51,376 nucleotides of DNA from Nitrospirota bacterium (GCA_040758355.1 JBFLWF010000018.1:1-51376); one strand, 5' to 3'. Positions 1 through 51,376 are shown, numbered from the stretch's first letter. Numbers and translations: made by a program. Notes: generated by a model from the sequence alone, not told the origin.

Positions 1-125
1 GGACTTGAAGCCGCGTTGTTTGAGGTTATTATGTGCTGTAGTTGCGGTTTGCATTGCCTTGTTGTCTGATTTGCCCAGTTTGTTAACTCCTTGTCAAAAA
101 CTATTCGCTGTTATTGAACAGCCTT

Positions 126-2555
126 TTATATGTTTTTCCTTCTCAGCCTCAAAGAATTACTCACAACAGATACAGAACTAAATGCCATTGCTGCCGAAGC
201 AATCATGGGGTTTAGCAGCGGACCTCCAAATGGATAAAGGAAACCTGCTGCAACCGGAATCCCAACTACATTATAAAAAAATGCCCAGAATAAATTCTGC
301 TTAATTGTTTTGATGGTAAGTTTGCTCAACCTGATGGCATCGACAACGCTTTTTAAATTACCTTTAATTAAAGTTACATCCGATGCCTCGATGGCTATGT
401 CTGTGCCCGTGCCTATGGCAATCCCCACATCTGCCTCTGCAAGGGCCGGTGCATCATTAATACCGTCACCCACCATTGCCGTTATCTTGCCTTCTGATTT
501 TATCTTTCTTACAGCCTCCACCTTCTGGTCTGGCAGAACCTCGGCAAAGAACCTGTTGATCCCAACCTCCTGTGCAATTGCCCGTGCAGTATTCTGGTGG
601 TCACCCGTAAGCATCACGACCTCTATGCCCATGGATTTAAGCGATTCTATTGCCTCCACAGAGCCTTCCTTTATTGTATCGGCGATGGAGAAGACCGCTT
701 TAATCTCGTTGTTTACAGCCATAAAGACAGGGGTTCTGGCCTCAAATGATATTTTATCAGACAATGTCTTTACAGTCGAGACATTTATACCTTCCCTCTG
801 CATCATGCCTTCGTTGCCGATGAAAACTTCGATATACTCTGACTGCTGACTTATTCTTGCCTTTATACCACCTCCGGGTATCGCGGAGAATTCAGACGGC
901 CCTGTGATACGCACATTATTTTCCTTTGCCTTCTTCACTATTGCCTGACCAAGTGGATGTTCTGACAGCTTTTCAGCGGATGCGGCAATCTGGAGGATGG
1001 CATCAGGCGATGTGCCATTAACACCTATAACTTCAACCACCTCTGGCTCGCCTTTAGTTATTGTTCCTGTTTTGTCCAATACCACGGCCTCGATCTTATG
1101 AGATAATTCCAGAGCCTCTGCATCCCTTATAAGTATCCCCTTCTCTGCCCCCTTGCCTGTACCGACCATTATTGCCGTGGGTGTTGCGAGACCCAATGCA
1201 CAGGGGCAAGCTATGATCAGAACTGCTATGAAATTCATCAATGCAAGGGTAAATGACGGCTTGGGGCCAAAGACGAACCATGCAAAGAAAGTAACGATTG
1301 CAATCCCTATTACAGTCGGAACGAATATGGAGGCGACCTTATCGGCAAGCCTCTGAATGGGCGCCTTGCTTCCCTGCGCCTCCTCCACAAGCCTTATTAT
1401 CTGTGCAAGGGCTGTCTCTTTGCCAATCCTCAATGCCCTGAGCTTGAAGCTGCCTGCCTTATTTACAGTGCCGCCGAATATCTTATCGCCGGATGATTTT
1501 TCCACTGGCAGGCTTTCACCGGTAAGCATAGATTCATCCACTGTCGAATATCCTTCCACAACCTCACCATCAACAGGGATCCTCTCTCCGGGCCTGATAA
1601 TCACTATGTCTCCTACTGTCACCTCCTCTATAGGTATTTCCTTTTCAATACCATCCCTTAAAACAGTGGCTGTCTTTGCCTGAAGCCCCATGAGTTTTCT
1701 TATGGCCTCTGATGTCTTTCCCTTTGCACGTGCCTCAAGCATTCTGCCCAGAAGGATAAGGGTTATTATGGTTGCCGAGGTGTCGAAATATACATGTGGT
1801 GTTATACCGCCTTTAAAAAACAACTGCGGCATGAACATAGCAGCGAGACTATAAACATATGCAGATGTAGTTCCAACGCTTATAAGGGTATTCATATTTG
1901 TTGTGCGGTGTCTGAGGGCTGAAAATGCAGCCTTATGAAATCTCATACCGCTCCAGAACTGGACAGGCGTTGCGAGGAGGAATAGTAGATGCCAGTTTGA
2001 CAGTACAGGAATTGTGAGCATGCTTCCGATAATAATGGGTGCTGCAAGCACAGCACTGACAATGAATTGTCTTTTAAGTGATTGAAACTCTCTTTCCCTT
2101 TGCTCGCGCTCTCTATCAACAAACTCTTCTGTTATCTGTAGAGCAGTATAGCCTGCCTCTGCTACTGTCTTTTTGAAGTCTTCAAAACCAACTATTGTGG
2201 GGATATACTCGACAGTGGCTTTTTCTGCAGCGAGATTAACCGTGACATCGATGACTCCGTAAAGCTCCTTCAATGCCCTCTCTGCTGCTCCAACACATGC
2301 AGCGCAGGTCATCCCCTTTACGGCAAAGTCCATTTTAATGGTGGACACCCCATAGCCTTCGCCTTTAATGCTGTCAATCATGTTTTGCAAAGGGACTGGC
2401 TTTTCCGGATCAATAAATTCTACAGTTGCCCTCTCAGCAGGGAAATTAACTACAGCGCTTTTTATTCCATCCAGCTTCGGCAATGCCCTTTCGATGGCAG
2501 CAGCACATGCAGCGCATGTCATTCCCGTGACAGGTATGTCTATTTTATTCGGCAT
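126..2555 (-). CDS. copA: Cu(I)-translocating P1B-type ATPase
   Basis: Two GMTCAAC HMA domains, [30 protein letters not shown], and the YN...MAFSS Cu+ signature. Confidence 0.95.
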
Positions 2556-2594
2556 ATAATTAATTTTAAAACACTCATAAATTTAGAGCAAATT

Positions 2595-2697
2595 TAAATC
2601 CAAACTGAGCGATTCTAATCCAGGAATATAGGTCAGGTATGGCGAAAAGAGGCGTCTTTGAGCCGTGCCTGACATATAAAATCGTTCGACTTATTTA
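2595..2697. repeat. Palindromic MITE/REP-like element, family A, short copy
   Basis: Ends TAAATCCAAACTGAGCGATTCTA ... TAAAATCGTTCG; inner stem GTCAGGTATGGC-GAAAAG...CTTTGA-GCCGTGCCTGAC; similar to 7523-7741. Confidence 0.75.
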
Positions 2698-3270
2698 AAA
2701 TTTCACCCTCGGCGCTTCCTTTTCAGCAGCCGGGATTTCATAATATGCTGCCTCGCCAACACCTGCTATTGCAGAGAAGACCCTTCCGAATACAGTCCTT
2801 CTGTATGTATTTATTGTCTGTACAGCCTCGTTGTATCTCTTTCTCTCAACAGAAATCCTGTTCTCTGTTCCCTCGAGGCTGTCCTGCAGTTTCAAAAAGT
2901 TTTCATTGGCCTTTAACTGGGGATATGTCTCCCTTAATACAAGCAGTCTTGACAATACGCCCTCAAGTGCATTGGATGCCTGAATCTTGTCCTTTGTGGT
3001 CTTTGCCTGAAAATATTTAGTCCTCGCCTCTGCAATATTTTCGAAAATCTCCTTCTCGTGTTTTGCATACCCTTTTACAGTCTCTACCAGATTGGGAATC
3101 AAGTCGTATCTCCTCTTTAACTGGTTTTCAACCTGCGCCCACTGCGCCTTTACCTGTTCATCCATGCCAATGACCCTGTTGTACTGACCGATACCCCAGC
3201 CAACAAACACAATGCCGATTAATACAATAACGCCCACAACTGCTAATGTAATCTTTAATCCCTGACTCAT
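2695..3270 (-). CDS. lemA: LemA family protein
   Basis: N-terminal TM; WAQVENQLKRRYDLIPNLVETVKGYA and YPQLKANENF motifs. Confidence 0.95.
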   Translation of the reverse strand: MSQGLKITLAVVGVIVLIGIVFVGWGIGQYNRVIGMDEQVKAQWAQVENQLKRRYDLIPNLVETVKGYAKHEKEIFENIAEARTKYFQAKTTKDKIQASNALEGVLSRLLVLRETYPQLKANENFLKLQDSLEGTENRISVERKRYNEAVQTINTYRRTVFGRVFSAIAGVGEAAYYEIPAAEKEAPRVKF

Positions 3271-3301
3271 AAAAACCTCCGTTATTTTTATATTTTAAAT
3301 A

Positions 3302-4090
3302 TTACCATTCTCCTGACGCTCCGCCGCCTCCGAATCCTCCTCCGCCACCGCCTCCGAATCCTCCAAAACCGCCTCCACCAAAGCCTCCGCCTCCTGACCA
3401 TCCACTCCTCCTTCCTCCCATGGAAGAACTCAGCATGAGCAGAAGTAGAAGGCGGGGATGTTTTATAAATAGAAAAATAAATACTGCAAAAACAGCAAAG
3501 ATTATTATAGCATCAAAAAGCCCGATCCCCTTTACCCTTTTGCCTTTTACCTTTATTTCCGGCATTCCTGTTATCTCAACGCCTTCGCTGGCAGATATAA
3601 TTCGAACAGCCGCAAGTGTTGTATTAAATATACCAGTACTGTAGTCGCCCTTTTTGAAATATGGAACAAGGTGCTGCCTTCCTATAGAGCCTACAAGACT
3701 GTCGGGCAAAATGCCTTCAAGGCCATAACCTGTCTCAAAGCGGTATTTCCTGTCATGGAGGGCTACAGTTATAAGCAAGCCATTATCCTTCCCCTTCTGT
3801 CCGAGTTTCCATTTTTCTGCCATTCTCAGGGAAAATCCTGCAATATCTTCTCCATCGAGGCTTTGAATTGTAAGGACAACGACCTGTGCCGTGGTCTTTT
3901 GCTCAAGCTCTCTCAGGTATGAGTTTAGTTGTGCCTCCACATCATCCCTTATAATCCCTGCAAGGTCAACCACATAATTAGGCGGTGTGGAAGGAGGCTC
4001 AGGAATAGCGGCAAAAGAAACAGAAGATAAGAAGATGAGAAAATAAAAGGTTAAGAAAAAAAATAATAAAGACTTACGATTGGAGTTCAT
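3302..4090 (-). CDS. TPM domain (YgcG-like) membrane protein
   Basis: Signal peptide, VVDLAGII, WKLGQKGKDNGLL, ETGYGLEGILPD, TM helix and Gly-rich tail ending GGGASGEW. Confidence 0.92.
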   Translation of the reverse strand: MNSNRKSLLFFFLTFYFLIFLSSVSFAAIPEPPSTPPNYVVDLAGIIRDDVEAQLNSYLRELEQKTTAQVVVLTIQSLDGEDIAGFSLRMAEKWKLGQKGKDNGLLITVALHDRKYRFETGYGLEGILPDSLVGSIGRQHLVPYFKKGDYSTGIFNTTLAAVRIISASEGVEITGMPEIKVKGKRVKGIGLFDAIIIFAVFAVFIFLFIKHPRLLLLLMLSSSMGGRRSGWSGGGGFGGGGFGGFGGGGGGGFGGGGASGEW

Positions 4091-4823
4091 CTATAATCTT
4101 GCCTATGGTCTCTGTTGCCCTGTAATAGTGCTCAAAGGCGGTATCGAGTTCGTCTCTGGATAGGGTTATTTTCTTCCTTTTCAGCAGGAGCATCTTTTCG
4201 AAGACGGCTGTCTCGATCTTTGTCATATCCTGAAGGGCAGTAACAACATCGTGCTTCTGCACAGGAGGAGTTTTCCCGAGAAGATAAATTATCGCCCTGA
4301 AAAGGGGCATATATCCTGTAATGGATTGGGCGAGCCTTCCGGCGAGGAGGTTTTTATCTCCGAGGGAAGATATATAGCCCTGTCTGAGGCCGATGAGCTT
4401 TGTCTTTATCTCCCGCTCGCACTGAAGCCTTAAGTGGGAATTGCTGATTCCTATTCCTTCGAATATATCGTCTCCATAAACGGTTTTATGAATAAATTTT
4501 ATATCGAGGAACTCTATGGGAAAGACATCGAGGGAGCCCTGTATATATTCTGGCGTCATGATGAGAGGCGCGGCAATTCCCTTCTTGCTGTATTTTTTCC
4601 CCAGTGGCGCAATGAATTTAACAAAGCCCATGTCCATCTCATTTAGAACAATGACGGAATTTATATCAGAGGTCTTCTCATCAAAATCAGGCGTGATGGA
4701 GCTTCCGACGATGTGCATGGAATGTATATGCTCCGGCCCGTATCCCTTAAGTATCTCATCAATAAATGGGGATACCCTTTGCGAGACGATTGGATTTAAT
4801 TTTTCGATACATACAGTTTTCAT
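4074..4823 (-). CDS. Pol-beta-like nucleotidyltransferase-fold protein associated with LemA/TPM
   Basis: hGS...SDIN motif, DVFPIEF; start moved to MKTV at 4823 to avoid overlap with the MFS gene, and it follows TGgTATAAT. Confidence 0.65.
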   Translation of the reverse strand: MKTVCIEKLNPIVSQRVSPFIDEILKGYGPEHIHSMHIVGSSITPDFDEKTSDINSVIVLNEMDMGFVKFIAPLGKKYSKKGIAAPLIMTPEYIQGSLDVFPIEFLDIKFIHKTVYGDDIFEGIGISNSHLRLQCEREIKTKLIGLRQGYISSLGDKNLLAGRLAQSITGYMPLFRAIIYLLGKTPPVQKHDVVTALQDMTKIETAVFEKMLLLKRKKITLSRDELDTAFEHYYRATETIGKIIDELQS

Positions 4824-4840
4824 GGGATGATTATACCATA

Positions 4841-6370
4841 TCAATGCATTTCTGCCGATGGTGCGGTCTTTCCCCTTTTCATCAGCAGCAAGAGAGGAAG
4901 GATGCATATCAATATCAAACTCGTTAGATAAAAGGCGTCGTTGAATGACATCATTGACGCCTGCCTTATGAACTGTTCATAAATAACTGCAAGGCCGCCC
5001 TTTTGTGCAGTGACGCCTTCGAATCCTTTGTATTGCATCATCTGTGCGCTCTGATAAGAGGCAGCCTGATAGCTTGCATCGAAAGGCGTGAGATGCTCCA
5101 CAAGACGGAACTGGTGAAACTGGGCGCGCCTCGAAAGCATCGTAGTTACAAAGGCAACCCCGAAGCTCCCACCCAGATTCCTCAGTAGGTTGTATATTGC
5201 AGAGGCGTTTCCCATATCCTCTTTTTTAATTCCTGACATTGTAAGCGTTGTAAGCGGAATAAAGAAAAAACCCATTCCTATCCCGAGCACTATCCTCGGC
5301 CATATCACTGTATCGAAATCGGCATAAAGATTGAATCCCGACATGAGATATGTCGCATAGGAACAGGTAATGAGCCCGAAGGCCAGCAATCCCTTGGGAT
5401 TAACCGCAGTAACAAGCCTGCCTGCTATCGGAAGGCATATCAATGTTGCAATGCCGCCAGGCCCCAGAACCAATCCTGCAAGTGTCGCCGTATATCCCAT
5501 CAAGGTCTGCAGATAAATTGGAAGGAGGACTATGCTCGCAAAGAGATTGAAGAACCCGAAAAACATTATTACATTTCCGGCGCTGAAGGAGACATTCTTA
5601 AATGCCTTGAGATTCAATATCGGATGCTCTGCAAACATCTCCACAATCAGGAACAATATCAGCGAAACAGCAGAGATGGCGCTCAAGGTCACAATGAAGT
5701 CCGAATCGAACCAGTTCTCCCTTTCTCCTTTATCGAGGACTATCTGGAGGCATCCGAGGCCTATGACGAGCAGTGCAAGCCCCCAATAGTCTATCTTCAT
5801 CTTCATCCTCTTCATATAAGGAGGGTCTGTTATAAAGAACATGGTCATGAGTATAGAGATTATGCCTATGGGGACATTTATATAGAATATCCAGTGCCAT
5901 GACCAGTTGTCCGTTATCCAGCCTCCCAAAAGCGGGCCTATTATAGGGCCGAACATTATTCCAATGCCGAATATGGCCATAGCCATTCCATGCTGCCGCG
6001 GAGGAAATGTCTCAAGCAGTATCGATTGCGAAATAGGCTGAAGCGCCCCGCCGCCGATCCCTTGAAGCACCCTGAAAAAAACAAGGCTCTGGAGGTTCCA
6101 TGCAGAGCCGCATAAAAAGGAGCTTACCGTAAAAAGTATTATGGAAAAAACAAGATACCGTTTTCTGCCGAACATCCTGCTCAGCCAGCCTGTCATCGGG
6201 ATTATGATAGCATTGGATACAAGGTACGATGTTATCGTCCACGTGGATTCATCTATTCCTGCAGAGAGGCTTCCCCTGATATGGTCGAGGGCAACATTGA
6301 CAACAGAAGTGTCCACTATCTCGATGAGCGTGGGGAGCATCACCGTTAATGCGATAATCCATTTATTCAT
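4841..6370 (-). CDS. DHA2/EmrB-family MFS efflux permease
   Basis: About 14 hydrophobic segments; DTSVVNVAL, WTITSYL, RVLQGIGGG, GPIIGPLLGGWI. Confidence 0.93.
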   Translation of the reverse strand: MNKWIIALTVMLPTLIEIVDTSVVNVALDHIRGSLSAGIDESTWTITSYLVSNAIIIPMTGWLSRMFGRKRYLVFSIILFTVSSFLCGSAWNLQSLVFFRVLQGIGGGALQPISQSILLETFPPRQHGMAMAIFGIGIMFGPIIGPLLGGWITDNWSWHWIFYINVPIGIISILMTMFFITDPPYMKRMKMKIDYWGLALLVIGLGCLQIVLDKGERENWFDSDFIVTLSAISAVSLILFLIVEMFAEHPILNLKAFKNVSFSAGNVIMFFGFFNLFASIVLLPIYLQTLMGYTATLAGLVLGPGGIATLICLPIAGRLVTAVNPKGLLAFGLITCSYATYLMSGFNLYADFDTVIWPRIVLGIGMGFFFIPLTTLTMSGIKKEDMGNASAIYNLLRNLGGSFGVAFVTTMLSRRAQFHQFRLVEHLTPFDASYQAASYQSAQMMQYKGFEGVTAQKGGLAVIYEQFIRQASMMSFNDAFYLTSLILICILPLLLLMKRGKTAPSAEMH

Positions 6371-6413
6371 AGTTCAATTATCCATAAATGCAATCATAAT
6401 GTTCGTAGAACGG

Positions 6414-7502
6414 CTACTCAACAATCACTGTCGGCGCTACCGACATTCCGATTCTCAATATATGTTCTCTATCCGTATCTTTATCGAGAATGATCTTCAC
6501 CGGTATCCTCTGCACAACCTTCACAAACTGGCCTGTGGCATTTTCAGGAGGAAAAAGCGAAAACACCGCACCCGTACCTGCCATTATGCTTTCGACTTTT
6601 CCTTTAAAGACCTTTCCTGGATATGTATCCACCTTTATCTTTACCTTCTGCCCGGGCTTTATCTTTTCAAGCTGCGTCTCTTTGTAATTCGCCACAACAT
6701 AGACATCGCCAAGCGGAACCACAGCCATCAAAGGCTGCCCTGCCTGTATCTGGTTGCCTGTCTCTACGGATTTTTTTGTGACATAGCCTTCTGCAGGCGC
6801 ATAAACCTTTGTATATCCGTAATTGAGTTTTGCCGTATCCAATACAGCCTCTCTCTGGCTTATGGAAGAAATTAAGATTGCCTTTTCTGCCTCAGCCTGC
6901 TTTACAACTGCTTTTTGCGTCTCCACAGCAATCTCTGCCTGCCTCAACTGTTCCTTTGCAGCCTTCAGTTGTGCAGCCGCCACATCATGGGCTGTCTTTG
7001 TCTTTTCATGCCTTTCCTTTGAGATGGCATCTCTATTGAAAAGATTCTCAGTCCTCTTTATGTCCCTTTCTGCCTGTTTGAGATTTGCATCCTGAAGCTG
7101 AAAATTCGCCTTTGCCGCCTCAACAGATGCATTCATCTCGGCCAGTCTCCTTTCTGACGCCTCGATTCCGGCATCGGCTTCCAGAAGTTTTTTCTTTTCT
7201 GCATCGAGACCTGCAGAGGCTTCCTTTACCCTTACATCATAATCTGCAGGGTCTATTTCAAGGAGCAGGTCTCCTTTCTTCACAGGCTGATTATCCTTTA
7301 CATAAATCGCTTTCACCGTTCCCGAAATTTTTGATGCAATAGTATGAATACTGCCCTCGACAAAGGCATCATCAGTAGTAATGTGCATGGCCTTATACTG
7401 CAGATAGAAAAACAGGGCAACAGACCCTATCAGGGCAGCCGCAATAAAGATTGTGATTACTGTCTTCTTTCTCTTCTCATAAACCGTCTTTACCTCATCC
7501 AT
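6414..7502 (-). CDS. EmrA/HlyD family periplasmic adaptor
   Basis: TTDDAFVEG, coiled hairpin, FSLFPPENATGQFVKVVQRIPV. Confidence 0.93.
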   Translation of the reverse strand: MDEVKTVYEKRKKTVITIFIAAALIGSVALFFYLQYKAMHITTDDAFVEGSIHTIASKISGTVKAIYVKDNQPVKKGDLLLEIDPADYDVRVKEASAGLDAEKKKLLEADAGIEASERRLAEMNASVEAAKANFQLQDANLKQAERDIKRTENLFNRDAISKERHEKTKTAHDVAAAQLKAAKEQLRQAEIAVETQKAVVKQAEAEKAILISSISQREAVLDTAKLNYGYTKVYAPAEGYVTKKSVETGNQIQAGQPLMAVVPLGDVYVVANYKETQLEKIKPGQKVKIKVDTYPGKVFKGKVESIMAGTGAVFSLFPPENATGQFVKVVQRIPVKIILDKDTDREHILRIGMSVAPTVIVE

Positions 7503-7522
7503 AAAAACCTCCGGAATATATC

Positions 7523-7741
7523 ACTCCTAAAGTGAACAACTCTAATCCAAAAATATATGTCAGGTGCTGCGAAAAGACTTTAAACCACGCACTTGTAGAA
7601 ACATTTATCCTGTATCCGTCATCTACTACATTGGATACTTGTTGGATGATGCATTTATTATCTCTCATATACACTTGAATCAACACTTTTTAAAGTCTTT
7701 GAGCAGTGCCTGACATATATAAAATCGTTCAATTTGGGTCA
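7523..7741. repeat. Palindromic MITE/REP-like element, family A, long copy with about 100-nt insert
   Basis: TATATGTCAGGTGCTGC-GAAAAGACTTTAAA ... TTTAAAGTCTTTGA-GCAGTGCCTGACATATA; right end TAAAATCGTTCAATTTGGG. Confidence 0.75.
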
Positions 7742-9049
7742 CTTATATGCAGATGCCAGATCCCGGCCTACGGCATACATAAAACCAGCCTCAGCCCTTT
7801 TTAATTCATATACTGCCCGATAGTAATTCGTCTCCGAGGTTGTAAGGAGCGTAATCGCATCGAGCACATCGGTTGCAGTACCAATGCCTTCTTCGTATCT
7901 AACCTTATTAATCCTTAAACTTTCCTCAGCCTGCCCAACAGCATCCCTTGTCACCTTAATTTTTTCATCGGCATTCTTCATGTCCCGGTAATTTTTTTCC
8001 ACTTCGAGTTTTATGTCATCAACAAGCTTATTCCTCTGTTCTGAAAGCCTCTCTCTTTTATATCTGACTTTCGATACTTCGGCCTTTGTGCTTCCGCCAC
8101 TGAAGATATTGAGATTTGCGCCCATTATGAGAGACCAGTTATCCTCATGGAGCTGGTAGCGGTTTTCGGCATAGTTGTATCCGCCCTGCACAAAGAATTT
8201 AGGGAAGTAGTCGGATTTCTTTACAGTTTCTTCAAACCCTGTAGCCTTCAACTCCCGATCGATAATGCTTACCTCGATGCGCTGTTTTTCCGCAATTGCC
8301 CATGCATTCTCAATCGCCGTCGATTCACCGGCTGGATTAACCTGTACATCCTCAACAATGACCCCGGAATTTAAAGGCCTCGACAGTATATTGTTAATCT
8401 TCGATGCGTTAATTGCCCTCGCGTTCCTGAAAGTTAAAAGACGCTGCCTTGCATCTGAAAGCCTGACCCCTGCCTGAAGCAGGTCGTTTTTTGTGATAAC
8501 TCCTTCATTGAATAGATTGCGGGCAACATTCAGATGGGATTCGAGGCGCTCAACCTCTTTCTGAGCAACAGCTATCATCTTTTCTGATTCCAGCACATCG
8601 AAGTATGCGATGATAAAGTTTAGGGCAACAATATTCCTTATCAGGTCTATGTTGAGTTTTTTTGCATCGAGAATTGATTTCGACGCCTCATATCGTGATA
8701 TGTTTTCTCCGAATGAGAATATGCTCTGGTATGCATTGATGCCGTAAGACAGGTAGTCCCTTTCCGAAGTATAAACCTGCTGCGTACCCATGTGCGCTCC
8801 GGGCTGGCGGGACAGAAAGGTCTGGCTAATATTCGCATTAACATTCGGCAGGAGTTTCGATCGTGAAATGATTGTGTCCTCATACGATATATCCCTTTCA
8901 CTGAATGCTATTTTTACGAGCCTGTTGTTTTCTGTCGCAATCTTCAGTCCCTCAGAAAGGGTTATGATATTTTTATTGTCCTCTGCATGTAAAAGGTTAA
9001 AAGGAATAATTGCGAGTATAAGCACACAGGAGATGAAAACCGCACTCAT
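7739..9049 (-). CDS. TolC family outer membrane efflux protein
   Basis: Signal peptide, two OEP repeats (SKLLPNV..., SDYFPKF..., RYEEGIGTATDVLDA). Confidence 0.9.
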   Translation of the reverse strand: MSAVFISCVLILAIIPFNLLHAEDNKNIITLSEGLKIATENNRLVKIAFSERDISYEDTIISRSKLLPNVNANISQTFLSRQPGAHMGTQQVYTSERDYLSYGINAYQSIFSFGENISRYEASKSILDAKKLNIDLIRNIVALNFIIAYFDVLESEKMIAVAQKEVERLESHLNVARNLFNEGVITKNDLLQAGVRLSDARQRLLTFRNARAINASKINNILSRPLNSGVIVEDVQVNPAGESTAIENAWAIAEKQRIEVSIIDRELKATGFEETVKKSDYFPKFFVQGGYNYAENRYQLHEDNWSLIMGANLNIFSGGSTKAEVSKVRYKRERLSEQRNKLVDDIKLEVEKNYRDMKNADEKIKVTRDAVGQAEESLRINKVRYEEGIGTATDVLDAITLLTTSETNYYRAVYELKRAEAGFMYAVGRDLASAYK

Positions 9050-12000
9050 GCCTTTTCCTCCGTGACCTTTGGCTTCTTCATGAACTTCTGCTGAACGTCA
9101 TCAAACAGATCGTAAGCAACAGGAACAACAACGAGGGTTAAGAAAAGCGAGGTAAGCAGTCCTCCAATAGTAGCTATCGCCATTGGCGCCCTTGTCTCGG
9201 CGCCCTCGCCGATACCCAGTGCAATGGGCATCATACCGAAGACCATTGCAAATGTTGTCATAAGAATCGGTCTTAATCTCACAGGGCCTGCTTCAAGGAT
9301 AGCTTCCTTCCTTTCCATTCCCCTTGCCCTTAATGTATTTGTGTAATCGACAAGAAGGATTGCATTCTTCTTCACAAGCCCCATGAGAAGAATGAGTCCG
9401 ATGAAACTGAAGATGTTAAGCGTCTTTCCTGTAACAAGCAATGCTCCAAAGGCGCCGATAAAGGAGAAGGGCATGGAAAGAAGGACTGTTATGGGATGAA
9501 CGAAGCTTTCAAACTGGGATGCAAGGATCATATAGGCAAGTATAATTCCGAGCAGAAGGGCGAACATAAGATAGTAGAAGGATTCCCCCATCATTTCTGC
9601 AGCGCCTTTGTATATGCCCGAGTAATCAGAGGGCAGTGTCTTTGCGGATATGGCATCGAGCTCTGCCTTTGCCTGTCCGAGGGGCTTTATCTCGAGGTTT
9701 GCGAATAAAAAAATGGCCCTCTGCCTGTCTACTCTATTAATAACGCTGGGGCCTCCTGCCTCCTGCACCTTAACGATATTCGATAATTCAACAAGCCTTC
9801 CGTCCTTTGAGCGTACATAAATTTTTCCAATATCGCCGGGGTCTGTCCTGTCCTCTGGATTAAGCCTTGCCCTAACATCGTACCTTCTTCCCTTTGCCTC
9901 ATCTTTGAATTTGGTTACATCCACTTCGCCGCCGATAAGGAAATTAACTGTCTCTGCAATTGTAGCAATGTCAACGCCGAGGTCCGCAGCCTTATCCCTG
10001 TCAATAAACACCCTCAGTTCCGGCTTTCCGATTTCAAGGGATGTATCCACATCGACAATCCCGGGCAGTTTTGAGAATTCATTCACGATCTGCTTCGTAT
10101 ATGCCTGGAGCGATGACAGGTCCCTGCCCCTGATGCTGTATTGTATGGGGACATTCCTCACACCGCCGCCGATGAGGGACACATCCTCTGCAGATGCCCT
10201 GAGTCCCGGGATATCTTTCCTCAATCTCTTTCTAACCTCTGCCTTTATCTGCTCCTGACTTTTTTTCCTTTCTGCCTTTGGCTTGAGCCCGATGAACATG
10301 GATGCCTTGTTTATTTCCCTTGTGAGTCCGAATCCCTGTGCATAGAAGACTGTTCTGACCTCTGGCAGGCTTCTTATGATATCCTCCGCCTTCTTGAACA
10401 TCCTGTCCACCTCTTCTACAGAGTAGTCCGAAGGTGCCTGGAGCCTTGCGATAAAACGGCTTTGGTCTTCTGGAGGAACAAATTCCTTGCCTAAAAACTT
10501 CGTGATCAAGAGGCTGAAGATAAAAATACCCGCTGCAATTATCAATACCTTAGCCCTATGATTGAGGGCAATCCTCAAGAGTTCTCTGTAAAGATATTCT
10601 GTCTTTTTGTAGACCTTCTCAAAGCCTTCAGAAAATTTTGAAAGTAACGAATTCCTTGACTTTTGACTCCTGGCTGCTGACTGCTGACTGCTGACTGCTT
10701 TTAAATATCTTGATGCCAGCATAGGCGTCAGTGTAAAAGAAACAAACAACGACACCATTACTGCAAAAACAACAGTGAGAGCAAACTGCACGAAAAACCT
10801 GCCCACGAGGCCTTTCATAAAAGCAACGGGCAAAAATATGGCGACTATTGCAAGGGTTGTTGCCACAACAGCAAGCCCTATTTCTGATGTGGCAAAAGAA
10901 GCAGCCTCGCGTGGAGGCATGCCCTCCTCTATATGCCTGTGGATATTCTCGATAACAATAATTGCGTCATCGATAAGGATTCCAACCGAGAGCGAAAGCG
11001 CGAGCATAGTCATGTTGTTGAATGTAAAATTAAAAAGCTTCATGATAGCAAACGTGGCTATTATGGATGTTGGAATGGCAAGTGCGCTTATCAGCGTAAT
11101 TCTGGTGCTCTTTAAAAACAAAAGAACTGCAAGGGCAGCGAAGACACCGCCGTATATGAGATGGTGCTGTACTTCATTGATGGAGCGCTTTATGAATGTG
11201 GACTGGTCGAAACTCGTTTCAAGTTTCATCCCTGAAGGCAGAGATTTCTTGATATTTACAAGCTCCTTTTTTATCCTGTCTATAACCTCAACGGTGTTGG
11301 TTCCTGACTGCTTCTGTATTCCCATGCCAACAGCAGGCAGACCATTAAACCTTGCAATTGAACGTTTCTCTTCTATACCATCCTCTGCGCGGCCAACATC
11401 CCTCAACCTTATAGGCGCCCCTTTGTTATAGCCAACAATAAGGTCGTTAAATTCCTGAACCCTCAGAAACTCACCTTTTACCTTAATGGAATATTCCTTT
11501 GTGTTACTTTCAATCCTTCCGCTCGGCAGTTCAATGCTCTCCCGCTGAAGCGCCCGTATAACATCGTGTGCCGTTATCTGGTATGCCGTGAGCCTGTCGG
11601 AATCGAGCCATATCCTCACCTGTCTCAACCTTAAACCGGCAAGCCTGATGGCGCCAACACCGCTTATCTTCTGAAGCTGCTCTTTCAATACCTCATCAGC
11701 ATAAGTGGAAAGCTCTCTGGGTGATTTTTCTCCTGTAAGGGCAAGCCATAGTACGGGAGTGGCATCTGGATCGACTTTTTCTATTACGGGTTCGTCGATG
11801 TCCCTGGGTAGTTTTGATCTAATAGTGGATATCTTTTCTCTCACATCCTGAACAGCGAGGTCTATGTCCCTTTCGAGAACGAATTCCACAGAAACCGTTG
11901 AGACGCCCTCTGTGCTCGAGGAGTTTATTGTCTTCACACCATTAATGGTATTTACGGCCTCTTCTATTTTGTCGGTTACATCAATATCGATTATCTCGGG

Positions 12001-12165
12001 GCTCGCACCCTTCAATGTTGTGGTGATGTTAACTATAGGAAAGTCCACCTTCGGAAACAGATCGACACCGATGCCGGGATAGCTCACGACCCCGAATATG
12101 ACAAGGGCAGCGATAACCATTGTTGCAAATACAGGACGTTTTATTGACGTATCAGCGAGCCACAT
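9046..12165 (-). CDS. RND efflux permease (AcrB/MdtC-like)
   Basis: IKRPVFA, GILIDDAIIVIENI, KNAILLVD, RLRPILMTT; 1039 aa. Confidence 0.95.
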   Translation of the reverse strand: MWLADTSIKRPVFATMVIAALVIFGVVSYPGIGVDLFPKVDFPIVNITTTLKGASPEIIDIDVTDKIEEAVNTINGVKTINSSSTEGVSTVSVEFVLERDIDLAVQDVREKISTIRSKLPRDIDEPVIEKVDPDATPVLWLALTGEKSPRELSTYADEVLKEQLQKISGVGAIRLAGLRLRQVRIWLDSDRLTAYQITAHDVIRALQRESIELPSGRIESNTKEYSIKVKGEFLRVQEFNDLIVGYNKGAPIRLRDVGRAEDGIEEKRSIARFNGLPAVGMGIQKQSGTNTVEVIDRIKKELVNIKKSLPSGMKLETSFDQSTFIKRSINEVQHHLIYGGVFAALAVLLFLKSTRITLISALAIPTSIIATFAIMKLFNFTFNNMTMLALSLSVGILIDDAIIVIENIHRHIEEGMPPREAASFATSEIGLAVVATTLAIVAIFLPVAFMKGLVGRFFVQFALTVVFAVMVSLFVSFTLTPMLASRYLKAVSSQQSAARSQKSRNSLLSKFSEGFEKVYKKTEYLYRELLRIALNHRAKVLIIAAGIFIFSLLITKFLGKEFVPPEDQSRFIARLQAPSDYSVEEVDRMFKKAEDIIRSLPEVRTVFYAQGFGLTREINKASMFIGLKPKAERKKSQEQIKAEVRKRLRKDIPGLRASAEDVSLIGGGVRNVPIQYSIRGRDLSSLQAYTKQIVNEFSKLPGIVDVDTSLEIGKPELRVFIDRDKAADLGVDIATIAETVNFLIGGEVDVTKFKDEAKGRRYDVRARLNPEDRTDPGDIGKIYVRSKDGRLVELSNIVKVQEAGGPSVINRVDRQRAIFLFANLEIKPLGQAKAELDAISAKTLPSDYSGIYKGAAEMMGESFYYLMFALLLGIILAYMILASQFESFVHPITVLLSMPFSFIGAFGALLVTGKTLNIFSFIGLILLMGLVKKNAILLVDYTNTLRARGMERKEAILEAGPVRLRPILMTTFAMVFGMMPIALGIGEGAETRAPMAIATIGGLLTSLFLTLVVVPVAYDLFDDVQQKFMKKPKVTEEKA
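10657..10698. repeat. Six degenerate TGACTGC heptamers inside the RND gene
   Basis: tgacttt tgactcc tggctgc tgactgc tgactgc tgactgc; encodes AVSSQQSAARSQKS. Confidence 0.85.
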
Positions 12166-13243
12166 TCACCTTTACCCCTTCAGAGAGGTTTTGCTGTCCT
12201 GCTATAACAACTGTCTCTCCTGCTTTTAGCCCCTCTACGATCTCCATCATCTCGCCGTATTTCTGTCCGACCTTTACAAACCTTTCCTTTGCCCTGCCGC
12301 CATCAACAACAAATACCTTTATCGCTTCACCTTCGTAAATCAGGGAGATAATGGGCACAAGGACAGTATTTCTTTCAGCGCCTGTATAGAGTATTACATG
12401 GGCAAAAAGCCCGGGCTTCAAGGCATTGTCTGGATTAGGCACGAGTGCTTCCACCTGAAGTGTCCTTGTCTTTTCTTCAAGGCTCGGATAGATGTTGTTA
12501 ACCTTTCCCTTAAATTCTCTGCCGGGAAATGCATCTACCTTGAATGTCACATCCTGCCCTTTCCTCAGTTTTCCCACATCCTTTTCAGTGACAGTAAAGT
12601 TGAGTTTAAGAGGATTATTCTGGATGATTACAAACAGGTTTGCGCCGTTCTTCACATAGTCTCCTGCCGAAACCTTCTTCTCTTTCACATACCCTGAAAT
12701 AGGGGAATATATCCTTGTCTTTATGAGCTTCTGTTTTGCGAGCAACAAGGCTGCCTTTGCCCTTTCAACATCGGCTTCCGCAAGGGATAGCCTTGTTGAA
12801 ACATCATCGAACTGCTGCTGCGTAACGAGTTGTTCCTTATAAAGCGATTGCTTACGGCCAAATTCCAGCTTTGTATTCTCATAGGTCGCATGGGCCTGCC
12901 TCAAGGCAGCCTCTGCCCGTTTAACTTCGAGGCTGTAATCGGTATCGTCAATTACCGATAAAAGCAATCCCTTTGAGACCGCTGTCCCGTTATCAACCTT
13001 CACCTCCCTTAAAATTCCATCGACTTCTGAGCTTACAATTACCTCTTCATTTGGATTCAACGTGCCGATGGTTTCCAAAAAGGGTTTGAGTGATTTTATT
13101 TCCACGTCTTGAACACGGACGTTCACTATCTTTTCTTCTGTCTTTTTAACCTCCTTTTTTTTGCATGAAGGATTTACGATAATAAGAAGCATTGCTATTA
13201 AAAAAAGGGTTTTAGCATATATATTGCTGCCCGGCTTCCACAT
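12152..13243 (-). CDS. RND periplasmic adaptor subunit
   Basis: Lipoprotein-like N-terminus, lipoyl halves (SSEVDG, IYSPISGYV), LKPGLFA, GLKAGETVVIAGQ. Confidence 0.92.
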   Translation of the reverse strand: MWKPGSNIYAKTLFLIAMLLIIVNPSCKKKEVKKTEEKIVNVRVQDVEIKSLKPFLETIGTLNPNEEVIVSSEVDGILREVKVDNGTAVSKGLLLSVIDDTDYSLEVKRAEAALRQAHATYENTKLEFGRKQSLYKEQLVTQQQFDDVSTRLSLAEADVERAKAALLLAKQKLIKTRIYSPISGYVKEKKVSAGDYVKNGANLFVIIQNNPLKLNFTVTEKDVGKLRKGQDVTFKVDAFPGREFKGKVNNIYPSLEEKTRTLQVEALVPNPDNALKPGLFAHVILYTGAERNTVLVPIISLIYEGEAIKVFVVDGGRAKERFVKVGQKYGEMMEIVEGLKAGETVVIAGQQNLSEGVKVNVAR

Positions 13244-14592
13244 CAGTTTGTCCTCCCTTTATCTTCTCTGCTTTGATTTTCAACAGACTGTTGGTTGACA
13301 ATCGTCCTTAAAAATGCTCCTGTTGCCCTTTGCAGTCTCAAAACTGACAACTGATAATTATATCTTGCATCCGTTAACTGCCTTTCTGCCGTAAGGAGCA
13401 ATGTGTTTGCATCGATTACATCTATGCTGTTGGCAAGACCGAATTGGTATTGCCTTGAGACAGAATTGTAATTATCACTTGCAAATGTCACCCGGTCATC
13501 AAAAGACTTCAAAATTCCTTTCTGTGTTTGAAAATCGAGATAAGCATTTTCGACTTCGATACCTATCGTCTTTTTTAAGTCGTTATAGATGAGCTCTGAC
13601 TGTCTCTTTTTTGCCTCTGCCTCTGCCACCTCAGCCCTTCTCAAGCCTCCTTCAAAGAACGGAAAGTTTAACTTAATGCCTCCGTATATGCTCTCTTTAT
13701 TTACCGTTACAACAGAAGGATTATCCTCTCTCCTTGCATAAACGCCTTCGATGGAAAGCGTCGGCCAGTATGCTCCTTTAGAATATCCGACCTGTTCTTC
13801 CGCAATCCTCTTTTGAAGTTCCATGGCCTTCATCTCTGCCCTTTCTGCAAAAGCTCTCTGCTTAAGGGAATCAAGGTTATCTGCTGCATCTTCTCTGCTG
13901 CCTGCTGTTTCCTTAACATCGTAATCTCCACTTATTCCAACAACCCTTGCAAGTACCGCCCTTGTGAGTTTCAGATTATTTTCCGCTTTCACAAGTTCAG
14001 CGTGAGCGCCTGATAGTTCAGCCTCTGCCCTCAAAAGGTCTGTCTTTGTCACCTCACCGACCTTGAGTCTTATTGCTGCCGCATCCCTGTGTTTTGTCAG
14101 CCGGTCAAAATTGGTCTTTGCAATCTCAACGGCCTTCTTTGTCCGAAGGACATCATAATAGGCCGAGGCAACACTGAAAATATATACCTCTTTCACCGCG
14201 TAAAGGTCGTATCTGCTCTTTTCGATATACTCCTTCGAAATTTTAAAGGCAGTAATCTCCCTGCCGTTCAGGTAAAACGATTGGTCAAGCCTCAATCCCC
14301 ATGATATAGAGCCGTCTGGCTGGATTATGGCACCTGTTGATGAACGCTTGTCTTCGGTATATTTTGTGTAGCTTCCAAATGCAGAAAGCTTTGGAAGCAA
14401 TGCCGATGCGGCCTTGTCCCTTCCCCTTTCCGATATATAGAGGTCTTCTTCCGATATTTTTATTTTTTCGGAGCGTTCAAGGGCTATCCTGTAGAGGTCT
14501 TCGAGGGAATACTCATCGGCTGCAAAAATATTGCTGCATGACAAAAATACAGATAGTATCGATGCAATAACAATACTTTTATGTATCTTCAT
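13243..14592 (-). CDS. TolC family outer membrane efflux protein
   Basis: Signal peptide, OEP repeats (ALLPKL, AYWPTL, YQFGLANSIDVIDA). Confidence 0.9.
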   Translation of the reverse strand: MKIHKSIVIASILSVFLSCSNIFAADEYSLEDLYRIALERSEKIKISEEDLYISERGRDKAASALLPKLSAFGSYTKYTEDKRSSTGAIIQPDGSISWGLRLDQSFYLNGREITAFKISKEYIEKSRYDLYAVKEVYIFSVASAYYDVLRTKKAVEIAKTNFDRLTKHRDAAAIRLKVGEVTKTDLLRAEAELSGAHAELVKAENNLKLTRAVLARVVGISGDYDVKETAGSREDAADNLDSLKQRAFAERAEMKAMELQKRIAEEQVGYSKGAYWPTLSIEGVYARREDNPSVVTVNKESIYGGIKLNFPFFEGGLRRAEVAEAEAKKRQSELIYNDLKKTIGIEVENAYLDFQTQKGILKSFDDRVTFASDNYNSVSRQYQFGLANSIDVIDANTLLLTAERQLTDARYNYQLSVLRLQRATGAFLRTIVNQQSVENQSREDKGRTN

Positions 14593-15188
14593 CTTTTTGT
14601 TCCTCCCACAAAAATCTTCACAAATTCCTTTATTGTTGTATCTTTATCCACATGCCTGTATTTTTTATGCATCATCATTTCATGGACATTAAAATATGAA
14701 AAGAACATCCCGAGGAATGCCCTTGCGCCAAACTCTGTATCAAAGCCTTTGAGAATCTTCCTTTTCTGCATCTCGTTAAAATAGGATGCGAGGATTTTAA
14801 ATAACTCATCGATAAATGCATGGTAGATTTTATGGATCTTCTCCGGATACCTCTGGATCTCGGAATGCATTATCTGTATCAGGTCCTTTCTTGACGAGAG
14901 TGTTTCTAAAAATCTTTTTGCGATTTCGGTTAATGCCTTTTCATATGACATCCTTGCTATTTCAGGCATCAGTTCCTTTAAGGCAGGCAGAAATGAGTAG
15001 GTATTTATAACTTCTTCAAAGAGCTTCTCCTTTGATGGGAAATGCCTGAACAGCGTAATCTCCGCAATCCCCGCTTCCTTTGCAATCTCCTTTGTGGTTG
15101 CGCCGAGATAGCCTTTCCGGGAAAAGAGCTTTAATGCCGTTTCGAGAATTTTATCCCTCGTGGATTGTATGTCTTTTGACCTGTTCAT
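14589..15188 (-). CDS. TetR/AcrR family regulator
   Basis: ILETALKLFSRKGYLGATTKEIAKEAGIAEITLFRHFPSKEKLF HTH. Confidence 0.95.
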   Translation of the reverse strand: MNRSKDIQSTRDKILETALKLFSRKGYLGATTKEIAKEAGIAEITLFRHFPSKEKLFEEVINTYSFLPALKELMPEIARMSYEKALTEIAKRFLETLSSRKDLIQIMHSEIQRYPEKIHKIYHAFIDELFKILASYFNEMQKRKILKGFDTEFGARAFLGMFFSYFNVHEMMMHKKYRHVDKDTTIKEFVKIFVGGTKR

Positions 15189-15209
15189 TAAAAACTCCCT
15201 ATCTGTAGA

Positions 15210-15256
15210 ATGTAAGTGCTAACTTACATGATAGATAAAACACATACGGTTGTCAA
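15210..15256 (-). promoter_or_regulatory. Sigma70 promoter with TetR-type operator for the efflux operon
   Basis: Minus strand TTGACA (15256-15251)-N17-TATCAT (15233-15228); palindrome ATGTAAGT-gcta-ACTTACAT at 15210-15229 covers the predicted start site. Confidence 0.8.
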
Positions 15257-15292
15257 GAGAAAATATAGACAAAATACCAGATAACCTTCGAG

Positions 15293-15332
15293 GCTGATAG
15301 GGCATGGTATTCCAATACTGTGTCCTGTCAGC
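15293..15332 (+). repeat. 19-bp inverted repeat
   Basis: GCTGATAGGGCATGGTATT-cc-AATACTGTGTCCTGTCAGC; all four mismatches are G-U on the + strand. Confidence 0.7.
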
Positions 15333-15350
15333 TAATTCTGTTAGATATTC

Positions 15351-16493
15351 TTACTCGTAGAGTCTGGTCTTTGAATAGAAAAACGGTTTGAGAGTCTTGA
15401 GTGCCAATACAGAAACTACAGGCTTTAAAAGCCATGATGCCCTTGATTTGCTTCCAAGACAGCGCTTGCAGTAAGGATGAACAACTTTGAACTTCTTGAA
15501 CCCTTCGATTATTCTTCTTAGTTCCTCTGATGAAAGAATCTCCCTCAAAGATGCCTCTTTAAGATTCCCTATTTTTGTGCGGCCGTCAAAGTCAACGCAG
15601 CAGAGGGCAACATCTCCGTTATGCAGTATGCTGAAGTGGTCACGCATGCCGAAACAATAGCCAGCCCATGCATCATGTATCTTTTCGTCATCGAAGGCAT
15701 GCCCCCAGTCTTCAAGCACATATGTCTCAAAAAATATATTGGGATATATTTCCACTACATTCCATTTATACGAGACAAGCTTATTTATTTTCTTCAGTGC
15801 AGCGTCCCTTTTACCTTTATCAACACCGAGCATCTCATAGATGCGTCCTGCCCAATAGCCGAATGTGTTTCTCAATTCCCCGGTTGATGAGATGACCTGT
15901 AAATGGCCTGTCCTTTTTTCCATATCCCTTTTGCGGAATCTCGTGTTCAAAAAACGGAATTTAAAGATCGTATCTTTATGCCTTGAGCGATAAGAAGAGA
16001 AGAAATCGAGAATGCCGTTAAGATAGACATCGTATGTCAGCGCCCTCGCCTTCCTGAGCGCAAAGGATTTCTCATCAGGCGTCTGCAGAGAAATATCAAC
16101 CTGATAGAGGTCGTAGTTTAAAAGTTTTTTTCCTGCCTCGCCGCTGAGTCCTCCTCCATTGGTTGTCAGTCCTATCTTGATTCCTGTATTACTGGCATAG
16201 GAGAGAATATCAAAGAAGTCTGGATGGAGTGTTGGCTCGCCCATCACATGGAAGGTGATCTTTTCACATATGTTGTTTTCATGGAGTTCAGAAATTATAC
16301 GTCTGGCAAGACCGGTATCCATATAGCCGTACTTCCTTTTCATCTCTGACTTGGGGCAGAATACGCAGTTGAAATCGCATACATTGGTAAGTTCTATATG
16401 AACTCTCTGGAGCGGGATTTCTATATGGCCGAATCGCTGCTTTTTTGAAGAAATAGCTGTCGACATCTTTTTTAAGCTAACAAAAGCTTTCAC
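15351..16493 (-). CDS. Radical SAM protein with SPASM/Twitch domain
   Basis: ELTNVCDFNCVFCP (CX3CX2C), GEPTLHP, C-terminal C...GDVALCC...GNL...CKRC; start codon uncertain. Confidence 0.88.
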   Translation of the reverse strand: MKAFVSLKKMSTAISSKKQRFGHIEIPLQRVHIELTNVCDFNCVFCPKSEMKRKYGYMDTGLARRIISELHENNICEKITFHVMGEPTLHPDFFDILSYASNTGIKIGLTTNGGGLSGEAGKKLLNYDLYQVDISLQTPDEKSFALRKARALTYDVYLNGILDFFSSYRSRHKDTIFKFRFLNTRFRKRDMEKRTGHLQVISSTGELRNTFGYWAGRIYEMLGVDKGKRDAALKKINKLVSYKWNVVEIYPNIFFETYVLEDWGHAFDDEKIHDAWAGYCFGMRDHFSILHNGDVALCCVDFDGRTKIGNLKEASLREILSSEELRRIIEGFKKFKVVHPYCKRCLGSKSRASWLLKPVVSVLALKTLKPFFYSKTRLYE

Positions 16494-16586
16494 CGGATGT
16501 CAACGAAGGCTCATAAAAATATTGCACTATTTTTTGAATAATGCTAATTTTAATATTGAGGAAGGATTTGACAAAGGATTTGATAG

Positions 16587-17816
16587 ATGAGCTCTATTGT
16601 TGACACATCTTTTTTAAATTTCAGTTTCACCAATTCCATCTACGGCAAATACACACAGGTTCAGAAGAACAGCTATATAAAGTCCATCCAATCCCAGGAA
16701 GGCGCAGCAAATACTAAAATAAGTGCACTGGGCAAGCTCCTGAATTCCCTCGAAGAACTGAAAACGAGCCTTGAAGGCATAAAAACAGAATCCCTCAAGA
16801 TAATGAAAGCCGAGGTCTCTGACGAAGGGATTTTAACGGCAACGGCATCTTCATCGGCAACAGAAGGTTCATATTCGGTAAGGGTCGATAGAACTGCGAA
16901 ATCGCATACCCTTTATTCAAAGATATATCCTGCTGAAAATTCGGCTGTGGGTACTGGCATGCTGACCATAAGGATAGGAGACAATATAGGAGTCGATTTA
17001 AATATAACGGAATCGAGAAAGACACTCTCCAGAATAAAAGACGTCCTGAATGCGTCTGATGCTGATGTAAATGCATCGCTAACAAAAGAGGCCTCGGGCT
17101 ACAGGCTCGTGATCTCTGCTAAAGACAGCGGTGACGGAAATAAAATAAACATAATCGTATCCGATGACGATCTGAATAATACTGATTCAAACGGCCTTTC
17201 CGCTCTTTCATACGACACAAATACCGCAAAAAACATGACGGAGTCCACTCCTCCTTATAATGCTGTTTTGTTTGCAGACAGCAGCTTCTTTGAAAAGACC
17301 GAAAATGAAATAACGGATGCAATAACCGGCGTAACCATGAAACTCTTAAAGGAAGACGACAAATTCCCAGTGTACATTACAGTATCGGAGGATCAGAGTT
17401 CCCTAATATTCGAAAAGCTCGATTCCTTTGTCGAGGCATATAATAATGTTGTCAAATTAGTGGACGAGCTTCAGGATACAAGCGGAATAATGAAAAAGGA
17501 CTCCTCTGTGGGTTATTTGAGGAACTCCCTCACAGACATCCAGACAAAGACTTATAATAATTCGACCCTTAAGTCCCTCGGGTTTAAATTCGACACAAAA
17601 GACATCATGTCCCTCGACATCGGGAAAATGAACAGTGCAATGATTTCAAACCTGAGCAATGTAACCACTACCCTAAATTCCCTCGCAGGAGAGCTGGAAA
17701 CAACGGTCAACAGCTATATTGACTCTATTATCCCCGGCCAACAGGATACCTACAGAACGCTCATAAACGAATACATCAAGGCTGAAAAAACAACCCACAA
17801 GTCATTCAACAGATGA
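16587..17816 (+). CDS. FliD-like flagellar filament cap protein (orphan)
   Basis: KISALGKL, ATASSSATEGSYSVRV, GYRLVISAKDSG, NEITDAITGVTMKL, FVEAYN motifs; termini atypical. Confidence 0.75.
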   Translation: MSSIVDTSFLNFSFTNSIYGKYTQVQKNSYIKSIQSQEGAANTKISALGKLLNSLEELKTSLEGIKTESLKIMKAEVSDEGILTATASSSATEGSYSVRVDRTAKSHTLYSKIYPAENSAVGTGMLTIRIGDNIGVDLNITESRKTLSRIKDVLNASDADVNASLTKEASGYRLVISAKDSGDGNKINIIVSDDDLNNTDSNGLSALSYDTNTAKNMTESTPPYNAVLFADSSFFEKTENEITDAITGVTMKLLKEDDKFPVYITVSEDQSSLIFEKLDSFVEAYNNVVKLVDELQDTSGIMKKDSSVGYLRNSLTDIQTKTYNNSTLKSLGFKFDTKDIMSLDIGKMNSAMISNLSNVTTTLNSLAGELETTVNSYIDSIIPGQQDTYRTLINEYIKAEKTTHKSFNR

Positions 17817-18409
17817 TAATAAAACTCACCGACGAAAACCTCGGCGAAGTAATAAATAAAGCCATTGCTGTTCTCAAAAATGGAGGAATTGTCGCATATC
17901 CCACAGAGACCTTTTACGGCCTCGGGGCAAAATACGATATGGATTCAGCCCTCGGAAGGCTTTACGAAATAAAAAAGAGGCCCCAAGAAAAGGCAATGCC
18001 GCTGATTATAGGCAGCAGAGAGGAACTGTTCCTTATCACCGATTCGGTGAATGAATCGGCAAGGGACCTCATGGACAGATTCTGGCCCGGGCCGCTGACC
18101 ATTCTCTTTCGCGCCCGTCCCGGGCTTTCAGAATACATCGTATCAGAAAGCAAGGTGGCGGTAAGAATTCCCGGAGAATCATTTGCCCTCAGACTTGCAA
18201 GGGCAGCAGGATTCCCCATAACCTCCACCAGCGCAAATATATCTGGCATGCCTCCCGCTGACAGTGCATCGATGGTCTCCGATTATTTCGGAGGAGGGAT
18301 TGATTTAATAATTGACGGCGGCAAAACAAAGGGCGAATTACCTTCTACGATTGTTGACATAACCGGCGACATGCCAAAAACCATCAGGCATGGATTGATA
18401 GATATTTAG
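17813..18409 (+). CDS. tsaC: L-threonylcarbamoyladenylate synthase (Sua5/YrdC)
   Basis: YPTETFYGLG, KKRP, FWPGPLT, STSANISG, PSTIVD. Confidence 0.93.
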   Translation: MIIKLTDENLGEVINKAIAVLKNGGIVAYPTETFYGLGAKYDMDSALGRLYEIKKRPQEKAMPLIIGSREELFLITDSVNESARDLMDRFWPGPLTILFRARPGLSEYIVSESKVAVRIPGESFALRLARAAGFPITSTSANISGMPPADSASMVSDYFGGGIDLIIDGGKTKGELPSTIVDITGDMPKTIRHGLIDI

Positions 18410-18538
18410 TCCTTGCAGTCCCTTTATTCAAGCCACTTCTAAGACCACGATACAGATAAGTCTAATTCTTGAACGATCGTTTCCTAAAATAGAATGTTCT
18501 ATAAAAAACAACTTTCGTTTTAAAAATTAATTTTTTTG

Positions 18539-18567
18539 TTGACAAAAGGAAAATTATGGTGTATAGT
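18539..18567 (+). promoter_or_regulatory. Sigma70 promoter
   Basis: TTGACA-N17-TATAGT with an upstream AT-rich tract, followed by AAGGAG RBS. Confidence 0.8.
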
Positions 18568-18587
18568 TTTCCATAAAAGGAGAAAGG

Positions 18588-19133
18588 ATGCTTAAAAGCT
18601 TATTCTCATCATCCATACGAGCAGATGTTCTGGCGCTGTTATTGAACAGCCCTGAAGAGAAATTCTACGTGAGAGAGATCGCAAAGCTCTTAAGAAAAAA
18701 CCCGTCAGGAGTAAAAAGGGAGCTCGACAAACTGGAAGAGATGGGGCTCGTAATAAGCGAAAAGGTTGCAAACCTCAAATACTTTCATGCAGACAAGAAT
18801 TCCCCCCTGTTTTCGGAGTTAAAAGACCTCATAGCGAAATCACTCGGACTTCCCGGAGCCTTGAAGAGCCTCTTAAGGGCGAATGATATAAAGTCGGCGT
18901 TTATCTACGGACCGTATGCCGAAGGAGAAGAAACCCCAACCGTTGACCTGATAGTAATCGGCTCGTTCACCTCGGCGCTCCTGGTCGGTTTGCACGATAT
19001 CGAAAAAAAATTCGGCAAAAGGATAAATTGCACCGTAATCGAAGAGGCAGAATATAAGCAGAAAAAGCAGAAGGATGCCGCCTTAAAACGCATCCTTGCA
19101 GAAAAAAGGATTACTTTGCTGGGAAGGGTTTAA
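18588..19133 (+). CDS. ArsR-like winged-HTH fused to a degenerate minimal nucleotidyltransferase domain
   Basis: FYVREIAKLL...GVKRELDKLEEMGLV wHTH; AFIYGPYAEG...TVDLIVIG resembles the MNT GS...DxD motif but is degenerate. Confidence 0.75.
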   Translation: MLKSLFSSSIRADVLALLLNSPEEKFYVREIAKLLRKNPSGVKRELDKLEEMGLVISEKVANLKYFHADKNSPLFSELKDLIAKSLGLPGALKSLLRANDIKSAFIYGPYAEGEETPTVDLIVIGSFTSALLVGLHDIEKKFGKRINCTVIEEAEYKQKKQKDAALKRILAEKRITLLGRV

Positions 19134-19202
19134 CCTTTTTAAAAGTTCCCTTAGAGATATTTCTTTTAAGGTCTTTAAGGGACAGGAAGGGAGGTGAACG
19201 GC

Positions 19203-19268
19203 ATGGCAGCAAAAAAGAAAGCAGCAGCAAAGAAGGCTCCGGCAAAGAAGGCCGCAAAGAAGAAATAA
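19203..19268 (+). CDS. 21-aa Lys/Ala-rich histone-H1-like peptide MAAKKKAAAKKAPAKKAAKKK (not in ORF track)
   Basis: Manual translation; strong SD GGGAGGTG upstream; TAA stop; paralogue immediately downstream. Confidence 0.8.
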   Translation: MAAKKKAAAKKAPAKKAAKKK

Positions 19269-19312
19269 CAACGCGTTTAAAGGTATTTTAAAACCGAAAG
19301 GAGGTGAACTTA

Positions 19313-19393
19313 ATGGCAACAGCAAAGAAGGCAACAGCAAAGAAGGCTCCGGCAAAGAAGGCCGCTGCAAAAAAGACTGCAAAGAAGAAATAA
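19313..19393 (+). CDS. 26-aa Lys/Ala-rich histone-H1-like peptide MATAKKATAKKAPAKKAAAKKTAKKK (not in ORF track)
   Basis: Manual translation; strong SD AAGGAGGTG upstream; TAA stop. Confidence 0.8.
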   Translation: MATAKKATAKKAPAKKAAAKKTAKKK

Positions 19394-19421
19394 CAACTGT
19401 TTGTAGAGGAAGTAAGAAATT

Positions 19422-19488
19422 AGGGAATACCCAAAAGACAATTTTGTATTCGAGGAAACTGAGTTTTTGGGTATTCCCTCTTTTTTTT
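19422..19488 (+). terminator. Intrinsic terminator
   Basis: 15-bp stem AGGGAATACCCAAAA/TTTTGGGTATTCCCT with a 28-nt loop, then a T8 tract, between convergent genes. Confidence 0.75.
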
Positions 19489-19490
19489 AG

Positions 19491-20390
19491 TTAACTATAG
19501 TTTAAAACATGGTGAGGCAAATGGTCAACTTCCGATGAGATAAGGCTGTAGGAGTCAATAGACGTTATCAGCTTCTTCAAGAAATTTATGTTAGCTGTAT
19601 GGCCTGCCTTTTCAAGCATGATATGCCCGTGTATCGGAAATCCAATTAAGGATAAATCTCCAATAGAATCAAGGACTTTGTGCCTTACAAACTCGTCCTC
19701 GAACCTCAGACCTGCAGCATTCAAAATACCGTCATCGCCTACGATCACGGCATTGTCGAGGGAGCCGCCCTTTGCAAGGCCGTTTGCCCTTAATTTCTCC
19801 ACATCGCTAAGGAATCCGAAGGTTCTGGCAGGGGCTATCTCCTGTACGAAGGTCTTTTCATCGATGTCTACAGTAAGCTCCTGCTGTCCCAGCATGCGGT
19901 GTCCGAAATTTATATAGTACGATATACGCATACCATCATACGGCAGGGCAACAATCCTTGAGTGGGCATCCTCGTAAACAACAGGTTTGGAAATCTTTAT
20001 AAAGGGCATCTTTTTACCCTGCTTTGCTATGCCTGCCTCAAGTATAATTCCGGCCAGCTTTGTAGAACTCCCATCCAGTATGGGGATTTCAGGGCCGTCA
20101 ACCTCTACAATAAGGTTGTCGATGCCGAGACCGGCTGCAGCGGCAAGCAGGTGTTCCACTGTCTTTACCTTTACCACATCCGAACCATTTACAAAGCCGA
20201 TTGTGGTGGCAAAGGCCGTGTCAACAACAGAGGTGATATTCGCCCGTATTATTGCACCCTTGTCTACACGGTAAAAGACTATGCCTGTATCCCTGGAGGC
20301 AGGTTTTAGCTTCACCGTTGCATACTTGCCTGTATGCAGACCGATACCGTGGAAAGTGACCTCTTTTTTAATTGTTCTCTGTAATCTCAT
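19491..20390 (-). CDS. lpxC: UDP-3-O-acyl-N-acetylglucosamine deacetylase
   Basis: QRTIK...GIGLHTG, TVEHLLAA, APARTFGF, RHKVLDSIGD, GH; start at MRLQRT. Confidence 0.96.
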   Translation of the reverse strand: MRLQRTIKKEVTFHGIGLHTGKYATVKLKPASRDTGIVFYRVDKGAIIRANITSVVDTAFATTIGFVNGSDVVKVKTVEHLLAAAAGLGIDNLIVEVDGPEIPILDGSSTKLAGIILEAGIAKQGKKMPFIKISKPVVYEDAHSRIVALPYDGMRISYYINFGHRMLGQQELTVDIDEKTFVQEIAPARTFGFLSDVEKLRANGLAKGGSLDNAVIVGDDGILNAAGLRFEDEFVRHKVLDSIGDLSLIGFPIHGHIMLEKAGHTANINFLKKLITSIDSYSLISSEVDHLPHHVLNYS

Positions 20391-20405
20391 TGAGTTGTGA
20401 ATATT

Positions 20406-20421
20406 TGCAAATAATATGCCA
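20406..20421 (-). promoter_or_regulatory. Sigma54 -24/-12 promoter of lpxC
   Basis: Minus strand TGGCATATTATTTGCA with exact GG-N10-GC spacing. Confidence 0.7.
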
Positions 20422-20503
20422 CCACAAAAACAGATATAAAACAAGGGGATATAAAATCAGGAGTGTTGATTAATTTCGCTTGTGTGTAATATTTACCACA
20501 CCT

Positions 20504-21889
20504 CTAACCGACTTCTCCTCCCACTACCATCTCAGGGATTCTAAGAGTAGGCATGGCATCAGATACAGGCACCCCCTGTCCATCCTTTCCACACGTGCCT
20601 ACAGAGAATCCAAGGTCTGAAGCCACCATATCTATGGACTTTAAAACCTCAGGGCCGTTGCCAATAAGGGTTGCGCCCCTCACCGGCTCGCCAATCATAC
20701 CGTTTTCTATGATATACCCCTCCTGAACCTCGAATACAAAATCACCTGTCACTGTATTTACCTGCCCTCCTCCCATCTTTTTGACTATCAGCCCTTTGTT
20801 TACCGATCCGATAACTTCATCCTGAGAAAGGCTGCCCGGGGCTATGAAGGTGTTGGTCATTCTCGGCACAGGCTTATGTTCGTAGGACTCCCGCCTGCCG
20901 TTTCCTGTCGATGAAGTCCTGTCCACAATAGCAGTGTACCTGTCGTACATGTAACCCTGCAAGATTCCGTCTTTCACAAGGACATTTCTTTTAGATGGAG
21001 TTCCTTCATCATCAAAGGAGAAAGACCCCCTCTTGTTGGGAAGGGTTGCATCATCTATAACAGTAATGGCCGTGGAAGCTACCTGTTGTCCGATCTTTTT
21101 TGAATAAACAGACAGCCCTTGCTGTGCGAGGTCTGCCTCAAGCCCATGCCCTATTGCCTCGTGGATCATAGTACCGCCTGCCTCTGACGAGATAACAACA
21201 GGCATCCTTCCGCCAGGCGCCCTTTTTGCCTTGAGCATCATCACCGCCCTCTGTGCAGCCTTAAGAGCGACCCTATCCATAGGGTTTTCATCAAAAAGTT
21301 CATAACCTATCAACCCGCTGACAGGCTCGTATCCTGTTTGGATTACCTCTCCGTCCGCGGCAATTACCTGAACCACTCCCAAAGTGTAAACCCTCTCATC
21401 CTCGGACACAAAGCCCTCTGATGTGCAAACCTTAACCTTCTGCATGGAGTCCCTGTACATTACATTGACCTGTTTGATCCTCTGGTCGAACTTCCTTGAA
21501 GCATCGTTTCCAAGTTTAACAAGGGCAATTTTTTCGGACATGGGGATCGTTTCCGGGTATTTCTTTATAAGAAAGGCGACCTCTGGAAATTTTCTCTTCA
21601 TGTCAATAATGATATCCCTTTCAGCACCTGCTGCTGCCTTGCTGACCGTGTCAGCGAGATCCATTAGTACATTTTCAGAAAAGTCATTGCTGTACGCATA
21701 GGCAGTCTTGCCGCTGTATATAAGCCTGATGCCGATACCTGCGGTGGCGCCTGCAATAACCTTCTCTATCTTGTCATCCTCAAGCTGAACAGCCGTAGAT
21801 TTTCTGTGCTCGATGAATATATCCGCATACTCCCCGCCATTGGAAAGGGCCTTTTTTATGAGTTTCTGCAGAATCGCATCATCTACCAT
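20504..21889 (-). CDS. tldD: TldD/PmbA family metalloprotease
   Basis: GGEYADIFIE, IHEAIGHGLEAD, DDEGTPS, PRMTNT, CGKDGQGVPV; start MVDDAIL after GGAGG. Confidence 0.92.
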   Translation of the reverse strand: MVDDAILQKLIKKALSNGGEYADIFIEHRKSTAVQLEDDKIEKVIAGATAGIGIRLIYSGKTAYAYSNDFSENVLMDLADTVSKAAAGAERDIIIDMKRKFPEVAFLIKKYPETIPMSEKIALVKLGNDASRKFDQRIKQVNVMYRDSMQKVKVCTSEGFVSEDERVYTLGVVQVIAADGEVIQTGYEPVSGLIGYELFDENPMDRVALKAAQRAVMMLKAKRAPGGRMPVVISSEAGGTMIHEAIGHGLEADLAQQGLSVYSKKIGQQVASTAITVIDDATLPNKRGSFSFDDEGTPSKRNVLVKDGILQGYMYDRYTAIVDRTSSTGNGRRESYEHKPVPRMTNTFIAPGSLSQDEVIGSVNKGLIVKKMGGGQVNTVTGDFVFEVQEGYIIENGMIGEPVRGATLIGNGPEVLKSIDMVASDLGFSVGTCGKDGQGVPVSDAMPTLRIPEMVVGGEVG

Positions 21890-21992
21890 CAAAAATCCTC
21901 CGAATACAAATAATACAAATATGTTTTCCATAATAACATAATTTGCAGCATTTTCCCTTGCACTAAAAATCCCCGATGCCATAAAATACCCC

Positions 21993-22778
21993 ATGGCAAT
22001 CGGCTTGATAGGCGGAAGCGGGCTTTATGAGATCGAAGGACTCGAGATAACTAAAGAGGTCTCCATATCCACACCATATGGCGATCCCTCATCTGTTTAC
22101 AAAATAGGAACAATTGGTGACACGGAAATAGTCTTTCTGCCAAGGCACGGAATACCACACTCCATTCCTCCGCACAAGGTAAATTACAGGGCAAACATAT
22201 GGGGATTTAAATCCCTTGGAGTCGAGAGGATCATATCAGTAAGTGCTGTGGGCGGAATAAACAAAGACCTCTCTCCCGGCGACATTGTCCTCCTCGACCA
22301 GATAATAGACATGACATATGGAGCGAGAGAATCCACATTTTATGACAAAGACAAGGTAATTCATATTGATTTCACTAATCCATACTGTCCTGAAATGAGG
22401 GATTTCATCACTAAAGCCTCTCAGAATATCGGGCTTCCGGTGAAACTCTCAGGAACATATATCTGCGTCAATGGACCAAGGCTCGAAACAGCAAAGGAGA
22501 TACAATTCTTCTCCATGATAGGCGCCGATGTCGTTGGCATGACTGCAATGCCGGAGGCATCCCTTGCACGGGAGCTTGAGATATGTATTTCAGGCATATC
22601 AGTTGTGACCAATTATGCTGCAGGAATCTCTGAAAGAAAACTCACGACCACAGAGGTTGTTGAGACAATGAAGAACTCCTTAGACCGCATAAAGTCTTTA
22701 ATTAAAGAAGTTGTCATGCATATTCCAATTGCCCGTACATGCCAATGCAAAGATGCACTAAAGGATGCAGAATTGTAG
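21993..22778 (+). CDS. mtnP: S-methyl-5'-thioadenosine/thioinosine phosphorylase
   Basis: IGGSGLY, TPYG, PRHG, NYRANIW, GPRLET, VVGMTAMPEA, VTNYAAG. Confidence 0.9.
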   Translation: MAIGLIGGSGLYEIEGLEITKEVSISTPYGDPSSVYKIGTIGDTEIVFLPRHGIPHSIPPHKVNYRANIWGFKSLGVERIISVSAVGGINKDLSPGDIVLLDQIIDMTYGARESTFYDKDKVIHIDFTNPYCPEMRDFITKASQNIGLPVKLSGTYICVNGPRLETAKEIQFFSMIGADVVGMTAMPEASLARELEICISGISVVTNYAAGISERKLTTTEVVETMKNSLDRIKSLIKEVVMHIPIARTCQCKDALKDAEL

Positions 22779-22856
22779 CTTTCCCTTTCAACTCCTTGAC
22801 ACTATTTACTTAATCCTATTATCATAAAATGTTCTAAAAATTGTTGGAGGTTCCAT

Positions 22857-23606
22857 ATGGCAGGCCATTCCAAATGGGCTCAGATAAAGCATAAAAAAGC
22901 CCATACCGATGCAAAGAGGGGCAAGGTATTCACAAAGATTGTCAAAGAGATCTCTGTTGCAGCAAGGCTCGGAGGCGGAGACCCGGAAGGCAATCCGAGG
23001 TTGAGAAGCGCCATAGAAAAGGCCAAGGAAGTCAACATGCCCTCTGAAAACATAAAAAGGGCAATAATGAAAGGCACCGGAGAACTTCCCGGAACAACAT
23101 ACGAAGAGATTACCTACGAAGGATATGGTCCCGGAGGCGTGGCGATCCTCATAGAGACCCTCACAGATAACAAAAACAGGACTGTTTCAGAAATAAGACA
23201 TATATTGTCAAAAAACAGCGGGAACATGGGAGAGGCCGGATGCGTCTCATGGATATTTGAGAAAAAAGGCTACATCCTCGTAGAAAAAACAAAGGTGGAT
23301 GAAGACACATTAATGTCCGTTGTCCTCGATGCAGGCGCAGAGGATATGAAAAACGACCACAAGGAAGACAATTATGAAGTCATAACATCTCCGGAAAACC
23401 TCAATGCAGTGAAAGAGGCAATAGAAAAACAGAACATACTTGTCTCATTGTCGGAGATAACCATGCTGCCCAAGAGCTATGTGCCGATAGAGGGCAGCGC
23501 CGCCGATCAGATGGTAAGATTGGTAGATGCCCTCGAAGACAATGACGATGTCCAGAACGTATATGCCAACTTTGATATACCCGAAGAAGCAATGGCGTTA
23601 AAGTAA
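22857..23606 (+). CDS. yebC: YebC/PmpR family protein
   Basis: [38 protein letters not shown]. Confidence 0.95.
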
Positions 23607-24215
23607 ATGGTCGAATCTATACACATTACCTTCAAGAGAAAATTCCTGGCAGGACTGATAGTCACTATTCCGGCAGTCATAACAATCTTTGTCCTGGTCG
23701 GCATATTCAGGTTTGTTGACGGCATATTGGGCCCGTTCTTCGACTTCTTCCTCGGCGAACACATAGCTGGATTGGGTTTTATCTCAGCCATCGTCATCGT
23801 ATTTCTGATTGGAATAGTTTCGACAAATGTATTCGGCAAAAAAATCCTTGGCATCGTAGAAAAGATTTTTCTAAATATTCCTGTTTTCAAGAGTATTTAC
23901 ACAGCCATAAAACAGCTTGTCGATGCTTTTTCTCCGGAAAATAAAAGCTCTTTCAAGAAATTCGTCATAGCCGAATATCCAAGACCTGGCGCCTATGCCT
24001 TCGGCTTTCTTACAAAGGAATGCGTGGTCGAATCCAATGAGAAAGAAACCCCTTTGAAGACTGTATATATACCCACAAACAACCTTTATCTCGGAGAAAT
24101 CGTGCTCCTCGATGACAGGAGCATAACTTACACGGACATATCAATAGAGGACGGCATCAAGATTATTCTTTCCGGCGGAATAGCCGCTCCTTCGAAGATA
24201 GCGGGAACAAAGTGA
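23607..24215 (+). CDS. DUF502 family membrane protein
   Basis: FLAGLIVTIP, two TMs, IPVFKSIY, EYPRPG, IILSGG. Confidence 0.85.
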   Translation: MVESIHITFKRKFLAGLIVTIPAVITIFVLVGIFRFVDGILGPFFDFFLGEHIAGLGFISAIVIVFLIGIVSTNVFGKKILGIVEKIFLNIPVFKSIYTAIKQLVDAFSPENKSSFKKFVIAEYPRPGAYAFGFLTKECVVESNEKETPLKTVYIPTNNLYLGEIVLLDDRSITYTDISIEDGIKIILSGGIAAPSKIAGTK

Positions 24216-25630
24216 GTTCATCATCAATGAAATCATCGTATCCTTTGGCGACAATCATCCTTGCTGCAGGTCTCGGCACAAGGATGAAGTCTTCGATCCC
24301 GAAGGTCTTGCACAGGATATATGGCAAGTCAATAATTCACTATGTTGTCGACTCTATAAAACAACTGAAGTCCGAGAACAACATAGTGGTCATAGGCCCC
24401 AAAGGCGATGAGATAAAAAATGCCCTTGCTAACTACCATGAAGGACATCCGGTTACATTTGCGGTTCAAAAAGAACCTAAAGGCACAGGTGATGCCATGA
24501 AAGCGGCTGTCCAGAAGCTCAAGGGATTTAGCGGCACTGTACTGGTATTAAGCGGTGATACCCCCCTTATAAACGCATCAACCTTGCAGAAGTTTTTGAA
24601 ACTCCACAAGCAGAACAAAGAGGACATATCCATAATCTCGTTCATTGCAGAAGGCACACATTCTTATGGAAGAATCGTGAGGGAAAGAAGCGGAGTAACG
24701 GCGATAATAGAAGACAGGGACGCTGACAATGAGCAGAAAAAGATAAAGGAAGTAAATAGCGGTATATATGCAATAAAATCCCATGCATTAAAACTTTTGA
24801 AAGAAATAAAAATAAATAAGGCAAAAGGAGAGTATTATCTCACCGATATCGTGGATATTGCTGTAAAAAAAGGCTATAAAGTCGGCGCACATATCCTCGG
24901 CAGCGAAACAGAGTTGACGGGCATAAACACACGTGAAGACCTCCATAACGCATGCCATTACCTAAAAGACAGGATTTTATCCGAATGGATGAAAAATGGT
25001 GTTTCATTTATAGATACGTCATCTGTCTTCATACATCCTGATGCAAAAATAGGCATGGATACTGTTATATATCCGAATGTACATATCGAAGGCAAAACCA
25101 TTATCGGCAAAGGCTGCACAATTTATCCAAATGTAAGAATAGCCGACAGCACAGTCGGAAATCATGTGACTATAAAGGATTCCACAGTAATCGAATCATC
25201 GACTATAAATAAAAATGCAACTATAGGCCCATTCGCCCATCTCAGGCCGGGCTCCATAATCGGCCCGTCATCAAAGATCGGCAACTTCGTGGAGATAAAG
25301 AAATCCGTAATCGGCGAAGGAACAAAGGCATCGCACCTCAGTTATTTAGGAGATGCAGAGATAGGCAAAAATGTAAACATCGGAGCTGGTACAATAACAT
25401 GCAATTATGATGGCAAAGAAAAACACAAAACCATAATAGAGGATGATGTATTTGTGGGAAGCGATACGCAGCTCATTGCACCGGTGAGGGTCGGCAAAGG
25501 TGCATACGTTGGTGCAGGTTCAACTATTACAAAGAATGTGCCGCCCCTTTCCCTTGCAGTGAGCAGGGCAGACCAAAGACATATAGAGAAATGGGCGTTT
25601 AAAAAACAGTCGAAAGGAAAGAGAAAGTAA
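24212..25630 (+). CDS. glmU: Bifunctional UDP-GlcNAc pyrophosphorylase / GlcN-1-P acetyltransferase
   Basis: LAAGLGTRMKS, EYYLTD, GPFAHLRP, GNFVEIK, NIGAGTITCNYDG; true start may be 24227. Confidence 0.96.
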   Translation: MSSSSMKSSYPLATIILAAGLGTRMKSSIPKVLHRIYGKSIIHYVVDSIKQLKSENNIVVIGPKGDEIKNALANYHEGHPVTFAVQKEPKGTGDAMKAAVQKLKGFSGTVLVLSGDTPLINASTLQKFLKLHKQNKEDISIISFIAEGTHSYGRIVRERSGVTAIIEDRDADNEQKKIKEVNSGIYAIKSHALKLLKEIKINKAKGEYYLTDIVDIAVKKGYKVGAHILGSETELTGINTREDLHNACHYLKDRILSEWMKNGVSFIDTSSVFIHPDAKIGMDTVIYPNVHIEGKTIIGKGCTIYPNVRIADSTVGNHVTIKDSTVIESSTINKNATIGPFAHLRPGSIIGPSSKIGNFVEIKKSVIGEGTKASHLSYLGDAEIGKNVNIGAGTITCNYDGKEKHKTIIEDDVFVGSDTQLIAPVRVGKGAYVGAGSTITKNVPPLSLAVSRADQRHIEKWAFKKQSKGKRK

Positions 25631-25631
25631 C

Positions 25632-27458
25632 GTGTGCGGAATAATAGGATATATAGGCAATAAAAATGCCATACCTGTGGTGATGGACGGGCTGAAGCGG
25701 CTTGAATACAGAGGCTATGATTCTGCAGGCATCGCATATTTCACGGATAAAAAAATAGAGGTCAAAAGGTGCAAGGGTAAAATCCATGACCTTGAGAACA
25801 TAGTCAATAAATGCAATATCTCGAGCAATCTCGCCATAGGCCATACACGATGGGCAACCCACGGCAGGCCATCCGATGAGAACGCCCATCCCCACAGGTC
25901 AGACGGAATAGTCATTGTCCATAACGGAATAATAGAAAATTATGTGGAGTTGAAACACAGGCTGCAGGAAGATGGATTCATATTCGCATCAGAGACTGAT
26001 ACAGAGGTCTTGTGCCATCTGATAAATAAATATTCGAAAAACAACCCTCTCGAAGAAGCAGTAAGGGCAGCACTGAAAGAAGTTAAAGGCGCCTATGCAT
26101 TTGCCGTCATCAATGAAAAGGAGCCTGACAGGGTAGTTGCGGTGAGAAAGGAAAGCCCCCTTGTAATAGGGCTTGGAGAAGGGGAATACTTCCTTGCATC
26201 CGATGTCCCTGCCTTTCTGAGCCATTCAAAGGAGGTTATATTCCTCGAAAACAATGAAATGGCAGTAATGCACAGGGACGGTGTAATCATAACTGACTTA
26301 GAGGGAATCCCTTTGAATAAAAATGTAGTTACCATATCATGGAGCCCTTCGATGGCTGAAAAGGGCGGTTACCGCCACTTCATGCTGAAAGAGATATACG
26401 AGCAGCCGCGGGCAATAGCAGATACCATCAGGGGAAGGGTCCTGCCGGAAAATGGAGAGGTAGCACTTGAGGAATTCGGTCTTGGTGCAGAAGATATCAA
26501 AGCAATAGACAAGGTATTCATTGTTGCATGCGGCACATCGTATCATGCCGGTATTGTGGGCAAATACATGATAGAAGAACTTTCAAGGATACCTGTTGAG
26601 GTTGATATAGCCTCGGAATTCAGGTATAGAAACCCCATAATAACGGGCAACACCATCTTTGTCGCAATAACACAGTCGGGAGAGACAGCAGACACCCTCG
26701 CAGCAATAAGAGAGGCTAAGGCGCTTGGTGCAAAGGTACTGACCATATGCAATGTAATAGGCAGCACTGCATCCCGCGAATCCGACTTTGTATTTTATAC
26801 ACATTCGGGACCCGAAATCGGAGTGGCATCAACAAAGGCATTCACAACACAGATTGTAGCCTTATATCTTCTGGCAATAGCACTGGGCAAGGTCAGGGGA
26901 ATTTTATCCGATGAAGCCTCATCCGTGCTTATAGAGGAACTCCTCCACCTTCCTGCAGGCGTGGAGCATGCACTGGAGCTCGATGGCGAAATAAGTGCTA
27001 TAGCAAAGGAGCTATTCAAGGCAAAGGATTTCCTGTATCTCGGCAGGGGGATACATTATCCCATAGCGCTGGAGGGCGCATTAAAATTAAAGGAGATCTC
27101 ATACATCCATGCAGAAGGCTATCCGGCAGGCGAGATGAAACACGGCCCCATTGCCCTTATTGATGAGGAGGTGCCTGTTGTTGTCCTTGCCCCTTCAGGA
27201 AAGCTGTATGAAAAGGTTTTATCCAACATGGAAGAGGTAAAGAGCCGAGGAGGCACTATAATAGCCGTTACTTCAAAGGATGACGAGGCTGCAAAGAAAC
27301 TTTCCAGATACTCCATTTCCATAAATGGAAGCAACAATTATTTAAATACGGTATTGCTCACAATCCCTCTTCAGCTCCTTGCGTATCATGTTGCTGTTTT
27401 AAGGGGTTGTGATGTGGATCAGCCGAGGAATCTGGCTAAAAGCGTAACGGTTGAATAG
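25632..27458 (+). CDS. glmS: Glutamine-fructose-6-phosphate transaminase
   Basis: MCGI, GHTRWATHG, SGETADT, PRNLAKSVTVE. Confidence 0.98.
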   Translation: MCGIIGYIGNKNAIPVVMDGLKRLEYRGYDSAGIAYFTDKKIEVKRCKGKIHDLENIVNKCNISSNLAIGHTRWATHGRPSDENAHPHRSDGIVIVHNGIIENYVELKHRLQEDGFIFASETDTEVLCHLINKYSKNNPLEEAVRAALKEVKGAYAFAVINEKEPDRVVAVRKESPLVIGLGEGEYFLASDVPAFLSHSKEVIFLENNEMAVMHRDGVIITDLEGIPLNKNVVTISWSPSMAEKGGYRHFMLKEIYEQPRAIADTIRGRVLPENGEVALEEFGLGAEDIKAIDKVFIVACGTSYHAGIVGKYMIEELSRIPVEVDIASEFRYRNPIITGNTIFVAITQSGETADTLAAIREAKALGAKVLTICNVIGSTASRESDFVFYTHSGPEIGVASTKAFTTQIVALYLLAIALGKVRGILSDEASSVLIEELLHLPAGVEHALELDGEISAIAKELFKAKDFLYLGRGIHYPIALEGALKLKEISYIHAEGYPAGEMKHGPIALIDEEVPVVVLAPSGKLYEKVLSNMEEVKSRGGTIIAVTSKDDEAAKKLSRYSISINGSNNYLNTVLLTIPLQLLAYHVAVLRGCDVDQPRNLAKSVTVE

Positions 27459-27530
27459 TTTATGGTTCATAGATTTTGAAGCTATAAACTGCCAACTGTG
27501 AACTATCAACCATGAACTATGAACCATTAA
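27456..27530. repeat. Inverted heptamer tandem arrays (TAGTTCA-like x2, then CTATGAA-like x7)
   Basis: tagttta tggttca tag ... ctataaa ctgccaa ctgtgaa ctatcaa ccatgaa ctatgaa ccattaa. Confidence 0.8.
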
Positions 27531-27555
27531 TATGCTATAATAAGGAGACAAACCA

Positions 27556-29658
27556 ATGGCAAAAGATGTCTTATTAGAAGAACTCAACCCCCAGCAAAAA
27601 GAGGCCATACTGTATTCAAAAGGACCTCTTCTCGTACTTGCCGGGGCAGGCAGCGGTAAGACAAGGGTAATAACCCACAAGTTTGCCTATCTCTCGAAGA
27701 AGAAGAAATACCGTCCATCATCCATCTTCACGGTCACCTTTACCAATAAGGCTGCAAATGAAATGAGAGAAAGGATCTCCCGCTTTGTTGAGCATGATAT
27801 GAAGCAGTCATGGATCGGGACATTCCATTCACAGTGCAATAAGATACTCAGAAGGGAGATAAAGGCACTGGGATATAAATCCGACTTCTCCATATATGAC
27901 GATGACGACCAGTGCAATCTAATAAGGCACATACTCAAAGAATTAAAAATATACGAGGCACTTTACAAAGGCGTTGCTTCACGGATAAGCATACTTAAAT
28001 CATCGTTAATTTCTCCGGAAGAGTTCCTGTCTCAGGGAGACGGCTTCAGCTTCGACGAGAAACTCGGAAGGGTATACCTGAAATATCAGGATGAACTGAA
28101 GAGATGCAATGCACTCGATTTCGATGACCTGATAATGCTCACCGTAAGATTATTCGAGGAGAATCCAAAGATACTTGCCAAATACAATGATATGTTTCCA
28201 TACATCCTCGTGGATGAATTTCAGGATACAAACCATGCACAGTACAGGCTCCTGCAGTTAATGGCAGGACATAAGAATATCTGTGCAGTTGGTGACGACG
28301 ACCAGAGCATATACAAGTTCAGAGGCGCCGATGTAAGCAACATCCTGAATTTTGAAAAGGACTTCCCTGATGCAACGATTATCAAGCTCGAGCAAAATTA
28401 CAGGTCAACACAGAATATCCTCGATGTCTCGGGTGCGGTAATATCCAGAAATCCCCAGAGGAAACTGAAAAAACTCTGGACAGAAAAGGGCTGCGGAGAA
28501 AAGGTCTTCTACTGCAGGCTCAACTCAGAGGAGGAAGAGGCAAGATACGTTGCGCGCACCATAAAAGACCTCTACCTGAAGGGCAACTTCGAATACAGCC
28601 ACTTTGCAATCCTTTACAGGATAAACCTCCAGGCAAGGGCAATAGAGGACGCCTTAAGGGAAGAAAACATCCCTTACCATGTGATAAGCGGCGTGAGCTT
28701 CTACCACAGGCGTGAGATAAAGGATATTATCTCATACATGAAAATAGCCCTTAACACCGATGACAATGTAAGCCTGAGAAGGATAATAAACAGCCCGCCT
28801 CGCGGCATAGGGGCATCCACCATATCGAAGATAGAGCAGGAGGCAAAGAAGAACTCTGTCAGCCTCTTTGCTGCCATAAAACTGATGCTAAAGTCCAACG
28901 GCGTGGCATCGTCCATTAAAGACAAGCTGAGTGAGTTCGTGAAAATCATGGAAGGCATATCATCGACCCCTCACAAAACCGCTGCCGATATGCTCAAAGA
29001 TATTGTGGAAAAAACAGGCTATATAGAAGACATCGAGGAAGAAAGGCTGCAGAACATACTGGAACTGGTATCCTCGGCAGAGAATATATCTGTCAAGGAC
29101 TTTGCAGATAGGGTATCTCTCGTATCAACAACTGACGACACATCTAAAAAAATGTCTGTATCTCTCATGACGCTTCATAGCGCAAAAGGGCTCGAATTCC
29201 CTGTGGTCTTTGTCATAGGTGTTGAAGAAGGCATCCTCCCCTATTTCAAGGCCATTGATGACGCCTCTGAAATGCAGGAAGAAAGAAGGCTCTTCTATGT
29301 GGGCATGACAAGGGCAAAGGATATCCTCTGTCTTACAGCCGCAAAGAGGAGGAGACTCTATTCAAAGATACAAGAGCAGGAACCATCAAGATTCCTGCAC
29401 GATGTTCCAAAAGACTGCTGCCACTGGATAGAAAAGGTCCAGCAGAAAACAGAGGCAGCGCCTGAGCCTGTAAAACTGCCGCCTAAAAAGCCTGCTGCTG
29501 CATATGTTGTCGGATGCAGGGTAAAACATCCATCATGGGGAGTCGGCGTGGTCAGGGACTGCTGCGAAGAAGGAAACGATACAAAGTTGACTGTAAACTT
29601 CCCCGGCATCGGAATTAAGCGCCTTGCTGCAAAATACGCAAATTTAGAAAGAATATAA
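27556..29658 (+). CDS. UvrD/PcrA SF1 DNA helicase
   Basis: LAGAGSGKT, DEFQD, GDDDQSIY, QNYRS, TLHSAKGLEF, EERRLFYVGMTRA; TGcTATAAT at 27533-27541. Confidence 0.95.
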   Translation: MAKDVLLEELNPQQKEAILYSKGPLLVLAGAGSGKTRVITHKFAYLSKKKKYRPSSIFTVTFTNKAANEMRERISRFVEHDMKQSWIGTFHSQCNKILRREIKALGYKSDFSIYDDDDQCNLIRHILKELKIYEALYKGVASRISILKSSLISPEEFLSQGDGFSFDEKLGRVYLKYQDELKRCNALDFDDLIMLTVRLFEENPKILAKYNDMFPYILVDEFQDTNHAQYRLLQLMAGHKNICAVGDDDQSIYKFRGADVSNILNFEKDFPDATIIKLEQNYRSTQNILDVSGAVISRNPQRKLKKLWTEKGCGEKVFYCRLNSEEEEARYVARTIKDLYLKGNFEYSHFAILYRINLQARAIEDALREENIPYHVISGVSFYHRREIKDIISYMKIALNTDDNVSLRRIINSPPRGIGASTISKIEQEAKKNSVSLFAAIKLMLKSNGVASSIKDKLSEFVKIMEGISSTPHKTAADMLKDIVEKTGYIEDIEEERLQNILELVSSAENISVKDFADRVSLVSTTDDTSKKMSVSLMTLHSAKGLEFPVVFVIGVEEGILPYFKAIDDASEMQEERRLFYVGMTRAKDILCLTAAKRRRLYSKIQEQEPSRFLHDVPKDCCHWIEKVQQKTEAAPEPVKLPPKKPAAAYVVGCRVKHPSWGVGVVRDCCEEGNDTKLTVNFPGIGIKRLAAKYANLERI

Positions 29659-29661
29659 AAG

Positions 29662-29949
29662 ATGAAGATAACAAGTGAAGATGTTAAACACATTGCCAGC
29701 CTTTCAAGGCTCTACCTGTCGGATAATGAAATAGAGACCTTCAGCGGACAGTTAAGCTCAATAATAGAGTATGTGGAACAGCTTAACAGCCTCGACGCCA
29801 GCAATATAGAGCCTACATCCCATGTAATACCGTTGAATAACGTCATGAGGGATGATATTCCTGCAGCCTCCCTGCCTGTGGAAGATGCATTGAAGAATGC
29901 GCCTGATTCCACGGAAAAATTCTACAGGGTACCGAAGATAATAGAATAG
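29662..29949 (+). CDS. gatC: Asp/Glu-tRNA amidotransferase subunit C
   Basis: VKHIASLSRL, EPTSH, MRDD, NAP, VPKIIE. Confidence 0.95.
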   Translation: MKITSEDVKHIASLSRLYLSDNEIETFSGQLSSIIEYVEQLNSLDASNIEPTSHVIPLNNVMRDDIPAASLPVEDALKNAPDSTEKFYRVPKIIE

Positions 29950-29964
29950 TAAACGGAGTTTAAT

Positions 29965-30315
29965 ATGTTCAGATGTTTCTTGAGATCAAAGATACATATG
30001 GCAACTGTTACCGAGTCAAACCTTGCCTATGAAGGGAGTATTACCATTGATAAGGAATTGATGGATATGGCGGATATACTCCCTTACGAGCAGGTTATGA
30101 TAAGCAACCTTAACAACGGCGAAAGGTTTGAGACCTATGTTATTCCGGGAAAGGCGGGTTCCCGGGAATTCTGCCTCAACGGCCCCACAGCAAGAAAAGG
30201 CGTGGTCGGCGACAAGATAATCATCTTTGCTTACTGCTATATGGCTGATGAAGAGATAAAGGACTTTGAGCCTAAAATCATCAAGCTCGACGAAAAGAAC
30301 AATCCTGCAAGGTAG
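29965..30315 (+). CDS. panD: Aspartate 1-decarboxylase
   Basis: SKIH, YEGSITID self-cleavage site, NGERFETY, LNG. Confidence 0.95.
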   Translation: MFRCFLRSKIHMATVTESNLAYEGSITIDKELMDMADILPYEQVMISNLNNGERFETYVIPGKAGSREFCLNGPTARKGVVGDKIIIFAYCYMADEEIKDFEPKIIKLDEKNNPAR

Positions 30316-30340
30316 ACGCAATCGTTCATTATAAAGTCAT

Positions 30341-31111
30341 TCACCTGCCTGTCAATATGCTATTTACCGGGATATATCTCGCTGCAACATCTTCAATATT
30401 ATTTTTTGTAACATAACTGATATATGGCATCGTTCCAATTACAGGTACGGGACATAATTCTTTTAAAACATCAGGATTTGTCTTTTCAGCAAGACTGTTT
30501 TCCGGAGGATTATTGAAATTAATAATAACTCCGAGGACATTAATACCTTCCCTCAATGCATAGTTGACTGTCAGTAGTGTGTGATTTATCGTTCCGAGCG
30601 CCGGACGTGCAACTACTATAACAGGAAGTTCTAAATCCTTTATTAAATCAGAGACGAAATAAGCCTTTGAGTCTTTTTTCTTTGACTGCTGACTGCTGAC
30701 TGCTGACTGCTGACTGCTTTTTGCAATCGGTACAAGCAAACCACCGACCCCTTCAACAACCATGAAATCATATTTTTTTGATAATACATCATAAGCATCA
30801 AATATATTATTTATCTCGACCGGGATTTTCTCAAGTTCTGATGCGACCATCGGTGCAAGAGGATTTTCAAAGCGAATTGGAGTTACCAAATCTATGGAGT
30901 CGTCCATCCCCGCCATCTCTTTTAAGAACATGCCATCAGAAGGAATTAAATCATTCTCCTTCCTGACTGCTGACTTTTTGCATCCCGTTTCCACAGGCTT
31001 CATAGCGCCGACTCTAATGCCTTTCTTTATTAATGCCCTGATTATTGCAGCAGACACAATCGTCTTGCCGACCCCAGTATCTGTGCCTGTTATGAAAATA
31101 CCTCTTGACAT
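30341..31111 (-). CDS. bioD: Dethiobiotin synthase, with repeat-derived insertions
   Basis: FITGTDTGVGKT, KPVETG, VEGVGGLLVP, LGTINHTLLT. Confidence 0.95.
   Translation of the reverse strand: MSRGIFITGTDTGVGKTIVSAAIIRALIKKGIRVGAMKPVETGCKKSAVRKENDLIPSDGMFLKEMAGMDDSIDLVTPIRFENPLAPMVASELEKIPVEINNIFDAYDVLSKKYDFMVVEGVGGLLVPIAKSSQQSAVSSQQSKKKDSKAYFVSDLIKDLELPVIVVARPALGTINHTLLTVNYALREGINVLGVIINFNNPPENSLAEKTNPDVLKELCPVPVIGTMPYISYVTKNNIEDVAARYIPVNSILTGR
30683..30717. repeat. (TGACTGC)5 perfect heptamer array inside bioD
   Basis: Direct read; encodes SSQQSAVSSQQSK; a second 2-unit array lies at 30964-30977. Confidence 0.92.
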
Positions 31112-31129
31112 TTCCAGTCTCCTTTACAA

Positions 31130-31185
31130 GTATGGCAGCAGGTGTGCTGAAAAGGGGGCGGTTTGATGCATACCTGCTGCCATAC
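31130..31185. repeat. Hairpin related to the family A core
   Basis: GTATGGCAGCAGGTGTGC-tGAAAAG...TTTGAt-GCATACCTGCTGCCATAC. Confidence 0.7.
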
Positions 31186-31200
31186 ATTGCTTAATTCAGG

Positions 31201-31911
31201 TTAGATGATTCTGCTCTCAAGGCAAAATATCTGACCAGTGATATTTTCGGTGCTTGCAAGATATATGATAAATCTCGCTACTTCCTCCGGGTCTGAGAGT
31301 GTATTTAAAAGACTGGCCTCTTTTGCCCTTTTTAAGGCTTCATCTGCACTAATCCCCATCTTAGTAGGCATATACCCGGGCAAAATAGCATTTACTCTTA
31401 TTTTATATTCTGCAAGCTCGATTGCTGCTGTCTTTGTAAGTCCAAGCAATGCAGCCTTTGAGGCGCTGTATGCAGCCTGCCCTTCCTTGCCTTTCAGTCC
31501 TGAATATGAGGATATGTTGATTATATGCCCGCCATCTTTCATGAGAGGTGCAAACGCCTTTATGCAATTAAAGGCGCCCTTTAGATTTACATCCATTATC
31601 CTGTTCCAATCCCTTTCGCTCTGCCTTATCAAAAGCGAATCTTTTGTTATCCCTGCATTGTTTATAAGGACATCCACCTTCCCCCATTTTTCATGGACAG
31701 TCTCGGCCATTTTAGAGACATCCTCAAACCTGCTTACATCGGCCTTCACCGCAATTGCCGTATCGCCGATTGCTCCGACAATTTCCTGTGCCGATTTTCC
31801 GGACTCGAGATAATTTATGACAATCCTGTATCCATTCTCAAAAAATGATAGGGCAATTTCCCTTCCCAAACCGCCTGATGCTCCTGTTATCACAGCCACC
31901 TTATTCGTCAT
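31201..31911 (-). CDS. FabG-like short-chain dehydrogenase/reductase
   Basis: TGASGGLG, NNAGITKD, YSASK. Confidence 0.9.
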   Translation of the reverse strand: MTNKVAVITGASGGLGREIALSFFENGYRIVINYLESGKSAQEIVGAIGDTAIAVKADVSRFEDVSKMAETVHEKWGKVDVLINNAGITKDSLLIRQSERDWNRIMDVNLKGAFNCIKAFAPLMKDGGHIINISSYSGLKGKEGQAAYSASKAALLGLTKTAAIELAEYKIRVNAILPGYMPTKMGISADEALKRAKEASLLNTLSDPEEVARFIIYLASTENITGQIFCLESRII

Positions 31912-31943
31912 AATACTATTGTTAATGTTATAATATTTTAGTC

Positions 31944-32029
31944 TAAAAACCCAAATCCAGCGATAAGGATGGGTCTCGCTTATCCTTATCGCTGGATCTT
32001 CGGTATAAAATCGCTCAAATTAGGTTTAA
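31944..32029. repeat. Palindromic element sharing the family A right terminus
   Basis: Perfect 16-bp stem ATCCAGCGATAAGGAT/ATCCTTATCGCTGGAT, then TATAAAATCGCTCAAATTAGGTTTA. Confidence 0.65.
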
Positions 32030-32044
32030 GCAATCGGAGGAAGT

Positions 32045-32602
32045 ATGGCAAGGTTCGAAGAAGTACAGATGACAATAGCAGAGTCTGCAAAGAATTATCT
32101 CGATATATACAACATGCAGGTTCTTATAGAGCAGTTCACTCTCGACAGAGAAGGCAGGTTTTCCCTAACGCTGCCCAATATGGAACAGCCCTTTCCCGTA
32201 TCGGCAACCGTATCCTTTGTCTATGACGCCTTCCAGACAGGAATGACCCTGTACGAAGAGAGCACAACGGATGAAGACAGCGATGTGGATACCTCTGTAG
32301 AACTGGAATTTACGGTAAAACTTCCGATCATGAAGGACTATCCAGACATAGAGGCACTGATTGAAGAGGTAAGCGAGGAATATCCCGACACAGAGCCGAT
32401 CCTGACAATCAGAGAGATCATCGGCAGTGACGAGCCTTTCAAGGAATACGAAATACATTACAGCTATGATATTGAGCCGGAGGATGCAACAGACAGCGAG
32501 TTGTTTGACGAGATATTTCAGGAATTAAAAGAGATCATGGAATTGATATACGAGAGGACAGAAAATTACATAGACCAATCGTGGTACAGTGGTGAGGAAT
32601 GA
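32045..32602 (+). CDS. Acidic hypothetical protein
   Basis: 185-aa ORF with GGAGG RBS, very D/E-rich, ATGA-coupled to the HAD gene. Confidence 0.8.
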   Translation: MARFEEVQMTIAESAKNYLDIYNMQVLIEQFTLDREGRFSLTLPNMEQPFPVSATVSFVYDAFQTGMTLYEESTTDEDSDVDTSVELEFTVKLPIMKDYPDIEALIEEVSEEYPDTEPILTIREIIGSDEPFKEYEIHYSYDIEPEDATDSELFDEIFQELKEIMELIYERTENYIDQSWYSGEE

Positions 32603-33258
32603 TCCTGCTGAAAGAAATTAAATTCGTCCTTCTTGACATGGATGGAACGCTGCTCGACAAATATTTCGACGACTATTTCTGGGAGCATCTCGTCCCAGAA
32701 AAGTATGCAGAGAAGCACAAAATCACATTCGGAAAGGCAAAGGAAGAACTGCTCTCAAAGTACAAGGCACATGAAGGCACGCTGAATTGGACAGACATAG
32801 ATTTCTGGTCGAGGGAGCTTGACCTCGACATCCCAGCCCTGAAAGAGCAGATAAAACACCTCATTGAAGTACATCCCCATGTTGAGGACTTCTTGAAAAT
32901 GCTCAAAAAATACAAGAAAAAGGTCTACATGGTAACCAATGCCCATTACAAGGTTCTGGACATAAAACTGAAAAATACAGAGATAGGCAAATACTTTGAC
33001 AAATGCATTACATCCTTTGAGATAGGCTATCCGAAAGAGATGGTAGAGTTCTGGGAGAAAACAGAAAAGATATTAAAGTTTGATAAAGAAAAAACCCTTT
33101 TTATTGACGATACAGCAGAGATACTCAGGACAGCAAAAAATTTCGGGATAAAATATCTCCTCTTAAAAACAAAGGCCAACTCCAAAAAATACGATCAACC
33201 AATAAATGACTTTCCTGTTTTAAAGGATTTTAAAGAACTCCTTATTCAAGATCGGTAG
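32599..33258 (+). CDS. HAD hydrolase, YrfG (GMP/IMP nucleotidase)-like
   Basis: LLDMDGTLLD, FW, TNAH, GYPKE, FIDD. Confidence 0.85.
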   Translation: MILLKEIKFVLLDMDGTLLDKYFDDYFWEHLVPEKYAEKHKITFGKAKEELLSKYKAHEGTLNWTDIDFWSRELDLDIPALKEQIKHLIEVHPHVEDFLKMLKKYKKKVYMVTNAHYKVLDIKLKNTEIGKYFDKCITSFEIGYPKEMVEFWEKTEKILKFDKEKTLFIDDTAEILRTAKNFGIKYLLLKTKANSKKYDQPINDFPVLKDFKELLIQDR

Positions 33259-34474
33259 ATTTAATTCTCGGTTCAACTCTCAGCCTTCCTGTATGTATAG
33301 GAATAGCAAATTTAAGAAGCAGGGTATATATCAGCGCGCCGGCAGCCCATATCCCTATGGTTATGAGAACCTCCCTCATTGTTGGAAAATATTCGTATAT
33401 TTCTCCGAGGGTGTCAGGAACAAAACCGGGAATTACAAGACCCATCCCCTTTTCGATATAGACACCAATGATTACGAAGATACACCCTAAGTTCAGGGTC
33501 TTGAAGTTCTCACGGGTCTTTGGATGCAGGAAAAGGGAAAAGGCAGTGACATTAAGTATTGTGGCTAACCAGATCCACGGCACAAGACTCGCTTTTCCAT
33601 GGATGCCGAAATAGAGATATTTGATGGGCTCTGTATGTGCAGTGCCTGAATAAAACTCCTTGAATGCCTCTGCCCCAAGCAGGAACAGATTGATGCCCAT
33701 TGCATATGCAATCAACTCCGCTATCTTGAAGATTGCGCTGTTTTCTATCTCGAGATCCGTTACCTTCCTTATAATCTGGAACAGGATCAGCATTAGGGCA
33801 GGACCCGAGCAAAAGGCAGATGCAAGGAATCTCGGGGCAAGTATTGACGCATTCCAGAACGGCCTCGCTGCCAGACCGTTATAGAGAAATGCCGTTACAG
33901 TATGGATGCTGACCGCTAACGGTATCGAGATCATGACCAGAGGACCGATTACAGACATTTTGTATTCCTTGCCGGTAAAAAACTTGCATACCACATACGA
34001 GGCAACTAAGGCATTGAGGATAAGATAGCTGTTCAATACAATCACATCCCACGCCAGCAACGATGAAGGGAAATTCATGCCTCCGATAACAGGCAGGATA
34101 TGCCATACGCGAAGCGGTTGACCGAGGTCAACCGTTATGAACATGATGCACATCGTGATCGCTGTTATGGCCAGAAGCTCTCCAAACAGCACTATCTCTT
34201 TTATCGGTTTGAAATGGTATACATAGGCCGGAACGACAAGCAGCACAGCAGCGGCAGCAACACCGACAAGGAATGTAAAGTTCGATATGTAAAAACCCCA
34301 TGAGACCTGATCCCTCATGCCTGTTGTTATGAGGCCTTTCTCTACCTGTCCGATATATGCGATTATTCCGGTGGCTATCAATACCGACAGAAAGGCAAGC
34401 CATATAAAATATCTCTTATTCCCCTTCGCAACCTGCTGCAAGGCTATAAGGAAGTTTTCGACATAATATTTCAT
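33242..34474 (-). CDS. NrfD/PsrC/DsrP family membrane subunit
   Basis: TGMRDQVSWGFYISNFTFLVG, DLGQPLR, SLLAWD, IHTVTAFLY, ARPFWN; about 10 TMs. Confidence 0.9.
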   Translation of the reverse strand: MKYYVENFLIALQQVAKGNKRYFIWLAFLSVLIATGIIAYIGQVEKGLITTGMRDQVSWGFYISNFTFLVGVAAAAVLLVVPAYVYHFKPIKEIVLFGELLAITAITMCIMFITVDLGQPLRVWHILPVIGGMNFPSSLLAWDVIVLNSYLILNALVASYVVCKFFTGKEYKMSVIGPLVMISIPLAVSIHTVTAFLYNGLAARPFWNASILAPRFLASAFCSGPALMLILFQIIRKVTDLEIENSAIFKIAELIAYAMGINLFLLGAEAFKEFYSGTAHTEPIKYLYFGIHGKASLVPWIWLATILNVTAFSLFLHPKTRENFKTLNLGCIFVIIGVYIEKGMGLVIPGFVPDTLGEIYEYFPTMREVLITIGIWAAGALIYTLLLKFAIPIHTGRLRVEPRIKSTDLE

Positions 34475-34483
34475 GTGTCCCTC

Positions 34484-35416
34484 CTATCTTCCGTAGGCAA
34501 AGAAATAATAAAACTTGGGATTTGTATTCAAATCCTCCTTGAGTCTGAATACCCTCTTGTGCTCAATTGCATACCTGATCTCGCTTTCGGGATCGAGCAG
34601 ATTGCCGAACTTCCTCGCGCCGACAGGACATACCTCAACACATGCAGGATATCTGCCTTTCCTCGTTCTCTGTATGCAGAATGTACATTTCTCCACTACC
34701 CCTTTATATCTTGGACGGTTTCCAAGATAATGCGTATCAGGATTTATCTTATCATTCGGTCTCTTTGGCTCGCCCCAGTTGAAACGCCTTGCGCCGTATG
34801 GACATGCTGCCATGCAGTATCTGCATCCTATACACCAGTTGTAATCAACAACGACTATCCCATCGGGCTCTTTCCATGTAGCCTGTGTAGGACATGCCTT
34901 GACACACGGAGGATTCTCGCACTGCTGGCATTGAACAGGCATATAAAAATACCCTGGCTCAGGCACCTGCTGCGGATTGTAGTATTTCTCGGAATTCTCA
35001 AGGTCCATCCACTTGTCGCCTTTCTTGAACCTTAGCACCGATATCCAGTGCATCTGCGGGTCCAGCGACTGGTTGTTTTCCTCCACACATGCGTAAACAC
35101 ACCTTCTGCATCCAATACATCTTGAAAGGTCGAGTCCATAACCGAATAATACTCCCGGCATAGCCTTCTCTGTACCAACATGGATATCCTTCTTATATCT
35201 CTGTGAATATTCCTTTTCCAGGCGCTGTATTACCTTCCTTTTCTCCTCCTCATTCATTTCCCTGAAGTGTTTCTGGAAAAATGCCTCCCAGAATGAGGCA
35301 TCTGCCTTATCAAGAGGAAGTGCTGTGCCTGCCAGTCCAACTGCAGCGCCTTTCAGAAATGTCCTTCTGTCCATATTAATCCCCTGTATATTCTCTATTA
35401 TCTTCTTCATCAGCAC
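34484..35416 (-). CDS. Tat-exported 4Fe-4S protein (NrfC/DsrO-like)
   Basis: DRRTFLKG Tat motif; CIGCRRCVYAC, CQQCENPPCVKAC, CIGCRYCMAAC, CTFC...CVEVC; start uncertain. Confidence 0.9.
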   Translation of the reverse strand: MLMKKIIENIQGINMDRRTFLKGAAVGLAGTALPLDKADASFWEAFFQKHFREMNEEEKRKVIQRLEKEYSQRYKKDIHVGTEKAMPGVLFGYGLDLSRCIGCRRCVYACVEENNQSLDPQMHWISVLRFKKGDKWMDLENSEKYYNPQQVPEPGYFYMPVQCQQCENPPCVKACPTQATWKEPDGIVVVDYNWCIGCRYCMAACPYGARRFNWGEPKRPNDKINPDTHYLGNRPRYKGVVEKCTFCIQRTRKGRYPACVEVCPVGARKFGNLLDPESEIRYAIEHKRVFRLKEDLNTNPKFYYFFAYGR

Positions 35417-35430
35417 CCCGCTTAATGTTT

Positions 35431-35943
35431 TTATTTAATGCCAGCCGGCTTTGCAGGCGGCGGCATAGGCTTTATTGGTTTAAATACAGGCTCATGAGGC
35501 CAGTGGCAATGAACACAAAGCCTGTATTCTTTTTCTCCGTTCCACGTTCCTGTCCTCTTGCCGTGAAGCCCTGCCTTCCAGTCACGGAACACTGTGCCGT
35601 GACACTGACCGCAGAGATAGTAAGACTCTTCAAAGCTTATCAGCTTGCCGTTTGCTAATTTAAGCTTATCCCTGTTGTCGGCATTGTGGCAGTCAAAACA
35701 CCATCCTCCGGGGATGTGCTTTAACCTGATTTCCTGGTGCATCTGTTCGAGCCTTCTCGGCGTTCTATTTGCAGGCATGCCCTGATGGCACTGAGAACAA
35801 GGGAATATACCGGGACTAAAGGGTGGTGGAGGTGTGGCAAATTTCTTCGGCACTTCATATTCGGCAGGATATGCATTAAAAGAAAATAAAAATAACAATG
35901 AAAGAAAACAAACTAAAGAGAGACCTATTGCTCCATTTCTCAT
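35431..35943 (-). CDS. Tetraheme cytochrome c
   Basis: Signal peptide; CSQCH, CFDCH, CGQCH, CVHCH. Confidence 0.88.
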   Translation of the reverse strand: MRNGAIGLSLVCFLSLLFLFSFNAYPAEYEVPKKFATPPPPFSPGIFPCSQCHQGMPANRTPRRLEQMHQEIRLKHIPGGWCFDCHNADNRDKLKLANGKLISFEESYYLCGQCHGTVFRDWKAGLHGKRTGTWNGEKEYRLCVHCHWPHEPVFKPIKPMPPPAKPAGIK

Positions 35944-36004
35944 CGCGCCTACCTCCCCCAGATAGGATTCAGAAACGGTTACCTGTTTAAGTATATGGCT
36001 CTAA

Positions 36005-36376
36005 TTACACTGCCCCCAGTTCTTTCTTAAGCCATTCTTCCACTTTTTTGTTAATCGGATACATGCCGAAGTATGCCTTGTTTTTATTTTCTTCCACGGC
36101 TTCGAGCAACAAATCCTGCGGGATTTCGTCTATCTGTGCCAGTGTCTCTGCATAGTCGGCAGCAGTATGTCGCATCAGGAAAAGAATTGGTTTTTTATCC
36201 ATCGTATCTATATAAAAAACATACCCCTTTATTGTCTCCCTTGTTTTTATTCCCTCATCTGTTATCGAGGATCTCGGCTCCATTAAATCCTTTGGTTCGA
36301 TGTCCCACCTTATATGCTCTATAACAAAGGACTCTTTTTTTATATCATTTAATGATAAAACCTTACTGAACATCAT
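36005..36376 (-). CDS. Hypothetical protein, resembles the DVU0772 family
   Basis: GGAGG RBS; IRWDI, FYID, MYPINKKVEEWL pattern recalled from that family. Confidence 0.55.
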   Translation of the reverse strand: MMFSKVLSLNDIKKESFVIEHIRWDIEPKDLMEPRSSITDEGIKTRETIKGYVFYIDTMDKKPILFLMRHTAADYAETLAQIDEIPQDLLLEAVEENKNKAYFGMYPINKKVEEWLKKELGAV

Positions 36377-36402
36377 GATTTAAACACCTCCGTAACGATG
36401 AC

Positions 36403-36756
36403 TTATGCATTGCCTATGGGACTGCCCGGATTGCTCTTCCTGTAGATATCTGCTGCTGTTATGCCCACATCTTCGAGCATTTCCATATTCGCAATATCTA
36501 TTGCCTTTAACGGAACCTTCAACGCATCTGCAACCTGCCTCAGTGCCATCCCCTTTGCGTAATGCATCTCGGCAATCATCACCTTGAGTGCATCGTCCAC
36601 AATATACCTCTTTAATTCTTCATCTCCGACATCAACAACGCTGCATGCCTCATTAAAGTTAAGACCGTTTTTCAGCCCTTCCCTTATCCTGGCCATAGCC
36701 TTCTCGTAAATCTTGCTCTCTTCAGGCGTGTATTCCTTATATTTAAGGTCTGACAT
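36403..36756 (-). CDS. Hypothetical protein with possible C-terminal HTH
   Basis: AGGAG RBS; 117 aa; LRQVADALKVP helix pattern. Confidence 0.7.
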   Translation of the reverse strand: MSDLKYKEYTPEESKIYEKAMARIREGLKNGLNFNEACSVVDVGDEELKRYIVDDALKVMIAEMHYAKGMALRQVADALKVPLKAIDIANMEMLEDVGITAADIYRKSNPGSPIGNA

Positions 36757-36808
36757 GTGAACTCCTTTTGTTTTTTAATTCATTAAATTTAACACATCTA
36801 AAGAGATT

Positions 36809-39412
36809 TTATCTATTTTTTGACAGAGCTATCACCTTCTTTCTCAACTCTTCCGCAAAATACTGATATTCATCGATGCCCTCCGGCTTCTGCTGCATAT
36901 CAATGTCTGATACGCCAATGGGCTCCCCGAAAAACACCTCTATTTTTGATGGCCTTATAAACTTCGCCCCTCTCGGCAGCGCCTCAAAGGTTCCCCTGAT
37001 AAATGCAGGTACGACGGGTATGTCCATTTCCGCGGCAAGCACTCCTATGCCCTTTCTGAACTCCATCAAACTCCCGTTAAAAGAGCGTCCACCTTCAGGG
37101 AATATGCATAATGCTTTTTTATTTTTCAAAACATATGCTGACATTTGCAGGGCCTTGTTTAAATATATCTCTGGATCTATTGGAATGACATGGCTTACCT
37201 CTGCAAACCATGACCTGAACCTTCCTGCAAAATACTTCTGAAAGCCGAGGAAATAAAGTCCTTTAAAGGTCTTATATGAAACAGACGATGCAATCACAAA
37301 ACCGTCAAGGAAGCTCGCATGGTTTGGCGCTATCACAAAAGGGCCGTGTTCAGGAATATGCTCCTTTCCTTGTACCTTAAAGCGAAAGAAAAGCTTGAAT
37401 AAAATTGTTTGTATGAGGCGAATAGTGTACGCTACCGAAAGCTCTGCAATGCTGTAATGAAAACCGACCTTTTCCCTGTCTTCCTTGAGCGGCTCCCTTT
37501 CGAGTATATCTTTCCACGATATAATTACTGTGCCGCCTTCCTTTATACCTTCCCATGATACCTGCTCTTTAAGCATTGTGACTATATCCCCTACTGTCTG
37601 AACCTCTGCCATAAATGTCTCTGGAAGACTGACAGAAAATGCGGATTCGAGTGAAGACACAAGCTCTATCCTTTTTAATGAATCAAACCCGAGGTCGAGT
37701 TCGAGGTTATCGGTGGACAGGATTGGGACAGCCTCAGCCATGAGCGCCATTATACAATCGGCAACCCTTCTGCCAATCTCATCTTCCATAAGGCTTCTGT
37801 CTTCACCTATTTTTTTCTCTTTGCCTTCATGCTTTAATATCTCTTTTATCATAAACCTTCTCAGCTTGCCGAGGGGTGTTCGGGGCAATGGCCCTGCAAG
37901 CATGGTATAGCCCTTGATCCTCATATATTCGGGAAGTTTCATGGAGACCGCATTTATTTCCCACTTTAGGGCCTCTGAAATATTGCCTATCAAAGACCTC
38001 TTCGCATATTCAAAGTCAGGGACTGTCACTGCATGGAGCTGCCCTTCCATTTCTGTAATGCATATCTCTTTGATAAGGGGAATGGATGCATAAAAAACCT
38101 CTGCATCCTCCGGATAGATGTTTTTCCCGGAACTCAAAACGATTATCTCTTTTTTGCGTCCTGTTATAAAGAGATAACCGTCTTCATCCATATATCCTGT
38201 GTCGCCTGTTAAAAGCCATCCATCTTTTATAGTATCATCGGTAGCAGCCTGATTCTTATAATAGCCCTTCATAACCATATGCCCTTTGACCATTATCTCT
38301 CCGTCATTGCTTACCTTTATCTCAACATCAGGCAATGGCCTGCCTGCAGAGCCCGGCTTTCTTTTTTCAGGGGGATTGAATGTAATAACAGGAGATGTTT
38401 CGGTCAAGCCATAGCCCTCAAGCACTGTAAAACCAAGTGCTTCAAGGTCTTTCATTATAGATGGCTCCAGCCGTGCACCCCCGCTTGCAAAGAATTTAAG
38501 CCTGCCAAAGTTTTTGTGGATGGATTTGAATACAATCCTTCCCATGTTTAAACCAATTTTCGTTCTCATCAATCCGCACAGCTTCATCATCCATAAAACA
38601 ATCCTCGAAAATATTTTTTTCTCCTTTATCTTTGAGACAATGCCATTCCTTATCATCTCAAGGAGCCTTGGGACAGCAACCACAATAGTCACATCTCTGT
38701 CTCTTATGGCTGATATAAGGTCCGCTGCCTTCAACCCAGGCGCAAAAGTGATAGTTGCGCCTATAAAGACAGGGACAATGAATGTGCACATGAATGGGTA
38801 TGTGTGGTGAAGGGGAAGTATAGACAACACATTGTCGTCATGAGTGACCACTTTTGCCTGAATGACAGCATCGGCATCGGAACAGAAATTCTCATGTGTA
38901 AGCATCACACCTTTTGGCTTTCCTGTAGTGCCTGATGTATAGATGATAGAGGCGATGTCGTCGGGAGAAACAACTGGAGTATTGGAGTGATGGAGTGATG
39001 GAGTGATGGTATCAAGACTTATCCCCTTTATATCAGTTCCTTCTACAGCCTTTAAGACATTGGCTTCTGTCTTGGAGCTGTAAAAAACGATTTTAGTTTC
39101 TGAATCCATGAGCAGGTTCTTAATTTCATCATTCCCCAATTGCATATCGATTGGAACTGCAATCCCGCCGCACATGAGTATTGCCATATACGATGCACAC
39201 CATTCAGGCCTGTTTTCCGAAACTATGGCGATCCTGTCGCCTTTATTAAGACCATTGCTTAAAAGAAAAGATGCAATACTATTTGAGAGCGAAAGGAATT
39301 CTTCATAGGTCATGGCCTTCCAAACGCCGTCGAAATAATTAAATACAATGCGGTCTTTGTATTTTTCTGCAGAGGATTGAAATAATGAAGGGATGGTATT
39401 ATTCGATTCCAT
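36809..39412 (-). CDS. Long-chain acyl-AMP ligase - ACP - PlsC acyltransferase fusion
   Basis: YTSGTTGKPKG, GYGLTE, TGD; LGFDSL phosphopantetheine site; NHASFLD and FPEGGRS. Confidence 0.9.
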   Translation of the reverse strand: MESNNTIPSLFQSSAEKYKDRIVFNYFDGVWKAMTYEEFLSLSNSIASFLLSNGLNKGDRIAIVSENRPEWCASYMAILMCGGIAVPIDMQLGNDEIKNLLMDSETKIVFYSSKTEANVLKAVEGTDIKGISLDTITPSLHHSNTPVVSPDDIASIIYTSGTTGKPKGVMLTHENFCSDADAVIQAKVVTHDDNVLSILPLHHTYPFMCTFIVPVFIGATITFAPGLKAADLISAIRDRDVTIVVAVPRLLEMIRNGIVSKIKEKKIFSRIVLWMMKLCGLMRTKIGLNMGRIVFKSIHKNFGRLKFFASGGARLEPSIMKDLEALGFTVLEGYGLTETSPVITFNPPEKRKPGSAGRPLPDVEIKVSNDGEIMVKGHMVMKGYYKNQAATDDTIKDGWLLTGDTGYMDEDGYLFITGRKKEIIVLSSGKNIYPEDAEVFYASIPLIKEICITEMEGQLHAVTVPDFEYAKRSLIGNISEALKWEINAVSMKLPEYMRIKGYTMLAGPLPRTPLGKLRRFMIKEILKHEGKEKKIGEDRSLMEDEIGRRVADCIMALMAEAVPILSTDNLELDLGFDSLKRIELVSSLESAFSVSLPETFMAEVQTVGDIVTMLKEQVSWEGIKEGGTVIISWKDILEREPLKEDREKVGFHYSIAELSVAYTIRLIQTILFKLFFRFKVQGKEHIPEHGPFVIAPNHASFLDGFVIASSVSYKTFKGLYFLGFQKYFAGRFRSWFAEVSHVIPIDPEIYLNKALQMSAYVLKNKKALCIFPEGGRSFNGSLMEFRKGIGVLAAEMDIPVVPAFIRGTFEALPRGAKFIRPSKIEVFFGEPIGVSDIDMQQKPEGIDEYQYFAEELRKKVIALSKNR
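38975..39010. repeat. (TGGAGTGA)-type octamer array inside the ligase gene
   Basis: tggagtat tggagtga tggagtga tggagtga tggt; encodes TITPSLHHSNTP. Confidence 0.85.
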
Positions 39413-39417
39413 TTTTA

Positions 39418-39939
39418 CTATCCCTTTTTCACTTTCTCTTTGAGTTGTGCCATTACTTCTTCGAACGGAATGGTTTTTACCTTGCCGGTTTTAATATCCT
39501 CTACGCGCTTTTTAAGCTTATTAAGTTCTCTCCTGATTTTATTCTGGGTAAAGCCCATAAAAGTCATTTCCCAGAGGCAGTGAGCTATGATTTCTTCTTT
39601 TAACATCCTTTTGAGAACTTTTGGGGAGACCTCGTATCCAAGCCACTTCGACCACGAAGTATACTCAAGGGCATATGATTGCTTAACATCCTTTTCCAAG
39701 CATATACCGCTGACATCAAAGTATTCATTTTTGCCTCTGCCGACTCTTTTTATGTCAATAACCATACCTTCTTTATTGTATCTGGGCCGCATCTGTTTTA
39801 AGGTCTCAAAAACATTCTTGTATCCAATAATGTTGTGCTTTTGGTCAGGATAAAGCGCTAAGAGTGCAGCTTTAACGTTCCTGAAAGCGCAAGCCTGCAC
39901 TATATCTTTGAGGAATATTTTGTCCTTATGTGGCGGCAT
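39418..39939 (-). CDS. Basic hypothetical protein (DUF6557-like)
   Basis: DVSG, YALEYTSWSKWLG, IIAHCLWEMTFMGF pattern. Confidence 0.6.
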   Translation of the reverse strand: MPPHKDKIFLKDIVQACAFRNVKAALLALYPDQKHNIIGYKNVFETLKQMRPRYNKEGMVIDIKRVGRGKNEYFDVSGICLEKDVKQSYALEYTSWSKWLGYEVSPKVLKRMLKEEIIAHCLWEMTFMGFTQNKIRRELNKLKKRVEDIKTGKVKTIPFEEVMAQLKEKVKKG

Positions 39940-39980
39940 AAATTAAATATACCCATACAGTTTATTTTTTATCCATCCAG

Positions 39981-42524
39981 TTAATCGTTCAGCACCGGCA
40001 GATAATAATCATCTTCTTCAAAATCTTCATCTGGCTCAAGTAAAACAACTTCACAATCTAATGAGGTTAACTCGGTTCTTATATTGTTTGCTTTTGTTTT
40101 CATCTCGTTAGAATTTTTTTCAAAACATGCAATAAGGACAGTATCTGGATGCAACATCTTGGCGAGATTGATTAATTTATTATCGTTAAAATCTCTCACT
40201 GACGATTTCACCTCTCCGATTATTAACTTGCCGTCAGATATACAAATAATATCCACTTCTTCTGAAGGTTTCGATTTTTTAGACTTAGGATACGAAGTAA
40301 ATAAATCTAACTGAGGCGAAAAGAAGAAAGAATCTTTTGATTGATAGTTAATCGTCCCTAATGCCCATATCACTGGTAAAATCCCGTGTTCTCGGACACT
40401 TGCTGAAAAAAATTCATTTAAATAAAAGCTCCAGTCAAAATTTACCGGAACCTGTGTCTTGTTTCTACACACATTGCACTCAAGTGTAAGTGCTAATCTA
40501 TCAACCGACACCCAATTTTTATGACCACATTTCTTACAAGACCATTGATACCCTTGAGCAAAAATACCTGATGAACATAATGACTGTAAAGAACTTTCGA
40601 GATTTTCTTGCCATTCCTTAATGATGCCTTCATCATCATTAATTTGTTGAGGATTTTGAACAATAAATCTCTCAATATTCTCGCACCACTTTGAGGATAA
40701 TTTTTTCAAATAAATAATATTTCGCGGCTTACGAAGCTTCTTTGATTGCAAAAGAACAACCCTTGCAATGTGTCGCCAATCCTCGGCAGAACTAATAGCA
40801 ACCGACTTATTGTCATCTGTATTTAACTTGCGTTTTAATTTCTTAATAATTTCTGTCTCATCAGCAATATCTTTATCTTTTAAGCGATTAGGATCGCTTA
40901 GCTCAGTAAAGATATTTCGCCAATACGTGCAGGAAATCATATCAAAGGCATTATTTAGCCCTCTAAAAAGACCTAACACGCCGTTTAAATATCGCCCTTT
41001 TTCAGAAAGACGTGAAAATTCAAATGCTGGTGAGTTAAATACTCTAAACCGCAAATCTCTTGAAGAGAAATGATTTTCGTAGTGCAAAATAGCCTTAAAA
41101 AAATCTTTATCTTCAGGCAGCGTTATTTTTATCTTTTGCTTATCGTATCCAACAGATATGGCAAGGAAGCCTTCTAAAGTAACTTTCCCTTGCAAACTAT
41201 CGACAAATAGAGATATTACTCCATCCCTTCTCGGTAGTCTCCACCAGTGCTGTACGTTTGAAATACTGAAATCATTATGACGCTGAATTTTCTGCTCAAT
41301 TATCCACTTGCCAGTACGGAAGCGTGGGGGAATATTACCTGTATCGCTTAAGTGCATTGGAAAAGGGAAATCTACTAAGGCTGTTTTTTCGCTAACCTGA
41401 TTGCGAAATAAATTATCCATAGATTCATAGCGTCTTCTAAAAAATGTATTCTCAGGGCAGCAATCAGTGTCATCTTTCAGCTTTTCAATATTAACTATAT
41501 CATTCGTTGCCTTTTGTAGTTTTTCAGCAAATCCATTTAATATTTCTCCAGAAACAGAATGCGATCTTATTGTTATATAATTTGGACCTGATCCTGTGGA
41601 AGAAATCCGGTTCCATCTCGTAATATACGGACCGAGTTTATTAATAAAATCTTCATTCTCAAATCGTGCCTTGGGGATGCGCAACGCTGAGATATGTTCC
41701 TTTTGCCAATCTTCTAATAGCAATCTGCCATTCCAGAATGAAATCCTATCGACAAAGCTATCCCCAACAACAAGATTAAAACTCCTTGACCATGGATGAT
41801 TTCCGATACCACGATAATCGGAATTTACTGCTGACAGAGCAGATACGCTTGTTATTGCTCCACTATCTGAAGTCATGTATTCCAATAAGGCAATTTCACT
41901 TTCAACTATTGGCCCCGGATTTAGATATCGAAGTTCCGAAGCGTTAGCAGGAGCTAAATTTAAAGGCTCTAAATAATCACGAACTCCGACGTCAACCGGA
42001 AAGCCTCCAAAACTTCCATAATAAGTGCCGAAATTATCGCCTATGAACCCATCATCACTCCATTCAGGAAATCTGTTTAGTAGTTTTCGAGGGTATGGAA
42101 TAAAAATATTCTGCCGCTGCCGGAGATAAGGGAGAATTGACATACTTGTAAGAGGTCTTATCTCTAAATCTGGACGCCCGGAATAGTGTCCGTTAAATTC
42201 ACCGCGAATCTCATGGCCCTGAAAAATAATTGGTTGAATATCACGGTGTACTTTATGAATTAATTCCTCGTTTATTGTGGTATAGGAATAAATTAAATCA
42301 GGATCATACCACTTAAGCCAAGCCCAATATCTGGGATCGATTTTATTGTCTGAAACAGGAACTATCATTGTATGTTTACCACCCCAACGACTGTAAGCTT
42401 CAGCAAATATGCAATCGAGAAATATAGAAACATGTTCGGACTCGTTTATTAGATAAGCAACACGAAATGGTCGACTTCTGGAGTAAATAGTTATTGGTTT
42501 TTCTAATCTTTGTTTATTCGACAT
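39981..42524 (-). CDS. Large accessory protein with C-terminal Zn ribbon and PD-(D/E)xK nuclease-like domain
   Basis: 847 aa, visibly AT-richer than its flanks; CKKC-x18-CNVC; EVDIICISDGKLIIGEVKS. Confidence 0.7.
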   Translation of the reverse strand: MSNKQRLEKPITIYSRSRPFRVAYLINESEHVSIFLDCIFAEAYSRWGGKHTMIVPVSDNKIDPRYWAWLKWYDPDLIYSYTTINEELIHKVHRDIQPIIFQGHEIRGEFNGHYSGRPDLEIRPLTSMSILPYLRQRQNIFIPYPRKLLNRFPEWSDDGFIGDNFGTYYGSFGGFPVDVGVRDYLEPLNLAPANASELRYLNPGPIVESEIALLEYMTSDSGAITSVSALSAVNSDYRGIGNHPWSRSFNLVVGDSFVDRISFWNGRLLLEDWQKEHISALRIPKARFENEDFINKLGPYITRWNRISSTGSGPNYITIRSHSVSGEILNGFAEKLQKATNDIVNIEKLKDDTDCCPENTFFRRRYESMDNLFRNQVSEKTALVDFPFPMHLSDTGNIPPRFRTGKWIIEQKIQRHNDFSISNVQHWWRLPRRDGVISLFVDSLQGKVTLEGFLAISVGYDKQKIKITLPEDKDFFKAILHYENHFSSRDLRFRVFNSPAFEFSRLSEKGRYLNGVLGLFRGLNNAFDMISCTYWRNIFTELSDPNRLKDKDIADETEIIKKLKRKLNTDDNKSVAISSAEDWRHIARVVLLQSKKLRKPRNIIYLKKLSSKWCENIERFIVQNPQQINDDEGIIKEWQENLESSLQSLCSSGIFAQGYQWSCKKCGHKNWVSVDRLALTLECNVCRNKTQVPVNFDWSFYLNEFFSASVREHGILPVIWALGTINYQSKDSFFFSPQLDLFTSYPKSKKSKPSEEVDIICISDGKLIIGEVKSSVRDFNDNKLINLAKMLHPDTVLIACFEKNSNEMKTKANNIRTELTSLDCEVVLLEPDEDFEEDDYYLPVLND

Positions 42525-42566
42525 TTTAATTATACTGTTTAACTGCTGAAAACATTACATTCCTAT

Positions 42567-43085
42567 TCACTCGTCCTTTTCCCTCCGAAATCCTATCTTC
42601 CTCTTTTTCGGTTCAGGCGGGATCATCAACTGCCGGATGGCATCAAAGACAACTTTAAACTGGGCATCGTATTTCTTTTCGAGATCATTGAGCCTCTTGG
42701 CGAGGTCTTTATGAGAAGCTATCATTTCCCTCAGTTTTACGAACGCTCGCATTATAGCGATGTTAACAGCAATTGCTCTTTCACTATTGAGTACGCTTGA
42801 AAGCATCGCAACTCCTTGCTCGGTAAAAACATAGGGAAGATATCTGCGTCCGCCGTGGCCTGAACTTGAGGTCGCAAATTGCGATCTCAAGTTTTCAGTC
42901 TCTTCAGACGTCAGTTGGAACATAAAGTCATCAGGGAACCGCGATATATTACGCCTTACCTGTTCATTCAGCCTTCTCGTTGGCACCCCATAAAGCTCAG
43001 CAAGATCGCTATCAAGCATAACCTTTTCGCCTCGAATCATCAATATCTTCTTCTCAATAATCTCAACTGGAATAAGTGCCTTCAT
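42567..43085 (-). CDS. ORF6N domain DNA-binding protein
   Basis: [59 protein letters not shown]. Confidence 0.93.
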
Positions 43086-43097
43086 TTTCCCTCCAAC

Positions 43098-43122
43098 TTA
43101 AGGTCACAATTTGCGACCTTAA
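43098..43122. promoter_or_regulatory. Operator-like palindrome upstream of the ORF6N gene
   Basis: TTAAGGTCACAA-T-TTGCGACCTTAA next to the RBS; near-identical palindrome at 42863-42893. Confidence 0.6.
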
Positions 43123-43142
43123 ACTTGCAACCTCTTGATTAT

Positions 43143-43928
43143 TCAACTCAACAGCTTCAATGCCTTTTCGTGCAGTTGTTTATTCCCTGCGGCAAGAATG
43201 GGTACGCTTCTTTTAAGCCCTATCTCCATTTCCTCTATAGGATTTCCATCCGTATCGGAGAATACCCCACCAGCCTCTTTTATTAGAAGATAGCCGCCTG
43301 CAAAATCAAAGCTCCGCGATGGAGATGGGGTTAAAAATACGCTTACAGAACCATATGCAACATATGCAAGATCTAATGCCGTTGCACCAAAACATCTTGT
43401 CCTTCTTGTCTCTGAAAGCAGTCGTATCATCTTTGGAATATCGTTTTTCGGACTTGGCGATTCATAGGCAATCAGATAGAAGACATCATCTTTTTGTGCA
43501 TGGATCCTTTCGCCATTAAAGAATGCACCTTTGCCTTTTTCTGCCCAGAACTCATCGCCTGTAAGGAGATTTATAACATATGCAAGAGAAACGCTGCCGA
43601 TGTTATCTTTATCAGTAACTGCAATGGATGTGCAATAAAATGGTATTCCTGTAATGGCATTTTTGCTTCCGTCAATGGGGTCTATCAATACCCTTTTTCC
43701 GCCTCCTTTTATTTCCTTGAGTCCGGCCTCTTCGGAAATTATGCTTAATGGTTCATTTAGGGCTTCCAATGAGCCGATAATAATATCCTCAGCCTTTTTA
43801 TCGATTGGAAATGTCTTATCTCCGGATGCACCTTTGCCAATAGCTTCAGAGGCAAAGGGCTTCAGCCTCGTGTTGCCTATGTCAGAAAAAAGTTGTCTGC
43901 CGATTTGTCTCAAACTTTCAATTTTCAT
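43143..43928 (-). CDS. Inositol monophosphatase / FBPase family protein
   Basis: ISEEAG, IDPIDGS, RCFGATALDL, FDFAGG. Confidence 0.9.
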   Translation of the reverse strand: MKIESLRQIGRQLFSDIGNTRLKPFASEAIGKGASGDKTFPIDKKAEDIIIGSLEALNEPLSIISEEAGLKEIKGGGKRVLIDPIDGSKNAITGIPFYCTSIAVTDKDNIGSVSLAYVINLLTGDEFWAEKGKGAFFNGERIHAQKDDVFYLIAYESPSPKNDIPKMIRLLSETRRTRCFGATALDLAYVAYGSVSVFLTPSPSRSFDFAGGYLLIKEAGGVFSDTDGNPIEEMEIGLKRSVPILAAGNKQLHEKALKLLS

Positions 43929-43991
43929 AACTCATTATACCCGACAACCAAAACATTGACAACGGTTCTCTGTCCATTTATTATAAACATC

Positions 43992-45041
43992 ATGAAAAAC
44001 ATAGATTTCTCGAAACTCGCAAAACAAAACATCCGCTCGCTAAAGCCGTATGAGGCAAAAGAGATTCCATGCAAAGTAAAGCTGGATGCCAATGAGAGTC
44101 CGTACTGTATTGACATTACACCTGACAAAAAAATCCTTCAAAGAATTAATCGCTACCCGGATCCAGAAGCCAGAGACCTCAAAAAAGCCATCTCAAAAGC
44201 ACTCAAAATCAATACAGCCAACATACTGCTGGGAAATGGCTCTGACGAATTAATCTATTATTTAATCACCACCTTTGGTGGGCCTGTGCTTTATCCTGTA
44301 CCAACATTCTCCATGTACGGCATTATCTCACAGGCATTGGGAGAGAAAAATATCGGAATACCATTAAACAAAGATTTTGACCTCGATATTGATAAAATGC
44401 TCGCTGCTATAAAAAAATGCAACCCCAAGCTTATATTCCTCAGCTCGCCAAACAATCCGACAGGAAACTGTTTTTCTGCCGAAAGCATATTAAAAATCAT
44501 AGAGGCATCTAAAGGCATTGTGGTTGTGGATGAGGCATATCAGCCATTCTCAAGCGAGAAGGGCTTTTTACCTTTATTAAAGGATTACAAAAACTTAGCC
44601 ATACTCAGGACATTAAGCAAAATAGGTTTTGCATCATTAAGGGTCGGCTTTCTAATAGCTGATGAAGGCTTGATCAATGAGGTCAATAAGGTAAGGCTTC
44701 CATTTAATCTAAATGCACTATCACAGGCAATGGCATTGGAGGCATTCAAAAACAAGGACGTCATAGAATCACAGATAAAAAATATCACTTCAGAAAGGGA
44801 AAGGTTGTTTGAGGAATTAAGCAAAATTAATAATGTATCGCCCTATCCCTCTGAGGCAAATTTCATATTGTTCAAGACAAAAAATGCAGATATAGTCTTC
44901 CAGAAGCTGATAAAAAATGGTGTTTTGGTGAGAAACTTAAGCAGTGCTGTCAAAGACTCATTAAGGGTGACAGTCGGAACACCTGAAGAAAATAACTTTT
45001 TTATAAAGGCATTAAGAAAATCCATCGGAGGGAAGGCATGA
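43992..45041 (+). CDS. hisC: Histidinol-phosphate aminotransferase
   Basis: [37 protein letters not shown]; start MKNIDF. Confidence 0.94.
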
Positions 45042-45625
45042 GAAAAGCTAAGGTTGAAAGAAAAACTAAAGAAACAGACATAGCTGCTGAGATAAATCTC
45101 GACGGAAGCGGTAAGTATTCGATAAATACATCCATCCCTTTTCTTGATCATATGCTCTCGCTGATGTGCAGGCACGGGCTATTCGATGCAAAACTGAAGG
45201 CAAAAGGAGATATCGAGATTGACTATCATCACACTGTTGAGGATGTCGGAATCGTCCTCGGCAAGGCGATTAAACAGGCACTTGGAGATATGAAAGGCAT
45301 ATCGAGATATGGGCAGGCATCCGTGCCCATGGACGAGGCGCTTGCATCAGTAAGCCTCGACATCAGCGGCAGGCCTTATCTTGTCTATAAAGTGGAATTT
45401 CCCAAGAAGAGCAAACTCAAGGATTTTGACCCTGACCTTATCGAAGACTTTCTTCAGGCATTTGTGAGCAACAGCAGTATTACGCTCCACATTAACGTCC
45501 TTTATGGCAGGAACACCCATCACATAATCGAGGCGATATTCAAGGGATTGGGACGGGCATTACGACAGGCAGTAACCATCGACCCGAGGATAAAAGGTCT
45601 TCCAACGACAAAAGGGAAACTGTAA
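45038..45625 (+). CDS. hisB: Imidazoleglycerol-phosphate dehydratase
   Basis: RKTKET, HHTVED, PMDEAL, NTHHIIE, TTKG. Confidence 0.96.
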
Positions 45626-45938
45626 TCTCTCGGTAAGGATAAATTTCTTCCGTTCAGGAGCTTCGTTTTGACAGTTCTAAATGCTCGTTACGCTACAGCC
45701 GCAAAACTCGCTTCGCTCAAACACTTGCGGCTGTCAGGCGATGGTATGATCTTGGAGCGACTTGGGCAGCCCAAGCGTGGCATGGATGCCTAAGCGGGCT
45801 GTCTTTGCTTCGGAGACAGGCTGGATGCCTGTCGAGAATGAAGCGGAGAGATTATACTATTGCCTGACGCTCCAGTCGCAAAGAACTGTTACCAAAACTC
45901 AGCTATTCACTCCAGAAACTTATCCTTACCGAGAGATT
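45624..45938. mobile_element. 315-bp MITE-like element with nested inverted repeats
   Basis: Perfect 19-bp TIR AATCTCTCGGTAAGGATAA/TTATCCTTACCGAGAGATT; several inner stems; no ORF. Confidence 0.8.
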
Positions 45939-45944
45939 TGAGTC

Positions 45945-46955
45945 TTACTTTACCGGCAGAAGGCCGCCAACATCCTTTAACACATCCTGCAACGGCTTCG
46001 TTGCCTGTTCAAGGGGTGAAGTAATAGTCCTTCCCAACTCCTCCGAGACCTTTCTTTTAAACGACTCCTTCAGATCATGCTGTAGGTTATTCCACTTGCC
46101 CCATATATTAAAGTTTAAAACAATCTCTCCCTTTTTCTTTACAAACTCTATCACAAAGGGAGCACCTACCCCCATTAAAAATCCCCTCGTCTCTATATCC
46201 ATATCCCTGATCCTTAGCAGAGAAGGCGCCTTTACATAGCCCTTATCGAGACCGAAATTGGAGTCGAGATTCAGCCTTCCCCTTTTAACCACTACATCAC
46301 CTTTCATATAAGGTCTCAGCACAGTCATGTTTAAATCCCTGATAGTCAATGTGCCTTTAAACTTGCCGTCAGAAATATTTCCTTCGGATTTCAACAAGGC
46401 ATTACCTGCATCAGGAAACTTTGCCGATGCAGTGATTGTTGTTTTCCCTGATTGGAATAAGGATATACCGCTTTTCATTGTGACAGCCACATCCAATAAT
46501 TTCATATTAAAGCCCTTAAAGTCGTCTTCTATTATCACATTCCCGTTATTTGCTTTAAATGCCTTTACAACAAGCTCTATTGCCGGCTTCCCGCCTTCTT
46601 TTTTCTTGAATTCAGGAAAAAGCCATTTGCCGCCTTTAGTCCTTTTAATGACAAGGCGCGGCGAGTCCATCTCTATTTCTTTGATGTCAAATTTCTTCCT
46701 TAAAAGTGCCCACAGGTATGGTTTAAGCCTGAGTTGTTTTATTTCAAGGAAATCGGTGCCGGAAGGCGTTTTCACCAGAATATCATCTGCCACTATAGCA
46801 TTCCATCCTATCTTTAAATTCTTAATTGAGATGCCAGGGCCGAGGGCTTTGTCAATCCTTTCTTTCACAAAGGAGTCGAGTGGAAAAAATAGAATAAGCC
46901 CAGCTATGGATAGAATGAGGATTACGGTGATGCCAAGAATAACCCTTTTAAGCAT
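45945..46955 (-). CDS. AsmA/DUF748-like membrane-anchored beta-rich protein
   Basis: N-terminal anchor, LKPYLWALL...IKEIEMDSPRL pattern, beta-strand-rich body; start MLKRV. Confidence 0.65.
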   Translation of the reverse strand: MLKRVILGITVILILSIAGLILFFPLDSFVKERIDKALGPGISIKNLKIGWNAIVADDILVKTPSGTDFLEIKQLRLKPYLWALLRKKFDIKEIEMDSPRLVIKRTKGGKWLFPEFKKKEGGKPAIELVVKAFKANNGNVIIEDDFKGFNMKLLDVAVTMKSGISLFQSGKTTITASAKFPDAGNALLKSEGNISDGKFKGTLTIRDLNMTVLRPYMKGDVVVKRGRLNLDSNFGLDKGYVKAPSLLRIRDMDIETRGFLMGVGAPFVIEFVKKKGEIVLNFNIWGKWNNLQHDLKESFKRKVSEELGRTITSPLEQATKPLQDVLKDVGGLLPVK

Positions 46956-47016
46956 AGTTATATAAAAACAAAAAATTCCGATATTATCAAGCCCAAACAA
47001 TGGTATAATTTATCTT

Positions 47017-48132
47017 ATGAATGCACCATTACAAACAGGCTCCCTAAAAATAGCGACAATCATGGGCATACCTATAAGGGTTCATTTTTCGTGGCTGATC
47101 ATCTTTGGCCTGATAACATGGTCATTATCAACATTTTATTTCCCGAAGGCTGCACCACAACTACCTGCGGCAGCTTACTGGATTAACGGGGCAGTGGCAG
47201 CTTTGCTGCTTTTTGTTTCCGTTGCATTCCATGAGTTGTCGCATTCGTTCGTTGCACTTAAATACAAATTGTCGATAATCAACATAACCCTGTTCATTTT
47301 CGGCGGGGTTGCCCAGATGAAGGGAGAGCCTCCGAGTCCAAAGGCTGAATTCAGGATCGCTATTGCAGGGCCTTTGTCCAGTTTCTTCCTGTCAATGATT
47401 TTTGGCATTGCCTATAATGTGGCAACAACGCAGGTTACAAAGGCGCTTTTCTCATACCTTGCACAGCTTAACCTCATACTTGGCGCATTCAATCTGATAC
47501 CCGGATTCCCCATGGACGGCGGAAGGGTTGTGAGGGCATTTCTATGGAAAAAAACAAACGATTTCTTTTATGCAACGCGAAAGGCATCCACTTACGGACA
47601 AAAGATTGCAATGTTCTTCATAATTTTCGGCATATTCTCCATATTTGCAGGATTTCCGGGTGGATTGTGGCTGATGCTCATAGGCTGGTTTCTATATTCC
47701 GCATCCCAGGCGAGCTATCAGCAGGCGAGTCTTCAGCAGACACTCAATGGAATTAAAGTCAGGAATATAATGGTGAGAGATATTGTAACCATGCCGTCAA
47801 ATCTAACAGTGGACGCAGCAGTCAATGAATACTTCCTGAGATACGGTTACGGCGGATTCCCGGTGGTTGATGACGGAAAATTCCTCGGATTCATTACTCT
47901 AAAAGAGATAAAGGATGTACCGAGGGAAAGGTGGAAGGATATTAAAATATCCGAAATCTTCGTGCCTCACGACAAGAAATGGGAGGTTGCCGAGGAGGAT
48001 GACATTATGAAGGCGCTTGAATTGATGATAATGGAAGACAAGGGAAGACTGGTGGTAACAGATAAAGAAAGCGTAATCGGGCTTATAACAAGGAACGGCA
48101 TAGCAAGGTATGTTCAGATTATGGCCAGATAA
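47017..48132 (+). CDS. M50 site-2 protease with CBS domains
   Basis: HELSH, AIAGP, NLIPGFPMDGGR, C-terminal CBS pair. Confidence 0.93.
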   Translation: MNAPLQTGSLKIATIMGIPIRVHFSWLIIFGLITWSLSTFYFPKAAPQLPAAAYWINGAVAALLLFVSVAFHELSHSFVALKYKLSIINITLFIFGGVAQMKGEPPSPKAEFRIAIAGPLSSFFLSMIFGIAYNVATTQVTKALFSYLAQLNLILGAFNLIPGFPMDGGRVVRAFLWKKTNDFFYATRKASTYGQKIAMFFIIFGIFSIFAGFPGGLWLMLIGWFLYSASQASYQQASLQQTLNGIKVRNIMVRDIVTMPSNLTVDAAVNEYFLRYGYGGFPVVDDGKFLGFITLKEIKDVPRERWKDIKISEIFVPHDKKWEVAEEDDIMKALELMIMEDKGRLVVTDKESVIGLITRNGIARYVQIMAR

Positions 48133-48154
48133 TAGGAAGATAACAGGAGGAAGA

Positions 48155-48886
48155 ATGTCAGAGGCAAAGCTAAAGGTAATACTGCTTAAGCACACGCCAA
48201 ATCCAGAGGAGATTGTGGCAATGGCTGCAAAGCTCTGCTACAGCCCCTCGGATATAGAGGCATTGAAAGAAAAGATAGAGGCAAAGGATCAGAAGGCATT
48301 TGTGGAAAAACTCGTGAAGATGGGACACATGAGCCCGATAGAGCATTCTTCATTCACCTTTGCAATCGAAGGCATATCGAGGGCATGCAGCCATCAGCTT
48401 GTAAGGCACAGGCTCGCATCATACAGCCAGCAATCGCAGAGATACGTTAGTGAGGAGACAGGATTCGATTACGTAATTCCACCCATAATAAAGGAAGACA
48501 AAGAGCTTAAGAGATATTTTGAGGATTTCATGTCAGAAGCTCAGAAGACATACAACCACATCGTAAAAAAGCTCAATGAAAAAGGCGTAAAAGGCGAGTC
48601 CGCAAATCAGGATGCGCGCTTTGTACTTCCCAACGCAGCAGAGACAAAGATAATAGTTACTATGAATGCAAGGGAATTATTGCATTTCTTCAGGATGCGC
48701 TGCTGCAACCGCGCGCAGTGGGAGATAAGACGGATGGCTGAAGAAATGCTAAAACTCGTCAAAAAGACATCGCCAGTAATCTTTGAAAAAGCAGGCCCCG
48801 GCTGTCTCTATGCACCGTGCCCTGAGGGTGAATATACATGCGGAAAGATTGTGGAAGTAAGAAAGAAATACGGGGTTGCTAAATAA
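48155..48886 (+). CDS. thyX: FAD-dependent thymidylate synthase
   Basis: GHMSPIEH, RHRLASYSQQSQRY, AQWEIR; start MSEAK after AGGAGG. Confidence 0.95.
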   Translation: MSEAKLKVILLKHTPNPEEIVAMAAKLCYSPSDIEALKEKIEAKDQKAFVEKLVKMGHMSPIEHSSFTFAIEGISRACSHQLVRHRLASYSQQSQRYVSEETGFDYVIPPIIKEDKELKRYFEDFMSEAQKTYNHIVKKLNEKGVKGESANQDARFVLPNAAETKIIVTMNARELLHFFRMRCCNRAQWEIRRMAEEMLKLVKKTSPVIFEKAGPGCLYAPCPEGEYTCGKIVEVRKKYGVAK

Positions 48887-49547
48887 CCTCCATCTTTGCA
48901 TCCAGTATCATTGCCCCTTTCGGATAAAGGGCAACAGGATTAAGGTCTATTTCTTTAATTAAATTGATCGCCATCATTTCCGAGACAGAAACGATTATAT
49001 TTATAAGGGCATCTATATCTATAGGAGGATTTCCCCTGTATCCTTCTAAAAGCCTGTAACCTTTAATCTGTCTGATAAGCCAGAGGGCATCATCCTTTTT
49101 AAGTGGTGCAAGGCCGAATGAAATATCCTTGAACAATTCAACAAACACCCCTCCGAGGCCGAACATAACAATGGGGCCGAATTGCCCGTCTATTACACCA
49201 CCCACAATAACCTCAAGCCCCTGAGGAGCCATTTCTTCGACAAGCACGCCTTCAGCATGTTCAATTTGCATGAGTTCTGAAACCGCATTATTTAATTCAT
49301 CCTCATTTTTTATGCCGAGCCTTATACCTTTGACATCGCTCTTTGAGATTATTTTTGATGATGAGACCTTTGCAACAAGGGGATATGAAAGGGCTGAAAG
49401 CTGAAGGCTGACGGCTGAAAGCTGGGTATCTTCAGGTATAAATACTCCATCAGGCACAGAAAAGCCCATGGTTTTAAACAGCCCCTTTACTTCGTGTTCA
49501 AGAAAGGTTTTTCTGTCCCTGTTTTTTTCAATAAACTCTTTTAGCAT
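48879..49547 (-). CDS. ATP-grasp subunit of ADP-forming acyl-CoA synthetase
   Basis: YPLVAKV, KSDVKG, EEMAPQGLEVIVG, FGPIVMFGLGG, EIDLNP. Confidence 0.88.
   Translation of the reverse strand: MLKEFIEKNRDRKTFLEHEVKGLFKTMGFSVPDGVFIPEDTQLSAVSLQLSALSYPLVAKVSSSKIISKSDVKGIRLGIKNEDELNNAVSELMQIEHAEGVLVEEMAPQGLEVIVGGVIDGQFGPIVMFGLGGVFVELFKDISFGLAPLKKDDALWLIRQIKGYRLLEGYRGNPPIDIDALINIIVSVSEMMAINLIKEIDLNPVALYPKGAMILDAKMEVI
49393..49424. repeat. GCTGA(A/C)(A/G) heptamer array inside the acyl-CoA synthetase gene
   Basis: gctgaaa gctgaag gctgacg gctgaaa gctg; encodes QLSAVSLQLS. Confidence 0.8.
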
Positions 49548-49686
49548 CTCTAACTTATCAAAACAATCCGTTCAGCAATTTATCAACAGACAAAATAAAT
49601 TCACCTGCCTTATTATTCCAACACCGTACCGTAAATACACTATTATAATGTCACAGCAAGATGTCGCAGCATGTCACAGTATCTTG

Positions 49687-50397
49687 TCACAGTAAGACAT
49701 AGTGCTTTGTCGGGTCAGTCAGGCTCTTAGCCACTGCTTTAATAATACCTTTCTCTATCATATCTTCTAAATCTCTTTGAGCTGTGCGGCGTATGCAGGA
49801 AGCCACAGACTGATATTCGCTCACAGAGATAGTGCCTGTTCTTAACAAATATCTAATCGCCTTTTCTTGACGGACATTCAAGCCCAGTCTCTTAATCTTT
49901 TGCAGCTTATTATCCTGTTTTACTATTTGCTCTCCCTTCTCCTTGATTTCCTTCATCTGCATCCGCAATCCGGTCACGAAATATTCGAGCCAATCGGTCA
50001 TGTTCATTTCATTATTTCTAACTGACTGAATGGCGTTATAATACGCCGGCCTGTCTTTGTCGTAATACTCGGAGATTGTAAACAGCCGTTTGAAATCATA
50101 GCCTGTTTTGTAAAGGATCAGCGTGGATAAAAGCCGTGCTGTTCTCCCATTGCCGTCTATAAAAGGATGAATATGAACAAGCTGAAATTGCGAGATACCT
50201 TGTGCCTGTTCAAGGCTCAAGGCTGTGCCTTCAATATGCGTTGAATGATGCGATTCAAGGATAAGCGCTTTTCTCTGCATATCGGCAATCCAGTCGTCCT
50301 TGAGTTTGACGGCATCAAGGAAACCGCGAACACGCTCTATTTCTACAAGGGCCTTGTTGATTTTTGGCGTTATAGTGAATTTCGGATTAAACGGCAT
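49687..50397 (-). CDS. Fic family protein with C-terminal wHTH, probably internally deleted
   Basis: STHIEG inhibitory motif lies only about 20 aa before HPFIDGNGRTAR; SVSEYQ...RRTAQRDL HTH. Confidence 0.8.
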   Translation of the reverse strand: MPFNPKFTITPKINKALVEIERVRGFLDAVKLKDDWIADMQRKALILESHHSTHIEGTALSLEQAQGISQFQLVHIHPFIDGNGRTARLLSTLILYKTGYDFKRLFTISEYYDKDRPAYYNAIQSVRNNEMNMTDWLEYFVTGLRMQMKEIKEKGEQIVKQDNKLQKIKRLGLNVRQEKAIRYLLRTGTISVSEYQSVASCIRRTAQRDLEDMIEKGIIKAVAKSLTDPTKHYVLL

Positions 50398-50418
50398 TAT
50401 TAGCCTCGCAACAGTTCA

Positions 50419-50466
50419 ATTTGAACTCCACATTTCGCGATTCAACCGATTTTAAAGCCATATTTC
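50419..50466 (-). repeat. 48-bp direct repeat, copy 1 (empty MITE site); reads MALKSVESRNVEFK
   Basis: Matches 51109-51222 once the MITE is removed. Confidence 0.85.
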
Positions 50467-50479
50467 ATATTCTTACAAC

Positions 50480-50806
50480 CTATAAATTGTATATTCTTCT
50501 TAAAATGGATTTGATGGTTTCGGGTTCCGGTGCAGCCAGAGAGCCTAATTTTCTGATGACATATTTCTTATCTATTGTCGCCTGTTTACCAAGCCTGACA
50601 TATGATTCGGCAAGAAGACCGGAGTTCTTCCACTCAATGATTTTATAATCGGCATCAGTTGCATATTCTTGTGTGGTTATTCTTGCAACGAGAATGTCTT
50701 GATCGCCTGAATCATAGAGAACAATGGCGGGTCTTTTAGAAACTCCTTGCAAATCGGTATATGGGAAACCTATAAGAACAATATCGCCGAAGTTATAGGT
50801 TGTCAT
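50480..50806 (-). CDS. PemK/MazF family toxin
   Basis: YNFGDIVLIGFPYTD...KRPAIV, ARIT, GLLAESYVR; start MTTY overlaps the upstream gene end. Confidence 0.9.
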   Translation of the reverse strand: MTTYNFGDIVLIGFPYTDLQGVSKRPAIVLYDSGDQDILVARITTQEYATDADYKIIEWKNSGLLAESYVRLGKQATIDKKYVIRKLGSLAAPEPETIKSILRRIYNL

Positions 50807-50996
50807 AAATGGCATCCTTTTCATCATAGCCGCTCATGAATTCAGCCACAGTAAAATTGCGCCATGCCGCCTCCTCATCCTCCAAAAGCAGCATAACCCG
50901 TATCTTTGATTCTCCGGTCAACATATTCTTGATTTTTTCAGGCACCGACAAATGCCCATCCGGCAATAACTCTGCCATGTATTCATAAGCTCTCAT
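50793..50996 (-). CDS. Putative antitoxin
   Basis: AAGGAGG RBS; 67 aa; acidic C-terminus DAIYDNL overlapping the toxin start. Confidence 0.8.
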   Translation of the reverse strand: MRAYEYMAELLPDGHLSVPEKIKNMLTGESKIRVMLLLEDEEAAWRNFTVAEFMSGYDEKDAIYDNL

Positions 50997-51108
50997 ATTT
51001 TACCTCCTTTAAATTCCCTGTTTACATTTTACCAATATCCGAGGCGCGATTTCAGCTTATAATTCCCTCCTGCCTCATCCCGCTCTAAACGAGCCTTCGG
51101 CTGGCTGG

Positions 51109-51222
51109 ATTTGAACTTCACATTTTGCGATTCAACCCCGTTAGAAAAATTGGATAGGGATAGAACCCCATTAAACGAGGCGCATTTTCTAACGGGGTCA
51201 ACCGATTTTAAAGCCATATTTC
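51109..51222 (-). pseudogene. Direct repeat copy 2: truncated AlbA_2-like gene start interrupted in frame by a MITE
   Basis: AAGGA RBS, MALKSV[insert]ESQNVKFKSS; ESxxVEFK resembles AlbA_2/Schlafen domain starts. Confidence 0.55.
51135..51198. mobile_element. 64-bp MITE
   Basis: 14-bp TIR ACCCCGTTAGAAAA/TTTTCTAACGGGGT flanked by a CA duplication; empty site at 50443-50444. Confidence 0.88.
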
Positions 51223-51255
51223 CTTTCTCTTTTGTCAAAAGCCCTTTTGTTTTTT

Positions 51256-51376
51256 GGCTCTTCGTGTAATCGAGTGGGTCATTTTATATCTCCTTGAGCA
51301 TACATGTAAGTATTTTCAGGCGCAGATACTCCTCGTCTCTGAGACCGTAAGCCCTTCTCTGTATAACACGAATTTT
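51256..51376 (-). mobile_element. Right end of an ISL3 family insertion sequence (runs off the window)
   Basis: IR starts GGCTCTTCGTGTAATCGAGTGGGT at 51256 next to an AT-rich target. Confidence 0.85.
51284..51376 (-). CDS. ISL3 transposase C-terminal fragment
   Basis: Manual translation KIRVIQRRAYGLRDEEYLRLKILTCMLKEI*, typical of ISL3 C-termini. Confidence 0.88.
   Translation of the reverse strand, partial: KIRVIQRRAYGLRDEEYLRLKILTCMLKEI

Follow-up and report, generated by a model that had tools for sequence, protein, structure and literature searches.

The window analyzed here, a stretch of 51,376 nucleotides from a Nitrospirota bacterium, carries between tsaC and lpxC a promoter-like site, a gene for a regulator that combines a winged-helix (wHTH) domain with an MNT-fold domain, two short open reading frames (sORFs) for lysine- and alanine-rich (K/A) peptides, and a terminator-like hairpin (Table 1). 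An initial annotation, made from the sequence, had described this layout, and every part lies where it had been placed: the consensus sigma70 promoter, the wHTH gene, the two sORFs with their near-perfect Shine-Dalgarno (SD) sequences, and the terminator, which is an inverted repeat of 23 nt (19414-19436/19465-19487) closed by a T run. With its own promoter-like site and its own terminator-like hairpin, the unit is also self-contained, as had been claimed. A consensus scan did not pick up the terminator, which was seen via a repeat finder, because the hairpin loop is too long. According to the repeat finder, sORF1 and sORF2 are 87% identical across 70 nt. An AU-rich stretch precedes the hairpin that lies between the regulator and sORF1. 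The tsaC neighbor is a local linkage; directly upstream of it, apart from other flagellar genes, lies a FliD-like flagellar cap gene (16587-17816, + strand), which is found at the same position in just eight close loci.

Table 1. Features of the regulator-peptide locus, with positions counted from the first letter of the window.
Feature	Position	Strand	Remark
tsaC/Sua5 gene, context only	17813..18409	+	Upstream neighbor; same in 40/101 class loci
AAC-N4-GTT palindrome, candidate operator	18472..18481	.	-67 from -35 hexamer; at most 1 mismatch in 55/102 class loci
AAC-N4-GTT palindrome, candidate operator	18510..18519	.	-29 from -35 hexamer; at most 1 mismatch in 60/102 class loci
Sigma70-type promoter-like site TTGACA-17-TATAGT	18539..18567	+	11/12 consensus matches
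Regulator, 181 aa, ArsR-like winged helix and MNT-fold domain, PDC-M05A family	18588..19133	+	
Hairpin, candidate 5' stabilizer of a processed RNA	19145..19183	+	Centroid structure; gap between regulator stop and first RBS
SD GGAGGTG of sORF1	19190..19196	+	6 nt before ATG
sORF1, 21-aa K/A peptide (10 K, 9 A)	19203..19268	+	ORF translation
SD GGAGGTG of sORF2	19300..19306	+	6 nt before ATG
sORF2, 26-aa K/A/T peptide (11 K, 10 A, 3 T)	19313..19393	+	Tandem duplicate of sORF1
Intrinsic-terminator-like hairpin and T run	19414..19488	+	Faces convergent lpxC
lpxC, convergent, context only	19491..20444	-	Downstream in 92/100 class loci and 6/31 sister loci

Linkage of K/A Peptides to the Regulator

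Homologous loci came from the window's class (135 fetched, 105 distinct), from other Nitrospirota classes (31), and from a Methylomirabilota-type metagenome clade (80, 14 of them too short for evaluation), in which cluster members bear the names Methylomirabilota or NC10. A K/A-rich sORF lies behind the regulator in 104 of the 105 distinct class loci, the recurrence that the initial annotation had proposed to look for; the 105th locus ends at the stop codon. One sORF is present in 97 class loci and two in 7, at 32-207 nt from the regulator. All 31 loci of the other Nitrospirota classes contain the regulator, which shares 40-46% identity and the promoter context; it is overlapped by a HEPN-like gene, after which come one to three K/A sORFs. 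The order of regulator, HEPN-like gene, and sORFs is found in 66/66 evaluable metagenome loci. The linkage holds while flanking genes change, with or without a HEPN gene. The SD, start, and stop of the sORFs are likewise kept in relatives, so that neither of the two sequence-level observations that could have refuted the initial annotation was made. Related genomes are not independent observations, and these counts therefore overstate.

Two regulator-sORF units per genome occur in three genomes (L104/L119, L106/L141, and L097/L142), the second copies (L119, L141, and L142) having no lpxC neighbor. One locus with 82% identity and the class neighborhood (L089) belongs to a record titled Chloroflexota and is probably a mis-binned contig.

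Composition and Selection of the Peptides

The 111 class peptides are 13-150 aa long (median 25) and consist of 43% K, 34% A, 11.5% T, and 5% P; 106 of them end in KKK. They are predicted to be disordered polycations with a net charge of about +10, and their K/A/P/T-rich, low-complexity composition agrees with the likeness to histone H1 tails pointed out at the outset. The peptides have no match in Pfam, score 13.9 bits against NF038052 (cut-off 135), and reach E 0.047 with the Hc2 model, being too short and too low in complexity for homology to be judged in this way. For a 54-aa homologue, the nearest Pfam-bearing Atlas cluster has HC2 on 17% of its members. An exact look-up in a collection of 15 billion proteins returned neither window peptide. 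The window ORFs are unlikely to be due to chance, as a scan of the whole 2.77 Mb genome for ORFs of 12-80 aa with at least 30% K and at least 55% K+A gave matches at four places: the window locus, two further sites on contigs C13 and C17, and an acidic, secreted-looking ORF on C1. A Cys near one peptide end, which could allow dimerization or metal binding, occurs in L056, L044, L062-L065, L160, and L168; it is C-terminal in families f18 and f22 and N-terminal in the 108- and 150-aa forms.

A GG(A/G/T)GG SD core precedes all 111 class sORFs by virtue of the detection rule itself. A composition-blind rule, which takes the first strong SD and the next ATG, finds a K/A ORF in 97/104 loci, and the seven misses are loci with an earlier SD-like motif. 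The assembly yielded no anti-SD sequence. By crude counting in 37 disjoint pairs of equal-length peptides, pN/pS is about 0.13 (0.127; 158 synonymous changes over 588 sites vs. 66 non-synonymous changes over 1935). The Lys codons AAG and AAA stand at 972:413 in the sORFs vs. 1084:1097 in the regulators of the same loci, and AAA-AAA makes up 34 of 761 pairs in the sORFs vs. 70 of 291 in the regulators. Together, the composition-blind rule, pN/pS, and the Lys codon bias argue, within the limits of comparing related genomes, that the peptide is translated and selected. Judged from these sequence comparisons, the K/A sORFs are under purifying selection at the peptide level, as the initial annotation had suggested from the two window copies.

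It might be supposed that translation of a Lys-rich ORF is itself the signal, acting as a lysyl-tRNA sensor or a ribosome sink, and that the peptide is a by-product; about 43% of the codons specify Lys, tsaC lies upstream in 40/101 loci, and some HEPN nucleases target tRNA-Lys (PMC3710099). This would be very surprising, given that the sORFs end the operon and leave nothing downstream to attenuate, that slippery AAA-AAA is avoided while the Ala, Thr, and Pro content and the KKK end are conserved, and that the tsaC linkage is local.

The wHTH-MNT Regulator

Both domains attributed to the regulator, a wHTH and a degenerate nucleotidyltransferase domain, are borne out. HTH_5 passes its cut-off in the N-terminal domain in a profile search, and residues 1-90 of the model (pLDDT 85) superpose on CzrA, SmtB, BigR, and HlyU with Z 10-11.4 and rmsd 2-3. 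The Polbeta match of the C-terminal domain is weak in the profile search (E 0.067); with residues 87-181 modelled alone, the closest structures are those of MNT proteins, including 1no5 (Z 8.0, rmsd 2.8, 86 aligned), 8xeh (Z 7.6), and MntA 7bxo (Foldseek E 9.6e-4), and the top six rows of the structure search are all nucleotidyltransferases, though Z values of 7-8 are middling. PADLOC model PDC-M05A matches the whole regulator at full length (E 9e-41). A PDB sequence search gave nothing significant. The score of the metalloregulator model NF033788 is 24.9 against a cut-off of 55, and no Cys or His is invariant in the regulator alignment (A1). Within the class the recognition-helix region hardly varies, and that of the sister clades is similar.

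The regulator is present in 52/61 relatives, nearly always as a single copy and mostly at 57-98% identity. Across the phylum, 117/251 genomes have a match and whole families have none; the system is thus dispensable in many of the families searched. Profile searches, run with no positive control, found no regulator in five genomes of families f10, f4, and f8 and in five of the f25 genomes that hold stand-alone peptides. Another locus (L265, G119:C49:63400) encodes a short wHTH protein related to the regulator (E 4e-6); the ORF behind it has a strong SD and is not rich in K/A.

What sets the peptide-linked regulators apart is the loss of the nucleotidyltransferase motif. By a strict pattern, GS-x10-DxD is kept in 0/216 of them (0/105 in the class, of which 99 were scored by script and 6 by eye; 0/31 in sister classes; and 0/80 in the metagenome clade). 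It is kept in 119/134 outside relatives by a slightly looser pattern, which the sister sequence L062, having DxD with GA, would also pass. In the class, GS is replaced (by Pro in 75/99) and the first Asp is missing in 99/99 parsed sequences, one Asp survives in 84/99, and the former active-site loop is acidic; in the sister clades, both motif Asp residues are replaced in most cases. Substitution of GS or DxD in MntA abolishes adenylylation (PMC7641770). The initial annotation had offered modification of the Lys-rich peptides by the MNT domain as one possible function. Retention of the MNT fold and of one Asp in most class sequences is what such nucleotidylation could rest on; it is nevertheless extremely improbable, since none of the peptide-linked regulators has the catalytic motif and changes equivalent to those seen in the class abolish MntA activity (PMC7641770).

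Candidate Operators and the Transcript

A TTGAC anchor was located in 102/105 class loci. Relative to this -35 hexamer, AAC-N4-GTT palindromes with at most one mismatch recur at -67 and -29 in the class (Table 1), at +13 in 22/31 loci of the sister classes, and at -8, +13, and +34 in 48, 72, and 60 of 75 loci of the Methylomirabilota-type clade. The positions -29, -8, +13, and +34 are spaced by 21 bp, and in each of the three clades palindromes overlap the promoter. GTT half-sites in the 21-bp register are retained in the class, with window half-sites ending in GTT near 18498 and 18540, and the 18510..18519 box followed after 18 nt by GTTGAC occurs nowhere else in the genome. This arrangement suggests that the regulator likely binds the AAC-N4-GTT boxes and represses its own promoter. 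In a consensus scan, the stretch from 18567 to the sORFs gave no promoter-like site, and no promoter motif is conserved in the 3' end profile of the class loci.

A stem ending just before the first SD is present in 86/101 class loci, as against 32 expected from shuffles, and is not enriched in the Methylomirabilota-type clade (20/55 vs. 15 expected). The hairpin downstream of the sORFs has z below -2 in 89% of 104 loci. Contigs of one metatranscriptome, which come from a single study without strand or level and may include DNA carry-over, cover 19164-19486, several of them at 99% identity or more, together with part of lpxC. In run X1 no contig spans tsaC or the regulator (17600-19114); these are contigs only, and the gap proves nothing. 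A loose end after 19486 in one contig is presumably Illumina adapter. Another contig joins 19481 to letters matching the first base of the 5' hairpin near 19145, a joint that could be a tandem duplication in that strain or a library artefact. The contigs hint at a distinct RNA, about 337 nt long, with one of the two hairpins at either end. A search of 18300-19600 against Rfam gave four matches, all far below the gathering scores, and these were rejected.

Stand-Alone Copies

Near-identical K/A peptides of 20-21 aa with the same SD stand alone in 7/46 genomes of family f25 (L258-L264, genus g72), in varied neighborhoods, with no regulator within about 2 kb and no HEPN nearby. They were found in a DNA pattern search of 251 genomes with a pattern so strict that it missed the sORFs of the window and is no guide to their distribution. 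A second sORF pattern found nothing in five genomes without the regulator, a search that is equally uninformative. The window genome itself has two further stand-alone K/A ORFs, on C13 and C17, and in L055 (G024:C4:81053) the regulator is truncated after about 44 codons, with promoter and sORF remaining. The peptide family can therefore do without the regulator, and the operon is one means of its control.

The ORF on C13 (C13:9518; L256, position 2019, + strand) encodes 29 aa with two N-terminal Cys residues and has a strong SD and a terminator-like hairpin; it is preceded, at a distance of about 190 nt, by a long inverted repeat without an Rfam match at gathering score. The ORF on C17 (C17:30720; L257, - strand) encodes a K/A/P peptide of 55-57 aa and lies beside tRNA-Sec, upstream of a radical SAM gene.

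The stand-alone copies, the sORF that outlasts its truncated regulator in L055, and RNA contigs that mark out a unit with the 5' hairpin at one end and the terminator at the other might lead one to think that the sORFs are passengers, a free-standing, highly expressed family with its own promoter that happens to sit behind a decaying toxin-antitoxin remnant which has no control over it. We regard this as improbable: the linkage extends across two phyla, with a gap of 32-207 nt in the class, while other neighbors change; the regulator is strongly conserved (57-98% identity), unlike a decaying remnant; and neither a promoter-like site from 18567 to the sORFs nor a promoter motif in the 3' end profile was found.

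The HEPN Partner and Probable Ancestry

The absence of a HEPN gene, noted early on, holds for the window's class, where tblastn found no match in any of the 105 loci or in the window genome; it does not extend to the sister lineages, which keep a HEPN gene that appears decayed. PF05168 passes its cut-off for 3/4 sister HEPN-like proteins tested, and PDC-M05B matches both that were tested. Six mobile-type paralogues with an intact DxD have a HEPN neighbor and no K/A sORF, and the His/Asn and Tyr residues of their HEPNs are missing from 31/31 and 66/66 of the peptide-linked HEPNs. The sister HEPN linked to the peptides is likely, though not certainly, inactive, since class II HEPNs in any case do without the canonical RNase motif (PMC7641770) and one HEPN uses a different site (PMC11586414). 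L060 was left out, as it gave no tblastn match, and L061, next to polysaccharide export genes, is a distant paralogue. The sole PF05168 match in the window genome belongs to a separate pair on C72 (L266, 1480-1981, - strand), which consists of a small MNT with an intact motif and a short 75-aa HEPN and lies upstream of ORFs that look CRISPR-associated by eye.

Because the sister operons keep HEPN between regulator and sORFs, their ancestor would have been a class II MNT-HEPN pair, and this HEPN gene explains where the MNT domain came from. The operon is thus likely derived from a wHTH-MNT/HEPN toxin-antitoxin pair, with the lineage of the window now without HEPN. In an unrooted tree of 46 proteins, in which 21/24 outgroup proteins have no locus context and P0129 is labelled peptide-linked without its locus having been seen, the peptide-linked regulators are set apart by a branch (support 95/78, present in 94% of bootstrap trees), surrounded by intact-motif relatives. 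The same group had a support of 86 in a first, quick-method tree of 82 rows, where it took in one intact-motif protein. By an AU test, an alternative in which four mobile relatives group with the window's clade was not rejected (p 0.076), so that a single origin of the peptide-linked regulators is favored by these trees, not proven.

This ancestry raises the question of whether the peptide is a replacement toxin that collapses the nucleoid under stress or phage attack, with the regulator as an antitoxin that represses it or sequesters it through the acidic MNT loop. In the window's class the peptide holds the position of the toxin, the parent family is among the PADLOC candidate defense systems, the chlamydial protein HctA is lethal in excess in E. 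coli (PMC3469542), and the former active-site loop is acidic. Set against these points are the near single-copy, syntenic, and vertical pattern, unlike that of mobile toxin-antitoxin pairs, the extra and stand-alone copies without an antitoxin, the very strong RBSs, and the ready recovery of sORF sequence from an RNA library, which leave little room for a toxin.

Comparison With Known Systems

The operon resembles class II HEPN/MNT modules, relatives of type VII HepT/MntA, in its MNT fold and, in sister lineages, in the overlapping order of MNT and then HEPN. It differs from them in that the catalytic motif is lost, HEPN is absent (apparently decayed in the sisters), and K/A sORFs have been added; unlike mobile HEPN/MNT pairs, it occupies a fixed chromosomal position at near single copy. 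With respect to PADLOC PDC-M05, component A is matched and component B is absent in the window's class, and both are matched in sister lineages; we found no function for PDC-M05 in print, and the consulted part of a PADLOC-related preprint (10.1101/2024.01.29.577857) does not mention the system.

The peptides share K/A/P/T repeats of variable number with H1-like proteins and tails, namely HctB/Hc2, HctA, the C-termini of AlgP and PhaF, HupB/Hlp, and the PAKKA repeats of Ku. The known cases are either tails attached to folded domains or longer proteins, of 125-350 aa, whereas the window-type product is typically about 25 aa and is the whole protein; furthermore, unlike these proteins, the window-type peptides are unannotated, are often encoded by two or three tandem genes, and lie behind a dedicated regulator derived from a toxin-antitoxin system. 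The regulator is similar to ArsR/SmtB autorepressors in its winged-helix fold and in the palindromic boxes that overlap the promoter, but it carries an MNT domain, lies far below the metalloregulator cut-off, and adjoins no metal-resistance genes. It also recalls MtlR and GlnD/GlnE-type enzymes, taken as domesticated, inactive HEPN or MNT-HEPN derivatives, as a toxin-antitoxin system turned regulator; in those cases the nucleotidyltransferase is active or HEPN stands alone, whereas in the present operon both seem to have decayed and what is conserved is the DNA-binding domain.

The domestication of toxin-antitoxin systems into regulators is a recognized idea (PMC3710099; PMC2701414). We found no description of this operon or of such peptides in the full-text literature searched, which takes in a minority of the subscription journals. 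K/A repeats and toxin-antitoxin domestication are both already known; no account of their combination, or of peptides this small as stand-alone products, came up in that search.

Proposed Mechanism

Our preferred model is that of a vertically kept, former toxin-antitoxin operon in which an autorepressor doses micropeptides that would bind and compact DNA like histone H1 tails; for the model as a whole we put the chances at about even. In a first step, the winged helix would bind AAC-N4-GTT boxes set two helical turns apart across the sigma70 promoter. The MNT domain, without nucleotide transfer, may serve as an oligomerization or partner-binding module, and its likely partner in sister lineages would be the HEPN that has no equivalent of the Arg-His/Asn pair and the conserved Tyr. 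The transcript may then be cut or trimmed behind the regulator to yield the RNA of about 337 nt with hairpins at both ends, and through this processed, hairpin-protected RNA, peptide output would exceed regulator output. Finally, strong RBSs would drive synthesis of disordered peptides of 13-30 aa, sometimes up to 150 aa, with a charge of about +10, which could coat DNA irrespective of its sequence. Autorepression would protect against the toxic effect that such proteins have in excess.

DNA coating and compaction is the most likely role of the peptides by analogy with three precedents: KPAA-repeat peptides bind DNA in vitro (PMC9239181), PAKKA repeats modulate DNA binding by mycobacterial Ku (PMC3553676), and the chlamydial protein HctA, which a small RNA restrains, condenses the nucleoid of E. 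coli and kills when in excess (PMC3469542). The same operon and control might also serve peptides whose main partner is another polyanion, such as rRNA or ribosomes, mRNA, or polyphosphate granules, and which would act as counter-ion, chaperone, or condensate former. Composition alone cannot choose the target, and RNA or polyphosphate would suit. Small ribosomal proteins are typically Arg-rich and length-constrained, unlike the window-type peptides, which vary from 13 to 150 aa. The KPAA domain of AlgP organizes polyphosphate granules (PMC9239181), and the ancestral toxin family targets RNA (PMC3710099). The Arg-free K/A/P/T repeats, however, match the DNA-binding precedents (Hc2, at a weak E 0.047; Ku PAKKA, PMC3553676), and we consider a different polyanion as the main partner to be rather unlikely.

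With DNA as the preferred target, a more specific version of the model can be put forward tentatively, at somewhat less than an even chance. A class II MNT-HEPN pair of the PDC-M05 type would have been domesticated once, with both members turned pseudoenzymes, and would now act as a feedback regulator of the smallest known stand-alone bacterial H1-like chromatin peptides, which would be an abundant part of the nucleoid that is invisible to annotation; Thermodesulfovibrionia would be the further reduced, HEPN-free end of a system of anaerobic Nitrospirota and Methylomirabilota.

Significance and Perspectives

The locus indicates a conserved family of basic proteins of very small size, which gene callers overlook and tryptic digestion would destroy. 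Because such peptides escape both gene callers and tryptic proteomics, nucleoid inventories probably fall short for these bacteria, which cycle nitrogen, sulfur, and methane. At 13-30 aa the peptides are cheap to synthesize, so that the minimum length of an H1-like tail needed for DNA organization becomes testable. In addition, candidate operators are supplied for the large, unstudied wHTH-MNT family, which has 5536 representatives at E 0.001 or better. Finally, the lineages form a graded series from an intact mobile MNT-HEPN pair, through an apparently decayed pair with peptides, to the HEPN-free state, which would make this a rare traceable case of toxin-antitoxin domestication.
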